This document shows, one piece after another, positions 1 through 64,000 of a stretch of DNA of 64,000 nt (positions are counted from its first letter, which is position 1; every line of letters begins with the position of its first letter). A program made the position numbers and the translations under genes. This DNA is from an uncultured Nitrososphaerota archaeon (lineage in GTDB: Archaea; Korarchaeota; Korarchaeia; Korarchaeales; Korarchaeaceae), in assembly GCA_964618805.1 (NCBI GenBank), contig CAZUBM010000008.1, forward strand, positions 1 to 64,000, given 5' to 3'. The notes beneath the pieces are model-generated. The model made no database searches. It had not been told where the DNA came from and worked only from the letters and a program-made list of their open reading frames with translations.

Positions 1-92
1 AGTTTCTATCTCAAGAGGTTTTGTTAGGAAGAGAGGTGTTGAATAAATTGAAGATCGAGCTAAACGGAACCTGGACCCTAATCAGGTTATGA
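1..92 (+). CDS. 3' end of a clan AA (retropepsin-like) aspartic protease gene, truncated by the window start
   Basis: Frame from nt 3 reads FLSQEVLLGREVLNKLKIELNGTWTLIRL*, the LLGR(D/E)xL C-terminal motif of archaeal single-domain aspartic proteases; stop TGA at 90-92. Confidence 0.6.
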   Translation, partial: FLSQEVLLGREVLNKLKIELNGTWTLIRL

Positions 93-96
93 GCCT
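24..96 (+). repeat. Direct repeat copy 1 (about 70 bp); partner at 5047-5116
   Basis: ttaggaagagaggtgttgaataaattgaagatcgagctaaacggaacctggaccctaatcaggttatgagcct is nearly identical to 5047-5116 (a few substitutions and one 3-nt indel). Confidence 0.9.
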
Positions 97-147
97 TGGA
101 CTTATTCGTGAAGGATCTGCATGTTCTAATCATTTAATTAAGGAATT

Positions 148-1461
148 TTATTCAAGTAACATTGATATCGGTCCGGCTTTCCATGCTTCTATTGCAGCTT
201 TTAATTCGGGGTGTTGTTCAGCATATTTTTCTAGTGGAATCTTGCTCATTGTGGCTTCTATTGCTTGTCTGAAAGCTTTTGCTCCCGCCCTTGGGCCCAT
301 TGGATGTGCGTGGATTGCTCCGCCAGCGCCTATAGCTATATCCGTTCCAAAATCCTTTACTAGCTGCGGAACATGCAGCTGGGTTATTCCTCCTGATGGC
401 ATGGGTAGTGTAGGCTTAATGTTATGCATTGGAAACAGCATTGTTCTTCCAGCTTTCAGATATTTCTGTTTAATGAAGAAAGGCTGCTTTCCATAGGGAG
501 CCGGATATACAAGTATGTCCGCTCCAGCCAATCTTGGAAGTTTAGCCATAACTAGGTGGGATGACACGCCTGTTTCAGCATCTTCGTATATGGCTCCGGC
601 GCAGTCCATGTGCCCGAGTATAGGAACTTTAATGCTTGGATCTTCGGCTAAAGCTTTTAATGTGCCTATTCCTGCAGTTAGGTAATTGACCATTATGGCG
701 TTTGCGCCTAGTTCTATAACTTTTTCTGCGAACTCAAAGATTTTCGGTGGGTCTGCAGTAACATTTATCGTGTACATCTTCCTTTCTCCGGTCTCTTGCG
801 CCGCCTTATCGATTACCTCCATATATTTGACGATTCTGTCCTCAACTGTGTTAAATGGCGCATTCGCCAAGAGTTCATCGTCCTTAACGAAGTCTGCTCC
901 GCCAGCGAGAGCTTCATATGCGAGTTTTGCGCCGAGTTCGGGCGGATAGCCAGTGCATGGCTTAATCATGTTGTTAAGAAGGGGCCTTTTTGGAATTTTC
1001 AAGTATTCTCTGATTCCCTGAACCCCAAATTTTGGTCCCTTAAAAATTTCAAGGTAGCTTTTCGGAAATTTTACGTCTATAAGCTTAAGCCTTCCAGCCA
1101 TAGATATGTTTCCTACAATGGTTGTTAGAAGCATCGAAATTTCATTCATAAAGTTCTCGTAGGGATAGGCTATCTGAACAATGTATCTCCTCAATTTCAA
1201 CTCGGCCGGAACTTCGTATTCGAAATCTGGAACTTCATTTATCGATATAACTTTGGCTATATGCCTCCTTCTAAGATCTGGAGTTTCTCCTGGCACGCGT
1301 ATCCAAGTTCCGGTGCTTTGCTCAACGGCGACAGCCATAGAAATCCTATCTATTGGCCAGTCGCGGGGGACAGCCGCATAATAAGTTGCAATTATGTATT
1401 TATCCTCATCTATTCCTTCAGGAAGTGCTAAAGGAAAAGCTTCAATATCCTCAATTGACAT
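148..1461 (-). CDS. RuBisCO-like protein (form IV RLP)
   Basis: EQSTGTW, GPKFG, KPCTG (K177 replaced), intact DFVKDDE (KDDE at 874-885), GHMD (R295 lost), YGK loop 6, PSGG, GAGGAIHAHPMG. ATG at 1461 is preceded by an AGGTGA SD; the ORF track starts at GTG 1470. Confidence 0.9.
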   Translation of the reverse strand: MSIEDIEAFPLALPEGIDEDKYIIATYYAAVPRDWPIDRISMAVAVEQSTGTWIRVPGETPDLRRRHIAKVISINEVPDFEYEVPAELKLRRYIVQIAYPYENFMNEISMLLTTIVGNISMAGRLKLIDVKFPKSYLEIFKGPKFGVQGIREYLKIPKRPLLNNMIKPCTGYPPELGAKLAYEALAGGADFVKDDELLANAPFNTVEDRIVKYMEVIDKAAQETGERKMYTINVTADPPKIFEFAEKVIELGANAIMVNYLTAGIGTLKALAEDPSIKVPILGHMDCAGAIYEDAETGVSSHLVMAKLPRLAGADILVYPAPYGKQPFFIKQKYLKAGRTMLFPMHNIKPTLPMPSGGITQLHVPQLVKDFGTDIAIGAGGAIHAHPMGPRAGAKAFRQAIEATMSKIPLEKYAEQHPELKAAIEAWKAGPISMLLE

Positions 1462-1514
1462 GAAATTCACCTACGTGCTAAATGCACAATAAAATATATA
1501 ACAATGTAGGCAAA

Positions 1515-2050
1515 TTAAAGTCCAGACGGCTTTTTCTCATATTCCTCAAAGCTTACAATGTCTGAAAGCTTCTTCCTCCTTCGAACCAAGTGCAAAACTT
1601 CCCTTCAAGGTCCAATTTTTCGCGTGGATAACCGACAGCCAGCAAGGCAATAACACTATAGTTTTCTGGAATTTTCAGCAGTCCCTTAACCTCGTTTTCA
1701 TCGAAGCTTCCAACCCAGCACGTTCCTAGCCCTTCTCCAGTAGCGGCCAAAACCATGTTCTGCATAGCAATCGCAACATCAATCATGAACCACTTAGGTG
1801 AAGCCTTCTTATCGCCGCATCCAACAATTACAACTGGAGCTTCGGCCAGAAATTTAGCCCATCTAGATTTCGCTAATTTTTTACGCTTTTCCGGTTCTCT
1901 TACAACGATGAAATGCTAAGATTGAATGTTAGCGGCTGAGGGTGCCAATCTTCCAGCTTCAAGAATTTTCATAAGTTTTTCTTCAGGTACGGGCGTAGAT
2001 TTGTAGGAGCGGACAGAATGCCTCTTCAGAACGGCCTCAAATACATCCAA
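1515..2050 (-). pseudogene. Nitroreductase family pseudogene (in-frame TAG plus C-terminal frameshift)
   Basis: TTG start at 2050 after GGAGGT SD reads [16 protein letters not shown]...[15 protein letters not shown]...GLGTCWVGSF...LAVGYP. TAG at 1916-1918 replaces the conserved Trp of the NxQPW motif. The typical tail RRRKKLSDIVSFEEY lies in another frame ending at 1515. Confidence 0.85.
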
Positions 2051-2067
2051 TTCCGGTTTACCTCCTT

Positions 2068-3621
2068 TCAATCGGCTCCTAAATTAAGTCTACGATACAT
2101 TCTCCTATTATTCTTGTAAATTTTCCTGAATTCCCTGAAGATTTTCTCGTATACTGAAATGTTTCTTGGGTTCGGTTCGTAAACATTGTCGATTTTGACG
2201 ACTTTTTCGGCTTCTTCGAAGTTTTTAAGGTAGCCTAGGGCGACCATGGCGATCAATGCTGCTCCTTTGGCGCTAGCTTCTTTAGGATTACAGACCCGTC
2301 TGATACGTCTGTTCAAGACATCAGCAAATATTTGGCACCAGATAGCCGAGAGAGCGCCTCCACCTATGATGTTTATGCTTTCAGCTTCTCCGGACAACTT
2401 CTCCAAATAGCCTAAAGCCCATTTCAGATTTAGTGCAACTCCTTCCAGCACTGCCCGAACTAAATGTTCCCTCGAATGTTCTAGGCTTATGTTGTAGAAG
2501 CCTCCCCTCACAGTTGGATCGTCAAGTGGAGACCTTTCTCCGAAGAGCCACGGAGTAAATATTAGACCGTTCGCACCAGCACTGATCTTAGCGGCCATTT
2601 CATCAAAGGTTCTGTAGACTTCCCCTTGGCCTTCTGTGTATACTACATTTTTTAGCCACTCTAGGCATGCTCCTGCCGTTTCCTGTTCTGCTAGGCACAG
2701 GTACATGTCTGGATTTGCGCTGCAGATGCTCCCAATATAATGGAATATGTCCCTTTTCCTTTCTGAGAGGTGACATCCTAACCAGCTGCTTGTTCCAATG
2801 TATGCATGCATTTTCCCCTCCCTAATTGCCCCTGAGCCTATGGCTGCTGATGCCATATCTCCAGCTCCAACCACTACTGGTATGCCTTGCCGCAGTCCCA
2901 TCTCGGAAGCGGCTTCCGAAGTCAGTTTTCCAGCTATGTCAATTGATGTTCTTATTTCTGGAAGCTTGGCCTTGTCTATGCCGTATTTTTTGAGGATGTA
3001 GTCCGACCAAGTGTATCTTCCTTTTCTTGTGTCCATCATCCACCATATATTTGCGCAGTCTCTGCTCGTAACGAAGTTGCCCGTGCACTTGTATAGGAGA
3101 TAATCCTTGCAGTCCAGAAACTTATAGGTTTCGGTGTAGATTTCTGGCTTCTTCTCTTTCACCCATAATATTTTGCATATTGGGTCTTTTCCGGCGTTTC
3201 CGTAGATTCCACCAGTTATGCTCAAAAATCTTGTCAGGGTAAAGATGTTGTATCCTGCAACTTTTATGATTCCACTGCTCATTCTTTCGGCTTGTTCTTT
3301 TGCTCTTGTATCCAGCCATATCATGCACGGCATTAACGGTTTTCCTTCGCTGTCTACTGGAATCGTTCCAGCCATTTGTGTTGAAAATACTATACCGACT
3401 ATTTCGGATTGTTTAACTCCAGTTTTTTCAAGAAGCTCCCTTGTTGTTCTTGTTATTGCGTTCCACCAATCCGATGGCAATTGCTCAGCGTATCCCTTCT
3501 TTGGATAGTAGGTTGGATATTCGGCCGAGGTATATCCGACTATTTTGCCGTCTATTCCAACCAGTACAGCCTTGTTGCCCGTCGTCCCAGTATCGTGGGC
3601 AAGTATGTATTTCCCTCTCAA
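2068..3621 (-). CDS. FGGY-family carbohydrate kinase (xylulokinase-like)
   Basis: [49 protein letters not shown] motifs. Confidence 0.9.
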
Positions 3622-4847
3622 TGTGGCTCAACCAGTGACTCCAATTTTAATTTTTGAACGTTTCCCTCCTTGTCTATATGTTCAACAAGAATAGGTAAGC
3701 CAGCCGTTTCACCTATCCTTATCTTCTCCTTTGCAAGCATGAAAAGCTCGATGGGATCGACAGCTGCTTCCGGAGGGAAAACTCCTTTCAACCTTATTTT
3801 TCCAAGGGCCATGAGCATTGCTCCTAGAGCAGCAGGCACACCTGTTCCTTCACGCATGCCCATTCCCCTAGATGACATCGAAAACACGTAGGTGCTAGGC
3901 TCACCGTTTTTCTTTCCTTTAACAACTATTTTTAGGCATCCCATGGGCTCGGATATTCCAGCCTCCTTTAACAGTTTTGGCCGTTGATGTAATGCGAAGG
4001 CTACTGCAAAGTCTATGGGCGCAATCTTCACACCATGAACCTCAACTGGTTCTTCACTTGTCATTCCAAGCCTAACAATGCCCTTAATAAGCTCAGCATA
4101 TGCTGGAGGCAAAACTAAGCCCAGATTTGTTACTCGGCGAACCCCCTTGATGTATCTAGGCAAAGTTATAGTTTCGGGATGAGGATAGGCGTATACCCTG
4201 TAGGTTCCAATATCCGGAAATTCAACTTCTTCCTCTAGGGCTTTTCCACTCTCGTCAAGAACGCTGATTGTTTTAAATTCTCCATCAATGAACACCGGAA
4301 TAGGTATCATCATTGAATGTATTCTATGCTTAACGACGGCTGGTCCTTCGGTTTCTTCGCCTCCATGAGCATGATATATGTCTATAGAGTCAACCTCGTC
4401 GAGGAGGTTGTCCGCGCAGAACTTAACGAGGACATTTGCGATTCCTGGAGAGCTTCCCATTCCGATTAGAGCAGATATCCCAGCCTCTCTTGCATTAGAA
4501 TCCATTTTTAAAAGCTGCTCAGTTGCATCAACATCATCGCATATGTCTACATGATTTACCCCAGCATCTATTGAAGCTCTTAGAACCATTGGCGCAAACT
4601 TATAGAATGGGCCTACACAACTCAAAACTACTTCTGAATCTTTAATTACATCCCGTAGATTTCTAGAATTCATCACATCCACTTTGACGGCTGAAACTCC
4701 TTCTATCCCTATTCCAGCCGCTATTTTCTTTGCTTTTTCAAATTTAATATCTCCTATGATAACTTCTGAAAAAATTCCACTTGAAGCAAGAATCTTAGCG
4801 GCCATGCTTCCTACGGCTCCGGCCCCTCCCAAAACAGTAACTTTCAT
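3618..4847 (-). CDS. Saccharopine dehydrogenase / lysine 6-dehydrogenase family NAD(P)-dependent oxidoreductase
   Basis: N-terminal GGAGAVG Rossmann motif, CVGPFY, VDICDD, GMGSSPG, HPET, GVFPPE; 4-nt overlap with the kinase gene. Confidence 0.85.
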   Translation of the reverse strand: MKVTVLGGAGAVGSMAAKILASSGIFSEVIIGDIKFEKAKKIAAGIGIEGVSAVKVDVMNSRNLRDVIKDSEVVLSCVGPFYKFAPMVLRASIDAGVNHVDICDDVDATEQLLKMDSNAREAGISALIGMGSSPGIANVLVKFCADNLLDEVDSIDIYHAHGGEETEGPAVVKHRIHSMMIPIPVFIDGEFKTISVLDESGKALEEEVEFPDIGTYRVYAYPHPETITLPRYIKGVRRVTNLGLVLPPAYAELIKGIVRLGMTSEEPVEVHGVKIAPIDFAVAFALHQRPKLLKEAGISEPMGCLKIVVKGKKNGEPSTYVFSMSSRGMGMREGTGVPAALGAMLMALGKIRLKGVFPPEAAVDPIELFMLAKEKIRIGETAGLPILVEHIDKEGNVQKLKLESLVEPH

Positions 4848-5004
4848 GGCTCAACCCTATGCAGTCCAGAAACTCACGCTTCCTTTATATTTATTCATGT
4901 TTTTATTTGTGTTCTGAATCATTTTTTGATACTACATTTGGATGATTAGGGGATATTCTCATGAATTGGAGCTTTTACAATGATTCTTTGGTTAGGAAGG
5001 GTGA

Positions 5005-5112
5005 GGTTCTTCTGGATTTCTCTATTCTCGAGGTGGAAGCGCGCGCTTAGGAAGAGACGTGTTGAATAAATTTAAGATCGAGCTAGGAACCTGGACCTTA
5101 ATCAGGTTATGA
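5005..5112 (+). pseudogene. Decayed 3' fragment of an aspartic protease gene (contains direct repeat copy 2)
   Basis: Reads ...GGSARLGRDVLNKFKIELGTWTLIRL*; in-frame stop upstream at 5002-5004 and no start codon. Confidence 0.6.
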
Positions 5113-5116
5113 GCCT
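5047..5116 (+). repeat. Direct repeat copy 2; partner at 24-96
   Basis: ttaggaagagacgtgttgaataaatttaagatcgagctaggaacctggaccttaatcaggttatgagcct. Confidence 0.9.
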
Positions 5117-5249
5117 CGACTTTTTACCTCTTCATCTTCGTCCTCATTCTCCTTCTAAACATCTTAAACTTGTGAGCTATTCACCACAAAAATCAACTAT
5201 AAAGGAAATCTAACACTATGCAGGCGCCTCTATCCCAGCATCAACATCT

Positions 5250-5708
5250 TTAAAGCATCTCCTTCTCCATTATGACATCGCAACCGTAAGGCCTCTTTAT
5301 CCTATCAACAAGCTTGTATCCATGCTTTTTGTAGAAATTGACGGCCCAATATGCTTTCTCGGATGTGAGAAGCCATAACTTCTTCAAACCAATTTCCCTT
5401 GCCTCTTTCTCAATGTTTCTGATTAGAGCGGTTCCAATTCCCTTTCTCTGATGCTTAGGAAGGACATAAACCCATCTAATCCTTCCCACATCTCCCTCAA
5501 CCTTAAGGGCTGAGACCCCTACTACCCCTCTGTCTCCCTCAAAAACGTAAAAGGTCATCCTTTTGAAGTCTCTAAGGAGTTCTTTCATGGAAAGGATTGG
5601 TTCCTTGAAGTATTCCTTTGGAATTATCTTGCTGAAAGCTTCTCTGTTCGAAGCGTTTATTACGTGAAGTATGCTCTCAGCATCCTTTAGGGAAGCCTTC
5701 CTTATCAT
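5250..5708 (-). CDS. GNAT-family N-acetyltransferase
   Basis: VYVLPKHQRKGIGTAL acetyl-CoA motif A; AVNFYKKHGY motif B. Confidence 0.9.
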   Translation of the reverse strand: MIRKASLKDAESILHVINASNREAFSKIIPKEYFKEPILSMKELLRDFKRMTFYVFEGDRGVVGVSALKVEGDVGRIRWVYVLPKHQRKGIGTALIRNIEKEAREIGLKKLWLLTSEKAYWAVNFYKKHGYKLVDRIKRPYGCDVIMEKEML

Positions 5709-5833
5709 TCCTCCATCATAATCACTATTTTTATCTAATTGAATATTGCCTCGTTACATCTACTACCTTCCCGACCAGAAAACCATTTTTACTCCAGTTA
5801 TAGGCTCTTTTAATGACAAGGACCATTATGGTC

Positions 5834-6012
5834 CATAGACTGTTTTTCCGATGCTCGATTACCAGGGCTTCTACAAAGCAAGGCTTAGCTCCATATACTA
5901 TCCTATATTTCCTACTCTGTAGCTTCTTAGGCGTTTCTGCCCTTTAGCAGTTTTCCAATGAAAGGGAGCTGAAGCTCAGATACAATCTCTTGGGCTTTTC
6001 AACCCCTTTCAT
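5834..6012 (-). pseudogene. Decayed RelE/ParE-family toxin gene
   Basis: Pieces in shifting frames on the minus strand: PFIGKLLKG, LRSYRVG, YRIVY, IEHRK, matching the RelE RVGxYRIIY and GHRKxVY pattern. Confidence 0.55.
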
Positions 6013-6112
6013 TTATTATTTTGTTTTTAGGACGATATCTTTAACGCATTTCTTTAATTTTGAGTTGGGGGTTAATGAAAAACAGGCAACAAATGATTAA
6101 TTTAAGTATTCG

Positions 6113-6493
6113 CTAAGGATCCTCTATTCTAAACTCGTTTTCCTTCCCATTAACGATCAGCTTCACGTTTTTTATGAAGTTCATCCCTAAGAGTACTTTG
6201 ATAGGAGCAGGGTCAGGTATCTTGTGGACCACAACCGAGAGCTTACTTATCCTCATCCCTTCCACCTCAATCCCATCGAGCACCTTTACGGGAGCCTCTA
6301 TAAGGCCTGAGGCCGTTACCAATGTGGCCTTTGGCATTTTCTCGTCCGTCTTGAGCTCAAGAAATTCGGCTATGGACGGTGGAATTACCATGAAGGCAGC
6401 TCCTGTATCGATCAATGCGTCTTCGAAGACGCTAAAACGCTTTCCCTTCAACTTGACCTTTACCAGTAGCTTTCCTTCTTTTATCCTAGTCAT
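6113..6493 (-). CDS. Clan AA (retropepsin-like) aspartic protease
   Basis: ALIDTGA catalytic motif, TASG flap, VLLGMNF C-terminal motif; 126 aa. Confidence 0.85.
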   Translation of the reverse strand: MTRIKEGKLLVKVKLKGKRFSVFEDALIDTGAAFMVIPPSIAEFLELKTDEKMPKATLVTASGLIEAPVKVLDGIEVEGMRISKLSVVVHKIPDPAPIKVLLGMNFIKNVKLIVNGKENEFRIEDP

Positions 6494-6699
6494 GCGGACA
6501 CCTTGAATAGGAAGCCGTATCTCCTCTCCTCTTCCCTGGGTGAATAGAAGACGTAGACTCCATCAATTTTCCTTATCCTTAGCTCCTCGTAAACCCCTTC
6601 GTGTGTATCTGAGACCACTACGACCTTCCCGTCCTTTAGCCCGATCCACTTTCCGACGTACTTCCGCTTGACCTTATCAACGAGATCTGCCATTTCCAT
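6490..6699 (-). CDS. DUF5678-like small protein, translationally coupled to the aspartic protease
   Basis: KYVGKWIGLKDGKVVVVSDTHEGVYEEL matches the YxGxWVAxxDGKVVAxG pattern; ATGA overlap with the protease gene. Confidence 0.7.
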   Translation of the reverse strand: MEMADLVDKVKRKYVGKWIGLKDGKVVVVSDTHEGVYEELRIRKIDGVYVFYSPREEERRYGFLFKVSA

Positions 6700-7127
6700 C
6701 AAAAATAAATTGCACTCGCTTTTAAATAGGTTTATTCAGATTCGTCAACAAGATGAACCAACTTTGGATCAGGTAGATTTGAGGTGGTTTCCTCATCAAC
6801 CTAGCCCTTCCCTCCATCCAGTCAAGGCATATTTCGAACTCTTCCATCATAGAGATCCAAACATCGCTTCAACTAGAAGATCCCTAACCGCTTCCACGTC
6901 GTTTTTTCAGGCAGCATGTATGGCAATTTGCGTATCAATCTTTCTGTGTACTACATGCTAGCAACGCTGAACTCAATCCAAGTAGCCATTTCATTATCTT
7001 ATTCCCTTGATAGGGTTGTCTATTTTCTCTTTCCTTCATATAAATACATTTATCCGTTAATTTTAAGTATCTTACTCTTATATGCACGAAAATTCCATTA
7101 ACTACGCTTTGACTCTGCCCAAATATC

Positions 7128-7293
7128 AAACAAAAAGAGGTTAGTTCTCTCTTTTCTTAAGTTCACGCTTTAAGACATTACTCAACTCTTTAGCCAGCAT
7201 GAATGCGATTTCTCTTATCTCCTCTTTTGAAAGGTTCTGATGAGATTCTCTTGAGGATATTAAGTACCTCGGTAGGATAGCGGTTTTGTTATA
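7128..7293 (-). repeat. Dispersed repeat copy 1 (3' gene fragment plus T-rich terminator); partner at 32328-32516
   Basis: Minus strand encodes YNKTAILPRYLISSRESHQNLSKEEIREIAFMLAKELSNVLKRELKKREN* followed by CCTCTTTTTGTTT. Confidence 0.85.
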
Positions 7294-7418
7294 AGATAAT
7301 AAATTAAAACCTTCTGATGTACTCTATGATTTCCTCACTTTTCCTTGGATTCAATGAGATAGTAGCTCCTTTTTTATGAAGCATAATGTAGCCATCGTTA
7401 ACGAGCTGGTTGACTAAT

Positions 7419-8222
7419 TCACGAATTCTCTCTAGTGCTGTCTTTTCCAATAGCCATCTCTATTGGTATCGATTTTAACCATCTGGATTCAAGGTATTGA
7501 ATGAATGGGTCAGCGACTGATGATTCTAAAATGACGACAATTATGGGAGAGCCTCCTTTTCTACCAATTAAAGCAGCACATTTCTTATCGATGAGAAGAA
7601 CTGAAGTTTCGGATTTTGAGATCCTTAATTCAATTCTCTTAAGATTTGTAAGCCATCTATTCGACCAATCGGTGGATGGCAGCATCATTCTAACTCTAGA
7701 GATCCCCAAAAGTCTTAGAAGGGATACTATTTCGTTGAACAACCATCGATCGGAATCAGAAAATATAGCTAGAAACTCGCTTTCTGTTGTTTTTAGAAGG
7801 TCTTTCAAGAGGCCCAAGAACAAATATTCCTCTCTTAATACTAGGACATCTTCCTTCATCCATTGAGATAGCGAAACAAGTTCTGAAACATGATTCATGC
7901 AATCAAGCAATTTTTGAAAGCGTTCTTCTAATTCTAATGACCTCTTAACATAGAGGTTCTTGATAGCCAATTCTGGAGAGATGGGAGAGTATCTTATAGG
8001 CCTAGATCCCTCATATCTAACCAATCCGAGGCCATGAAGTTGCTCAAACGTTCTATATATCCTCTCCACGGGAACTCTGGTCTCTATAGCTACTTTCTTA
8101 GCAGTTGAGGTTCCCTCGCTCAGAAGGAATGCATATACTTTGGCTTGAGTTTCTGTGAGACCTATTTCTTTCAGCGCTTCAATAAGGGCGAGCAATCTAT
8201 CCTTTCTTTTAGAAGGATTCAA
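7419..8222 (-). CDS. TrmB-family transcriptional regulator
   Basis: LKEIGLTETQAKVY, HTH region VPVERIYRTFEQL, GLV...RPIRYSPISP; C-terminal TrmB effector-like domain (LLIDKK). Confidence 0.85.
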   Translation of the reverse strand: MNPSKRKDRLLALIEALKEIGLTETQAKVYAFLLSEGTSTAKKVAIETRVPVERIYRTFEQLHGLGLVRYEGSRPIRYSPISPELAIKNLYVKRSLELEERFQKLLDCMNHVSELVSLSQWMKEDVLVLREEYLFLGLLKDLLKTTESEFLAIFSDSDRWLFNEIVSLLRLLGISRVRMMLPSTDWSNRWLTNLKRIELRISKSETSVLLIDKKCAALIGRKGGSPIIVVILESSVADPFIQYLESRWLKSIPIEMAIGKDSTRENS

Positions 8223-9592
8223 AGAACAACAACTCCCATTACATCCATGACGTTAGTAAGCGTAGGTCCTGTGAAAATCAGGTCATTTAATGCGAGAAAG
8301 AAGGAATAGGAATCATTTCTGTTGAGAAAAGTCGACGGTTTTAGGCCCAACTCCAATGCTCTGCTCAAGCTATTCCCATCAGCAATCGCTCCTGCAGCAT
8401 CAGTTACCCCATCAACTCCGTCCGTGCCAACAGAGGCTATGCAAATTCCTTCTTCATCAGCTATCTTTTCTACGGATCCAAGAACAACCTCTTGATTCCT
8501 TCCGCCCTTGCCTGAACCAACAACCCTAACTGTAGTCTCTCCTCCTGCTAGAACAGCAGCAGGTGGACTTATAGGAACGCTCTGATGTTTTATTCCCTGA
8601 GCAATTCCAGCCAAGGCCTGTCCAACGTGCCTAGCCTCCCCCTCGATGAAGGAACCTAGGACTAGGGTATTTAGGTTCATAGCCTTAGCTCTGTTGGCGG
8701 CTGCAATAAGCGATTTCTCATTATTTGCAACTATGAAATTATGGACTTGCTCAAAAATAGGATCTCCTGGCTTTGGGGTATCCTGAATTTCGCCTCTAAC
8801 TCCTTTCCTAATGGTCTCCACTATGCTTTCTGGCATTTTATTCAAAAGGTCGTACTTCTCTAGTACTTCCCATGCATCTTCGAACGTGGTCGTATCAGGA
8901 GCCGTAGGTCCAGAGGCTATGGAATCGAGAGGGTCACCTATAACATCCGAGATTATGAGAGAGATCACTGTTGCAGGGTAACAAAGCCTGGCCAACCTTC
9001 CCCCCTTCACTTGTGATATGTGCTTCCTAACGCAGTTTATCTCCTGAATTCTAGCTCCACATTCCAGAAGAATCTTTGTAGCTCGATTAAGATCCTCCAA
9101 AGTTATGCCTGGCATCGGCATCTCCATTAGAGCAGATCCGCCCCCTGAGATCAATGCAATAACTACATCAGATTTACTCAACCCTTTGATGAGTTCTACT
9201 ATGTTTCTCGTTCCCTTCAACGTATTATAGTCCGGAATGGGATGACCTGCAGGAAATGCTTTAACTTTCTTTAGACTAAAAAGTCCCTCCGTCCCTTTCA
9301 AAACATTTACACATCCCGCATGAATCTTATTTAAAAGGACGGATTCAACCCCCTCAGCCATTTTACCGCTAGCTTTTCCTGCACCTATTACGAGAACTCT
9401 GCCCTCTGGATGAATTTCTAGGTCTTTAATGGATAATAAATCGTCTTTCAATGATATAGAAGAAGTTATGCTCTTCTTAGCGTCTGCAACTTCTATAGCT
9501 GATTCTAATAGCTTCAACATTATCTCCCTAGCCTTCCTATTTTTCCTACTTGCATTCGATATTATTTCTGAAGAATTTTTGATTATATTCAA
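8219..9592 (-). CDS. Glycerate 2-kinase (class II, DUF4147/MOFRL)
   Basis: GAGKAS, GHPIPD, ISGGGSAL, RKHISQVKGG, SDVIGD, IASGP, GGETTV, GKGGRNQE, GTDGVDG, TGPTLTNVMD. Confidence 0.92.
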   Translation of the reverse strand: MNIIKNSSEIISNASRKNRKAREIMLKLLESAIEVADAKKSITSSISLKDDLLSIKDLEIHPEGRVLVIGAGKASGKMAEGVESVLLNKIHAGCVNVLKGTEGLFSLKKVKAFPAGHPIPDYNTLKGTRNIVELIKGLSKSDVVIALISGGGSALMEMPMPGITLEDLNRATKILLECGARIQEINCVRKHISQVKGGRLARLCYPATVISLIISDVIGDPLDSIASGPTAPDTTTFEDAWEVLEKYDLLNKMPESIVETIRKGVRGEIQDTPKPGDPIFEQVHNFIVANNEKSLIAAANRAKAMNLNTLVLGSFIEGEARHVGQALAGIAQGIKHQSVPISPPAAVLAGGETTVRVVGSGKGGRNQEVVLGSVEKIADEEGICIASVGTDGVDGVTDAAGAIADGNSLSRALELGLKPSTFLNRNDSYSFFLALNDLIFTGPTLTNVMDVMGVVVL

Positions 9593-10857
9593 GGCTCGGT
9601 CAGACCCCTCCTTCCAATTTGTATGCCATCCCTATTGAACTTTAGGTATCCAAACTCTATACACTCAAATTTACCCGAATAATTGGTATAAACCTCTAAA
9701 ATTCCTTGATCAGGCCTGAAATTCTCTATTATTCCAATAGTACAACAAAAACCAAAGTTATCCAAAAATCCTAAGTATAAGCCCTTATATCCCTTTTTTA
9801 TAGCAACTCTTACAGGCTTCCCCCTTATAACAAGGCTCTTTTGAACTTTAGATGAATTCAAAAGACAAAGTATAACATCTGGAGCCTCTTCTGCATATAT
9901 TATTGCTTTATTAAGCAATTTCTCAAGCTCCTGATTGAGTTCGGGATCATGAGAGCCTGAAAAGAATAAAGTGTTTACAAGCCTGGTTTCATGGATATTT
10001 ATCTTAATGCTTTTAGCCCCATTCAAGTATCTTCTTATATTGCTTTGCCTGAAAAGCACCCTATATGGGTGATTTTTCCTTCTTATACTCTTAGCAACCG
10101 GCATTTTAATTATTTCAGAGTTCTTTGGAACCAACTTCACTATGTGCTCTGATTCATTTCCTCTCTGCAGTACCACAATTTTGCTCGGTTCTGTGGCCAA
10201 AATTTTGAACCTCTTTAAAATTCTTGCAGGTCCAGAGTGGATGTATCCGGTTGTGTTTATCAATATGACATCAGCTCCTTCCGATTTTGCAACATCAAGC
10301 AACTTTCTGGTCCCTATAACCATTGGAAGTAGGTGTCCTCTTGGAGTATTATCTCCTACAAAGAAGAGTCTATCTGGATCAACTAGGGATGGGTGGATTA
10401 TCGACTTCCTTATTAACAAGAGACCTATCGTTCCAACTGGTCCAATATCTGACTGGCCTACATCAGCGTCTATAAGACCTACTTTTAGATCCCTGGACGC
10501 CAATCTATTTGCAAGAAATACAAATAATCCGCTTTTGCCTACATCTATGCCTCCGAGTAGCATTACCGTATCTCCAGACTTAATTCTAGCAGCTAACTCC
10601 TCCCACTCCTTTGGAATTATATCTGGAATTTCCATTGGCCTGGAGGGAGCCCATATCTCCAAATCACTTGTCTCAAAAGCTCTTATTAGAACTGGAATTC
10701 CTCTCTCGTAGATTTCTAAGGAGTCGATTTCTGAGCCCCAACACTCAATCTTACCCCTTTTTCTCATTAGTCTTAAGGGACTTAGAAGCAAAAAGCCACA
10801 ATGTGGCTTTAGGATGCACTCAAATCTATGCAAGCCAAGAGTAATGTCATGAGCCAT
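9589..10857 (-). CDS. Clp1/Grc3-family polynucleotide 5'-hydroxyl kinase
   Basis: GGIDVGKS P-loop, DADVGQSDIGP, INTTGY, RxxxR-like lid region; start codon uncertain. Confidence 0.85.
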   Translation of the reverse strand: MAHDITLGLHRFECILKPHCGFLLLSPLRLMRKRGKIECWGSEIDSLEIYERGIPVLIRAFETSDLEIWAPSRPMEIPDIIPKEWEELAARIKSGDTVMLLGGIDVGKSGLFVFLANRLASRDLKVGLIDADVGQSDIGPVGTIGLLLIRKSIIHPSLVDPDRLFFVGDNTPRGHLLPMVIGTRKLLDVAKSEGADVILINTTGYIHSGPARILKRFKILATEPSKIVVLQRGNESEHIVKLVPKNSEIIKMPVAKSIRRKNHPYRVLFRQSNIRRYLNGAKSIKINIHETRLVNTLFFSGSHDPELNQELEKLLNKAIIYAEEAPDVILCLLNSSKVQKSLVIRGKPVRVAIKKGYKGLYLGFLDNFGFCCTIGIIENFRPDQGILEVYTNYSGKFECIEFGYLKFNRDGIQIGRRGLTEP

Positions 10858-10987
10858 TCAAGGGGATTTTTCAACTGATATCTTAAATTATTACGTGTAC
10901 CCGATCGAATTGGAGATAATTAAGGGAGTAGATCTCCAACTTTAACAGTTAAATTATGAAAGAAATTCTAATGGAGAGGTTGTTGGC

Positions 10988-12205
10988 TTGAGACAAGTTG
11001 GACGAGGAGCCACGGCTGCTTCAGAAAAGGGCAACTTAGTTGCAATTTATCACATTGACGCGGATATTTCAGTTAGAAGGGTTGCCAATTTCATTTCTTC
11101 CATACAAAAAAGGGAAGGCGGTGAACAGATAGGCAGCTTGATTTTCAAAACAAAGGTATCAATCATAGATGAGGAAAATTCCCTGTTAGGCATAGAATAT
11201 CCACCCGAGCTCTTCGACCTAGAATCGGGTGGTTTCTCTCAGTTGATTTCAACCATTGCTACTAACTTTTTTGACATTGTTAGGGTAGGCAAGATAGAGC
11301 TTGTGGATATATCTCTTCCAAAAGAGTTCCTAACTTATTTTCCAGGACCTAGGTTGGGAATTGAGGGAGTAAAAAGGCTATTGGCATCTAAAGGGCCTCT
11401 CCTTGGGGTTATAATGAGGACAACACCAGGAATCCTCCCAGCCGCTCAAGCAAGAACATTCTATGATATTGCTCTCTCTGGAATTGACATAGGCGTAGAC
11501 CCTCAATACCTAACGAACCAAGATTTTAGTCCCATAGAAGCAAGAACCTCACATTTCGCCGACATGATAGATAGGGTGAGGGGAGAGACTGGTAGGAAAA
11601 TAATGTATGCCATTAACATAACGTCAAGGTCGGATATGATATTAGAACTTGCGGAGAGATCAGTTGAAAACGGTGCAACTGCTTTAGAAGTTGATATTTC
11701 TAGCACTGGTTTTTCTGCGCTCGAAATGCTGGTAAGGGAGGGGGGATTTGAAGTTCCAATTTATGTAACTGGCGTCAGTAAAACATCTTTTATCACATCA
11801 AAGGGATCGATCTCGAGAAAAGTAGCTGCACTTATTTTAAGGTTACTAGGAGGAGATCTTATTGTCAGAGACTCTATCTCAAGGGGAAGTAAGAATATCG
11901 AAGAGTTAAAAGGTATTGATGAGGTTCTGAAGAGAAAAATGGATGATATTCTTCCAGCAATGCCGGTAGCTTGTAGAGGAATCTTCCCTGGGAGCTTAGA
12001 GGCAAACATACTTACATTCGGTCAAGATCAGGTTTTAATGGCAGATGAGGCAATCTTTTTCCATCCTTGGGGGATAAAAGCTGGTGCTAAGGCCCTAAGA
12101 GAAGCTATGGATGCAATAATGAGAGGAGAAGGCGTTCTAATGGCTGCACAAACCTCTGATGAAATTAAACAAGCAATTGAAAAGTGGGGATATGGCCCAG
12201 TTTAG
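10988..12205 (+). CDS. Degenerate RuBisCO large-subunit homolog (form III-like scaffold, catalytic residues lost)
   Basis: YPPELFD, FPGPRLGIEGV, ETGRKIMYAINIT, RLLGGD, HPWGIKAGAKALREA and AIEKWGYGPV align to form III RbcL, but KPKxG>RTTPG, KDDE>VDPQ (11495-11506), HxHRA>YVTGV, SGG>CRG, GGG>ADE. Confidence 0.85.
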   Translation: MRQVGRGATAASEKGNLVAIYHIDADISVRRVANFISSIQKREGGEQIGSLIFKTKVSIIDEENSLLGIEYPPELFDLESGGFSQLISTIATNFFDIVRVGKIELVDISLPKEFLTYFPGPRLGIEGVKRLLASKGPLLGVIMRTTPGILPAAQARTFYDIALSGIDIGVDPQYLTNQDFSPIEARTSHFADMIDRVRGETGRKIMYAINITSRSDMILELAERSVENGATALEVDISSTGFSALEMLVREGGFEVPIYVTGVSKTSFITSKGSISRKVAALILRLLGGDLIVRDSISRGSKNIEELKGIDEVLKRKMDDILPAMPVACRGIFPGSLEANILTFGQDQVLMADEAIFFHPWGIKAGAKALREAMDAIMRGEGVLMAAQTSDEIKQAIEKWGYGPV

Positions 12206-12229
12206 TGTGTTAGCTTATCTTCTGGTATT

Positions 12230-13240
12230 TTAGTTGATATCTGAAAGGGGCATTACTTGAACTCCTCTAAGGAAATCAGGAAGCGGTGCCTTTGTAAACC
12301 AACCATATTCTTCTCTCAGTACCAAAATCGATGCTTGAGGGGGTATTGCACCCTTTTCTGTGAATATTATGTCGATATAGGCAGCAGGTGTCACATCAAA
12401 GGCTGGGTTTAGGACCTCGATGCCAGGGTTCTTTTTCAGGAAAGCCCGATCCACAATCTCTGTTGGATCCCTGAACTCTATTGTTATTAAACCCCCTAAC
12501 ATGCTTTCTGGAGAGAATTTACATGTCTCTGCTGCAACAAAGAAGTTTACCCTTGCTTCGTGCGCAGCAAGTGCGATCATTGAGGTCCCGATCTTATTAA
12601 CTACGGCTCCGTTCGCTGCTACAGCATCTGCTCCTACTATAACCTTATCCACATCTTGCATGAAAAACCTAGCAGCAGAATCAACTATCATCTTTACAGG
12701 AATTCCATAGCTTGCCAGAATAGAAGCAGTTATTCTGCCTTGGTACCTTGGCCTAGTCTCTGTTGAAAACACTGTAAATCTTTTTCCTTCATCCCAAGCT
12801 CTCTTTAGAACAGCTACTGCTGTAGAGCTGTGACAATGAGTCATTACAACATCTCCGTCCTCTATCCTCATCGATCCGAACTCTGCTATCTTGTTTATGG
12901 CCTCTAGAGAGTTTCTGATAAATTCTTCAGAGGCCTTGATCACATCTCTTTTGATTTCCTTAAGAGAGGCTCCCTTCTCATAGGCAGAATAACATCGTAT
13001 CATGACATATCTAAGGGCATTTGGCAAGGAAACGGCAGTAGGTCTCGTTTCATATAGTATTTTAGCTGCCTTAGTCAATTCATCCACAAATTCCTCCTCA
13101 GTTGAAGCAGCAGACTTTTGAGCAATTATTTTCAAAGCCTCAGCAGTGCTCCTAGCTATTTTACCAGCTCCCCTAATCGTCATAGATCTAATTCCTTCGG
13201 CAATGTCATAAACTTCTTGTGGGAGTTTCAAATCAAACAC
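12230..13240 (-). CDS. e2b2: Ribose-1,5-bisphosphate isomerase (eIF2B-related family)
   Basis: [22 protein letters not shown] (catalytic Cys), TETRP, GADAV (catalytic Asp), [13 protein letters not shown]. The real start is likely GTG 13240 or TTG 13231; the ORF-track extension to 13429 overlaps crenactin. Confidence 0.9.
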
Positions 13241-13292
13241 CGACGTTACTATATGCTGAAAAGGACTTTTAACCTTATTGCGGTGGCCAATC

Positions 13293-14555
13293 CTAGAAGA
13301 AGTACCATCCTTCCATTTGTCTCCAGTCCCATCTGTAATCTTCAGCCAAGTAATAACCGTAGACGATTGCACCCCTCCAAACGCTATACTGGGGTTCGCT
13401 GACCATTTTTGGTTCTGATGCAATTCCATGTCTCTCTAGGAGGAGCTTTATCTTTGTAGATGAATCAACAGCTATGTTTTCCAATCCAGGAGGAACTTTC
13501 CAATAGAAGGCTCCTCCTGATAGGATCACCCTCCTGAGGAGTTGTGGCTGGATCTCAACCGGAGTTCTTGACACCGAGATCCTTATCGCCTCACCTAAAT
13601 CAACGTCACCTCTAATTACCTCTCCCGCAACTAATGTGTCTTTAGGAGGGGAAAAGCCACGAGAATAATAGCTCTCAAAGATCTCATGTTTTGGATTGAA
13701 GTAAAATTCTCCTATTAAGAACCTGAGCCAACCTTTATCCTCCATTTCTATCTTTACTGTTGTTTGAGGGATCTGAAAACTTGATGCTAAAGCACCTGTA
13801 TTTTCCTTTGCCCAAGAGACGGCCTTATCCAAATCTCTTGGTACAAGACCAGCAACCTCTTTAAACAGCCTGACAAATTTTTCCTCCTTTGCCAGATCAG
13901 AATATCCTAGATCCTTTAAGATCTGAGCAGAAATCCTGTCAGAATCAGAACCGCCCCTGTTAAGTGGGATTAGGGCCCCGCTAATTACATCTTTGCTAAT
14001 CGGAGTGATCTGTGTGTTTCCATGGCCTGCTTCTAAAACGGTGCAAACAGTAGCTTTCTCAGCAATTGCTACAGCCAATGGCTGAGGTATGATGGTTAAT
14101 GCTTTGACCAAACGCCCCTCCTCCTTATTTACCTCCTCATGAAGTTGAAAGAACTTCTCATACATGTAGGTGGGCGCCTGAGCAGCTAAAGCGGTGACGG
14201 CATAGAAGCCATCAAAGCTGCTTGTCCTCTCTGGTGCGTATTTCAAGAGAGAATATCTCAAAAGCTCTTTAGCCGCCTTCCAACCTCTCTCATCTTTTCT
14301 CTCTATGATCCCATTTCTCATCGGATAAACAAGTCTGCTTAAATCAGCTTTGGACTCCAGGTACTCTATCACTTCTGGACCAACTACTACCTCCTTGGCA
14401 GCATACCCTCTTATTCTCTCAACAGCCTTCGATATCTTAGGAAAGTACGCCCTGTTTTCGATCATATCGGGGATCTTCCCGATCCAAATGGGACCAAACT
14501 TATAGAAAGCCGTCCCAAAATCCTCTCCAAAGACAGGTCGGCCTATTTCTTCCAA
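13293..14555 (-). CDS. Crenactin (archaeal actin homolog)
   Basis: [13 protein letters not shown] (phosphate 1), [30 protein letters not shown] (phosphate 2), [25 protein letters not shown]. Confidence 0.88.
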
Positions 14556-14566
14556 AACAACCCCTC

Positions 14567-15184
14567 CTATACTATAACCCGAAGGGGAACGATCTTTAAC
14601 AGATCCTCATAATCCAAAACATCTGATGGAGAGACCTTTCCAGTCTCTATATCTAGATCCACACCCTCTCTTAATAAGAGATTGCCCTTTATTAGCTGAC
14701 CGTAAGAATAACCTCCCAAACTCATATCGCTCTTAATTACTCTATGACAGGGAATTATCAAAGGGAAGGGGTTTGAGGCCATGTAACCTCCTACTGCCCT
14801 AGGATGCATTCTAAGAAGAGTTCCAAGGGCTCTGTACGTTGTTACTTTACCTCTAGGAATGCTCTTAACCGTCTTGAGAAGCAAACCTCTTCTTCCTGAA
14901 ACAGGGTATAGTCTGACAACGTCAGTTCGTAGAGGAACTTGCCCTTCAAAGAGATCAACTATAAGCTCGGAGATTTCCTGATCTTTTCGGCTAACATCAT
15001 AGTCAAGACGCAGAACTATTCTTCCTCTACTCTTCAAGCAAGTTTCATGAAGATCTGAGAGTGCAAACCTTCTCGTCTTCAGTGGTATGGTGTTACAAAG
15101 CAAAGATCCTCCAATAAAAGCGAGACCTACATGGTAATCATCGACTTCAACTACGGTTGCCCTAGCAATAACGTGTTCTTTCAA
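14567..15184 (-). CDS. ogt: Methylated-DNA--protein-cysteine methyltransferase
   Basis: IPRGKVTTY, PRAVG, NPFPLIIPCHRV active site, LGGY. Start placed at TTG 15184 because the ORF-track start overlaps rtcA. Confidence 0.85.
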   Translation of the reverse strand: MKEHVIARATVVEVDDYHVGLAFIGGSLLCNTIPLKTRRFALSDLHETCLKSRGRIVLRLDYDVSRKDQEISELIVDLFEGQVPLRTDVVRLYPVSGRRGLLLKTVKSIPRGKVTTYRALGTLLRMHPRAVGGYMASNPFPLIIPCHRVIKSDMSLGGYSYGQLIKGNLLLREGVDLDIETGKVSPSDVLDYEDLLKIVPLRVIV

Positions 15185-15251
15185 GGTACCTTCTTCAGAG
15201 GAAACCAAGAAATCATATTTAAAGTGAATTCTCAATAAACCTTGAGTAATT

Positions 15252-16301
15252 ATGAAGGCCATCGTAATAGACGGAAGCTACGGAGAAGGAGGAGGATCGA
15301 TTTTCAGATATGCCTTAGCCCTATCCTCCGTTACCTTGAAGCCTGTAGAAATCCATAATATCAGAGCAAAGAGAAGTAATCCAGGACTTAGACCCCAACA
15401 TCTGACCGCTGCCAAGATATTAGCTGATATGACTGAGGCAGAATTTGAAGGATTGAACATAGGATCCACTAAAGTACGTTTTGAACCCAAAAAAAGGAAA
15501 GGAGGAAAATTTGTCTTTGATGTAGAGACTGCTGGAAGCATATCCCTCATAATACAGGCTGTTCTACCAGTTGCATTGTTTGCGGACAGAGAATCGATTA
15601 TTGAGCTCAGAGGGGGCACAGATGTCAGATTTGCGCCTCCAATCGATTACATGAAGAACGTATTTGTCAAGAACCTATCCCTTATAGGGGTTGAAAACGT
15701 GGAAATAAGTGTAAGGAGGAGAGGGCATTACCCTAGGGGCGGAGGATTGGTAACGCTCAAGGTTAAACCTATTAATAGAATATCTACGCTTAACAGAGAG
15801 CTTAGGGGACCTGTTTCTAAGATATTAGGTGTAGCACATGCTGTAAAGCTGCCCAGACATGTTGTAAAGCGAATAATCTCATCTACAAAGGAGGTTCTTC
15901 AACAATATGGATATAAAAAGATCGAAATAACAGAAGAATGGTCTTATAATGGACATTTGGGGCCAGGAGCTGGTATAACCGTATTTGCTGATACAGAAAC
16001 GATCTTAGGAGCAGACTCTCTTGGAGAGAGAGGAAAACCAAGCGAACAAGTTGGCAAAGAAGCTGCAAAACGTCTAATTCATGAACTAGAAACGAAAATG
16101 GCCTTTGACACTCACATGGGAGATATGATAGTTCCTTATTTGGCCTTGGCCAGGGGTTCATCCCTTATAGGAGTGAGTAAATATACCCTTCACACGGAGT
16201 CTAACTTATGGCTGGCTAAACAAATATTGAATGCCAGCTATGAAGTAATCAAAAATAAGGATGACTCTGCTAAGATTTCTATCAGAGGAATCGGTATTTG
16301 A
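15252..16301 (+). CDS. rtcA: RNA 3'-terminal phosphate cyclase
   Basis: DGSYGEGGG, IRAKRSNPGLRPQH, GGTDV, RGHYPRGGG, DTHMGD (His nucleophile), HTESN. Confidence 0.93.
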   Translation: MKAIVIDGSYGEGGGSIFRYALALSSVTLKPVEIHNIRAKRSNPGLRPQHLTAAKILADMTEAEFEGLNIGSTKVRFEPKKRKGGKFVFDVETAGSISLIIQAVLPVALFADRESIIELRGGTDVRFAPPIDYMKNVFVKNLSLIGVENVEISVRRRGHYPRGGGLVTLKVKPINRISTLNRELRGPVSKILGVAHAVKLPRHVVKRIISSTKEVLQQYGYKKIEITEEWSYNGHLGPGAGITVFADTETILGADSLGERGKPSEQVGKEAAKRLIHELETKMAFDTHMGDMIVPYLALARGSSLIGVSKYTLHTESNLWLAKQILNASYEVIKNKDDSAKISIRGIGI

Positions 16302-18040
16302 GGGGTTTTAGATTGTTTAATGAGGATGTTGAGAGAGGGATAGAGCGTCTTGCTCAAAGAACAGGGCTTAGTCCAGAGGAGATAAGATCTAGAATCATAA
16401 AGAAGATGGAAGAGATGCAAGGCCTTCTAAAACCCGATGGAGCGCTTTACATCATTGCAGCAGAATTGGGAGCAGAGATCGAATCCTCCTTTGAGGAGAA
16501 AGGGGGAGAAATCACGATAGAAAAACTGGTTCCTGGTATGAGATATGTTCACATTAAGGGTAGGATAATCAGGATGTACGGTCCCATATCCTACAGAAGG
16601 AGGGATGGAACTGAAGGAGAGAGGGCAGAGTTCAAGCTCTCCGATGGAACTGGAGTTGTAGACGTTGTGATTTGGAGTAAGAGCCTTATCAATCTGATAA
16701 AGGAAGGGAAGATAAAGGAAGGGGATGTTGTTGAGATCGATGGGGCTAGGACCTCTTTACGTTTAGGGAGGCTTGCTTTAAACCTCGATTCCTCGAGATG
16801 TACGATAAAGGTCATTGAGGGGGCTTTCCCAGAATTTCCTGAACCTGAATTCGAAGTTTTTGAGATTTCGGATTTAAGTCCAGAATTCAACGAGGTTGAC
16901 GTTCGTGGAATTGTTTCAATGTTATTCCCCGTTAGGGAGTTTTCTAGAGAAGATGGAACTAAGGGTCAGATGAGCGGTCTTATACTAAGGGATAGAAGTA
17001 CAGATGACGAAATAAGGGTGGTACTATGGGGCTCCATTTCAAATCTAGTCAATGACTTAAATGTAGGGGATTCTGTGCTTATTAGGGCAGCAAGAGTAAA
17101 ACCTAGCAGAAATGGCTGGATCGAGCTTCATTTGGATGCTAGAAGCAAAATAATAGTAGAAAAAAGGTCAACTGAACTTACTCCTATTCCAGAGGAGATT
17201 GTTGGCAGGATACTGTACGCATTCAAGCCTGTTCACTACAAATCTAAAGAAGGATTAGTAACTTTGAGGGATTGCATCTTAGAGGTAGATGGTAAGCTTA
17301 AGCTATGCAGATTGTGGGAACCCAGGTCGCAAGAGATCGATGGAGTAAAGCTTCCGGCTTTGGTAAAGCTTGAGAGGCCATACATAAGAAAGGAGGGATT
17401 TAGAGAGATAATTAACGTAGGAAAGCTGGGGAAATGTATTATCTTAGAGGAGGAGTCTGGAGAAATCCCTAGAGATATAGAGAAGATAGCAAGGAAGATA
17501 AAGTATCCGAGAGTTTGGTTGGATGAGTCTGGGGAGGGCTTTAGAGAAGTTAGAGGGACGATAATTAGAGTCGATCCCTCAGCATCCATCTCTTGGTGGT
17601 GCAAAAAGTGCGGACAGAGAGTTTCTAAGGATTTTGGAAGGTTCATATGCGAGAACTGTGGAGAGGTGGAGGAAGCTGAACCTGTTTTAGCATTTTCAAT
17701 TTATGTAGACGATAGCACGGGTGTTCTAAGGGCTACATTCTTTAGAGATGTTGCTGAGAGGATAATAGGGAAAAATCTACAAGAAATCTTAGAGGAGATA
17801 GATGAGAAAGGCTATGAAGAGGATACTTACATGCTAGAGGAACTCGAATCTAGGTTGCTGGGGAAGACCGTAATCCTTAGGGGGAGAATTTCCTATGTTG
17901 AAGATAAAGGCCTTTGGAGAATGGTAGTAGATGAAATGGAATTCGCTGAGCCCTTAGAAGAAGCTACTATCTTGGAAGATGAGCTAAAATCAAAATATCT
18001 AGCGGAAATTAGGAGCAAATTGGAAGATCCACTTCCTTAA
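16298..18040 (+). CDS. Replication protein A large-subunit-like ssDNA-binding protein (multiple OB folds plus Zn finger)
   Basis: Repeated OB motifs (SDGTG..VVIW, IRVVLW, DDSTG..RATFF), CKKC...CENC zinc finger, N-terminal helical domain (DGALYIIAAELG). Confidence 0.8.
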   Translation: MRGFRLFNEDVERGIERLAQRTGLSPEEIRSRIIKKMEEMQGLLKPDGALYIIAAELGAEIESSFEEKGGEITIEKLVPGMRYVHIKGRIIRMYGPISYRRRDGTEGERAEFKLSDGTGVVDVVIWSKSLINLIKEGKIKEGDVVEIDGARTSLRLGRLALNLDSSRCTIKVIEGAFPEFPEPEFEVFEISDLSPEFNEVDVRGIVSMLFPVREFSREDGTKGQMSGLILRDRSTDDEIRVVLWGSISNLVNDLNVGDSVLIRAARVKPSRNGWIELHLDARSKIIVEKRSTELTPIPEEIVGRILYAFKPVHYKSKEGLVTLRDCILEVDGKLKLCRLWEPRSQEIDGVKLPALVKLERPYIRKEGFREIINVGKLGKCIILEEESGEIPRDIEKIARKIKYPRVWLDESGEGFREVRGTIIRVDPSASISWWCKKCGQRVSKDFGRFICENCGEVEEAEPVLAFSIYVDDSTGVLRATFFRDVAERIIGKNLQEILEEIDEKGYEEDTYMLEELESRLLGKTVILRGRISYVEDKGLWRMVVDEMEFAEPLEEATILEDELKSKYLAEIRSKLEDPLP

Positions 18041-19329
18041 GGAATGGTCCTAGTCGGGGTTCTTGGAAAACCAACCGCGTCTCTAATATGTCTTATTCCA
18101 GCAATCCATGCAACGGTCCTTTCGACGCCCAACCCAAATCCAGAGTGAGGAACGCTGCCGTACTTACGCAGGTCTAAGTACCAAGTATATCTGCTAGGAT
18201 CAAGCCCGAATTCCTTTATCCTTTCAAGAAGTAAATTGTAATCATGGATCCTTTGACCTCCTCCAATTATCTCTCCCCTTCCTTCTGGAGCAAGCAAATC
18301 GGCACATAATAAGACTTCTGGCCTTTTAGGATCTGGCATGTGATAAAAAGCCCTAGCCTGTCTAGGATATCTGTGAACGAAGAAAGGAGTCTCGAATTCC
18401 ATTGATATCATCCTTTCTGAAGGGGTGTCAAGATCATCGCCCCAACTAAGCTTAGATCCCTTCTTTTGAGCGATTTCAAGGGCCTCATCATACGATATCC
18501 TTGGAAATCTTCCTTCAGGAGGCTCAAATTTTCTCTTTAAGTACTCTAGCTCTTCAGATCTACGCTCTACAATCTTTTCAGTCACGTATTTTACTAAGGC
18601 CTCCACGACATCCATCATGTCGTCAAGATCGGCCCACGCCATCTCAGCCTCGGCGTGCCAAAATTCCGTAAGATGACGCCATGTTCTAGATTTTTCGGCC
18701 CTAAAGCTAGGTTGTATCGTGTATACCTTCTCAAAAGCCGTTATAAATGCCTCTAAGTACAACTGGGAGCTTTGGGTAAGGTAAACCTTCTTCCCAAAAT
18801 AGTCTAACTCAAAAAGGGTCGCTCCTCCTTCAACAACCTGCTCTATTATCGTTGGAGCTTCGGTTTCGATAAATCCGTTCTTATAGAACCATTCATGCAT
18901 GGCTTTAATTGCCTCAGCCCTTATCTTTAGGATTGCTTGAAGTCTCCTGCTTCTAAGGTATAGATGCCTGTGATCTAGGAGAAACTCTGGTCCTTCTCTT
19001 CCCTTTATCGGAAAATCATCAGAGGATCCTATGAGTTCCAATTCTTCTAGCACTAATTCGATCCCTCCAGGTGCCCTGGGATCCTGTCTAACGACTCCCT
19101 TCGCCTTTATAGAGGATTCTATTCCAGCTCTTTTTGCGGTCTGAAAGGTCTTCTCACTGCACTCACCCTCTTTAGCGACCATTTGAAGGATGCCCGTAGA
19201 ATCTCTTAGCACTATGAACTGCACGGATCCGAGATCCCTCTTCCTATAAACCCATCCAGCAACAACAACTCTCTGACCCTGGAGATCTTGGGTTATCTCC
19301 GAGATGTAGTGGGTCTTCCCGAACCTCAA
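18037..19329 (-). CDS. asnS: Asparaginyl-tRNA synthetase
   Basis: GWVYRKR OB domain, EGGATLF, LTQSSQLY, FRAEKSRTWRHLTEFWHAEAE, EIIGGGQR, PHSGFGLGVER. Confidence 0.9.
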   Translation of the reverse strand: MRFGKTHYISEITQDLQGQRVVVAGWVYRKRDLGSVQFIVLRDSTGILQMVAKEGECSEKTFQTAKRAGIESSIKAKGVVRQDPRAPGGIELVLEELELIGSSDDFPIKGREGPEFLLDHRHLYLRSRRLQAILKIRAEAIKAMHEWFYKNGFIETEAPTIIEQVVEGGATLFELDYFGKKVYLTQSSQLYLEAFITAFEKVYTIQPSFRAEKSRTWRHLTEFWHAEAEMAWADLDDMMDVVEALVKYVTEKIVERRSEELEYLKRKFEPPEGRFPRISYDEALEIAQKKGSKLSWGDDLDTPSERMISMEFETPFFVHRYPRQARAFYHMPDPKRPEVLLCADLLAPEGRGEIIGGGQRIHDYNLLLERIKEFGLDPSRYTWYLDLRKYGSVPHSGFGLGVERTVAWIAGIRHIRDAVGFPRTPTRTIP

Positions 19330-19434
19330 ATCAATCCCTCTTCAGTTCAATCATAACTTCGAACTCTACTGGACTTCAAGTAGGGATTTAATTTTTCAGT
19401 AAAAATTACATCCTCGGTTTGGAGGAATACAAAA

Positions 19435-20796
19435 ATGCGAAATTTAAGAGAGGCACTTGAAATCTTAGAACGAAAAGGATTCCTGCTAAACATTGCAGAA
19501 CCAAGATCTGTGATCTACGAAATGGCTAGAGAACTAAAAGCAGAGGATGGAAGAAGGGCAGTCCTCTTTGAAAAACCACTCTTAAGCGACGGAAGTCTTA
19601 GCCCTATAAAGGTTGTTGGTGGCATTTGTAGCAACATTAACTTCATCTTGGAAGTTTTAGGGCTAAATACACGTAAAGAACTGAGAGAACTCCTTAGAAA
19701 AGCTATAAACAATCCCATAACACCGATGGAAACAGGAACTGCACCAGTTAAGGAGGTTGGTCTGGAAGAGTTTGATTTAAGAAAGGATTTACCGATTCTG
19801 AAGCATTATTCAGAGGAACCAGGTCCCTACATTACAACCGGCATAGTGATAGTTAAAGACGAGGAAGGCAAGTTTTCAGCATCTTACCACAGAATGACTC
19901 CCATATCCAAAAACAGGCTGGTTCTGAGAGCAGTCGAAGGAAGAAGGCTTCATAAGCTTATAACTAAAGCAGAGCATGAAGGAAAAGAGCTTGATGTTGC
20001 CGTAGCCATTGGAGTAGGCATAGGCATGCTAATAGCAGGTGCTACACCAGCAGAGAATAAGGATAAGCTCGGCATTGCGGGAGCAATCTCAGGAAGTCCT
20101 GTGAAGATCACGGATTGCGAAAAGGTCGAAGCTAAGATGCCAGCCGACGCAGAGATAGTTATGGAGGGCAAGATCCTGCCAAAGGTTAGGGAACCAGAAG
20201 GTCCATTTTACGAGATTCTTGGAAAGGACATTGTGCGTAAACAACCAGTTTTAGAAGTTTTGAAGATTTGGAGGAGAAAAGATGCCATATATCAAGCGCT
20301 TCTCCCAGCTGGAAAGGAGCACGAGATACTAATGGGACTACCCGTGGAGGCTCTATTGGAGGAGTCAGTCTCGAAAGTAGCAGAAGTCAGGAACCTCTGC
20401 ATGACTCCCGCAGGAGGAATGTGGGTTGAAGTAGCTATCAGCATTAAGAAGGAGAGGGATGGCCAGCCAACGCTAGTTGCACTAAATGCGATAGCTGCTC
20501 ACAAAAGCCTAAAGAGGGTTATAATTGTTGATGAAGACGTAAATGTAGAGAACTATGAAGAGGTGATGAAGGCAGTAGTTCAGAGAGCCGATCCATCTCT
20601 GGATTACAAAGTAATAACGGATATTTGGGGATCAAGCTTAGATCATAGCAACATCAGGTTCTTGGAGAGTAGGGGGGAGAAAGTACCTTTTACATTTCCC
20701 CAATCGAAAATTATAATAGACGCTACTATAAAAGGACCGAAGGAATTATTCGAGAGGCCGGAGATACCACCTTCTGGACATAAGTTGGAGGAGTGA
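19435..20796 (+). CDS. UbiD-family prFMN-dependent decarboxylase (possibly the anhydromevalonate phosphate decarboxylase of the archaeal mevalonate pathway)
   Basis: [50 protein letters not shown]. Confidence 0.85.
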
Positions 20797-21917
20797 AAGT
20801 GGCTAGGAAAGTAATAACTGGTATGCTCAAAACAAATGTTCACGATCACTGGCTCTACAGAGTCAGGATGCAAGAGTTGGAAAACTTGCTTTTAGCTCTT
20901 GGCTATAGCCCAGTCTATAGGGTGGTTCAGACGAGGAAATCTGCAACCGCAGCATACCTGTTCGGGCCCGGAAAAGTTGAGGAGATAAGCAAGAAGCTTA
21001 AGATGTATGATGCAGACCTATTCGCCGTTTACAACATATTAACGAGCAAGCAGAAGTGGAACTTGGAAAGGGCACTTGGTGTGGAGGTTCTGGACAGGTA
21101 TGAGGTTACGCTGAAGATATTCGAACAGGAGGCAAAGGACGTTCTTTCTAACCTTCAGATAAAACTTGCAATTCTTCAGAAATCTTTCCCTTACATAAAG
21201 TACAAAGCATCGGTCAGGTACAGGAGAATGAGAGCTGGTTTTAGAGGAGGAGGAGAGTACGCATATCACAAAGTCCTAAGAGCAGTTCAAAAGAGGATAA
21301 AGAAGACTAGAACCAAGATAGAAAGGCTGATGGAGATAAAGGAGGAGAGAATTCTGAGGAGGAAGGAGGAAGGGAGCATTGTCGTCCTTTCAGGCTACTA
21401 CAACGCAGGGAAAACCTCCTTATTCAATGCTCTAACTGGACTGGACAAGCCAGTGAGCGATGCTCCCTTTACTACGCTTTCTAGCAAGTACTCCTCTATC
21501 ATGGGAGGAAGGGTGTTTTTGGTTGATACAATCGGGTTCGTTATAGATCTAGATCCCAGGCTTTTCCACTCGTTTAAGCTGAACCTACTAGATCTGAAGT
21601 ATGCTGACGCCATAGTACTTGTTCTGGATGTTTCGGAGAAGGTAGAGCTCATAAAGCTGAAGCTAAGGGAGGGACTCTCCCTTATAAGGAGCCTCAGGGG
21701 CGAGACAAATTCCGTCTTTTTGGCTCTCAACAAGATAGATAAGCTGAATGAAGAGGAGTTATCCAGCAGAATTGAGAGTCTAGAGGAAGACTTAGGGGAT
21801 ATGCCCTATACAAAGGTTTCTGCTCTGACGGGCGAGGGCCTGGACGACCTTCTTAAGAAATTAGATAAGTTTCTAACTGTTACAAAAGGTGAAACGCTGA
21901 TCTTTGAAGAGTTATAA
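20793..21917 (+). CDS. hflX: GTPase HflX
   Basis: GPGKVEEI, VLDR, GGGE, GYYNAGKTS (G1), FTTL (G2), DTIGF (G3), NKID (G4), SALTG (G5). Confidence 0.88.
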   Translation: MKVARKVITGMLKTNVHDHWLYRVRMQELENLLLALGYSPVYRVVQTRKSATAAYLFGPGKVEEISKKLKMYDADLFAVYNILTSKQKWNLERALGVEVLDRYEVTLKIFEQEAKDVLSNLQIKLAILQKSFPYIKYKASVRYRRMRAGFRGGGEYAYHKVLRAVQKRIKKTRTKIERLMEIKEERILRRKEEGSIVVLSGYYNAGKTSLFNALTGLDKPVSDAPFTTLSSKYSSIMGGRVFLVDTIGFVIDLDPRLFHSFKLNLLDLKYADAIVLVLDVSEKVELIKLKLREGLSLIRSLRGETNSVFLALNKIDKLNEEELSSRIESLEEDLGDMPYTKVSALTGEGLDDLLKKLDKFLTVTKGETLIFEEL

Positions 21918-22025
21918 AGTTGTTGGCCTAAAGGGCACTTTGATAACTAAAATCAAAAAGTCACATACCGTCGTTCATGAGATAAAAGGTCCTGTAAGTA
22001 CAGAAGATTTGTCTGAGACTGCGGT

Positions 22026-22130
22026 TCGGATTTGATTATAGGAGCAACTGCAGAGGTTCACAGGTTAACGTTTGTAACCAGAAAGGTGAAACACTTTGAA
22101 GGGATGAAAATACCAATAAAGACGTATTGG
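22026..22130 (+). pseudogene. C-terminal fragment of a VapC/PIN toxin
   Basis: SDLIIGATAEVHRLTFVTRKVKHFEGM matches the PIN DxLIAATA..HxLxLVTRNxKHF motif; no intact 5' part. Confidence 0.65.
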
Positions 22131-22502
22131 TTATTTCTCATGCTCAAGAATGTCAAAGAAAAGGGTAGGATAAAATTCAAGCTCTAACTTCCATTTCAAT
22201 AATCTTATCCATACTTATCTAATTTATGTTTATGTTAATTTCTTACACGTTTTATTCATTAGCTTCCTTGCAAAAAGTACTAGGATAGAATAAAATAGAC
22301 TTTGCCATCATATGCAAGGAGCGTGTGAACAATCTGGACTAATGAGTCGTAATCTCATACAGCAACGTTCCAAAATGAAGAATTCGTAGATCAGATAAAT
22401 TTTTAACTGTTCCAAAAAATGAATATGTACCGAAATTTGAACAAATACTAAAGGATGCCTTGCAGTTCGTACCTTATGAGATGAAGTGAAGAGGCGACAT
22501 AT

Positions 22503-23135
22503 ATGGAGAATAAGAGCATGTTTACCGCTCAAGTAGCGGTTTTCGGCGCGATGGCAGGTATGCTATCCCTGATAAAGGCAGAAATTCCATTCCCTCTCCT
22601 ACCATACCTCAAATTTGATCTTGCAGAGATTCCCGACATTCTGGCCTTCATGATAATGGGTCCCCTTGGAGGAATGGTCACTTCAACGATTCACTGGCTG
22701 ATCCTGACCTTCAGGGCTGGATTTATTTTGGGGCCGTTTCTGAAGTACGCCGCAGTGGCCTCCACCATTCTGGGCTTTTGGGGAGGCATAGCTCTCAGGC
22801 GCAGGCTTCCAGGAAATCCATCTCTAAAGTCGTTTATGGCTATTGGTATGTTTTTGGGAGGAATTCTGAGGATAACAGCCATGTCAATAGCCAATTTCCT
22901 TGTTTTATGCGTGTTTTTCCCAGAGTGGATGTCCTTTGCAAAGGTATGCCTTGAAGCCATAGGGTTAGAGGTCAGCAGCGACTTTACAGCCCTCCTATGG
23001 ACTCTGCTATTAACCGCCGTATTCAACGCGATACACATCTTCCTTTCCGTGCTTCCTTCCTATGCATTGATCAAAACGATACTGAGGCTCAAGACTACCT
23101 TAGGCAGAGCTTGGATAGACGAGGTTATGAAATGA
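22503..23135 (+). CDS. ECF transporter S component (RibU/PanT-like)
   Basis: EIPFPLLPYLKFDLAEIP, MGPLGG, about six hydrophobic helices, VFNAIH. Confidence 0.8.
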   Translation: MENKSMFTAQVAVFGAMAGMLSLIKAEIPFPLLPYLKFDLAEIPDILAFMIMGPLGGMVTSTIHWLILTFRAGFILGPFLKYAAVASTILGFWGGIALRRRLPGNPSLKSFMAIGMFLGGILRITAMSIANFLVLCVFFPEWMSFAKVCLEAIGLEVSSDFTALLWTLLLTAVFNAIHIFLSVLPSYALIKTILRLKTTLGRAWIDEVMK

Positions 23136-23162
23136 GTACTATAGAAAAACTAAGCTATTAGG

Positions 23163-24050
23163 TCATATTTGTTGAAAAGCAATTAAATACCCAATTGATT
23201 TGTAAATTAGCTTAGCCAAAAGATAGGCGGCATCTTTCCTATTTACAACAGGACTAAACTCGACGAAATCCATTCCCACAACTCTTCTTGAAGATAATAC
23301 CTTCCTAAGCAATCTTGTCGTCGTATACCAATCGAAACCACCAGGCTCAGGAGTTCCGGTGCAGGGCATTATTGAAGGATCCAAGAAATCTACATCAAAG
23401 CTCAAATACACTGGGAACCCTTGAAATCTATCTAAAACCTCCATTAATTTGCCCTCTGGATTCTTCCTTGCTTCTAAAGCAGTTACAATAGCAATGTTCT
23501 CTTCTTCCTTGAGGAAATGGATCTCCTCTTCCCCTAATGATCTAACTCCATAAACAATTGCCCTTCCAGCAATCTCATAACATCTTCTCACTGTGCATGC
23601 GTGACTGTACCTGCTTCCTTCATATTCATCGTATAGATCGGCATGGGCGTCGAAGAAAAGGCATAAGAGATCATCATACTCCTGCTTGAGAGCCTCTACG
23701 CTTCCTATCGTTACTGTATGATCTCCGCCTAGAAGTATTGGAAACTTCCCCTTAGAGATCACCCACCTTATGGTCTCTCTTATCCTCTCCAGCGTTTTTT
23801 CTGCCGATGTCCTAACGGGTTCTACCTCCTCCATAGTCCAAATATCTCCAAAATTCCTTCCTAGCTCGATATCATAGTGCTCAAGGTACCTTGAGGCATC
23901 TATAACCTCAGAAGGGCCGAATCTTGCTCCCGGAAGCCATGTTGTGGAGGAATCATAGGGTATGGGAATGACCACAAACCTCGCCTCTTCAAACGAGCAG
24001 TTTATTCCAGCAAATACGCGACTAGGTCTTACGGGAATTCGTGTATTCAT
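23163..24050 (-). CDS. speB: Agmatinase
   Basis: PYDSSTT, GARFGP, GGDHT, DAHAD, SHAC, SFDVDFLDP, GTPEPGG. Confidence 0.92.
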   Translation of the reverse strand: MNTRIPVRPSRVFAGINCSFEEARFVVIPIPYDSSTTWLPGARFGPSEVIDASRYLEHYDIELGRNFGDIWTMEEVEPVRTSAEKTLERIRETIRWVISKGKFPILLGGDHTVTIGSVEALKQEYDDLLCLFFDAHADLYDEYEGSRYSHACTVRRCYEIAGRAIVYGVRSLGEEEIHFLKEEENIAIVTALEARKNPEGKLMEVLDRFQGFPVYLSFDVDFLDPSIMPCTGTPEPGGFDWYTTTRLLRKVLSSRRVVGMDFVEFSPVVNRKDAAYLLAKLIYKSIGYLIAFQQI

Positions 24051-24253
24051 AGCTTCAATTCACCCTCAGGACGTCTATTAAGGATAAAGCTTGATATTTT
24101 AAGTATCCTAATGTTCGCTTTAAGCCAGAAAGAGGCAATAGATCAACTAAAGCTTTTTCTAAGGGACAATCTGCTTAAAGCGGTAAAGTTTTAAATTACT
24201 TCCCGAGAGGAAGCTGGGCTCCAATACTTAGCCCATGAATGAGGTGAAACGAT

Positions 24254-24490
24254 ATGTCAGCTGGTCGTGTAGGAGTTCCTATGACAGATAGAATCCTAGA
24301 ATTTCTAGAGGAGCGAAATCCAGGCTTTAAGGTAGCCGTATGGCGCATATTCTATCCAATGAGGGACGATGAACCCATAGAGGTTGCAGTAAAGCCAGGT
24401 ACTCTCTCAGGAGAGGTTCTCGAATTAACCTTCGATGATAGAACTATCATCGTGAAAGAAGAGCCAAAGCCCGCTAGAAGAGGCGAGTAA
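24254..24490 (+). CDS. Small hypothetical protein (78 aa)
   Basis: Strong GAGGTGA SD, upstream TTTTAAAT TATA-like box near 24189, downstream pyrimidine/T-rich terminator; no family recognised. Confidence 0.7.
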   Translation: MSAGRVGVPMTDRILEFLEERNPGFKVAVWRIFYPMRDDEPIEVAVKPGTLSGEVLELTFDDRTIIVKEEPKPARRGE

Positions 24491-24571
24491 AACACAGCTC
24501 CTAGTGCCGGAGCCCTCGCTCCTCTCCTCTTTTTACTCTTTAAAGATTAGTTAAAAATATTAATCATATCA

Positions 24572-24877
24572 TTGGTTGATACTTGGGTGTTTGTGCTGAC
24601 GGAAAGGTCGCAGGAGAAGGTTCCTATTATTATTCCTGTTTCCCGTCCTTCTGAAGGAGCTGCAGGGAAGACAGGTCTTTGGAGAGTATTCAAACCAATC
24701 ATAGACAGAGATAAATGTACAAAATGCTTTATGTGTTGGCTTGTTTGCCCTGAAGAAGCCATAAAAGAAGGGAAAAATGGATTTCCGGAGATAGATTATA
24801 CTTATTGCAAGGGTTGTGGTGTCTGCTCAGATAATTGTCCTGTAGGAGCTATTTCGCTTGTTAAGGAGGAGGAATAA
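24572..24877 (+). CDS. porD: 2-oxoacid (pyruvate):ferredoxin oxidoreductase delta subunit
   Basis: GKTGLWRVFKP, CTKCFMCWLVCPE, YCKGCGVCSDNCP; the true start may be slightly downstream. Confidence 0.9.
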   Translation: MVDTWVFVLTERSQEKVPIIIPVSRPSEGAAGKTGLWRVFKPIIDRDKCTKCFMCWLVCPEEAIKEGKNGFPEIDYTYCKGCGVCSDNCPVGAISLVKEEE

Positions 24878-24879
24878 AG

Positions 24880-26100
24880 ATGATTGCTAAAAGAGAGGGA
24901 AAGAAAAAGGAAGCTGGAGAGTGGAAGATCCTTACTGGAAATCACGCCGTATCATATGCTGCAAAATTAGCCAGAGTTCAAGTAATACCCGCTTATCCCA
25001 TAACTCCTCAGACAACGATAGTTGAGCTTATCTCTGAGCTGATTGCTTCCGGAGAAATGAGAGCTAGGATGATAAGGGTAGAAAGTGAGCACAGCGCGAT
25101 GGCTGCTGCTATAGGAGCTTCAGCTGTTGGTGCAAGGGTTTTTACGGCAACAGCTAGTCAAGGATTGCTTTTGATGCATGAAATGCTTCACTGGGCCTCT
25201 GGTTCTAGGACTCCGATCGGGATGGCCGTAGTTAACAGGGCATTGGGGCCTCCTTGGAACATACACCCAGATCATCAAGATGCAATCTCTCAAAGGGATA
25301 CTGGTTGGATAATTTCATTTGTTTCTTCTAATCAGGAAGCTTTAGATACCGTGATAACCCTCTACAAGGTTGCTGAGCATCCAGAAGTTCTCCTTCCTTT
25401 TATGGTTTGTCTCGATGGGTTTGTACTAAGCCACACATACATGCCCGTTTATCTTCCTCCTCAAGAAGAAGTTGACAGGTTTCTGCCTCCCTATAAGCCT
25501 CCTCATTGGAAGCTAGATCCGTCAAATCCGATCTCTTTCGGGCCTCTGGTACTTCCAGATCAACCATACCAAGAAATGAGATGGTCCATACATAAATCTA
25601 TGAAAAAAGCCTTGTATCTCTTCGAAAAGTATAGCAAAGAATATGGAGATCTCTTCGAGCTTTATCACGGGGGAGCTATCAAAAAATATAGGGTTGAAGA
25701 TGCTGATTACTTGGTTGTCGCTTCTGGAACGCTGGCTTCAGAGGCAGAAGTTGCAATAGATGAGATGAGAGAAAGTGGAAGAAGCGTGGGGCTTATAAAA
25801 ATAAGACTTTACAGACCATTCCCTTCAGAGGAGATTAAAAGGGAGCTAGAAGGCAAGAAAGGGGCGATAGTTATAGATAGAAGCATTTCTTTTGGTTTCT
25901 CTGGACCAATAGCTGGGGACATTAGGGCTACCCTACATTCATATGGTCTAGACACACCAGTCGTGGCTTACGTAACTGGACTTGGAGGTAGGGACATAAC
26001 ATTCCATGACATTGAAAACATGATTTCGAAAGGAATTTCTCTCATAGAAGAGGGGAAGACGCCGCTGATTCTGTGGCATAAAATGAGGGAGGGATTCTGA
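24880..26100 (+). CDS. porA: 2-oxoacid (pyruvate):ferredoxin oxidoreductase alpha subunit
   Basis: [43 protein letters not shown]. Confidence 0.92.
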
Positions 26101-28586
26101 TGGTAGTAAGGTTAATTGATCTCAGAAAAGAGAGCAGATATCTTTTACCAGGTTCGGCAGCTTGTCCAGGCTGTGGTCTAGCAATAGCCTTCAGGATAGT
26201 CTCAAAGGTTCTAGGAAAGAACACGATTTACTTCATCCCAGCCTGTTGCACAAGCGTCATCCAAGCTCCTTATCCAAAGAGTGCCTTTAACGTTCCTGTC
26301 TACAATGTTGCTTTCATGGCTGCAGCTGCGGCTGCATCTGGTGCTGTGGAGGGATTGAAAGCGCTTGGAAAAAAGGACGTGCAAGTTGTGGTTTGGGCTG
26401 GAGATGGAGGAACTGTCGACATAGGTATACAGGGCCTTTCAGGGGCTTTCGAGAGGAACCACAACTTCATATATGTTTGTCTTCATCCAGACACTGAAAT
26501 AGTATTAGGAGACGGATCCATCATAAAGATAGGCGACTTCGTTGACGAAGCCCTCCAAAAAGGGCCAAAGAACATAAAATCTGGAATTGAGAGCGTTCCG
26601 GTTGAGGGCTATATTCTATCTTGGGATGGGGGCAAGTTCCTTTCGAAGAGAGTTATCTATGCACAGAGAAAAGCTGCTCCAAAGGAGATGATTAGGGTAG
26701 TCACATGTTCAGGTTCTGATATAACCCTAACTAAAGAACACAAGGTTCTGGTTGATAGTCCAGACGGTCCAATATGGAAAAGAGCTGGAGAACTCAAGTC
26801 TGGAGACAGGGTTTTTGCCCCAAGAAAGATCAATGTGGCACCAAATGATCCACCTTACATACTTGATCTAATCTTAGAAGCGCTAGGTGAAAGAGTGGGG
26901 ATTCATGTTCCTGTAGGTCTTAAGAAGGAGCTGAAGGATAGGCTAATGAATCAGTTCTGCACCTTAAAAGAAGCCTCTGCTAAACTCAAAATAAAGCTGT
27001 GGCAACTAAATGAAAGATCCAGACCTATCACCTTAGCAGATCTCAAGAAGATATGTGATGCTACTGGATATAGCTGGACTAAGGTGTGCGAGAAAGTGGA
27101 CACAATAATTGTTAAAGGAGGAGGTAAGCTAACATTAGCTAAGCCCACTTTAAACAAAGATCTATGTTATCTTCTTGGTCTGCTAGCTGCTGATGGAAGT
27201 TTTGATAAGAAATCCTATAGAATAGCATTTGTTAGCAAAGAACAAGCATTATTAGAGGAATTTAGGCGCATATACGAGGAAGCCTTTAGAGGAAGGGATA
27301 TATTGGTCGTTGCTTCAGATGGAGGCGCAACTTATTACATCGCCTCCAACCCAGCCATATGGGCATTGTCAAAGGCCTTAGGAATAAAATCCGACCCCAA
27401 GAGGATTCTAAAGTTACCTGACGATTTGTTAGCATCGTTCATTCAAGGGTTCTTTGATGGAGACGGCTGTGCGGCAATCACCGATCGCGGATACACTAAG
27501 GAGGTGAGAATAATACTCTCAACTACAAACAAGATAATAGGTAAGAGGCTAAAGATGATGCTTCAGAGACTAGGTATAGCGAGTTCGATGCTTCATGCGA
27601 GAAGATATGACGTGATTGTGTACTCTAACGAAGATGTTTTGAACTTTATAAAACGGATAGGAACCAGGAGTCCCAATAAGATGGCTAGGTTTAAGGAGAT
27701 CCAACGCATCTTAGAAAGAAAGTCGCGAGGCCGCAAGTTTGATCTAGCTCCAGCAGTCTGTGCGAGGATTCTAGGAGAACTTTGCTCCAAATACAACATT
27801 ACTCCATCGGTAGTTGATAAAAACCTTGTACAAATAATAAGAGGAAGCAGAAAAATGACCAAACGAAAGTGTTATGAGATCTTATCAAAACTTCCAATAA
27901 ATGAAGAAGATCCTCTTGTAAAGAAGCTGAAAGCTCTGATTAGCGATAAGTTCTATTTGGATGAAATAAAAATAGTCGAAAAGGTCAAAGCCAACGTAAA
28001 ACATGTATACGATGTTACGGTTCAGGATACACATGCTTTCGTCCCTGAGGGTGCGTTTGTGATAAGCAACTGCTACGACAATGAGGCCTACATGAATACC
28101 GGTATCCAGAAGTCGGGCTCAACGCCCTTCGGTGCTTGGACAACAACTACTCCTAGAGGAAGAATTGGAATGAAGAAGAACATGCCCTTTATAGTAGCAT
28201 CACACGGGGCTCCCTATGTTGCTACAGCTAGCATTGGCTACCCGTTAGATTTAGCTAACAAGATCGAGAAGGCTAAGAGGATAGAAGGCCCTAAGTACAT
28301 ACACATACTCTCACCATGTCCTCCAGGCTGGAGATTTCCCATGGATAAAACGATTAAGATTGGAAAGTTGGCAGTTGACTCCTATATATGGCCTCTTTAT
28401 GAGATAGAATATGGAAGACTTCGATTAACCATGAAACCAAAGAGGATTCCCGTTGAAGATTATCTAAAACTTCAGGGTAGGTTTAGAAACTTATCCCCTG
28501 AGGATATCGAGAAAATAAAGCGGATGGTGGACGAACAGTGGGAAATATTGCAGAAATTAGAATCCATTGGGAAAATATTCTTGTGA
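26100..28586 (+). CDS. porB: 2-oxoacid (pyruvate):ferredoxin oxidoreductase beta subunit containing an intein
   Basis: [15 protein letters not shown], then the intein, then [32 protein letters not shown]; the 297-aa extein length is normal for PorB. Confidence 0.92.
26478..28070 (+). mobile_element. Intein (531 aa) with LAGLIDADG homing endonuclease in porB
   Basis: Block [10 protein letters not shown], block [19 protein letters not shown] blocks LLGLLAADG and [10 protein letters not shown], block [11 protein letters not shown], block F VYDVTV, C-terminus VISN followed by +1 Cys. Confidence 0.92.
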
Positions 28587-28598
28587 GCAGTTCATGAG

Positions 28599-30218
28599 CT
28601 ACTTTACATCCGTCTCCACTAAAGGAAGCTCCTCAGCACTTTCTTTTCTAAAGTGCTTTGCAAGCAGGCTTAGTATGATGCCCATGATAAAGGCTATAAC
28701 AATTATCAAGAAAATTGGCCCAAACATTAGTAGAAACTCAGCATCCTCAACGCATTTCATTGCTTCGCTAACCCTTCCTTCCTTAAACAAACTCTTAGCA
28801 TGGCTTAGTTGAATGCGAGCTATCCAGTTAAATGGGTTGTATCTAAATCCTTTGTTAGCCTTCGCTTTTACCTGTAATATCCTGCTCTCGATTGAAGGTT
28901 TGATCTCAAACCCCCATTGCTTGAATATTGGGCTCAGATCTTCGCCAGCGGCTTGACTTAAATATAGCACAAAGATGTCCATAGAATCCACTTCTACGCC
29001 TTCCTCCGTAACAGCTTCGAAGAATTTATCGAACAGATTTATTCCACCATATCTCTCCCCTAACGTGTAAATCAGGTAAAGGCTGGCAGCATAGTAAGGT
29101 CTTGGATCTGGTGGAGGACCACCACCTCTCCATCCGACCAGAAAACCAAAATCTTCAAGCTGCTCTCCGACCTGCTTAGCTGTTTCTGTTTCATCTAGAC
29201 CCAGTTTTACTCCCTTCTCCTTAAGAAGCTTAATGGCCAAGTAGTTTGCTAAGCCTTCATGGACCCATCTAAGCTGAGTTGATAATCCTGCTTGACCCAT
29301 ATACTGGTGAAATAGTTCGTGTAGAAGCGTCTCCTCCAGAGTCCCTTCAGGCATTCTAATGACTATCATGTTAATGTAGACGTGTTGAAGCTCGAACCTT
29401 TCTTCAGCCTTTATTCTTTCAGTTAATCTAGTATACCCTAAGGTGTACAACTCTTCAACATCTTCTGGAACGAACAATTCTAAAGTTATGTTTATCTCCG
29501 GCTGATTTGTGATGTCCATAATCCTTTGGATGAACATCCTATAAGCTGATGTGATATTTTCAGCTACATCGACGTATCTGCTTGGACACTTGATCTTAAG
29601 CTTTCCCTCATAAATTTCAGTAAATTCAGCAGCTGGAACATCAAATGAAATTAAAACCCTGACTAGATGGCCATTATAATCTTCAGAATCGAAGAAAAGA
29701 AGCCTTCTATTCCTAATAATGCTTTCTTGCCGGAAGTTGTTTTGTTGGATCTCCTTTTCTGTGGATAAGAATATGTTCTCTATTTGATAGCTAGCAGAGA
29801 GATTAACAATTATCTTGGTATGATAATCGGGAGAATATCCTATTGCTGTTGAAAAGAAAACACCCTTGGGCTCAACTATTAAGGCTCCAAACCTGTAGCT
29901 CCAATTTATTTCTAAATAAGCATCTGAGACGAAATCAAACGTAAAATTGTAGTAGAAGTAATAAGTTGAGTTCTCAAGGGAGCTATTGGAAATTCCAATG
30001 AGCTTGATGTCATACTCATGGAATTTTGGAACTAGAAGCCAAGCGTGACCGGCCTCTTTGGATGTGAAATTAATGTATATATCTATCCATCCATCTTCGT
30101 GCACCGTGAAAAGGTAGGTAAACCCGCTATCTTCTCCGCGTTCTTGTGCTTTAACTCCTAAAGAATTTCCCATTAAAATAAGCAAAATTAGAGATAAAGC
30201 GAACAGAATCCTCCTCAT
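28599..30218 (-). CDS. Exported, membrane-anchored gluzincin (M1/MA-like) metallopeptidase
   Basis: Signal peptide MRRILFALSLILL, LLHELFHQY...WVHEGLANY zinc motif, C-terminal TM helix; start placed at ATG 30218. Confidence 0.75.
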   Translation of the reverse strand: MRRILFALSLILLILMGNSLGVKAQERGEDSGFTYLFTVHEDGWIDIYINFTSKEAGHAWLLVPKFHEYDIKLIGISNSSLENSTYYFYYNFTFDFVSDAYLEINWSYRFGALIVEPKGVFFSTAIGYSPDYHTKIIVNLSASYQIENIFLSTEKEIQQNNFRQESIIRNRRLLFFDSEDYNGHLVRVLISFDVPAAEFTEIYEGKLKIKCPSRYVDVAENITSAYRMFIQRIMDITNQPEINITLELFVPEDVEELYTLGYTRLTERIKAEERFELQHVYINMIVIRMPEGTLEETLLHELFHQYMGQAGLSTQLRWVHEGLANYLAIKLLKEKGVKLGLDETETAKQVGEQLEDFGFLVGWRGGGPPPDPRPYYAASLYLIYTLGERYGGINLFDKFFEAVTEEGVEVDSMDIFVLYLSQAAGEDLSPIFKQWGFEIKPSIESRILQVKAKANKGFRYNPFNWIARIQLSHAKSLFKEGRVSEAMKCVEDAEFLLMFGPIFLIIVIAFIMGIILSLLAKHFRKESAEELPLVETDVK

Positions 30219-30231
30219 ATCTTGCTCTTGC

Positions 30232-30594
30232 TTACATGGCATATTCGTTATTAAACTCTTTGGCTGGCAGAGATATTAGATAAGCGTTGGCCATCTGTTC
30301 TCTCTGTAGCATCTCCCATATTGCTCTAGCGTATATCTCTGTCTTATCTTCTTCTGTGAGAATGGCCTTTCCAGCCATTATCTGCTCCTTAAGGTACTTT
30401 ACAGGATCCTCTCCCCTTGCCCTTATTATCTCCCTCAATATGTCCTCAAGAGTTGCTTTAGGTTTGGGAAATATTCGAAGGTTTGCCGCTGCATAGATGG
30501 AGCGCAGGAACTCGATCCCTTTCATCCGAGTGTCTTGGTAAGTGCTTAGCTTATAATCCATCATGTATTCGATGTAGCGCGCGCTCTTTCTCAA
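30232..30594 (-). pseudogene. C-terminal fragment of a tyrosine recombinase/integrase
   Basis: YIEYMMDYKLSTYQDTRMKGIEFLRSIY resembles the archaeal integrase box II YIEYMMGH..STY; GH is lost and the N-terminal part is absent. Confidence 0.6.
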
Positions 30595-30665
30595 CCGACC
30601 GTAAGATGTCTATGTCCGCATTAGGAGAAACTTCTTTGATAGAAGGAGATGGCAGATACTTGAGT

Positions 30666-30893
30666 TCAGTTTTTAATTTCAGGATTTATAAAACCGGATT
30701 CACTAAAGATATGGAGCATTTCTAGATTTTTAAGTCCCTTTTTACAAGGAGGAGGCTTGTTGTCCTTTGCAAGGTTAATCTCATACAATACAACATCCGG
30801 TATGATTATCCTAAAATGATAGATGCTTATACACTCTTCGAGAGAGGCAATTATCTCATTAATAGATACACATGCATCTTTCCCGCCACACAA
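30666..30893 (-). pseudogene. Possible degraded PIN-domain fragment
   Basis: FRIIIPDVVLYEI resembles the PIN strand-helix motif; the rest is not recognisable. Confidence 0.25.
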
Positions 30894-31010
30894 AAGAAAA
30901 AGTATAGATTTAGAATTTAAATGTTAAAATCAGACTAATCTAGGATATAAATGAGTCCAAGATGTTCTGGAAATCTATTTGATAGAGAGATGCCATAGTA
31001 ATTTAGGAGA

Positions 31011-32150
31011 GTGTACCAAATGTTAGAGAACATTAAAGATGCAGTTTTCTACTGTACTGAATGTAAAGTCTGTATGGATGTATGTTCTTTCTATCTTTCA
31101 AGCAAAGACGAAAAATTAGGTCCTTGGGGTAAAATTAAAGCAGCCCAATTAGTTTTAAACGAAGAGAAAAATATTAGTGAGATCGTTAAAGAGCTATATA
31201 CATGTACTTGTTGTGAAACTTGTGAACTAGTCTGTCCCATGAATATTCCTATTTCAGATGTTATTCGAAGCCTTAGAAGTCTTGCGGTTGAGGAAGGAAA
31301 AGTTCCGGAGCCCATTACAAATATTTGCAAAAACATTGTAAGTAGCGGATCGATGACTGGTGAAGGCCCAGAATACTGGAAGAAATGGATTCCTGACGGC
31401 ATTAAGTTTCCGGAAAAGGCCGAGTATGTTTACCTTGTTGGATGTATGGTTCCATTTAGACTACATGAAATAGGACACGCAACAGTAGATATTTTTAGTA
31501 AAGCTAATCTTGATTTTACGATTCTCGGCGAGCAAGAAAGATGCTGTGGACTTCTTCTTTTTGATCACGGATTTTTTGATAAGGCAAAAAAAGTAGCAGA
31601 AAGTAACATTGCAAAAATAGAGGAGAAAGGTATTGATAGGGTTGTGACGGCTTGCGCTGCATGTTATTACACATACAGGTATATATATCCACGTATATAT
31701 AGAAAACCAGATTTCGAGGTTCTACATGTTGTCGAGGTTTTATCAGACCTTATTGACCAAGAAAAAATTAAATTTAAGCGAATAGAGGAGAAATTTGTGT
31801 TTTTAGACCCTTGCCATTTCGCTAAGACATCGGAAAAATATGAGGAGCCTCGGAAAATCATTGAGAGTATTCCTGGAGTAGAGCTTTTAGAATTTTCAAA
31901 GAACAGGAATGAAGGTTACTGTTGTGGGGCCCCGGGTGGAATTAGACTATTATTTAGGGATGTATCGAATTCTGTGGCGATGATGATAATAAGAGAAGCA
32001 TTGGATCTTGGTGCTTCAAGAATTATAACGGCATGTCCACTGTGTATGTATCAACTTGCAAGCACGGTTAGAAAACGAGGAATAAAAAGCCTAAAGGTAA
32101 TGGACATACCCATGCTTCTTCACGAAGCATATAGATCATCGAACCTGTAG
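31011..32150 (+). CDS. (Fe-S)-binding CCG-domain oxidoreductase (HdrD/GlcF-like)
   Basis: CTECKVCMDVC and CTCCETCELVCP 4Fe-4S motifs; two CCG domains (ERCCG...TACAAC; DPCH...YCCGA...TACPLC). Confidence 0.88.
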   Translation: MYQMLENIKDAVFYCTECKVCMDVCSFYLSSKDEKLGPWGKIKAAQLVLNEEKNISEIVKELYTCTCCETCELVCPMNIPISDVIRSLRSLAVEEGKVPEPITNICKNIVSSGSMTGEGPEYWKKWIPDGIKFPEKAEYVYLVGCMVPFRLHEIGHATVDIFSKANLDFTILGEQERCCGLLLFDHGFFDKAKKVAESNIAKIEEKGIDRVVTACAACYYTYRYIYPRIYRKPDFEVLHVVEVLSDLIDQEKIKFKRIEEKFVFLDPCHFAKTSEKYEEPRKIIESIPGVELLEFSKNRNEGYCCGAPGGIRLLFRDVSNSVAMMIIREALDLGASRIITACPLCMYQLASTVRKRGIKSLKVMDIPMLLHEAYRSSNL

Positions 32151-32327
32151 GAACTATTTCTTTGAAAGAATTTGAAAAAGAGATGAACCTTTCATTGAGA
32201 CAAATGGGAATTACTGTGAACATCTAAGAATGCTACTATTCGCACAATTATAACTTATCAAAGAGGATCTAAAAAGCTTCAAAAGACGAAAATTCCACTA
32301 ACTACACTTTGACGCTACCTAAGTATT

Positions 32328-32516
32328 AAACAAAAAAGAGGGGAAGGATAGTTAGTTCTTTCTTTTCTTAAGTTCACGTTCTATGGCATTACTCAGCTCT
32401 TTAGCCAGCATGAAGGCGATTTCCCTTATTTCCTCCTTTATCTCTTCTTTTAAGGGGTTCTGGAGGGCTTGTTTTTCGGACGTTAAGTATCCCGGCAGGA
32501 CAATAGTTTTGTTATT
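32328..32516 (-). repeat. Dispersed repeat copy 2; partner at 7128-7293
   Basis: Minus strand encodes NNKTIVLPGYLTSEKQALQNPLKEEIKEEIREIAFMLAKELSNAIERELKKRKN* followed by CCTCTTTTTTGTTT. Confidence 0.85.
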
Positions 32517-32537
32517 AATTTCCTCGAAATCTTTTTA

Positions 32538-33875
32538 ATGGGTAGAAGGATGGAAAGCACTCTAATCAAAAATTTAGAGGCTATAGTTACACAAGATAGG
32601 AACAGAAGAGTTCTAAGGAAAGCGGATATTTTGATAGAAGGAAAACACATTACTAAAATTGGAAGGGATCTCTCCAACAACGCGGACAATGTAATAAATG
32701 GAAAGGGCATGGTAGCAATACCCGGCCTAATTAACACACATACTCACATTCCTATGAGCTTACTTCGCGGCGTTGCTGACGATATGGAACTTATGAAATG
32801 GCTTAACACGAAGATCTGGCCAATAGAGGCGAATCTAGATCCAGAAAGCGTGAAGTCAGGTGCCCTTTTGGGCATGCTAGAGGCGATTAGAACGGGGACG
32901 ACAACTTTAGTAGACATGTACTTCTTTGAGGATCAGGTAGCTAGGGCTGCTGTTGAAATAGGTATGAGAGCAGTTTTAGCCTCATCATACATGGATTTTG
33001 GGACTCCCCAAGCAAGGGACAGAGAGAAGGCCTTTAGAATAGCCAAAGACTTTGTTAAAGAGTGGAAAAGCAAAGAGGAACTTGTTATACCGTCTCTTGG
33101 TCCTCATGCACCATACACTTGCTCTCCTGATCTTTTGCAAGAAAGTGTAGAATTTGCCTTAGAAAATGATTGCTTGATACAAATACACCTAGCGGAAGAC
33201 TACTCCGAAGTCGAACAGATAAAGAAAAAGTATGGAAAGACTCCCGTGAGACATGTGATGGATCTAGGGCTCTTTGAAGCCAAAGTCATAGCTGCGCATG
33301 TAGTATGGCCGGATGAGGATGAAATTGGCCTTTTAGCTCGTAAAAACTTGTTAGTATCACACAATCCTATTAGTAACTTGAAGGTAGCTGCCGGAATCTC
33401 TCCAGTTCCAGAAATGCTATCCAAAGGCGTCTCAGTTGCTCTAGGAACTGATGGACCAGCTAGCAATAACACAGTGGACATGTTTGAGACCATGAAAGTA
33501 GCTGCTCTCATACATAAATGTGCGAAAAGAGATCCAACGGTTATGAGGGCACAACAAGTTCTAGATATGGCTACGATCATTCCGGCAGAAAAATTGGGTT
33601 TAAACACAGGATCCATAGAAGAAGGCAAACTTGCTGATATCGTTGTGCTAGATACCGAATTACCGTGGTGGACTCCACTTCACTCCGTCTTGTCACACCT
33701 AATTTATGCTGCCAGATCTACGGATGTAAATACCGTCATAATTAATGGGAGGATTGTACTGAGAGAAAAGAAATTAACAACATTAAAGGAGGAGGAGATT
33801 AGGAAAAGAGCCTTAGAAATTTCAAAGTCTCTTTTAGAAAAATCAGGTGTCTCATCAGAGGTAACAGAACAATAG
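32538..33875 (+). CDS. mtaD: Amidohydrolase, 5'-methylthioadenosine/S-adenosylhomocysteine deaminase-like
   Basis: PGLINTHTH, GPHAPYT, IHLAE, AAHVV, HNPISNLK, LGTDGPASNN, GKLAD. Confidence 0.8.
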   Translation: MGRRMESTLIKNLEAIVTQDRNRRVLRKADILIEGKHITKIGRDLSNNADNVINGKGMVAIPGLINTHTHIPMSLLRGVADDMELMKWLNTKIWPIEANLDPESVKSGALLGMLEAIRTGTTTLVDMYFFEDQVARAAVEIGMRAVLASSYMDFGTPQARDREKAFRIAKDFVKEWKSKEELVIPSLGPHAPYTCSPDLLQESVEFALENDCLIQIHLAEDYSEVEQIKKKYGKTPVRHVMDLGLFEAKVIAAHVVWPDEDEIGLLARKNLLVSHNPISNLKVAAGISPVPEMLSKGVSVALGTDGPASNNTVDMFETMKVAALIHKCAKRDPTVMRAQQVLDMATIIPAEKLGLNTGSIEEGKLADIVVLDTELPWWTPLHSVLSHLIYAARSTDVNTVIINGRIVLREKKLTTLKEEEIRKRALEISKSLLEKSGVSSEVTEQ

Positions 33876-33892
33876 TTGACCATTTCATGAAT

Positions 33893-34471
33893 CTAAGAAA
33901 ATTCAGCAAGCATTTCAGCATAGCTTTTCCTAATAACTGAGTTAGAGACGCCAAGAATATCAACCAATAGGTCTGAGCCTTCTCCTTCGATTTCAACGAA
34001 TTCTCCAAGTCTTCTAACCTTATCTAAATAGACCTTACAATTCCACCCCTCTAATCTCAGTGGAGTTCTTTCTTTAACTACTTCTACAACAACTTTCATT
34101 CCATTTCGGGAAAGCAGATCAACTATTTCTTTAAACGTGCAAGGTAGCTTTGAAACACTAATGCCCACACATTTCAAGACATCTACAGCCTTTTCAGATC
34201 TAATACTTCCCTCTATCTCGATTCTTTTTTTAGAATGCCTTAAGAACTCCCTTTTTCCTTTGAAGGTTAGCCTTATATCGTCATTCTCCATTCTTATCCT
34301 GAAAAGCCTATCATCTCTTAGTAATCTTAGATCAGGGAAATCAAAGATAAGATCTCTTTGAAGTATTGGCCTAAGAACATTAAACTTTATCCCATGCTTC
34401 TTTAGTAAATCTAAAAATGTGACATGCCTTACCTCCAACTTAACCTCTTGTTCAATGAGCTGATCATTCAA
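33893..34471 (-). CDS. CYTH-domain protein (class IV adenylate cyclase-like)
   Basis: EQEVK (ExExK), FRIR, LTFKG, VVKER, LDKVRRLGEFVEIE. Confidence 0.85.
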   Translation of the reverse strand: MNDQLIEQEVKLEVRHVTFLDLLKKHGIKFNVLRPILQRDLIFDFPDLRLLRDDRLFRIRMENDDIRLTFKGKREFLRHSKKRIEIEGSIRSEKAVDVLKCVGISVSKLPCTFKEIVDLLSRNGMKVVVEVVKERTPLRLEGWNCKVYLDKVRRLGEFVEIEGEGSDLLVDILGVSNSVIRKSYAEMLAEFS

Positions 34472-34655
34472 CCTTCAACATCTCACCCTAATTTCAAAGA
34501 TAACGTTTGCATGTATCCTAGTTTGAAGCAATCTAATAATTGATACTAATTATTTCTCTTAGCTTGGCGTGGCTTTACAAGATATCTCTCGTAAAGTTTA
34601 ATCTTTTAGAGATAAGGAGGCAATACTTCCTAAAAAGAAAGAAAATGACGAAAAA

Positions 34656-34743
34656 TGGTGCGGGGGGTGGGATTCGAACCCACGAACCCCTATGGGAGCG
34701 GATCTTAAGTCCGCCGCCTTTGACCTGGCTCGGCCACCCCCGC
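34656..34743 (-). tRNA. tRNA-Leu(UAA), encoded CCA
   Basis: GCGGGGG acceptor stem, GCGGA/TCCGC anticodon stem with loop CTTAAGA, long variable arm, GGTTCGAATCC T-arm, ACCA end. Confidence 0.95.
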
Positions 34744-34815
34744 GCGCCATTAATAAGGGTATCAGCTTAGTGTTTTAATATTTTTTACTATCATCCGGAC
34801 GGATGAGGTAGCGCG

Positions 34816-35160
34816 ATGATGAGTGAGACATACGAACCTTCACAACCCTTGTTGTTGACGGATGATGAGCTATTAGCTTCAGCTTTTGAGGCAATTGGCA
34901 TAAAATCTTACATTGTGAGGGATAAAAACGAGGTCTTACGCATTTTGAGGCGAGAGGAAGATGAGCTCCCTGACATAGTATTTATGAACGAATCAGTTGC
35001 GGAGATGATATCTGATTACAGAGAGAGAATTCTCCGAAGGAGAATTTTCAAGCCAATATTTGCGGTAATACCAGATTTAAAGAAACCGAGAGGCCTGAGG
35101 TTAAGGGAGCTTCGTGATTTGATAGAGAAGTCTCTCGGTTTCAAGGGATTAAAAGTTTAG
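34816..35160 (+). CDS. atpF: A/V-type ATP synthase subunit F
   Basis: Size, AFEAIGI, IFAVIPD, LIEKSLG; first gene of the ATP synthase cluster. Confidence 0.75.
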   Translation: MMSETYEPSQPLLLTDDELLASAFEAIGIKSYIVRDKNEVLRILRREEDELPDIVFMNESVAEMISDYRERILRRRIFKPIFAVIPDLKKPRGLRLRELRDLIEKSLGFKGLKV

Positions 35161-35173
35161 ATGGGGGAATGTT

Positions 35174-35488
35174 ATGCCAAGATTAGTCGAACTGATTGTA
35201 GAGGCAGACAAGAAGTCTAGAGAGATTTTGGAGAATGCTAGAAAACAGGCAAAGGAAATAGTGGAGGATGCAAAGAAGAGGGCAAAGGAAATAGTGGAGG
35301 ATGCTGAGAGATCTGCTGAAACCATAGTACTGGGCACTAACATAGACGAGATCGTGGAGAAAGAGGTAGAAAAGATAACCAAGGAAATGACAGGAAAGCT
35401 AACAGAGATGGAGGAGCTTGCAAAGAAGAATATAGAAAGGGCAGTTGAAATCGTTTTGAGGGGGGTAGTTCTAGGTGAAGAAGGCTGA
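35174..35488 (+). CDS. A/V-type ATP synthase subunit H/G (peripheral stalk)
   Basis: AKEIVEDA coiled-coil repeats, NIERAVEIV C-terminus, operon position. Confidence 0.75.
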   Translation: MPRLVELIVEADKKSREILENARKQAKEIVEDAKKRAKEIVEDAERSAETIVLGTNIDEIVEKEVEKITKEMTGKLTEMEELAKKNIERAVEIVLRGVVLGEEG

Positions 35489-36131
35489 GGTCGAAGCGAT
35501 AGAGAGAAAGGAACTTGAAGAGATGATAGAGTCAATCTTAGAGGTATCGAAGCGAAAAGCAGATGAGATAATCTCTCAGGCGAAGGAAGAAGCTGAAAGG
35601 ATAATTAAGGAAGCTGAAAGAAGGGCTAACAGGATAATAGAGGCAAAGAAGAAGGAGATAGACAGAAAGGTTAAGGATGAGATAGCAAAAAAGAGCAGCG
35701 CGGTAGAGATAAAGATAAAGAGGGAAATCTTCACTATGCAGAAAAGATATCTTGACCTTCTTTTCGAAAAAGTAAGGGAGCAGCTTGCACTTATAGCTGA
35801 AAACAAGCTACCAAGGTGGAATTATGAGGAGATTCTGATGAGATACGCTAGAGAGGCGGCTGAATCACTTGGGACGAACAAATTGTATATCTGGGGGAAG
35901 GAAAAGGACTTACCGGTTCTGAGAAAGGTGGCTGAGAGGCTGAGCAAGGAGATGAATGTGGACATGCAGGTGGATGTGACAAAGCAGGCCTTCATAATAG
36001 GCGGCGTAATAGCGAGGGATGAAGGTGACACAAGGAGGTTTTACAACACATTTGATGGAAGGCTCGTGGATTATAGGGAAAGAAACGAGCCAAAGCTTAT
36101 AGATCTGCTTTTTGGAGGGAGTGATGAATGA
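35475..36131 (+). CDS. atpE: A/V-type ATP synthase subunit E
   Basis: N-terminal coiled coil, IIGGVIA...YNTFDGRL. Confidence 0.85.
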   Translation: MKKAEVEAIERKELEEMIESILEVSKRKADEIISQAKEEAERIIKEAERRANRIIEAKKKEIDRKVKDEIAKKSSAVEIKIKREIFTMQKRYLDLLFEKVREQLALIAENKLPRWNYEEILMRYAREAAESLGTNKLYIWGKEKDLPVLRKVAERLSKEMNVDMQVDVTKQAFIIGGVIARDEGDTRRFYNTFDGRLVDYRERNEPKLIDLLFGGSDE

Positions 36132-37909
36132 GTAACGAGGAGTTAGGTGTCGGGGTTATCAGGCACATTAAGGGTTCCGTCGTTATAGCTGATAACATGA
36201 GGGGGGCCAGGGTAAGAGAGGTCGTCTTGGTGGGAGAGGAGGAGCTAACTGGGGAGATCGTCAGGATAGAGGGAGATACAGCAGTTATCCAGATCTACGA
36301 GACAACGACAGGGATGTCCCCTGGAGAGCCTGTTAAGAGGACTGGTGAGCCCCTTAGCGTTGAGCTAGGCCCCGGACTCTTAGGTCAGGTTCTAGATGGT
36401 CTTGGAAGGCCTTTAGAGAAGATTGCAGAGATGACAGGCTCCTTCATAGAGAGGGGTATAAGGCTTCCGACCCTTCCAAGAGACAGAAAGTGGGAGTTTA
36501 AGCCCCTTGTTAAGAAGGGAGATAGGCTTGAACCTGGAAGCGTCATTGGAGAGGTGCCTGAGGGAGCTATAACCCACAGGATAATGGTTCCTCCCAACTT
36601 GAGGAGGGTAGAGGTCGTTGATGTGGTTCCCGAGGGAACCTACCAGATTGAAGACGTTATCGCCACCCTAAGGGAGGATTCAAGGGAAATAGAACTTAAG
36701 ATGTACCATAAGTGGCCAGTTAGAGTTCCAAGGCCATTTAAGGAATACTTAGGAGCAACCGAGCTGCTGGTAACCGGACAGAGGGTTATCGACACGTTCT
36801 TCCCGATCTCGAAAGGAGGAACTGCAGCCATTCCGGGAGGATTTGGAACGGGTAAGACCGTGACGCTTCACCAGATTTCTAAGTGGGCAGATGCAGATGT
36901 AGTGGTGTATGTGGGGTGCGGGGAGAGAGGGAACGAGATGACAGACCTCCTTCTCCACTTCCCCAAGCTTGTAGATCCTAGAACTGGAGCTCCTCTCATG
37001 AGGAGGAGCATACTAATTGCAAACACTAGCAACATGCCTGTGCCAGCTAGGGAGGCCAGCATCTTCGTCGGCATTACATATGCCGAGTACTACAGGGACA
37101 TGGGCTATCACGTCGTTTTGACAGCAGATTCCACATCTCGTTGGGCGGAAGCTCTGAGAGAGCTCAGCTCTAGGCTGGAGGAGATCCCATCTGAGAGAGG
37201 ATATCCAGCATACCTACCTGACTTTATAGCTGCCTTCTACGAAAGAGGCGGCAAGGTAAGGACGCTAGGAAAGGATGGAAGGATGGGATCAGTAAGCATA
37301 ATTGGAGCAGTAAGCCCTTCGGGAGGAGATCTAAACGAGCCAGTAACTCAGCACACCATTAGGTATGTGGGAACCTTCTGGGCTCTCGATACAACTCTCG
37401 CATTCAAAAGGCACTTTCCAGCAATAAACTGGCTTCAGAGCTTCTCAAAGTACGTGGATAACGTTAGGGAGTGGTGGATAAGGCAAGTGGAGATGGACAT
37501 GTATGCACCAAGAGAGGAAGCCATGACCATACTTCAAGAATCCTCCCGCCTCGAAGAGATAGCTAGTGTTGTCGGGGAAAGTGCCCTCTCCGACGAGAAC
37601 AGACTGATCATTTTGGTAGGAGAACTGATAAGGGAAGGTTTCTTGGTGCAGAATGCTTATCATGAAGTGGATACTTACTGCTCTCCGCGAAAGCAGGTCC
37701 TAATCTTGAAGACACTCCTAGAATTCTACAAGAAAGTTAAGCCCCTCGTAGACGCTGGCGTTCCATTTACAGAGATAGAAAAAATGGAAGTCATCGGAGA
37801 TCTTGGAAGGCTAAAGTTTCTGAAGGAAGATAGGGTGGAAGAAGCCATAAAGAACATAATGGAGAAGCTTGAGAAGGAGATTTCGCTCGTGAAAAGGGTG
37901 GTGATATAA
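36128..37909 (+). CDS. atpA: A/V-type ATP synthase subunit A
   Basis: [15 protein letters not shown]-loop, [35 protein letters not shown]; no intein. Confidence 0.96.
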
Positions 37910-39297
37910 TGAGTATCAGCGGACTAACGTATAGGGGTATCGATCAGGTAAAGGGTCCCCTCATCATCATGAGAGGGGTGCCTGACGCTAAGTACGGTGA
38001 AGTAGTCAAGATCTTCACCGAAGAGGGCAGGGAATGGACTGGACAGGTTCTAGAAGCTGGAAAGGACATGGTGATAATCCAAGTACTGGGAGATCCAGAA
38101 GGAATTGAAAGCGACGCCATGATAAAGTTCACAGGAACGACCCTCAAACTCCCGGTTTCCAGCGATATGATAGGTAGGATGTTCAATGGCGCCGGTAAGC
38201 CAATAGACGGGGGTCCTTCCATTAGACCCGAGGACTATAGGGAAATAGATGGAAAGCCAATAAACCCTGTTAGCAGGGACTATCCGGACGAGTTCGTAGA
38301 AACGGGGATATCCGCTATAGACGGAATGCTAAGCCTTGTCAGAGGACAGAAGCTTCCAATCTTCTCAATATCGGGTCTTCCTCACAATGAACTGGCTGCT
38401 CAGATAGCACGACAAGCGTTCGTTCCAGGAAAGGAGGAGAGGTTTTCCATAGTTTTCGCCGCCATAGGCTTGAAGACAGAGGAAGTAAGGTTCTTCATGG
38501 AGCAGTTCGAGGCACTAGGGGCTTTGAGCAGGTCGGTCATGTTTCTCAACCTTGCAGACGACCCTGTTATTGAGAGGCTTACTACGCCTAGAGTTGCCTT
38601 GACAGCTGCTGAATACCTTGCTTTCGACTTAGGTATGGACGTCCTCGTCATAATGACCGACATGACCAACTACTGCGAGGCTTTAAGGGAAATCAGTGCT
38701 GCTAGGGAAGAAGTTCCAAGCAGGAAGGGCTACCCTGGGTACATGTATAGCGATCTAGCATCCCTCTATGAGAGAGCTGGTAGAATAAAGGGGAGGATTG
38801 GATCCATCACCCTAATGCCAATACTGACGATGCCTGGAGGGGACTTCACCCATCCGATCCCAGACCTCACCGGATACATCACAGAGGGACAGATCTTCCT
38901 GAGCACCACTCTCTACAACAGGGGGATATATCCGCCCATAGACGTTCTTCCGAGCCTTAGCAGGCTCATGAAGGATGGAATAGGTGAAGGTAAGACCAGA
39001 AAAGATCATAAGGCTGTTTCAGACCAGCTTTATGCTACATATTCGATGGGAACTAGGGCTAGGGAGCTTGCCAGTATCATAGGAGAGGCAGGATTGAGCG
39101 AGAGGGAGAAAAGGTACTATGAGTTTGCAACGAAATTTGAGGAGAAGTTCGTAAAGCAAGGGTTTGAAGAGAGGAGAACCATCGAAGAGACCTTAGATAT
39201 AGCGTGGGAACTCTTGTCGATGATTCCCGAGAGGGAGCTTACCAGGATAAGCGAGGAAGTGATGAGGGAGTACCATCCGAAGTACAGGGCTGGGTGA
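37909..39297 (+). CDS. atpB: A/V-type ATP synthase subunit B
   Basis: [56 protein letters not shown]. Confidence 0.96.
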
Positions 39298-39302
39298 ACT
39301 GA

Positions 39303-39920
39303 GTGGCCTTTAGAGCCGTAGGAAGGGTAGCTCCTACGAAGGGCTTTCTAATAAAACTTAGGAGAAGGGTCGAATTCTTCAAAATGGGAGCAGAAACCCT
39401 TGAAATGAAGAGAGATAAACTGATAAAAGAGCTCTCAGCGCTTCAAGGAAGATTGATTGAGAGGAAAGAGTTAGACAAAGAGATTATGGAGATCTACGAG
39501 ACGTTAAAGGTGGCTTATGCGATTGCTGGAGTTGAAGAGATGAGGAAGGCTGCACTATTAAGTCAGCCCTTCCTAGTTAAAGTCAAAACAACTAGCCTCA
39601 TGGGAGTAGAGATACCAGAAGCTCAAATCGTTCAAAAGGGCTTCAAACCATCACCTTCCATACAAGCACCTCTGATTTCAGCTCTGGATGGACTTCAACG
39701 AATGATGGATAGATTGATAGATGTCGTTATGCTGGAAGCAGCCCTTGAGAGACTTGCCATTGAGGTCGCAGATACTATGAGGAGAGTTAACACGCTGAGA
39801 AAGGTGATTATACCAGAACATGAGAGAGCGATCAAGTACATAGAAGAGAGATTGGAAGAGGAAAGCTTGGAGGATTTCCTTAGGATTAAGAAGTATAGAA
39901 TGTTGAAGAGAGGCGTATAA
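39303..39920 (+). CDS. atpD: A/V-type ATP synthase subunit D
   Basis: PTKGFL, LEMKRD, MGVEIP, TMRRVNTL, LEEES. Confidence 0.9.
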   Translation: MAFRAVGRVAPTKGFLIKLRRRVEFFKMGAETLEMKRDKLIKELSALQGRLIERKELDKEIMEIYETLKVAYAIAGVEEMRKAALLSQPFLVKVKTTSLMGVEIPEAQIVQKGFKPSPSIQAPLISALDGLQRMMDRLIDVVMLEAALERLAIEVADTMRRVNTLRKVIIPEHERAIKYIEERLEEESLEDFLRIKKYRMLKRGV

Positions 39921-39922
39921 GA

Positions 39923-40945
39923 ATGTTTAGCGGGAAGAGGCTATACTCTGTGATAAGAAGCCATGGGTTGGCTCTCCACCTCTTATCGTACAAAGATCTC
40001 CTCTCATTTATTGATACCGAGGATCTTGATCAATTGCTCGACAAGCTCAGAAACACCGAGTACAGAAAATTCTTCAGGACGAGAGATGACCTCCTCGACA
40101 ACAGGGAAATTGAAGCCCGCATAAACAGGCTAATGTATGAGAGAATTTCTTACATCCTCTCCCTTCTTGATGAGAAAATGGCGGGAATTATGCGTGCATA
40201 CCTTTCAAAATATGATATAGAGAGGTTAAGAAGAACGATTTACGCCAAAAGATTCAAGCAAGAAGTGCCCATAGAAGTTTTTCCTGCCGAATTCCTCCCA
40301 GGAGTATATCAGTTGATCGAAATGAAAAGAAAACCTCCCTCGAAAGAAGTAGAACCCATACTTAGAGCGCTGGAAGAATGGAGAGAGAGCGGAGAGGAAG
40401 ATATTACTCTGTTAGATATGTTGCTAGAGAGATCTTACGCAGAATTACTTACAAAGAAGCTTAAAACTAGTCTCTTTGAGAAAAAGATAAGAGAACTTCT
40501 TCGTAAATATGTAGATGGGAGGCTAGTAGTTGTTTGTTTGAGAGCCATTTATTGTGATAGGGCCGATAGAATCCAAGTATTGCAAGGAACCATGGATCAA
40601 GAAGCTTATGAAATTCTATCGGCGGCGAAGAGTTTTGAGGAGGCACTGAAGAAAATTTCGACCTTAAACAGATATTCTGCGATAGCAAAGAGGATACTTA
40701 GTGTTCATAAGGAGATCGAGGAGCCTCTCTTATGGGAATTCATACTGTTCAGTGATTTGCTTGAAAGGGCATGCCTAATTGCAAGAAGAAACTTTGTAGG
40801 TGTGTCATATACAATTTGGTACATCCTTAGAACAGAATGGGAGTCACAAGCCGTTAGATTAGTAGTTATAGGTAAGAAAGAGGGGGTTTCGTCTGAAACT
40901 CTCCGAAGGATAGTTGGAATAGCTTCATATCTTTCCAAGTATTAG
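39923..40945 (+). CDS. atpC: A/V-type ATP synthase subunit C (divergent)
   Basis: LRNTEY, KYDIERL, EWESQAVRLVVIGK pattern; size and operon position. Confidence 0.7.
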   Translation: MFSGKRLYSVIRSHGLALHLLSYKDLLSFIDTEDLDQLLDKLRNTEYRKFFRTRDDLLDNREIEARINRLMYERISYILSLLDEKMAGIMRAYLSKYDIERLRRTIYAKRFKQEVPIEVFPAEFLPGVYQLIEMKRKPPSKEVEPILRALEEWRESGEEDITLLDMLLERSYAELLTKKLKTSLFEKKIRELLRKYVDGRLVVVCLRAIYCDRADRIQVLQGTMDQEAYEILSAAKSFEEALKKISTLNRYSAIAKRILSVHKEIEEPLLWEFILFSDLLERACLIARRNFVGVSYTIWYILRTEWESQAVRLVVIGKKEGVSSETLRRIVGIASYLSKY

Positions 40946-41263
40946 AATGGCCACTAGCAAGCCGTATATGGCGACGCCCTCAGCAAGACCTCCGAGAAGT
41001 AGAACGGCGCCGAACTGTTCAGGTCTTTCTGTAAGGAGGGCAGTCCCGCCTATTGCGACGGCACGAAGTGCCCAAGCTGCATTAAATGTGCTTGCTGCGA
41101 CAGCTACACCGGCACCAATAAATGCCCATTTCCTAGCTTCTTCATCCATGGCCTCCACTTCCTCTGCTGCCGCCACAGCCATTACGTGCCCTGCTATGAA
41201 TATAATGACCAACGGGACTAGGATAAGGGAGTAAAGCAAGATCTTTCTCGTTGACGCAGACAT
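40925..41263 (-). CDS. atpK: A/V-type ATP synthase proteolipid subunit K (c)
   Basis: N-terminal hydrophobic leader, ERPEQFG loop, GLAEGVAIYGLLVAILI with the essential Glu; start placed at ATG 41263. Confidence 0.9.
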   Translation of the reverse strand: MSASTRKILLYSLILVPLVIIFIAGHVMAVAAAEEVEAMDEEARKWAFIGAGVAVAASTFNAAWALRAVAIGGTALLTERPEQFGAVLLLGGLAEGVAIYGLLVAILILGKI

Positions 41264-41315
41264 ATGAATCTCCCCTTCCCCCCTACACGGATTTATTAAA
41301 ATATTTTCCAAACAC

Positions 41316-43490
41316 TTATCCAACCAAGCTATCTATCGTTTTTAGTGCTCTTCCCTCTCCTTTGAAGAATTTGGTCATAAATTCGTATAGGGTAAGCCTA
41401 GTAGCTTGAATAAATGCCGCCATACCCTCCAAGCCCATGGCGAGCAGGTTCATTGATGCAGATGCTATGATGAATGTCGGCAGACTTCCGCCCTCTCCAA
41501 CAATAGATTTGACAATTATGCCAAACGCTGCGTGAGAAATAGCAAAACCAGCTAACCTCAAATATGAGAGGGTGTTTGCAAGCAAACCAATGGTTCCTTC
41601 GAGAGCTGCCTCAAAAGCTTCCATGATCCCTTCAAACATTCCATGTCCCTTTAGCTTAGGCTCAATCATCATAACTAGCATGGTTATTCCGAGCAGGCAA
41701 GCCACGCCCATCATGAGGGGATCTTTTAAAGCCGACATTACATCTCCCCCTGTCCTATAGACTGCATAGGCTGCCAAGTCATACATACCTACTGTGAGCA
41801 ATCCACCATGGTGAAATATTGCATCCAAATACTTTCCTTCCCCGAGTTTACTGACTATATTGGCAGTAAACGCTATATTTAGATGGATAAGGCCGAAGAT
41901 TATTGCTACAAGGAGAATCCTGATGGGCTCATGTATCGGTGAGAAGAGAATCGGATGGTAAACCTCTTTCAGAAAGGCTTCTCCGTATAGAAGACCGAAG
42001 AACATCGAACATATTCCCATAGGCACCAGTATGCTTCCAAGGTCTCTAAGAGTTCCCTTCTTCCTTCGTAGGAAAAGTCCAAATAAGAGCACAGCAAGAC
42101 CATGACCAATGTCCCCAAACATAATTCCAAACACTATAGGGAACAGAAGAGAGACCAAGGGCGTTGGGTCTAGCTGTTTGGCCTTAGGATATCCGACCAT
42201 TTTATGCGTTAGGAGTCTGAATGGGGCAAATATCCTTGGAAGGTGTATGTAAGATGGGCCCTTCTTATCTTCTTCTAATCTAAGCTCCATTAGAGGTCCC
42301 AATCTAGAACTCATATGCTGTTTGAATTCCTCTTCCAAAGAGGTCGGAATCCATCCAGAGACCGCGATGACCCTCTCTCCCTCATAGATGCATTCTAATA
42401 TCTTTGAGTTTAGAAGAAATCGCTTTATCCCTAGCATAGCTGCCGCAATGTTTTGTCCCAGCCTGAGGATGTCTTGCTTGAGTCGCTCTATCTCAGTAGC
42501 TCTTCTTTCAAACAGATCTTCAAACATAGATATCTCTGCCTCAAGATTTCTTTTCCGCTCTATCAGAGGTTTAGCCTTCTTAGCGTATTCTGGTAGCACT
42601 TTCTCGAGAGAAAAGCCCTCAGAAAGCAAAACTGACGTTGAAAGAACCGAATTTCCTATGTCTGCTATCTCGCCCCTGAACTCGTCTAAGAACCTTAGGA
42701 GATCCTGACAAGTCTTTATAATTTCGTCATGAAAGGTCAGCTGGATCTCCTCAGCCTCTTTCTCTTGATTTGATAGCTGGTTCGTTAGTGATTCTAGTTC
42801 ATGTATTCCCTCCTTCAGTCTCTCGAACTTTTTTGATATCCTGTTTCTAATATCTTCCGGCAGAGAAAACCAGTTCTCCTCCATTTTAGACAGCAAGTCG
42901 GTCAGTTCGTACACGGTTGATGTCTTATCTTTAATTTTTGAGGGATTTTGTGCAATTTCCTTAATTGTTTTCTCCATTGAATCTATGTTCTCCTCTAAAA
43001 AGCTTAGAACTTCAAATATCCTTGCATGTTGTTCTTCAATCCTAAGACTGGCTCTCACCTTTGGTTCAAGGGAGGAAAGTATCTCTTCTTCTAACCAGGC
43101 AAGTTTATTGTTAACCTCCTCTAGCTCCTTTCTCCTTTTTTCAATCAACTTAGGATCCGATAGATTTCTGAGTAAAGCTATTTTTTCATCAACTTCTTTT
43201 AGCAACTTCTCGGCATCTTCTGGAGTGATATAGAGAGCCCCTTCCACATCTTCTGTTTTAATCTTCTTACCTACGATCTCTTCTATTTCTTCTAGCTTGA
43301 GTTTGAGCTTCAAAAGTACTTTCGTATAAAATTCATCTAGTTCTGTAGTTTCTCTCAGTGGTTTGAGTTCCGGACCCTTCATCTCCGTCAGTTCTACCTC
43401 GTTAAAATCTAGAAGCGCATCTACTAGCCTATCTCTGTTCCACTTAGCTGTATAGAGATAGAAACGCTTAGTTGGAACTGCTCTGAACAT
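41316..43490 (-). CDS. atpI: A/V-type ATP synthase subunit I (a)
   Basis: GWIP, DPTP, FGIMFGDIGHG, NTLSYLRL, RLTLYEFMTKFFKGEG. Confidence 0.92.
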   Translation of the reverse strand: MFRAVPTKRFYLYTAKWNRDRLVDALLDFNEVELTEMKGPELKPLRETTELDEFYTKVLLKLKLKLEEIEEIVGKKIKTEDVEGALYITPEDAEKLLKEVDEKIALLRNLSDPKLIEKRRKELEEVNNKLAWLEEEILSSLEPKVRASLRIEEQHARIFEVLSFLEENIDSMEKTIKEIAQNPSKIKDKTSTVYELTDLLSKMEENWFSLPEDIRNRISKKFERLKEGIHELESLTNQLSNQEKEAEEIQLTFHDEIIKTCQDLLRFLDEFRGEIADIGNSVLSTSVLLSEGFSLEKVLPEYAKKAKPLIERKRNLEAEISMFEDLFERRATEIERLKQDILRLGQNIAAAMLGIKRFLLNSKILECIYEGERVIAVSGWIPTSLEEEFKQHMSSRLGPLMELRLEEDKKGPSYIHLPRIFAPFRLLTHKMVGYPKAKQLDPTPLVSLLFPIVFGIMFGDIGHGLAVLLFGLFLRRKKGTLRDLGSILVPMGICSMFFGLLYGEAFLKEVYHPILFSPIHEPIRILLVAIIFGLIHLNIAFTANIVSKLGEGKYLDAIFHHGGLLTVGMYDLAAYAVYRTGGDVMSALKDPLMMGVACLLGITMLVMMIEPKLKGHGMFEGIMEAFEAALEGTIGLLANTLSYLRLAGFAISHAAFGIIVKSIVGEGGSLPTFIIASASMNLLAMGLEGMAAFIQATRLTLYEFMTKFFKGEGRALKTIDSLVG

Positions 43491-43570
43491 CCATTCACCT
43501 CCTAAAGCATTACTATGTCCACTACGTCAGCGATACATGGTAGCTTATAACTTTAATATCAAGTCTGATC

Positions 43571-44953
43571 GTGGAGCGGGAAATGCTACCGAGGCTACTC
43601 TTTTTTGTTGGCACCAGACCTGAGATTATAAAGGCTGCTCCCCTTTTTCACACTCTTAGGAAGAGTTCTAGCGTCCAAGTGGATCTGGTGCACACCGGAC
43701 AGCACTACGATTGGAGTATGAGCGGGGTTTTTATTGAGGAATTGGGATTGCCTACACCCTTATATCATCTAGGAGTGGGTTCTGGCTCTCAACCATATCA
43801 AATCTACAAGATAATTGAAAAAACCGAGGAAGTCGTTGGAACCTATCTTCCAGATGCTATCTTAGCAGTGGGAGATACAAACTCAACGGTTGCAGTAGCT
43901 ATATTGGCATCTAAGATGGACATCCCCTTCATACACATAGAGGCAGGTCTAAGAAGCTTTGATCTCACTATGCCGGAAGAGATAAACAGAAGAATTGCTG
44001 ATCATGTAGCATGTCTAAACTTTGCTCCCACGGAGCGGGCGGCATCTAATCTGTTAAATGAAGGATACTTCCCAGAAAGGACATTTGTAACAGGCAATAC
44101 GGTAGTTGACGCGTTGCTTAAGATGCTACCAAAGGCTAGAGAGGAGTCAAGAATCTTGAAAAAAATAAAGATAGATCCATCTAAGTTTTTGCTAACTGTT
44201 ACCGTTCATAGGAGAGAGAATGCTGACAATCCAGAGAGGCTTGAATCAATAGTAGATGCGCTCATAGAGTTGAATGAGGTCCAAATTGTTTGGCCTCTTC
44301 ATCCTAGGACAAAGGAGAACATGGAAAAAATGGGTCTTTTGAAGCGCTTATATGCAGCGAAGCACATAAAGTTAACTGATCCACTCTCCTATTTGGATTT
44401 CTTGAAACTCTTGGATAGCTCTACCGTCGTAGCGACAGATTCTGGAGGAGTTCAAGAAGAAGCAGCAACCCTTAAGATCCCATGTGTTGTATTAAGAGAC
44501 AGCACAGAAAGACCTGAGATAATTGATGAAGGAATTGGTGTAATGGCTGGCGCTGATTCTCTCAAAATTGTGAGATGCGTCAGAGATTTCTTGTACAACG
44601 AGGCCCTTATAGCGAAGGTTAAGAGTTCTTCAAATCCATTTGGGGATGGGACAGCTTCCATCAAAATATCTGAGATTCTACTCAGCTGGATAGAGGAGCA
44701 AAAAATAGCGATATCACCCCCAAAGTTCGATTCTGGAGCTCCAATTTATGCATCATTCTTAGTGAACAAGGAGCTATCTGGTCATACAGTAAAAGAGGTG
44801 GAAGGGGGATTTGTAAAGATTATATCAATTTACGGAGAAGATGGGAGCTTCATTAGACCTAATCCAAACTTAACTCTAGAGAATCGCCAAATCATTAGGG
44901 TTTTAGGGGAAAGACCGTCAATAAATGAGTTTAAGGAATTTTGGGGGCTCTAA
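43571..44953 (+). CDS. wecB: Non-hydrolysing UDP-N-acetylglucosamine 2-epimerase with C-terminal TrkA-C (RCK_C)-like extension
   Basis: GTRPEIIK, HTGQHYD, GDT, HIEAGLRS, PEEINR, HRREN, TDSGGVQEEA, TERPE, NPFGDG; extra about 80 aa (ELSGHTVKEV..IISIY..IRPNPNLTL..IIRVLG). Confidence 0.88.
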   Translation: MEREMLPRLLFFVGTRPEIIKAAPLFHTLRKSSSVQVDLVHTGQHYDWSMSGVFIEELGLPTPLYHLGVGSGSQPYQIYKIIEKTEEVVGTYLPDAILAVGDTNSTVAVAILASKMDIPFIHIEAGLRSFDLTMPEEINRRIADHVACLNFAPTERAASNLLNEGYFPERTFVTGNTVVDALLKMLPKAREESRILKKIKIDPSKFLLTVTVHRRENADNPERLESIVDALIELNEVQIVWPLHPRTKENMEKMGLLKRLYAAKHIKLTDPLSYLDFLKLLDSSTVVATDSGGVQEEAATLKIPCVVLRDSTERPEIIDEGIGVMAGADSLKIVRCVRDFLYNEALIAKVKSSSNPFGDGTASIKISEILLSWIEEQKIAISPPKFDSGAPIYASFLVNKELSGHTVKEVEGGFVKIISIYGEDGSFIRPNPNLTLENRQIIRVLGERPSINEFKEFWGL

Positions 44954-45303
44954 TCTAATTGGATCGTCTTGATCCCTAAAGCCCTTCACCACTAACAAGC
45001 GACATTAATTGAATGATCATTTGCTAATCTATTTCTCTAGATCTTGCTAAAAACCAAGTTATTATAGCCCTCATTGCCTTCATTAAAACGATTTTATGTC
45101 ATTATGCCCTGATTTGCTTCATGTTTTGAGGAACTAAGGAAGATGCTACCTCTCTTTGCTTTTTCTATTGAATGGAATAGATTAGATGAGCTTAGAGAAA
45201 GAGTATTAGAGTTTATAAATGGAAATGGGTTTAAGGTTAAGACGGTAGTTTCCTGCAGCTAGGAGATTACTAAGAACAAAAACAAAGATAGAGGTGGTTT
45301 CTT

Positions 45304-46923
45304 ATGTCGGAAGGAGCAAAGATCCCAGTTCTTATACTCAAAGAAGGCACGAGTAGGACGAGAGGGCGTGAAGCCCTCAGATTAAATATTTCGGTGGCAA
45401 AAGCCATAGCTGATGCTGTAAGAACGGCTCTTGGGCCTAAAGGAATGCAAAAGATGCTTGTAGATCCGTTTGGCGATGTAATAATCACTCATGACGGCGC
45501 AACAATAATGAAGGAGATGGAAGTCGAGCATCCAATTGCTAAGATGATGGTGGATTTGGCAAAGACCCAAGATCAGGAGACCGGTGATGGAACTACTACT
45601 GTAGTGATACTGGGCGGTGAACTTCTCTCTAAAGCAGAAGAACTCACTGATATGGGTATCCATCCAACAATAGTGATCTCTGGTTACAGAAAGGCACAAA
45701 AGAAAGCTCAGGAAATACTTAAAGACATATCAATTGATGTACCTTGGAACGATGAGAAAATCCTGAAGCAGGTTGCTGAAATAGCGATGGGATCAAAAGC
45801 GGTATCTTCAGCTAAAGCTCACCTATCTGACTTAGCAGTTAAGGCCTGTTTAGCTGTAGTAGAGGAGAGAGATGGGAAGAGAATTGCAGACATCGATAAT
45901 ATAAAGCTCGAGAAGAAGGAAGGCGGGTCCATATTTGATACCCAGCTAATACAGGGAATAGTCATCGACAAAGAAGTAGTCCATCCTGCAATGCCAAAGA
46001 CCGTAGCTGACGCAAAAATAGCATTAGTTTCCAGAGCTTTAGAGGTTAAGAAGCCTGAAATAAGCTCCAAGATAAGAATAGTTTCTCCATCGCAGATCAA
46101 GGAATTCTTAGAACAAGAGAAAGCCATGATCAGGGATCTAATAGAAAAGATAGCAGCTACCGGAGCTAATGTGGTGTTCTGCCAGAAAGGAATAGATGAC
46201 ATAGCACAGCACTTCTTAGCTAAGAAGGGAATCCTTGCGGTGAGGAGGGTTAGAAAATCTGACATGGAGAAGTTAGCTAGGGCTACTGGTGCAAAGATCG
46301 TTGTCAATTTGGAAGACATGTCAGAGAAGGACTTAGGTCATGCAGAACTCGTAGAGGAGCGCCGAGTTGGAGAGGATAAAATGGTATTCGTTGAGGGATG
46401 CAAGAACCCGAAAGCAGTCTCCATACTAATAAGGGGAGGATCCAAACAAATTGTTGACGAAACAGAACGTGCCTTACACGATGCTCTTTGCGTGATAAGA
46501 GATGTCATCGAGGATGGAAAAATAGTAGTTGGTGGAGGAGCTGTAGAACTAGAACTGGCACTTCGCCTAAAGGAGTATGCAAATACCCTAAGCGGAAAGG
46601 AGCAAGCAGCAGTGCAGAAATTCGCTGAGGCCCTTGAAGTCATACCTAAAACACTGGTAGAAAACTCTGGAATGGACACAGTGGTTAAGATGGCTGAGTT
46701 AACAAGGCAGCATGCCCTAGGGAATATCAATCAAGGATTTGACATTTTCACCGGAGAAATCGTAGATATGAAGGAAAAGAACATAATTGAGCCATTAAGA
46801 GTAGTAAGCCATGCAGTAAAGTCGGCCGCAGAATTTGCAGAGACTATTCTGAAGATAGATGACATAATTGCTGCTGCTGGGAAGACAGAATTTCCAAAGA
46901 AGGGAGCGGGAGAAGTATCGTGA
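45304..46923 (+). CDS. ths: Thermosome (group II chaperonin) subunit
   Basis: [36 protein letters not shown]; GAGGTGG SD upstream. Confidence 0.95.
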
Positions 46924-47180
46924 ATAAAGAAGAAATAATTGGCCCCAAAAAATTGACTCGTTATGAGAAAACGAGAATAATAGCCCTTAGAGCCCAACAA
47001 ATTGCCGCTGGCTCCCCTCTCTTTCTTAAAGATGAAGAAATACCAGAAGGAGAAGTAAACCCTATCAGGCTAGCAGAACTAGAGCTTAAACTAGGACGCT
47101 TACCGCTTCTAATAGAAAGAAAGAAGATAACCGGAGAATCTCAACTCATTCCTCTCAATGAACTCATTGAGGAGGAGTAA
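46920..47180 (+). CDS. rpoK: DNA-directed RNA polymerase subunit K (Rpo6)
   Basis: LTRYEKTRIIALRAQQI, PIRLAELEL, LPLLIER. Confidence 0.92.
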   Translation: MNKEEIIGPKKLTRYEKTRIIALRAQQIAAGSPLFLKDEEIPEGEVNPIRLAELELKLGRLPLLIERKKITGESQLIPLNELIEEE

Positions 47181-47264
47181 TGTTTAATAGGTCGCGAAGT
47201 TTTTCTCCTCTTACCCATCCTCATGGGTATCATAACTCCATAGTAAGTCAGGAAGGCGAGAAAT

Positions 47265-47549
47265 ATGTCAAGCGAGGAAGTGGGAATCGTATATGTTGGT
47301 AGAAAACCTGCAATAAACTATGTTATGGCTACAACCCTCCAAATCAATAGAGGAGTGAAGAAAATAATCCTAAAAGCGCGGGGAAGAGCTATTTCTAGAG
47401 CTGTTGATGTAGCCGAAATCGCAAGACTCAAGTATTTCCCAGGTAAACTCAAAATCACCGACATCAGGACAGGAACAGACGAGCTAATAGAAGAGGACGG
47501 AAGCAGAAGGGACATTAGCGTTATCGAAATAGAGCTAACGACTGTCTAA
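47265..47549 (+). CDS. albA: DNA/RNA-binding protein Alba
   Basis: VGRKPAINYV, KARGRAISRAVDVAE, ISVIEI. Confidence 0.93.
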   Translation: MSSEEVGIVYVGRKPAINYVMATTLQINRGVKKIILKARGRAISRAVDVAEIARLKYFPGKLKITDIRTGTDELIEEDGSRRDISVIEIELTTV

Positions 47550-47573
47550 GGGCGAATGGAGGATAGCCTTTGA

Positions 47574-47602
47574 GGGGATCATCCCCCAATTTTTCTCTTT
47601 TT
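47574..47602 (+). terminator. Putative hairpin plus oligo-T terminator after albA
   Basis: GGGGA-TCA-TCCCC followed by tttttctctttttt. Confidence 0.45.
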
Positions 47603-47621
47603 TGAAGTGTAAGGAATTTAG

Positions 47622-49247
47622 ATGGTCCCGCAATTTTGGGTTGATGCGATATCGAAAGCTGTCTTAGAAAGAGAGAATAGACTAAAAAGAGGCTTTCAGG
47701 TAATTAGGGTTGAGTGTGGAATTGGAGCAAGCGGATTTCCTCACATAGGATCTGTAGGTGATGCTATTCGGGCATTTGGAGTAAAATTAGGGCTAGATGC
47801 ATTAGGAGCAAAAAGTGAACTTATCGCTTATAGCGATGATAGAGATGGTTTGAGGAAGATCCCAATCGGAGTTCCCAGAGACTATGAGAAATACCTCGGT
47901 ATGCCTGTAACCGATATCCCTGATCCATGGAAGTGCCATTCCAGTTACGGAGAGCATATGAGCCAATTGCTCCTTGAGGCGCTTGAAATGCTTGAACTAG
48001 AATTTACCTTCATCTCAGGAACACAAGCATACAAATCTGGGCTTCTAGATGAATCAATAGATATTCTCCTACGAAATCACGAGAAAGTGGATCAGATAAT
48101 AAGGGAGGAAGTTGGTTCCAGCAAGCCAGTAGGTTGGATATATTACTGGCCAGTATGCGAAAGATGTGGTAGAATTTATACAACGAGAGTCACAGAAGTT
48201 CTTCCAGAAGAGGGAAAGGTCCTCTATGTCTGTGACCAAGAGTTTAAGGGGATTAAGGGATGCGGGTATCGCGGCGAAGCTAGCTATAGAAAGGGAACTG
48301 GAAAATTAGCATGGATGGGGGGAGAATTTGCAGCTAGATGGGCTGCGCTAGGTATATCCTTTGAGCCCCACGGTAAGGATATTACAGATTCTTTCAGAGT
48401 TAATGCTAGGATCTGTAAGGAGATACTAAATTTCGATCCTCCTCTCACAATAGTTTATGAAATGTTCTTGGATAGAACCGGATCAAAGATCTCCAAGTCA
48501 AAGGGTAATGTGATAACACCACAACAATGGCTGAGATATTCTCCTGCAGAGGTACTTAGGATGGTGATGTTCAAACGGTATAAGGGTACAAGAGCAATTT
48601 CGCTTGAGATGATTCCAATGTATATCAATGAGCTTGAAGAGAAACTTGCTCAATATCACAACTTAGATAACATAAAGGATCCTAGGAAGAGAATTAATGT
48701 AAAACGTTTAGTTGAATACTCTTACCTTCTAAGAGAAGTTCCAGAACCTAGGGAATACAGATTTGGGACGGTAATAAATGTAATCTCGCTTCTTCCTTAC
48801 AAAGAGATGGATGAACAATCCCTACTAAAGTTAGTTTCAGATATAGTCGGAAAGTACTATGAACTCTCACCAGAGGAACTGAACAAAGATAGTTGGTTCG
48901 CTCAACTATTTCGCTGTGCTCTAAACTATCTAAATGAAATAGTCCCATACATGCACGTAGAGGTACCAACAATAGACTCTCATACGTTGAAGGCCATAGA
49001 GAGATTCTTAGCCTCAATAGAGGAAGATATGAGTCCAGAGGAAATCCAGTCCTTAGCCTTTTCATCAGCGAGGGAATGCTCCGTACCTATCAGAAAGTTC
49101 TTCTCTGCAGTTTATTTGCTCCTTTTAGGGAGATCCTCAGGCCCAAAGCTTGGGCCTTTAATTCACAGGCTAGGAGTCAAGGCCTCAAAATTGTTAATAC
49201 TAAGTGCCATTGAAAAAATAAAGAGAGGTCATGGAGAAAGATCGTGA
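47622..49247 (+). CDS. lysS: Class I lysyl-tRNA synthetase
   Basis: SGFPHIGS, DDRDGLRK, PVCERCG, EPHGKD, KISKSKGN, SSGPKLG. Confidence 0.92.
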   Translation: MVPQFWVDAISKAVLERENRLKRGFQVIRVECGIGASGFPHIGSVGDAIRAFGVKLGLDALGAKSELIAYSDDRDGLRKIPIGVPRDYEKYLGMPVTDIPDPWKCHSSYGEHMSQLLLEALEMLELEFTFISGTQAYKSGLLDESIDILLRNHEKVDQIIREEVGSSKPVGWIYYWPVCERCGRIYTTRVTEVLPEEGKVLYVCDQEFKGIKGCGYRGEASYRKGTGKLAWMGGEFAARWAALGISFEPHGKDITDSFRVNARICKEILNFDPPLTIVYEMFLDRTGSKISKSKGNVITPQQWLRYSPAEVLRMVMFKRYKGTRAISLEMIPMYINELEEKLAQYHNLDNIKDPRKRINVKRLVEYSYLLREVPEPREYRFGTVINVISLLPYKEMDEQSLLKLVSDIVGKYYELSPEELNKDSWFAQLFRCALNYLNEIVPYMHVEVPTIDSHTLKAIERFLASIEEDMSPEEIQSLAFSSARECSVPIRKFFSAVYLLLLGRSSGPKLGPLIHRLGVKASKLLILSAIEKIKRGHGERS

Positions 49248-49740
49248 GAGAATTAAACGCTTATTAGAGATAAGAGAGAACATGAAAAAGAGCATTAGCA
49301 GCCTCAATAGTACTCTTCAAGAGCTTAGGGAGGTATTAGATAGATTAGAAGACCTTCTCTTGGAGGAATCTCTTGTCAGTGCGGATATGATGTTAGAGAA
49401 GCGCCCAATCAAGGAGATGGAGAGGAGAATAATTGAAGTGAGGCTTGGTGATGTTGAAGTCGGAAAAATATCTGTAAATCCTGCTACAAAGGCGCTAGTC
49501 TTCGAACCTTCGGAAAAAGTGTTTATTTCAGCAAAATCTGGTCCAATAGGGTCGTTCTTAAAGAGGAAGGTTATAAGGGAATTGCGTAAGGAGCAACCAA
49601 CCTTAAAATTCTCATTAGAAGAAGGAAGAGCTGGGGAAGTAAAAAGAATTGAAATTTCTAACATAAGAGAAGATCAAATAAATGATCTCATAGCAAAATT
49701 AATATGGTCGGTCAGGAAATCAGCCGAACTCGAGCGATGA
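49231..49740 (+). CDS. Hypothetical protein with N-terminal coiled coil
   Basis: Intact 169-aa ORF overlapping the lysS end, GAGG SD, charged coiled-coil N-terminus; family not recognised. Confidence 0.7.
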   Translation: MEKDRERIKRLLEIRENMKKSISSLNSTLQELREVLDRLEDLLLEESLVSADMMLEKRPIKEMERRIIEVRLGDVEVGKISVNPATKALVFEPSEKVFISAKSGPIGSFLKRKVIRELRKEQPTLKFSLEEGRAGEVKRIEISNIREDQINDLIAKLIWSVRKSAELER

Positions 49741-49744
49741 CCCT

Positions 49745-50365
49745 TTAATAACCTTCAAGCATCTCCTCAACAATTTCTCCGGTTGGAGTTCGCTCTTTAA
49801 ATATACGAGCAGAGAACCTGTATACATCAACATCTTCTCTAAGCCAACATCCTGGTTGCATACCTGCTTTAATACAGGTTTGATCCAGGAATTCTCTAGA
49901 GTTCCATTTATACTCCACAGCAACTTGAGGCAAGAGAAGCCCGCCAAACCAACCGGATCTTATCATTAACCCATGTTTTCCTACTATTACCTCTTCAGGT
50001 AGCTTTTGCCTAGAATCAACGATAATCTTTTCAAGCGGAGAGAGCACAGATACCTCAACAACAACAGAGCCTAATTCTCCAACACGCAAAGGAGGAAATC
50101 TTGGATCTTCTACAGCAGCAGCGATAGCTGCTTCGATTGTTGCCGTATAAAGGGGTAAAATTGGTTCAGGATAACCTATACATCCTCTCAGTTCCCCTCC
50201 AGGGTACTTATTTAGAGTTACAAAGACGCCAAAGTTACGTTTCAAAATCTCGTAGGGAGGTTCCACTTTAATCTTGCTTCCATCTAAAAGATAGGCTTCA
50301 ATCGCCCTTCTAGCCAGTCTAACAAGATAAGCGCCTTGTTCAATTCCTATATCATCGATCTTCAT
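49745..50365 (-). CDS. AMMECR1-domain protein (TIGR00296-like)
   Basis: GVFVTL, LRGCIG, EDPRF, GLLLPQV, CIKAG. Confidence 0.9.
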   Translation of the reverse strand: MKIDDIGIEQGAYLVRLARRAIEAYLLDGSKIKVEPPYEILKRNFGVFVTLNKYPGGELRGCIGYPEPILPLYTATIEAAIAAAVEDPRFPPLRVGELGSVVVEVSVLSPLEKIIVDSRQKLPEEVIVGKHGLMIRSGWFGGLLLPQVAVEYKWNSREFLDQTCIKAGMQPGCWLREDVDVYRFSARIFKERTPTGEIVEEMLEGY

Positions 50366-50394
50366 TGTCCATGGCCATCTCCCGTCTTAGATCT

Positions 50395-50988
50395 TTACTC
50401 CGCTTTGGCATACCCACGCTCTAATAATATATCCCTGAGCTTATAAACAGCTCTCTTGACATCTGCCTCTTTCTTGGCTCCTGTACATACCAGGCTGCCG
50501 GAAGCAAACACTAGGAACACAACCTTGGGGTTATCCATTCTGTAAATTAATCCAGGAAACTGTTCAGGTTCGTAAAGGGTGTTTGGCATTTCAAAAGCAA
50601 GCCTTTCAATGTCAACCTTGAGGAATAGCTTGGCTGACGCAACAATGTTTTCAGCCTTTATCAGGGGTTTTCCCTCTATCTTGATCCCATGTTGTTTCAT
50701 GAGTTCTATAGCTCTTTGAACGGCTATGGCACTCTCTTCTATGGACTTTGTTCCAGTGCACACAAACTTTCCGCTATTGAAAACTAATAAAGCAGCCTTT
50801 GGCTCTTTTAATTTGAGAACCAATCCAGGAAACTTATCGGGCTCATATCTAGATTCCTTTATTTTTGTAGCTATTTCATTCAGATCCAGCCTTTGTCTTA
50901 TGTCTGCAGAGGAAACAACGTTTTGTATCTTTATTTCTGGTCTTTTCCTGATTTCTGGATGTTCTTCATTCCCCAACTCCATTTGCAA
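50395..50988 (-). CDS. tbp: TATA-box binding protein
   Basis: Two repeats: IQNVVSS...YEPDKFPGLV...FNSGKFVCTG and ENIVAS...YEPEQFPGLIYR...FASGSLVCTG. Confidence 0.95.
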   Translation of the reverse strand: MQMELGNEEHPEIRKRPEIKIQNVVSSADIRQRLDLNEIATKIKESRYEPDKFPGLVLKLKEPKAALLVFNSGKFVCTGTKSIEESAIAVQRAIELMKQHGIKIEGKPLIKAENIVASAKLFLKVDIERLAFEMPNTLYEPEQFPGLIYRMDNPKVVFLVFASGSLVCTGAKKEADVKRAVYKLRDILLERGYAKAE

Positions 50989-51141
50989 GCCCTATGCTCC
51001 TAAGAAGGGGACTTTTTAAATACCTTGCTAAAGTCCTCTCTTTATGTCCTTTGGACTCTTGAGAAATTTAGCAAGTTCTTCTAAGCAATATCTCATTTAA
51101 GAGCAAGAAACTAGAAAAATAAAAGCTCCTTGTTTTGAAGA

Positions 51142-51660
51142 TTACTCCTCTTCCTTCTTAAGGAGGTCCTCTATGAGCATGTATCCGAGAATTCCTATCA
51201 ATGTAATGCGGACCCATTTGTTTTGGAGAAAAGTTAAGAACTCTCCAAGCTTAGGTATTGGAACTCTATACTTGACCTTCCCAACTATATCTTGTACCGT
51301 TCTATATCCAAGATCTATGTGAGAATTTGCATCTCCTTTCGTGTAAAATATAGGTGATCCTCCAGACCATTCTATTCTGATTATCCTGTGTACAACAGGT
51401 TTACTTGCCCAGGAAGCTTGAAATACGATGATGTCTCCCTCTTTTAATTCATAGGGATCGGCTTTTGTAACTATTAGAAGATCCCCTTTCTTTAGTGTAG
51501 GATACATGGAGTTAGAGGTGGGGACCGCAAGGGGATACTTTACTCCCAATAGGAAACGCAATCCGTAGTTTGCAATTATGAAAATGACTGCAAAAATTAC
51601 TATAACTTCTATAATCGACTTTACTATCTCCTTTTCTCTATTCAATGTGGAAGACCTCAC
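51142..51660 (-). CDS. Signal peptidase I (Sec11/S26B)
   Basis: SNSMYPTL..GD, VVHRI, TKGDAN, PKLG; N- and C-terminal TM helices. Confidence 0.9.
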   Translation of the reverse strand: MRSSTLNREKEIVKSIIEVIVIFAVIFIIANYGLRFLLGVKYPLAVPTSNSMYPTLKKGDLLIVTKADPYELKEGDIIVFQASWASKPVVHRIIRIEWSGGSPIFYTKGDANSHIDLGYRTVQDIVGKVKYRVPIPKLGEFLTFLQNKWVRITLIGILGYMLIEDLLKKEEE

Positions 51661-51803
51661 TTGGCTTTCACATGTCTGGGAATAGCTCCTGACCTAACTT
51701 TCTTTAGTATTCTATATCCACATTTTGGGCATCTAAAGTCCTTGAAGTATTCCTCCATCTCTTCCTTATGGAAAGTATTTCCACACCTCATACAAACGTA
51801 CAC
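51657..51803 (-). CDS. rpoP: DNA-directed RNA polymerase subunit P (Rpo12); missing from the ORF track (48 aa)
   Basis: GTG start; MYVCMRCGNTFHKEEMEEYFKDFRCPKCGYRILKKVRSGAIPRHVKAK* zinc ribbon; abuts aIF1 and overlaps the signal peptidase start by GTGA. Confidence 0.88.
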   Translation of the reverse strand: MYVCMRCGNTFHKEEMEEYFKDFRCPKCGYRILKKVRSGAIPRHVKAK

Positions 51804-52124
51804 TTAGACCACCTCTATCCTATCTTCTGGGATCCCCCATTGGACCAGCATGTCCTTAAGTTTGCGCTTATGATCACCCTGAAGTAAAAGCAGGCCCTCT
51901 TTCTTTTTGTAAGTTCCACCGCAACCCAGCTTCTTCTTAAGGTATTTCACTAATCCCTTAACATCGGTGTCGTTGGCATCGATTCCTTCAACTAAGGTTA
52001 CTTCGCGGCCATACTTTCTCTTTTCGATTTTTATTACAACTTTCTGCTGCTCCTTGGCTATTTCACCGCAGACACATAGCTCCTTTGGAAGTCCGCAGAT
52101 CGGGCATCTTTCTCCGAAGCTCAT
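51804..52124 (-). CDS. Translation initiation factor aIF1 (SUI1)
   Basis: CPICGLPKELCVC, RKYGREVT, LKKKLGCGGT, LQGDHK. Confidence 0.92.
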   Translation of the reverse strand: MSFGERCPICGLPKELCVCGEIAKEQQKVVIKIEKRKYGREVTLVEGIDANDTDVKGLVKYLKKKLGCGGTYKKKEGLLLLQGDHKRKLKDMLVQWGIPEDRIEVV

Positions 52125-52181
52125 TACTTTATATCAAGACCTCCCTTCACAGGCCTGAATATTGCGGTCCCTTTAGAAAAT

Positions 52182-53180
52182 TTATTTTTGTTGGTCATTG
52201 GATCCATCTGATACTAAAGTAGCAGCGGCCTTTTCATCCTCTGCCTTAAGGAGAGGCCTTACTTTCTCAAGAAATTCACGGTATCTGTTTCTTACAGTCA
52301 CTTCGGTTACTGAGGCTGCTTGTGCTAGTTCCCTCTGAGTCCTATGTATACCCGCCTCTTGACATGCAAGATAGACAGCTGCTGCTGCCACCCCAACAGG
52401 TTCTCTTCCTAGAGTTGCTCCAACCTCTCTTGCTATCTTTAATATCTTTATCGCCCTTGTAGCAATTGATTGAGGAAGTTTAAGCTTAGAACAAATCCTA
52501 GGAACATATACTTCAGATTTCGGTGGAGGTATCCTTGTTCCAAGTTTTCTAAACAAGAACCTGAAGCTTCGACCTACCTCCTTCTCGGTGAGATTGAAGA
52601 AAGAAGCTATCTCTCCAAGAGACCTTGGAACCTCAGTCCTACGACAAGCAGCATAGATTACGGCTGCGACCATAGCATCCATGCTCCTTCCTTTAACGAG
52701 GCCAGCAGATGAAGCAAGCCTGTATAGCTTAGCAGCATCTTCGACGGTATGTGTGGGTAAGTCAAGCTGTTCTGCTATTGCTCTTATCTTAAACAATGCT
52801 GGCATTACGTTCTTTTCTTTTCTACTTCTAACGTGCTTCTTTGTCCTTCTTAGAGCCTGAATGGATTTCTGACTTATTCCTTTTGAAAAAGAGATCTGAG
52901 TGTCTAACCCATACGCAGGTCTTGTTGGAGTGACCGGGGCTCCAGCTCTGGCCCTTTCCATAAATTCCTCCGTATCAAACGCTCTCCAATCCTTATCCTC
53001 CAGAAAAAGACCTTTAGTTATCACTAATCCACATTCCGAACAAACCAGTTCCCCAGTATCAACATCCTCAATGATTTTCGTACTCCTACATCTGGGGCAA
53101 ACTATCTTCTCTTCTACGAAAGGAGAGTCATCACTCTGTCTCTTATCCTTAGGAGAAGGATCTTCAAACAAGAAACGCAT
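52182..53180 (-). CDS. tfb: Transcription initiation factor IIB
   Basis: CPRC...GELVCSECG zinc ribbon, WRAF, RAGAP, KGRS, GREPVG, VTEVTVRNRY. Confidence 0.95.
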   Translation of the reverse strand: MRFLFEDPSPKDKRQSDDSPFVEEKIVCPRCRSTKIIEDVDTGELVCSECGLVITKGLFLEDKDWRAFDTEEFMERARAGAPVTPTRPAYGLDTQISFSKGISQKSIQALRRTKKHVRSRKEKNVMPALFKIRAIAEQLDLPTHTVEDAAKLYRLASSAGLVKGRSMDAMVAAVIYAACRRTEVPRSLGEIASFFNLTEKEVGRSFRFLFRKLGTRIPPPKSEVYVPRICSKLKLPQSIATRAIKILKIAREVGATLGREPVGVAAAAVYLACQEAGIHRTQRELAQAASVTEVTVRNRYREFLEKVRPLLKAEDEKAAATLVSDGSNDQQK

Positions 53181-53241
53181 ACCCCCAGAAAAGTATTCCT
53201 CACTAAGCGTGCAACATGTGATATATAAATTTTACGTTAGA

Positions 53242-54045
53242 TTAAATAAACCTTACTGAAATCAGATAGCCGATAAAACCTGTGATTCCGCTCATAATCA
53301 AATTGACTAGATCGTTACTAAGCCATTTGTATCCCTTAATCAACTTAGCTTGTGTCCCACATCTGTGAATTCTTGATTCTGTCAATTTTGAGCACTTAGG
53401 ACATAAGTAAAGGGCTTGCCACTCAGCTCCTATTATGCTATCCACTAAGCTTCCAAAAAAGCCAGTTATTGTGGAGAATAAAACTGGATTAGATCTGACC
53501 AAGCCAACTGCCCCTGTTAGAGTTCCTAGGATGAAGGGAGCAATGAATGCTACCAAGAAACCCAGTGGACTAACGCCTCCAGAGGTCCCAGCATCCACTT
53601 TGATCCAAGGTCTTGTAATAAGCCTTGGTGGGGAGGGGTTCAAAACACCAATTTCGTTGCTTAGCGTATCTGCAATAGAAGCAGATACGGAAGCAATATA
53701 AGCAAAAAGCCATCTCTCTGATCCTGAAACTCGCCAGAGGAGTAGAAAGATGACAGGCATTAAACCATTAGCCCAAACATTTTGCCAGCTCCTTGCACCT
53801 CCTTTGGGCTGGGCTGCTTCTTTTTGGACCTTCCTCTTATATTTTAGCTTTGTGGCCAAGCTTCCAGACAAATAAAATACCATCATAGGTAAGAATGCCT
53901 TCAAATCACCAAGGAGGACGATGCTTCCTCCAACGACGAAACCACTAAGTAATCCTAGAAAATCTACCCAGCGCTTTCTGAGGCTGATTAGCCCAAGAGC
54001 TAGAACTATTGAAAGGCCAATGATTTTTGTATACACCTGGATCAC
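53242..54045 (-). CDS. DUF92 (TMEM19) family membrane protein
   Basis: RSWQNVWANG, ADTLSNEIG, GTSGGVS, DSIIGA..Q, NDLVN. Confidence 0.88.
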   Translation of the reverse strand: MIQVYTKIIGLSIVLALGLISLRKRWVDFLGLLSGFVVGGSIVLLGDLKAFLPMMVFYLSGSLATKLKYKRKVQKEAAQPKGGARSWQNVWANGLMPVIFLLLWRVSGSERWLFAYIASVSASIADTLSNEIGVLNPSPPRLITRPWIKVDAGTSGGVSPLGFLVAFIAPFILGTLTGAVGLVRSNPVLFSTITGFFGSLVDSIIGAEWQALYLCPKCSKLTESRIHRCGTQAKLIKGYKWLSNDLVNLIMSGITGFIGYLISVRFI

Positions 54046-54239
54046 TTTATCTTGTCCCGTTTGTTAATGCTATTTTATAAAGATCTCGATGCAAAAATGG
54101 TGCTACCTAATTATATTTCTACTAAAATAGCCTCATGGTTCTCTATAAGGGCATATAAGATTTTAAGACCTAATAAGATGGTTTTAAACCATTTCCTACA
54201 TATGTAACAGTTTAAATGTTGGTTCGAGTTTTAAAAAAC

Positions 54240-54346
54240 GGGGCCGTAGTCTAGCTTGGTCTAGGATGCCAGCCTGAGGCTTAGTAGTTTTTCCCTTTGA
54301 CCGGCTATGGGCGCTGGTGACCCGGGTTCAAATCCCGGCGGCCCCA
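54240..54346 (+). tRNA. tRNA-Pro(GGG) with a 32-nt non-canonical intron at position 34/35 (54277-54308)
   Basis: GGGGCCG/CGGCCCC acceptor, CCAGC/GCTGG anticodon stem, GGTTCAAATCC T-arm. BHB: central helix AGCC/GGCT, bulges TGA and ATG, outer helix GCC/GGC. Spliced loop CTGGGGC; CCA not encoded. Confidence 0.9.
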
Positions 54347-54413
54347 TTTTTATCAAAAACCTATAATTGAATAATTTTCTCTGAGACTTACACCATCTAT
54401 AGCGTGATGTTCT

Positions 54414-54962
54414 TTGGAAGGAACCAAAAGATTTCTTCAGGGAGATCTCTCCTGCGATTTGCAACTTAGACATGAGGCTAGATCCCTTATTGGTCGCCCA
54501 AAGGGCATAGTTGTTAGAAAACTTTCGAGAGATTTGTTCAAAGGGGAATTAGTTCTGGCTGTCGGAGACGCTGTTTTCAAAAACCTCATTGATATAGGAA
54601 TTAAACCAGATCTCTGCGTTCTCGATCTCAAGATTCAAAGACAGAGTGTAGAGGAACCCAAAGATGCACTAAGAGGCTATACTATCCTAAAGACGAAAAA
54701 CCCTCCAGGATGGATAACTCTGGACGCTTGGAGGACCATAAAGAGAGCTATCAATGCCGTAAATAAGGGCAAAAAAGTAGCTGTGTTAGTTGATGGAGAA
54801 GAAGATCTTCTTGGATTCCCTGTTGCTATCAATGGTCCTTTAGGATCCCTTCTTATCTATGGTCAACCAGGAGAAGGAGCTGTGATAGTCCGCTTAACAA
54901 AGATGGAAAAGGATAGGGCAGTGAAAATCCTAGAAAAATCATTTGAATGTGCTCCTGACTAA
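54414..54962 (+). CDS. GTP-dependent dephospho-CoA kinase (DUF359)
   Basis: AVGD, NPPG.IT, VDGEEDLL, YGQPGEG. Confidence 0.85.
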   Translation: MEGTKRFLQGDLSCDLQLRHEARSLIGRPKGIVVRKLSRDLFKGELVLAVGDAVFKNLIDIGIKPDLCVLDLKIQRQSVEEPKDALRGYTILKTKNPPGWITLDAWRTIKRAINAVNKGKKVAVLVDGEEDLLGFPVAINGPLGSLLIYGQPGEGAVIVRLTKMEKDRAVKILEKSFECAPD

Positions 54963-54963
54963 T

Positions 54964-56727
54964 CTAAGGTCTTCTGGGAAGTACATGATGCCTAATCTTC
55001 ATAAAAGGGTGATTCTCAAATTCCTTTACCTCTAGAGCAGATAGAATGGTCTTTCCAACAGCTAAAACAGAATCAGATTCGTCTACAGCTATAATTTCTT
55101 GATAGGGCCTGATCTCAACGTCTACATCCGAAATAAAATGCGTGAAAACTGAGGTCCCTCTTGCAACAATTTCTGCAAACTCCTTTTTGACTACAACTCT
55201 GCTTTTGGGATAAGGTAAAACTTTGATCAATTTCTTAGCTCCTTCTAAGCTTGGAATAAACATGCCATCATAATGCCTTATCATACCAACCCTCTCTTCT
55301 CCATCGAAAACCTGTCTTGGCATGCCCGTGCTCTTAGATCTGACAATTTTGGGGTTATTAAAAGCTCTTCTAGCCTCAGGACCGAATTGATATTGTAACA
55401 AATGAGATAACAATTCTTCATCATTAGGTTCTTCTATCGGTTCAGCTTCACCAGGGACATGCGTTTGCCCAAAGGGATAGGTGTACCTCAACCCGATGGG
55501 AACCTTGCCGTAAAGATTAGTTGAAAAGAAGCGTTTGGCCTCAACTACTCTGTTTAGCATTCTCTTTGCCCTGTAAACCTCTGGACGTTCCTGGGTCTCT
55601 TCGCCGGAGTAAAAGATACCTGATTTCTTAGAAAAAGGCTCTCTTTTCTCTAATTCCTCCTTGAAATTCTTGAATGCAAACAATAAGGCTTCTAAAAGTC
55701 TTGGATGATATCTAGCTCTCATTTGGACGAGTTCCCATAACCACCCCCCTCTTATGGCCTCTCTAGTTTTCCTGATCTCCTCCGCACAAACATAGAGGTT
55801 ATGTCTTGCCAGAAAACGCACTCTCTCTTCCTGAGTCAGGGATCTTACTTCCTTTGGGGTGTACTTGGAGCATTCTGGACAATCACAAGGGAATTCTTCT
55901 AACTCTTCAAGATACATCGTCCCCTCAATGGTCATGTACCGTCCATCCTCTGCGAACAAAGCGTAAGCTGCAGAATCAAAACTATCTGCCCCTAGAGCAA
56001 CAAAAAAGGCGAACGTAGATGGATGTCCTATTCCCCAGAAGTGTAAGGGCTTGCCAGCTGGCAGGAGTTCTCTCACACGAATTAGATACTCTACCTGAAC
56101 GTCGTATTCATATCTCTCTAAAGCAACTTTTAGCGAACCAGCTCCAAAATATCCAAAGCCAATAGATGATATTTCTTTGGCGCACTTGATCAGTAGATCA
56201 TGATATTTCGATCCTTGAACGGTTCCAAGCCAAATCGTCTTGTTTAGCTCATCTTTAATCTTATCCAATTCTCTAGCATGTTTTATAGTTTCTTTAACGC
56301 CTTCTGCAGCTTCTTTATAGGATATGTGGGCAGCCATGGGCACATCTATTATGCTTCCTATGTCAGAGCCGATCTCATGCTGAAATCTGATTATATCAAT
56401 GTTAGAGACCTCAACTCTTTTGTATTTATACAACTGATAGGCTCCTGAGTCTGTCATTATTATTCCATCGAAGCCTAAGACTTCATGCAAACCACGCTCA
56501 AGGACTTTGGACCGTAGCTCAGGATTTCGGTATATTATGTATGAGTTGGTAATTATCTGCTTTATTTTGAAATCTCTAAGGATTTCTTCAGGCGATATAA
56601 CTGGTTTATTTGGATTATAGACGGGAAAAAAGGCTGGTAGCTCGAGCGGGCCGCTTTTTGTTGCCACAGTGCCCAGCCTTGCTGATGCATCTCTAGCCCT
56701 TATTAAGAAAGAGCCAATTTTTCTCAT
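54964..56727 (-). CDS. tgtA: Archaeosine tRNA-guanine(15) transglycosylase with PUA domain
   Basis: PAFFPVYNP, ITNSYI, MTDSGAYQ, DSFDSAAY, CDCPEC and HNL zinc site, C-terminal PUA domain. Confidence 0.92.
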   Translation of the reverse strand: MRKIGSFLIRARDASARLGTVATKSGPLELPAFFPVYNPNKPVISPEEILRDFKIKQIITNSYIIYRNPELRSKVLERGLHEVLGFDGIIMTDSGAYQLYKYKRVEVSNIDIIRFQHEIGSDIGSIIDVPMAAHISYKEAAEGVKETIKHARELDKIKDELNKTIWLGTVQGSKYHDLLIKCAKEISSIGFGYFGAGSLKVALERYEYDVQVEYLIRVRELLPAGKPLHFWGIGHPSTFAFFVALGADSFDSAAYALFAEDGRYMTIEGTMYLEELEEFPCDCPECSKYTPKEVRSLTQEERVRFLARHNLYVCAEEIRKTREAIRGGWLWELVQMRARYHPRLLEALLFAFKNFKEELEKREPFSKKSGIFYSGEETQERPEVYRAKRMLNRVVEAKRFFSTNLYGKVPIGLRYTYPFGQTHVPGEAEPIEEPNDEELLSHLLQYQFGPEARRAFNNPKIVRSKSTGMPRQVFDGEERVGMIRHYDGMFIPSLEGAKKLIKVLPYPKSRVVVKKEFAEIVARGTSVFTHFISDVDVEIRPYQEIIAVDESDSVLAVGKTILSALEVKEFENHPFMKIRHHVLPRRP

Positions 56728-56785
56728 CCCTTAAACCCTCACAACTAACGAAGGAGCTTATCTATTAAAAAAAGGAAAGGGAGGA

Positions 56786-57037
56786 TTAGTCAGGGAGTTC
56801 CTCGTGCCCGTTGTTGAACTTATAGATCAGTGAGAGGCCTTTTTCAGTTATGAATACTCTTTCACCCCGAAATCGTTTCTGTCTTTCAATTAATCCGTGA
56901 ATGCAAAGATATCTAAGAACGAACTCCCTATAAGACCTCTCTGGAACTAGTTCAGAGGCCACGACACCGTCCTCGCCAGCCTTCTCTAACTTTCTTAGAA
57001 TCCGAATATGGGCATTCAGTAATTTATGACTCTGCAA
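56786..57037 (-). CDS. Small winged helix-turn-helix protein
   Basis: LRYLCIHGLIE...VFITEKG wHTH wing signature; TTG start preceded by GAAGGGGGA SD. Confidence 0.6.
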   Translation of the reverse strand: MQSHKLLNAHIRILRKLEKAGEDGVVASELVPERSYREFVLRYLCIHGLIERQKRFRGERVFITEKGLSLIYKFNNGHEELPD

Positions 57038-57039
57038 GG

Positions 57040-57112
57040 CCTTCCCCCTTCATCTTGGGTTACCTAGGAACCCCCTCTCTCAGGGGATCGCCCGGGGGCG
57101 CCGGGAACCCTT
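57040..57112 (-). promoter_or_regulatory. Candidate structured 5' leader RNA (three-way junction)
   Basis: GC-rich island: GGGUU/AACCC closing stem enclosing CCCGG-CGCCC-CCGGG and AUCCCCU-GAGAG-AGGGGGU hairpins; TATA-like TTTTAAGA at 57137-57144 on the minus strand. Confidence 0.5.
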
Positions 57113-57292
57113 GTTGAGATATATGTATGAAGACTATCTTAAAAGTTAACATGCCCTAAGCAACTCCAAAAAAGAAACTTAAGGCGCGATCGAACTTGCA
57201 GATCTTTATTTGAATATATGGAAACAGTTAGTATTAGATCTGAAGTAACCGATGGTGTATAAATAGGATACGTCTTAAGTCGAAATTTTTCA

Positions 57293-58099
57293 ATGATTAT
57301 TTACTCAGGCAGACATGATCCTCAGATGCCAATACAAGAAGGTGATCTCGTCCTTTTCATGTACAAAGGAAAGAGGGAATTAAGAAAAGTTGTGAAACGG
57401 GTGAGAAAAGGGGAATACTTTCATACCCACCTAGGGACCCTATGCTATGATGACGTGATCGGACTCGATTGGGGGAGTTCGATCAAAACGTCAATAGGCG
57501 GCGAAATTTTAGCTCTAAAACCTACGCTTTCAGATCTTATGGAAAGAATACCCAGAAGAACTCAAATAATTTATCCAAAAGATGCTGCCTTCATGATAAT
57601 TAAGTCTGGCGTTTTACCAGGATCTCTAGTTGTTGAAGGAGGAACTGGTTCTGGATCCTTAACGCTCTGTCTTTCGTTTGCCGTAGGAGAAAGTGGTTTA
57701 GTGGTTAGTTATGAGACAAACAAGGACTTTCTAAAGCTTGCTTCAAGGAACCTGAAGAGATTTGGAGTGAAGAACGTGATCCTGAAAAACAAAGACATTA
57801 GGGAGCTAGATGAAAGGGATGTTGATGCCATATTCTTGGATATAGGTAATCCTTGGGAAGTCTTTGAGCAATCATATTTAGCCTTAAAGCCAGGAGGGAC
57901 TCTTTGCTGCTTTGTACCTTCTTACGAACAGATGAGAAAGGTGGTTCTCTCTGCAAAGAGCAATGGCTTTGGAGCAGCGGAGATTTATGAGATCTTGCTT
58001 AGGGAGTATGAAGTAGATGAGAGAAGAACCCGGCCAAAACCATGGATGATAGGACATACGGGATTCATCATCATAATGAGGAAAATCATGAAGTTCTAG
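57293..58099 (+). CDS. trmI: tRNA (adenine(57/58)-N1)-methyltransferase
   Basis: FHTHLG, RRTQIIYPKD, EGGTGSG, FLDIGNPW, RTRP, HTGF. Confidence 0.92.
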   Translation: MIIYSGRHDPQMPIQEGDLVLFMYKGKRELRKVVKRVRKGEYFHTHLGTLCYDDVIGLDWGSSIKTSIGGEILALKPTLSDLMERIPRRTQIIYPKDAAFMIIKSGVLPGSLVVEGGTGSGSLTLCLSFAVGESGLVVSYETNKDFLKLASRNLKRFGVKNVILKNKDIRELDERDVDAIFLDIGNPWEVFEQSYLALKPGGTLCCFVPSYEQMRKVVLSAKSNGFGAAEIYEILLREYEVDERRTRPKPWMIGHTGFIIIMRKIMKF

Positions 58100-58112
58100 A
58101 ATCAAAGGCTAA

Positions 58113-59474
58113 TTACGTAGCTATGGAGTCTAAGAACTCCTCAGTACTATTGAATACCTCCTCTGCTATCTCCTTAGATTCCCCCAAATAGGTAGCGGGA
58201 TTTATGAGGGAACTAATCTCCTCCTTAGAGATCTTTTTAAGAACTGCTTCTTCTTGCAAGAGAACATCAAGAAGGCTCTTATTTTCTTCTATGGCTCTCA
58301 TCGAAAGCTTTCTTATCAATTCATGGGCCCTTTGACGTCCCATTTGACGCCGAGCCAATTCTAGCATTATTCTCTCAGCCATTATAAGATCACCAGCCCT
58401 CTCAAGGTTCCTTTTCATCGCCTCTTCTTTGAGCACGAGGTTCCTAATGACATACTCCAAAGTTCTGAGCTGTTCGTCTATAATGAGGAATGCTTCTGGT
58501 ATCATTATTCTTTCAACAGAACTGTTGGTAAGATCCCTTTCATGTTCGAGAACGATGTTTTCAAAGGCTGCTACGGATAAACCCCTCATTATCCTTGCTA
58601 GCCCGCAAACTTTCTCGCTTCTTATGGGATTTCGCTTATGAGGCATTGTGCTTGAGCCAACTTGTTTTCTTACCTTAAACGGTTCTTCTACTTCAGCGAT
58701 CTCGCTCCTTTGAAGATTTCTTATCTCGTTGGCAATCAGTTCAAGCGTGGAAGAAATCAAAGCCAGCATAGATATCAATTCGGCGAGCGAATCTCTTGGA
58801 ACAATTTGGGTTGAAATCTCAGCTTCTTTTAAGCCCAATTCCTTCATAACAAGCGATTGTATCTCCCTCCCTTTACCGTAGAATGAAGCCATTGTACCGA
58901 TTGCTCCGCTAATTTTGCCTCTAACAACTCTAGATTCAACAGAAATCAATCTTTCTAAATTTTGTTTCATAATGCTGGCCCAAACAGCAAGTTTGAACCC
59001 AAAAGGCATTGGAAGAGCAGCAATTCCATGTGTTCTACCTAAACAAATTAAATCGAGGGCATCCCTTCCTCTCTCAATGATGGCTCTCGTTAAAGAGATG
59101 AGCCTGTATCTTATCAGAGAGATGGCTTGTTTTAATTGAAGAGCTAGAGCTGTATCCAATATATCGTTAGAAGTGGCACCAAAGTGGACATATTCGCCAT
59201 ATGGACCAGCCTGTTCGGCTATAGCTAAAACTAATGCCATAGTTTCATGCTGAGTAATTCTTTCTAGCTCAAATATTCGCTCTGGTCGAATTTTATCATT
59301 TTCTACGACTTCAGCAATGCGTTCGGCAGCTTCTTTAGGTATAAGTCCAACCTGAGCCTCTGCCTTGGCAAGCGCCGCTTCTACCTTGGCCATGAGTTTG
59401 TACTTTGTAGATACCTCGAAAATCTCCCTCATTTCTCTTGATCCATACCTATACTCTATCGGATGAACTGGCAA
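58113..59474 (-). CDS. purB: Adenylosuccinate lyase
   Basis: HFGATSND, GRTHG, SGAIGT, STQIVPRD, GSSTMPHKRNP, HERDLTNS. Confidence 0.95.
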   Translation of the reverse strand: MPVHPIEYRYGSREMREIFEVSTKYKLMAKVEAALAKAEAQVGLIPKEAAERIAEVVENDKIRPERIFELERITQHETMALVLAIAEQAGPYGEYVHFGATSNDILDTALALQLKQAISLIRYRLISLTRAIIERGRDALDLICLGRTHGIAALPMPFGFKLAVWASIMKQNLERLISVESRVVRGKISGAIGTMASFYGKGREIQSLVMKELGLKEAEISTQIVPRDSLAELISMLALISSTLELIANEIRNLQRSEIAEVEEPFKVRKQVGSSTMPHKRNPIRSEKVCGLARIMRGLSVAAFENIVLEHERDLTNSSVERIMIPEAFLIIDEQLRTLEYVIRNLVLKEEAMKRNLERAGDLIMAERIMLELARRQMGRQRAHELIRKLSMRAIEENKSLLDVLLQEEAVLKKISKEEISSLINPATYLGESKEIAEEVFNSTEEFLDSIAT

Positions 59475-61623
59475 TTCCGCTCAACTCCCTAGCTAACTGA
59501 ATGATCTTAACAGCAATTCTATCTCCAATTCCCGGAAGATTAGCCAATTTGGTCACATCAGCACGTGCTATTTCAATAGGAGAAGTATATCCTGCATCAT
59601 ATAAGATGCGTCCCCTCCTCCTACCAATTCCAGGAATCTTCACAATACTCAACAACTCTTCTCTCACCCCATATTTCACCCTATTCATGAGTCTTTCAAG
59701 ATATCTGTAGAGTTCCCGCTTCTGAAACAGCCTGGCTATCTCAGAAAACGAATATATCAACCAAACAGCGTTTTGAATGATGTTATGGAGATCACCGGGT
59801 TCAACTTTGAACTTTTCCTCAATTTCCCCCAAAGACATCTCACTTATCCAAGCTCTAAGTGTCAAGGCAAGTTTTATGGTCTGCAATAGCTCATAAGATG
59901 ATGCAAGAGGAGCCTCTGTCAGAGGTATTAGGTACTCCAATTCGTCCATCATCATCCCAATTTTATCGAATTCCATCCTCCTAAGGCCTACTTTTGGCAT
60001 GTCTGGAAGCATTCCGATAAACTGTAAGACAGCTAGCTCTAAATCAAAAGTCGAAGATCTCTTTAGAAGCCTATCCGCCGGTTCCATCGCTTCTACCATC
60101 ATGATCGCACTCATAGGATCTATGTAGAGCTGAGAGACTCTTTTACCAAGCCTTGTAGCAAGTAAAGCCCCTCCAACCCTTTCAATCATTCCGTTTTTCT
60201 GCAAAAAGTCCAAGATAGGATCAACTACTTTCATTATAAGCCCACGTCCTCCTTGAATAGAAAAGAGAGTTCTTTTGAGGACTTCTCCTATCTCCTTCTC
60301 ATTTGTGGGCTCTTTCAAAGCTACTAAAGATAAGATCTGAGCTCTTAGCTTTGTGATGCTGTGAAGGCTAGAGGATATCGGCTCAGGAGCTGCAAGCAAG
60401 TATCTTTCAAACAACTTCTGGGACTCTGCTCTTGATCTAGCGATGATAAGTGCCTCTCCGATCTCGTCATAATCTGGTCTTCCAGCTCTACCAGCCATCT
60501 GCTTGAATTCCATCGTAGAGATGGGCCTAGAGTAGCCAGCCATGCTATCATAACGCATGTAAGAGGCAATAATCACCCTCCTAGCTGGGAGATTTACCCC
60601 AGCAGCAAGCGTTGGAGTGGCGGTAAGTGCTAGTAGGAATCTTCTCCTAAACAAATCCTCTACTATTGCTCTCATTCTATGAGACAGACCTGCATGATGA
60701 AATGCAACCCCCTCTCTCAGAACGCTAGCCAATTCTCTGGCTAAATGCGAAGATGGCTCATCTTCGATTAGTTCATCGGCCTTTTCAGAGAGAGTATCCC
60801 TATCTACTTCAACATTATACTTTCTGAATATTCTGGCAATTTTCTTAGCTCCACTGACTGCTGCCTTTCTTCTCATGTAAAAGACGAGGACCTGACCTCC
60901 ATCTAAACAATCTAAGATTAGACTGGATAAGTCTCCTCCATTATGCAAAGAATACCGTTTTCCATCATGGAAGACTACTTCTCCTTTGTAAAACACTCCA
61001 TATCTCAAAGGAACCGGTCTCCAATCAACAACGATTGGCTTGGCTTCAAGCCATTTAGCTATCTGATCTATATTTTGAATAGTTGCGCTAAGCGCTATCC
61101 TTCTGGACATTTCGTTTAAATCCATGAATTTAGCAACGGTCATCTCTATAGCAGGACCCCGGCCCTCGTCTGCCACATAATGTATCTCATCAAAGATGAT
61201 GGCGCTGATATCTTTAATCCACGATGCTCGGTGTCTAAGTATTGAATCAAACTTCTCGTACGTTGTTATAATAACATCATGTTTTCCTAAGGGTTCTTCG
61301 GAGGAATCATAGTCACCAACACTCATTCTAACTGAAAAACCAAGAGATCTGTACCTTGGATAAAAGCTTGAGAATTTCTCAGAAGCTAAAGCCCTTAGAG
61401 GAACCACATAAACGATCTTTCCTCCTTTATATAGCTCATTGAGCATGGCTAGCTCGGCTGCTAGAGTCTTTCCGCTAGCAGTTGGAGCTGCTAGAACGAA
61501 ATTTCCGGAAGGAACAAGTCTTCTATTGATGATCTCTGTCTGAGGAGGGAAAAGCTCATTAATACCCCATCTATTCAATGCTCTTTTGATGTTTTCTGGC
61601 AGCGGGGCTCGTTCAAGTAGCAA
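59449..61623 (-). CDS. hel308: Hel308/Hjm (Ski2-like) DEIH-box DNA helicase
   Basis: APTASGKT, VPLRALA, DEIH, LSAT, FHHAGL, TPTLAAGVNLPA, QMAGRAGRP, C-terminal HhH. Confidence 0.92.
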   Translation of the reverse strand: MLLERAPLPENIKRALNRWGINELFPPQTEIINRRLVPSGNFVLAAPTASGKTLAAELAMLNELYKGGKIVYVVPLRALASEKFSSFYPRYRSLGFSVRMSVGDYDSSEEPLGKHDVIITTYEKFDSILRHRASWIKDISAIIFDEIHYVADEGRGPAIEMTVAKFMDLNEMSRRIALSATIQNIDQIAKWLEAKPIVVDWRPVPLRYGVFYKGEVVFHDGKRYSLHNGGDLSSLILDCLDGGQVLVFYMRRKAAVSGAKKIARIFRKYNVEVDRDTLSEKADELIEDEPSSHLARELASVLREGVAFHHAGLSHRMRAIVEDLFRRRFLLALTATPTLAAGVNLPARRVIIASYMRYDSMAGYSRPISTMEFKQMAGRAGRPDYDEIGEALIIARSRAESQKLFERYLLAAPEPISSSLHSITKLRAQILSLVALKEPTNEKEIGEVLKRTLFSIQGGRGLIMKVVDPILDFLQKNGMIERVGGALLATRLGKRVSQLYIDPMSAIMMVEAMEPADRLLKRSSTFDLELAVLQFIGMLPDMPKVGLRRMEFDKIGMMMDELEYLIPLTEAPLASSYELLQTIKLALTLRAWISEMSLGEIEEKFKVEPGDLHNIIQNAVWLIYSFSEIARLFQKRELYRYLERLMNRVKYGVREELLSIVKIPGIGRRRGRILYDAGYTSPIEIARADVTKLANLPGIGDRIAVKIIQLARELSGIASSSDRV

Positions 61624-61629
61624 CTAGTT

Positions 61630-64000
61630 TCACCTTACTAAGGAGAGATACCCGGGTCTGGGTTCATATATATGCCCCTCTTCTCTGAGAACCCTCAAAT
61701 CCTTCTCAACGATCTCCTCTTTTATCCCAAGCAACCTGGCTGTCTCTTGAATGAATTCAACTTTAGGAACAGGTCCTTTTCGATCCTCTTCCATCTCCCT
61801 TAAGAACTCAATTTCCTTAGCGCGCCTTTCAGCCTCAGATATGTATTTTCCAGCCATAATTCCATATATGTCATATCTTCCGCTTACTACATCATATCCC
61901 ACAGTACTTAGCATTATTTTCATTAGTTCGATGGCTTCCTTAGCATCCTCTTCCGTAACCTCCCTTCTCAAAAACATTTTTGCTCTGGCCTCACTTAGCC
62001 TAATTAAGGCCTCTAGTTGTCTGGGTGTGATTGCAACCGATTCAAATGCCATTTCTTGCTCTCTCTTCATGCTCATTTTTCTCATCTCTAAGTAAAACTG
62101 TTTGATCAATTCTGCAGCCTTCTCGGACATCACTGGGCGGATCTTCTTTCTGGCATATGTAACATACTTTTCTAGAAGATCTGGAGGGATTGGAGGCTCG
62201 GCTTCTTTACCTGTTCCTGCTCTGAGAGATAGGATATGATCTGCTATTTTCTCGTCGAGAGCTGCGTCTGGAATATCTCTAATTACAAAAATTAAGTCAA
62301 AACGTGAGAGAATTGTTGGCGGTAAGTTGATGTTCTCTGCCACCGACAGATCTGCATCATAACGACCTCTCTTCGGATTTGCAGCAGCTATGATCGTAGT
62401 TCTTGCATTTAAAGTTGCTACTATTCCTGCTTTTGCTATCGACACCGTGTTGTGAAGGACAACTCCATGAGATACGAAGTTGTGCGTTGGCTCTACTGTG
62501 ACATCATATACCCATTTTGTTGCATGATCTCCCTTGTTTGGAATTATTTCAACACTTTCTATGGATATGAGACCGAGACCTCCATCTGCCACAATGAGTG
62601 GCTCTCCGATTTCCTTTACAAGAACTCCCTTATTTTGGAAAGTTCTCAGGAGATTTGAGCTGCATCCATCTAAGACCTCTTTAACAAATAGAGATATATG
62701 TTTTGGCTCTATTTGGATCCTGTAATTCGTAGAATGTCCATTTTCAAGAGGTTCAAGTAATTTTGAACGAACACCAAACCTCAATAAGAGATCTTGATAG
62801 TCTTCAGCTAATCCACGTGAGGGTAATTCTATCCAAATAGAATCATTTGATACCTTTCCATAATTTGAAAAGGCTCTCCTAACCACCTCTTTTGCTAAGG
62901 AGGATTCTATTCTGAAGATCTCAGGTGGCAATCTTTTCAGTTTTAAGCATCTTTCTGGTGAAACTTTACTCAAGTCAGCCGCATTTGTATCACTGAAAGA
63001 TGATCTCCACAATTCGGGAAGCTTATTAACACCCAATGTTAGCATTCCGCTTTTAATTTCGATAGCTGGCTTTGTAACCAACACATTTTCATCATAAACA
63101 AAAACTGGATGTTCTGGAGTCACGATAACCTCTCTACCATTTGAAAACTTCAACCTAACTAGATAAGGTGGTGCTTCGTGCCTACTTACTCGGTCAATTC
63201 TTGATCTTTTTATCTCATAAGTATTAAGATCAACGGTGAATATCTCAACTGGTCGATCAAGAGGTAATATCTGGCAATTAATCCCTTTAACGACTTTTTC
63301 TCGATTTTTTTCCATAAGTTCGTCTACAAATTGTCCAATTGGTCTTTTAGTTCCGTCTGCAAAGAATATCTCGGTTGAGGGGTGGTAAGATTGCTGTTCC
63401 ATAGCCTCATGAATGGCTCTTCTATCATCTTCATTCATCTTGTCGAACTCATCTATGCAAGCAATCCCTCCATCTGCTATCACGAGGGCACCAGCCTCTA
63501 ACGTCCAGCCACCAGTTGCTGGTTCTCTAATCACAGCTGCTGTTAGGCCAGCTGCTGTAGATCCTTTTCCAGTAGTATACAAGCCTCTTGGAGAGACTTC
63601 TGCTGCATACTTCAAAAATTGGCTGTTATGGACTACAAATCCGTTTGCTATGAAGTTCCTTGTACCAGGGACCTCAATATCATACACCCAATTCTCTTGC
63701 CTCCTTATCTCTCTTATTTCAACTACTCGATCCCAGTCTATCGTAGACTCAGAGATATGATCTAAGAGATCCAAATCTTTCTTTATGGATAAGAGCTCAG
63801 TCCTCTTGAAGGTAGAAGATCTTCTCTTTAACTCCTTTTTGAGCGCCCTAGAAATCTTCTTTAGATGTTCCTTAGGAACCTTTGAAATTCCGAGCTCATA
63901 TCTTCTAAGCAAGTAGGGTTTGATCTCAGTTAACGACGCAAGAGTTGATCTAGGGATCTTCATCTCTTCTCTAATCCTCTTTACAAGTTTTCCTACACGA
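61630..64000 (-). CDS. mcm: MCM replicative helicase (5' part outside the window) with at least two inteins
   Basis: [77 protein letters not shown]; the frame is open to the window end. Confidence 0.95.
62449..63390 (-). mobile_element. Intein (314 aa) in mcm after EAMEQQ; Ser1 start, degenerate endonuclease
   Basis: [10 protein letters not shown] block A, VTPEHPVF block B, VYDVTV block F, VLHN C-terminus with +1 Thr; block H-like [14 protein letters not shown] but no intact LAGLIDADG motif. Confidence 0.9.
63625..64000 (-). mobile_element. C-terminal part of an intein in the mcm Walker A site
   Basis: WDRVVEI...[21 protein letters not shown] followed by +1 Ser (SQFL); N-terminus outside the window. 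Confidence 0.9.

Follow-up and report, generated by a model that had tools for sequence, protein, structure and literature searches.

A degenerate RuBisCO large-subunit paralog in Korarchaeia, probably a non-catalytic protein maintained by selection

Locus, reading frame and family matches

The gene considered here encodes a degenerate paralog of the RuBisCO large subunit (RbcL) and lies within the window, by which we mean the whole 64,000-nucleotide stretch of DNA that was analysed. The paralog, its neighbors and the elements around its start are as follows.

8219–9592, minus strand: MOFRL/DUF4147 glycerate-kinase-type gene, part of a conserved gene block
9589–10857, minus strand: gene for a Clp1-like P-loop protein (Pfam CLP1_P, 115 bits), divergent from the paralog and part of the same conserved block
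10858–10987, no strand: intergenic spacer of 130 bp between the paralog and the divergent Clp1-like gene
10973–10979, plus strand: Shine-Dalgarno-like motif GGAGAGG, read from the sequence, 8 nt upstream of the TTG
10988–12205, plus strand: putatively dead RbcL paralog, an ORF of 405 aa with a TTG start (the end includes the stop codon)
12230–13429, minus strand: ribose-1,5-bisphosphate (R15P) isomerase gene, e2b2 (TIGR00511, 422.8 bits against a cut-off of 314.1)

An earlier note on this DNA had described an uninterrupted 405-aa reading frame with a Shine-Dalgarno sequence, and both elements are present: the frame has zero internal stops, and GGAGAGG stands at a spacing of 8 nt from the start, where the ortholog P0005 has ATG in place of TTG. 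Horizontal acquisition was considered and rejected, as the GC content of the ORF equals that of the window (0.42 for both) and the orthologs track genus and family structure.

Throughout, g1 denotes the window's own genus and g3 its sister genus in a survey of 40 genomes of the class Korarchaeia. The divergent arrangement of the paralog and the Clp1-like gene is conserved in g1, g2, g3 and g4, and the 130-bp spacer presumably carries the promoters of both. The shared promoter region raised the idea of a functional link to the Clp1-like and MOFRL neighbors, which we rejected because the g5 species that keep the paralog have other upstream genes; linkage to neighbors is further weakened by the presence of crenactin and RtcA genes in the same conserved block. 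On the other side, e2b2 is convergent with the paralog, their 3' ends lying 24 nt apart (stops at 12205 and 12230). The 399-aa ORF called for e2b2 is probably overlong, given that its orthologs measure 336–340 aa and that at full length it runs into the crenactin gene. The synteny with e2b2 may reflect inherited gene order alone, as the functions of crenactin and RtcA, also in the block, are unrelated. Elsewhere, the same genome encodes an active-type form III RbcL (form III-b, C33) and two AMP phosphorylases, so that the search suggested earlier for an active form III gene and AMP phosphorylase yielded both, with R15P isomerase adjoining the paralog itself.

Family models place the protein in the RuBisCO superfamily but outside the curated form III and MtnW subfamilies. 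It scores 109.1 bits against Pfam RuBisCO_large (PF00016, cut-off 30.1) and 24.7 bits against RuBisCO_large_N (PF02788, cut-off 20.7), both above threshold. It falls below the curated cut-off of NCBIfam rubisco_III (TIGR03326, 185 bits against 497.45) and below those of the two MtnW models, TIGR03332 (133.3 bits, cut-off 513.6) and NF007095 (162 bits, cut-off 409). The view that it is closer to form III than to form IV is thus weakly upheld by the order of these scores (185 vs. 162 and 133 bits), all of which are far under their cut-offs. The top PDB sequence match in HMMER is the Pyrococcus horikoshii form III enzyme 2cwx (E 9e-43), and the scaffold motifs listed in the earlier note (FPGPRLGIEGV, ETGRK, HPWG and EKWG) were all found in the sequence. 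Scores against the rubisco_III model are graded, from 632 bits for the canonical protein of the same genome to 283 for the clade member P0007, 185 for the paralog and 51 for a g3 copy. A search of the ESM Atlas returned generic RuBisCO-family clusters only.

Active-site residues, conservation and predicted structure

The paralog comprises an N-domain (approximately aa 17–115), a TIM barrel (approximately aa 124–357) and C-terminal helices (aa 363–400). It keeps two of the 19 canonical active-site positions, N123 and G381. Lost are the carbamylated K201, the acidic Mg ligands D203 and E204, K175/K177, H294/R295, H327, K334 and both phosphate-binding loops. The replacements that had been reported from the bare sequence each reappeared in a HMMER alignment to 2cwx and in an alignment to the canonical form III RbcL of the same genome; the N-domain ESSxGTW loop (E60/T65/W66), absent from that list, is lost as well. 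The altered motifs, together with one conserved clade motif, are given below (plus strand, residue numbers of the paralog as aa).

11417–11431, plus strand: RTTPG for KPKxG (aa 144–148), K175 replaced by R and K177 by T
11495–11506, plus strand: VDPQ for KDDE (aa 170–173), K201 replaced by V and the Mg ligands D203 by P and E204 by Q
11762–11776, plus strand: YVTGV for HxHRA (aa 259–263), H294 and R295 gone, HAHRA being aligned with YVT-G
11861–11875, plus strand: IVRDS (aa 292–296), with V at the H327 position and the next residue, R, conserved in most clade members
11972–11980, plus strand: CRG for SGG (aa 329–331), with CRG, CGG, YGK and YGG as variants within the genus
12041–12049, plus strand: ADE for the GGG phosphate-binding loop (aa 352–354)
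12122–12133, plus strand: RGEG (aa 379–382), within the 15-aa stretch that the clade conserves best

All three residues of the K201/D203/E204 site are replaced in the paralog and in every member of its clade. In an automatic MAFFT alignment, from which all counts for the 134 non-clade representatives were taken, K201 is kept in 106 and the complete K201/D203/E204 set in 97. The background statement that RLPs normally retain this site is qualified by the 28 that lack K201; judged from these sequences, loss of K201 is uncommon in the superfamily but not unique to the clade. The fewest positions kept by any non-clade representative is 3/19, which makes the paralog (2/19) more degenerate than all of them. 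Intermediate states exist within the clade: P0007, which like P0060 comes from outside the surveyed genomes, keeps 10/19 sites, including E60/T65/W66 and K175/K177 but not K201. Members from the window's genus keep 2–3/19 and the most RbcL-like N-domain, including N123, and erosion of the N-domain proceeds from genus to genus.

Conservation within the clade gives little sign of a replacement active site at the old positions. Across 13 non-redundant clade sequences, the 19 former active-site columns have a mean entropy of 1.90 vs. 1.55 elsewhere, and none of them is invariant, compared to 26 of the 373 other columns. The former catalytic positions vary more than the remainder of the protein, so the sequences make it unlikely that a new, conserved active site has arisen at them. 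Over all 19 clade sequences, the invariant residues are glycines, prolines, E200, H359, D375, R379, E381 and W400, and no polar residue at the barrel mouth is invariant. R379-G380-E381 and D375 are present in 19/19 clade sequences and unconserved in canonical form III sequences. Residues conserved in most or all members are R144, D171, S188-H189, Y259, R294, E338, N340 and the acidic pair at aa 353–354, and a chemistry peculiar to the lineage, based on residues other than the 19 classical ones, is possible.

The AlphaFold2 model of the paralog is confident (pLDDT 91.5, pTM 0.91) and predicts the RbcL fold, with an N-terminal alpha/beta domain and a (beta/alpha)8 barrel. The model of the g3 ortholog, the most degenerate member, reaches pLDDT 85.5 and pTM 0.86. 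The top Foldseek matches are the Chlorobium tepidum RLP (1ykw/1tel) and the P. horikoshii RuBisCO (2d69/2cwx), with TM scores of 0.81–0.85; over solved RuBisCOs and RLPs the range is 0.81–0.87.

Modelled as a homodimer, the paralog gave an ipSAE of 0.69 (0.72, 0.69 and 0.69 in three runs) vs. 0.00 for the best control, with at least 80% of contacts in agreement between runs and a partner pLDDT of at least 84. In calibration, 20 of 30 proteins solved as one-chain pairs came up to this mark, as did one of 23 solved as single chains; these counts are only roughly valid here because a custom alignment was used for the homodimer model. The modelled interface is of the classical RbcL type, with the N-domain against the barrel mouth. 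We had expected this interface to exceed the remainder of the protein in conservation, but it is less conserved (entropy 2.11 vs. 1.77), and we rejected conservation as support for the dimer. The lower conservation suggests that the dimer may vary across the clade, or that the model may merely echo its likeness to known RbcL dimers, themselves solved structures.

Distribution, phylogeny and selection

Orthologs, which the earlier note had proposed to look for, were found in three of the four other genomes of the window's genus, the fourth assembly lacking the whole locus; more distant ones sit at this locus in another five genera. The clade is monophyletic and occupies one fixed locus in two families of a single korarchaeal order. 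R15P isomerase scores above its cut-off in 14 of the 40 genomes, and in 12 of these the paralog adjoins it in convergent orientation, an adjacency that extends to the second family. In genera g1, g2, g4, g5 and g6, the paralog co-occurs with canonical RbcL and lies beside e2b2.

The sister genus g3 differs: canonical RbcL or R15P isomerase above curated cut-offs was found in 0/21 genomes, and the ortholog is kept at the same site in 10/21. The remaining 11 have no match to it, with a clean deletion seen in four. The gene is also missing in two of the four g5 genomes, and both of these species have a complete AMP pathway (RbcL and isomerase) and the same locus. Such repeated clean losses imply a dispensable role. 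Where present, the gene is intact, with frames of 333–406 aa in 23/23 clade-carrying genomes of the class, from two families. It is either intact or wholly deleted, no frameshifted copy having been seen, and among clade-profile matches no stop falls inside a called ORF; a lone TGA (G007) lies upstream of a 364-aa ORF.

In trees built with FastTree (152 sequences) and IQ-TREE under LG+C20 (62 sequences), a branch with support of 100 separates the clade from both RLP and form III sequences. These trees are unrooted, and RLP sequences were recognised by signatures alone, without named references of the six published RLP clades; within the IQ-TREE topology, and with RLPs so identified, the paralog was not placed among them. 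An AU test rejected a grouping of the clade with two korarchaeal canonical form III sequences, a grouping chosen after inspection of the tree (delta lnL 120, p-AU 5e-83). The tree and this post hoc test both speak against a recent duplication of the resident form III-b gene, which we accordingly rejected as an origin.

Pairwise dN/dS values point to purifying selection. NG86 values were used for saturated pairs, and pairs with undefined dS were excluded. Within g1, the paralog has a dN/dS of 0.07–0.11 by NG86, a rough estimate given saturated dS (>1), compared to 0.02–0.04 for R15P isomerase, 0.015–0.024 for canonical RbcL and 0.10–0.12 for the Clp1-like gene. The g3 copies, at an unsaturated dS of 0.26–0.70, give 0.10–0.14 (NG86) or 0.20–0.23 (YN00), equal to their Clp1-like and DUF72 neighbors, and the NG86 values in other genera are 0.19–0.30 (g2) and 0.05 (g5). 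The nonsynonymous rate of the paralog is about 3–4 times that of the resident form III RbcL. With intact orthologs, no frameshift and dN/dS of about 0.05–0.3 over four genera, the suggestion that the gene is selected and not a recent pseudogene has held up. Purifying selection is evidence of function, not of that function being non-catalytic. Among sequencing runs, three DNA-type runs from hydrothermal vents were listed for this DNA and none of RNA.

A literature search gave no published description of the clade, in keeping with the earlier statement that no archaeal family of this kind had been described. The passages of PMC12787533 and PMC10667645 that deal with korarchaeal RbcL treat it as form III(-b) of the AMP pathway and leave the paralog unmentioned; the supplementary figures or tables of these papers may list it. 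In the pertinent part of PMC13454268, RLPs are collapsed as an outgroup.

Function, rival explanations and known systems

In our view, the gene product is probably a non-catalytic protein of RbcL fold, a pseudo-RuBisCO, maintained by selection. By sequence it has two marks of a pseudoenzyme, in that the essential residues of the family are missing and purifying selection acts across species. Without the metal site, it would perform neither RuBP carboxylation nor the Mg-stabilised enolate chemistry of RuBisCO and characterised RLPs. It would still fold as an N-domain and a TIM barrel, and would probably form the classical head-to-tail L2 homodimer that is predicted. Selection would act mainly on the fold core and not on the barrel mouth, specifically on the alpha2-beta3 segment 'SH..DM.DRV..ETGR' and on alpha8 and the C-terminal helices with the clade-specific D..xRGE motif. 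Since selection appears to bear on the core, its most likely mode of action is binding, in the manner of a scaffold, an adaptor or a regulator, and not catalysis. Its role would be independent of RuBisCO and R15P isomerase because the gene is kept under selection in a genus without either.

The position beside e2b2 is best explained as a leftover from an ancestral rbcL-e2b2 pair in which rbcL was freed from its catalytic duty, perhaps after a separate form III-b RbcL had come to serve the AMP pathway. Stepwise loss would be preserved in living intermediates, from P0007 (10/19) to the window's genus (2–3/19) and on to genera with an eroded N-domain. Whether this is the first recognised pseudo-RuBisCO lineage, derived from the rbcL of that ancestral pair and selected over family-to-order divergence for a new binding or scaffolding role unrelated to carbon fixation, we regard as an evenly balanced question; on that account, retention of the gene after loss of the whole RuBisCO/AMP pathway implies a new cellular role.

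Among the alternatives, the paralog may be a neo-functionalised enzyme whose barrel mouth was rebuilt for a new reaction, possibly on the substrate or product of R15P isomerase. New chemistries have evolved repeatedly on the RbcL fold in RLP lineages, and candidate residues can be named here (R144, D171, Y259 and R294, plus the acidic pair that stands where the GGG loop was, with several polar residues conserved in most members); adjacency to e2b2 in 12 of 14 isomerase-bearing genomes, second family included, also fits. We judge this unlikely, however, as no polar barrel-mouth residue is invariant among the 19 clade sequences, the former active-site columns vary more than average, the SGG position changes even inside the window's genus, and selection keeps the gene also in genomes that lack the isomerase. 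The acidic ADE that replaces the P1 phosphate loop speaks against bisphosphate binding in particular. Still less probable is slow decay of an old RbcL copy without function, in which the open frame survives by luck or only because selection removes toxic truncations. The repeated clean losses, evolution faster than that of RbcL and R15P isomerase, and the erosion of the N-domain across genera are what such a relic would lead one to expect; the intact frames in all 23 carrier genomes of two families, dN/dS of 0.05–0.3 (in g3 equal to flanking genes), a high-confidence predicted fold even for the most degenerate member, and a gene that is intact or wholly deleted but never frameshifted make it very improbable.

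The earlier note had favored a regulatory or assembly subunit, either forming a heterodimer with active form III RbcL or binding R15P isomerase, and so modulating the AMP pathway. With catalytic residues missing from both the barrel and the N-domain, a heterodimer would lack a complete active site and would act as a dominant-negative brake. Co-occurrence with canonical RbcL and e2b2 adjacency in five genera are compatible with this, as are the RbcL-type L2 interface that is predicted, the comparatively RbcL-like N-domain of the window's genus (N123) and the residues that P0007 retains (E60/T65/W66 and K175/K177, not K201). As a general function, obligate hetero-oligomerisation with form III RuBisCO did not survive the comparison across genera: g3 keeps a selected gene without RbcL or isomerase, and two g5 species have deleted it while retaining RbcL, the isomerase and the locus itself. 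A general dependence on R15P isomerase fails likewise, since the copies in 10/21 g3 genomes are under selection (dN/dS 0.10–0.23) although the isomerase exceeds its cut-off in 0/21. Moreover, the paralog and e2b2 are convergent and thus not co-transcribed. We therefore regard such a subunit as quite improbable overall, while a heteromer with form III RbcL is possible for the window's own genus.

A lineage that gave up the metal site entirely and yet stayed under selection would widen the RuBisCO family to include non-catalytic members. In addition, the clade is a natural series of graded degradation, in which the demands of folding and dimerisation on the RbcL fold may be told apart from those of catalysis. 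A more practical consequence is that, where 'rbcL' matches are counted to reconstruct korarchaeal metabolism, this gene can be mistaken for a carboxylase, as Pfam calls it RuBisCO_large.

RuBisCO and the RLPs are the textbook example of a single fold that serves several Mg-enolate chemistries. Compared to archaeal form III RuBisCO of the AMP/pentose-bisphosphate pathway (P. horikoshii 2CWX/2D69, Thermococcus kodakarensis 1GEH/3A12), which is its best PDB and NCBIfam match, the paralog shares the N-domain and TIM-barrel fold (TM 0.84–0.87 for the predicted model), the C-terminus ...EKWGYxP, the R15P isomerase neighbor and the predicted head-to-tail dimer. It differs in its score (185 bits vs. 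a cut-off of 497), in keeping 2/19 positions with no carbamylation, Mg or phosphate sites, and in falling outside the form III sequences, including the form III-b gene of its own genome.

Form IV RLPs (C. tepidum 1YKW/1TEL, Rhodopseudomonas palustris RLP2 2QYG, the MtnW enolase 2OEJ/2OEK) are likewise RbcL homologs without RuBP carboxylation in which RuBisCO active-site residues are replaced in part or extensively, and 1ykw and 1tel are the top Foldseek matches of the paralog. To our knowledge, characterised RLPs are enzymes that retain the K201/D203/E204 metal site; their active-site patterns were reportedly laid out by Tabita et al. in 2007. Unlike them, the clade has lost this site, and it does not branch inside the RLP sequences. 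A precedent for strongly degenerate superfamily members exists in the 'Form IV-like' RLPs of phages and Beckwithbacteria (Jaffe et al., 2019, bioRxiv 10.1101/386292). Their hosts are phages and CPR bacteria, whereas the korarchaeal clade resides on the chromosome, is passed on vertically within Korarchaeia and stays linked to the e2b2 locus. From its sequences, the clade is best read as an extremely degenerate, new variant of RuBisCO-like proteins.

An RbcL homolog with its active site replaced

The assembly that contains the window (62 contigs, 2.18 Mb, 93.7% complete) encodes three RbcL homologs. They are listed here together with the ribose-1,5-bisphosphate (R15P) isomerase gene convergent with the target.

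10988..12205 (+): target ORF, 405 aa, uninterrupted, TTG start (ORF call)
12230..13429 (-): R15P isomerase (e2b2); TIGR00511, 423 bits (cut-off 314)
148..1470 (-): second RuBisCO-like protein (RLP), 440 aa, KDDE kept; best NCBIfam model NF007095 (MtnW-type enolase), 345 bits, below the 409 cut-off
Contig C33: canonical form III RbcL, 428 aa, every motif preserved; rubisco_III, 632 bits

The target start is preceded, at a distance of 8 nt, by a GGAGAGG motif. The protein matches the Pfam families RuBisCO_large (109.1 bits, cut-off 30.1) and RuBisCO_large_N (24.7 bits, cut-off 20.7); its top NCBIfam model is rubisco_III, at 185 bits far below the 497-bit cut-off, followed by MtnW-type models at 162 and 133 bits. 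The closest solved relative by sequence is the form III RuBisCO of P. horikoshii (2cwx, E 9e-43). Alignment with 2cwx gave the replacements KPKMG>RTTPG, KDDE>VDPQ, SGG>CRG, and GGG>ADE, all confirmed against the canonical RbcL of the same genome, which adds HAHRA>YVT-G and H327>V and shows that the ESSxGTW loop of the N-domain is missing too. Two of the 19 classical active-site columns are retained (N123 and G381). The earlier note's description of an intact ORF with replaced motifs was correct. The chemistry common to RuBisCO and characterized RLPs needs Mg2+, which carbamylated K201 binds together with D203 and E204. Because these three residues and both phosphate sites are gone, and ADE replaces the glycine loop, the sequence makes carboxylase or RLP-type catalysis by the target almost certainly impossible.

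The active form III gene and AMP phosphorylase that the earlier note proposed to look for elsewhere in the genome are both present, as the C33 RbcL and two AMP phosphorylase paralogs (C1:226347-227840 (-) and C5:32572-34083 (+); 689 and 619 bits, both above the TIGR03327 cut-off). With the R15P isomerase they make up a complete AMP pathway that exists without the target. The listed isomerase ORF (399 aa) overlaps a crenactin-like gene at 13293..14555 (-); its true start probably lies about 60 codons further into the ORF, since orthologs have 336–340 aa and the HMM match begins at residue 72.

The second RLP retains K175, K201, D203, E204, and H294, with changes at K177>C, R295>M, and H327>V. 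Only 0.6 kb away, the genes at 2068..3621 (-) and 3618..4847 (-) encode a XylB-like FGGY sugar kinase (354 bits, cut-off 380) and a saccharopine-dehydrogenase-like protein, and the locus looks like an uncharacterized kinase and RLP sugar-phosphate cluster.

Clade membership and genomic distribution

At least 21 proteins match the target at E <= 0.001 in a word-indexed search with 8000 candidates scored, five of them at 71–74% identity and one, P0007, at 43%; an exhaustive search of representative proteins gave 1132 matches at E <= 0.001. Orthologs with 71–74% identity occur in three of the four other genomes of the window's genus. The fourth, 75% complete, lacks the isomerase as well, so its target locus is probably unassembled. 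Other genera of the family have homologs of 364–376 aa (30–40% identical) in the same position; in G025, a genome from a second family of the order, the copy is 374 aa long and overlaps e2b2 at the 3' ends. The orthologs and shared synteny that the earlier note suggested looking for thus extend from the genus to a second family.

Trees from FastTree (152 rows) and IQ-TREE LG+C20 (62 rows) place this clade on one side of a branch with support 100, apart from the RLP rows and also from those that have the complete RuBisCO signature; as the trees are unrooted and contain no named form I, II, or IV references, the clade is assigned to neither form III nor form IV. Forcing it together with two korarchaeal canonical RbcLs, a constraint group chosen post hoc, costs 120 lnL units (p-AU 5e-83). 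Its least degenerate member, P0007, keeps 10 of the 19 sites; E60/T65/W66 and K175/K177 are among them, K201 is not. At one g2 locus (L008, G012:C3, 1483..3132 (-)) the RLP frame is open for 549 aa, extended upstream over the Clp1-like gene; the extra length is probably artefactual, reflecting a GC-rich open frame and no real extension. The same 549-aa frame also occurs at L021 and L049.

We searched 40 genomes of the class, scoring R15P isomerase and form III RbcL by cut-off. The isomerase is above cut-off in 14, and the dead RLP directly adjoins it in 12 of these. In the other two, G008 and G011 of genus g5, the Clp1-like gene, the target's divergent neighbor, lies next to e2b2 with no RLP between, from which we infer that the RLP was deleted. 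Canonical form III is above cut-off in 15 of the 40. Neither canonical RbcL nor R15P isomerase exceeded its cut-off in any of the 21 genomes of genus g3, and 10 of the 21 carry an RLP ortholog of 333–364 aa between DUF72 and the Clp1-like gene. Four g3 genomes without the RLP (each 99% complete) have a DUF72-to-Clp1-like gap of 20–155 bp with no remnant.

The gene order MOFRL, Clp1-like, RLP, e2b2, (DUF72), crenactin was found in all 20 korarchaeal loci from two collection scans, several of which are the same contig present in both collections; the part that persists into the second family is the RLP-e2b2 pair. Unrelated genes are part of the block too, so gene order by itself says little about function. 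In the window it continues through 13293..16301 with three genes that stand in the same order at g3 loci: the crenactin-like one, one for a 231-aa protein with an Ogt methyltransferase domain match (64.5 bits) in its C-terminal part, and one resembling RNA 3'-phosphate cyclase.

Three further loci deserve mention. A g3 contig (L043, G043:C9, 1968..3206 (-)) encodes an RbcL homolog of 412 aa in which KPSVG and KDDE are intact and GGG has become GRG, and which clusters with the RLP rows P0027 and P0059; the genus is otherwise without canonical RuBisCO. In another g3 genome, also without canonical RbcL, a short TAG-interrupted RuBisCO_large fragment (G024:C11:3672-3896 (-), 30.6 bits) is possibly a remnant of the lost gene. 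On a metagenome contig (L054), e2b2 (2419..3330 (+)) and a 426-aa RbcL (3327..4607 (+), 47% identical to the form III protein of the window's genome) are co-directional with a 4-nt overlap, apparently a functional operon; this would fit descent of the korarchaeal RLP-e2b2 pair from a functional pair.

Predicted fold and assembly

The AlphaFold2 model of the target (91-row alignment) has pLDDT 91.5 and pTM 0.91, with dips at aa 1–10, 41–50 (the former E60-W66 loop), and 261–270 (the former H294 region). Even the most degenerate g3 ortholog reached 85.5 and 0.86; its N-domain is weaker. Top Foldseek matches were C. tepidum RLP (1ykw, 1tel) and P. horikoshii RuBisCO (2d69, 2cwx), with TM 0.81–0.87 over the best matches, including other RuBisCOs and RLPs. 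A homodimer model in the classical arrangement of N-domain on barrel mouth gave ipSAE 0.69 vs. 0.00 for the best control (partner pLDDT >=84; three runs agreeing in >=80% of contacts); in calibration, 20 of 30 solved homodimers attained this mark, as did 1 of 23 proteins solved as single chains, counts that are rough here because the alignment was our own. Because RbcL dimers are already solved, the model shows likeness to them and not binding. Its interface residues are not preferentially conserved in the clade.

Possible functions and relation to known RuBisCO homologs

We consider it somewhat probable that the target catalyzes nothing at all and acts through binding. That it is a rebuilt enzyme seems unlikely. 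Invariant in 19 clade sequences are G124, G136, P151, G165, E200, G202, G229, G288, H359, P360, G362, G366, D375, R379, G380, E381, and W400; they comprise residues that determine the fold and, on the last barrel helix, a D..xRGE motif specific to the clade. Variability is higher at the 19 ex-active-site columns than elsewhere (entropy 1.90 vs. 1.55; a random 19-column set reaches 1.90 with P = 0.02), and none of them is invariant, vs. 26 of the other 373; the SGG position varies even within the window's genus. Conservation peaks at aa 188–210 (alpha2-beta3) and 365–383 (alpha8) rather than at the barrel mouth. This pattern speaks against a substitute chemistry being conserved at the classical site, though it would leave room for lineage-specific functions.

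A regulator bound to RuBisCO or the isomerase, at least in the window's genus, is a decidedly improbable alternative. The earlier note had proposed, among other roles, a heteromer with active form III RuBisCO; what speaks most strongly against this as a general explanation is g3, where 10 of 21 genomes keep the RLP and none has a canonical RbcL or R15P isomerase above cut-off. A functionless relic we regard as very improbable. Within the window's genus, NG86 dN/dS of the target is 0.07–0.11 (rough, with dS > 1), compared with 0.02–0.04 for the isomerase, 0.015–0.024 for canonical RbcL, and 0.10–0.12 for the Clp1-like gene. The cleanest numbers come from g3, where at dS 0.26–0.70 the RLP (0.10–0.14; YN00 0.20–0.23) is no different from its flanking genes (Clp1-like 0.10–0.16, DUF72 0.08–0.19); g3 crenactin has 0.01–0.05. 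RLP values are 0.19–0.30 in g2 and 0.05 in g5. Across genera the range is thus 0.05–0.30, and no frameshifted or stop-interrupted clade copy was seen, the gene being always intact or absent, so the recent pseudogene against which the earlier note proposed a dN/dS check finds no support.

Our literature search found no description of this clade, nor the pseudoenzyme concept for RuBisCO homologs; in passages on korarchaeal RbcL, the Korarchaeota genomics papers PMC12787533 and PMC10667645 mention only form III(-b). By automatic alignment, K201 is absent in 28 of 134 non-clade RbcL-family cluster representatives from several independent lineages (including P0046/P0050, P0107, P0115/P0158, P0094/P0145, P0147, and the P0054 group), spread over several separate places in the tree, some of them inside the form III radiation. 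This scatter suggests that degenerate RbcL homologs may be recurrent and not confined to Korarchaeia. Jaffe et al. (10.1101/386292) reported "IV-like" RLPs of phages in which the key residues diverge strongly. Beside these, we rate the target clade as an extreme new variant of RuBisCO-like proteins, of interest chiefly because it has been retained over a long time, does not depend on the pathway, and includes a living series of intermediates.
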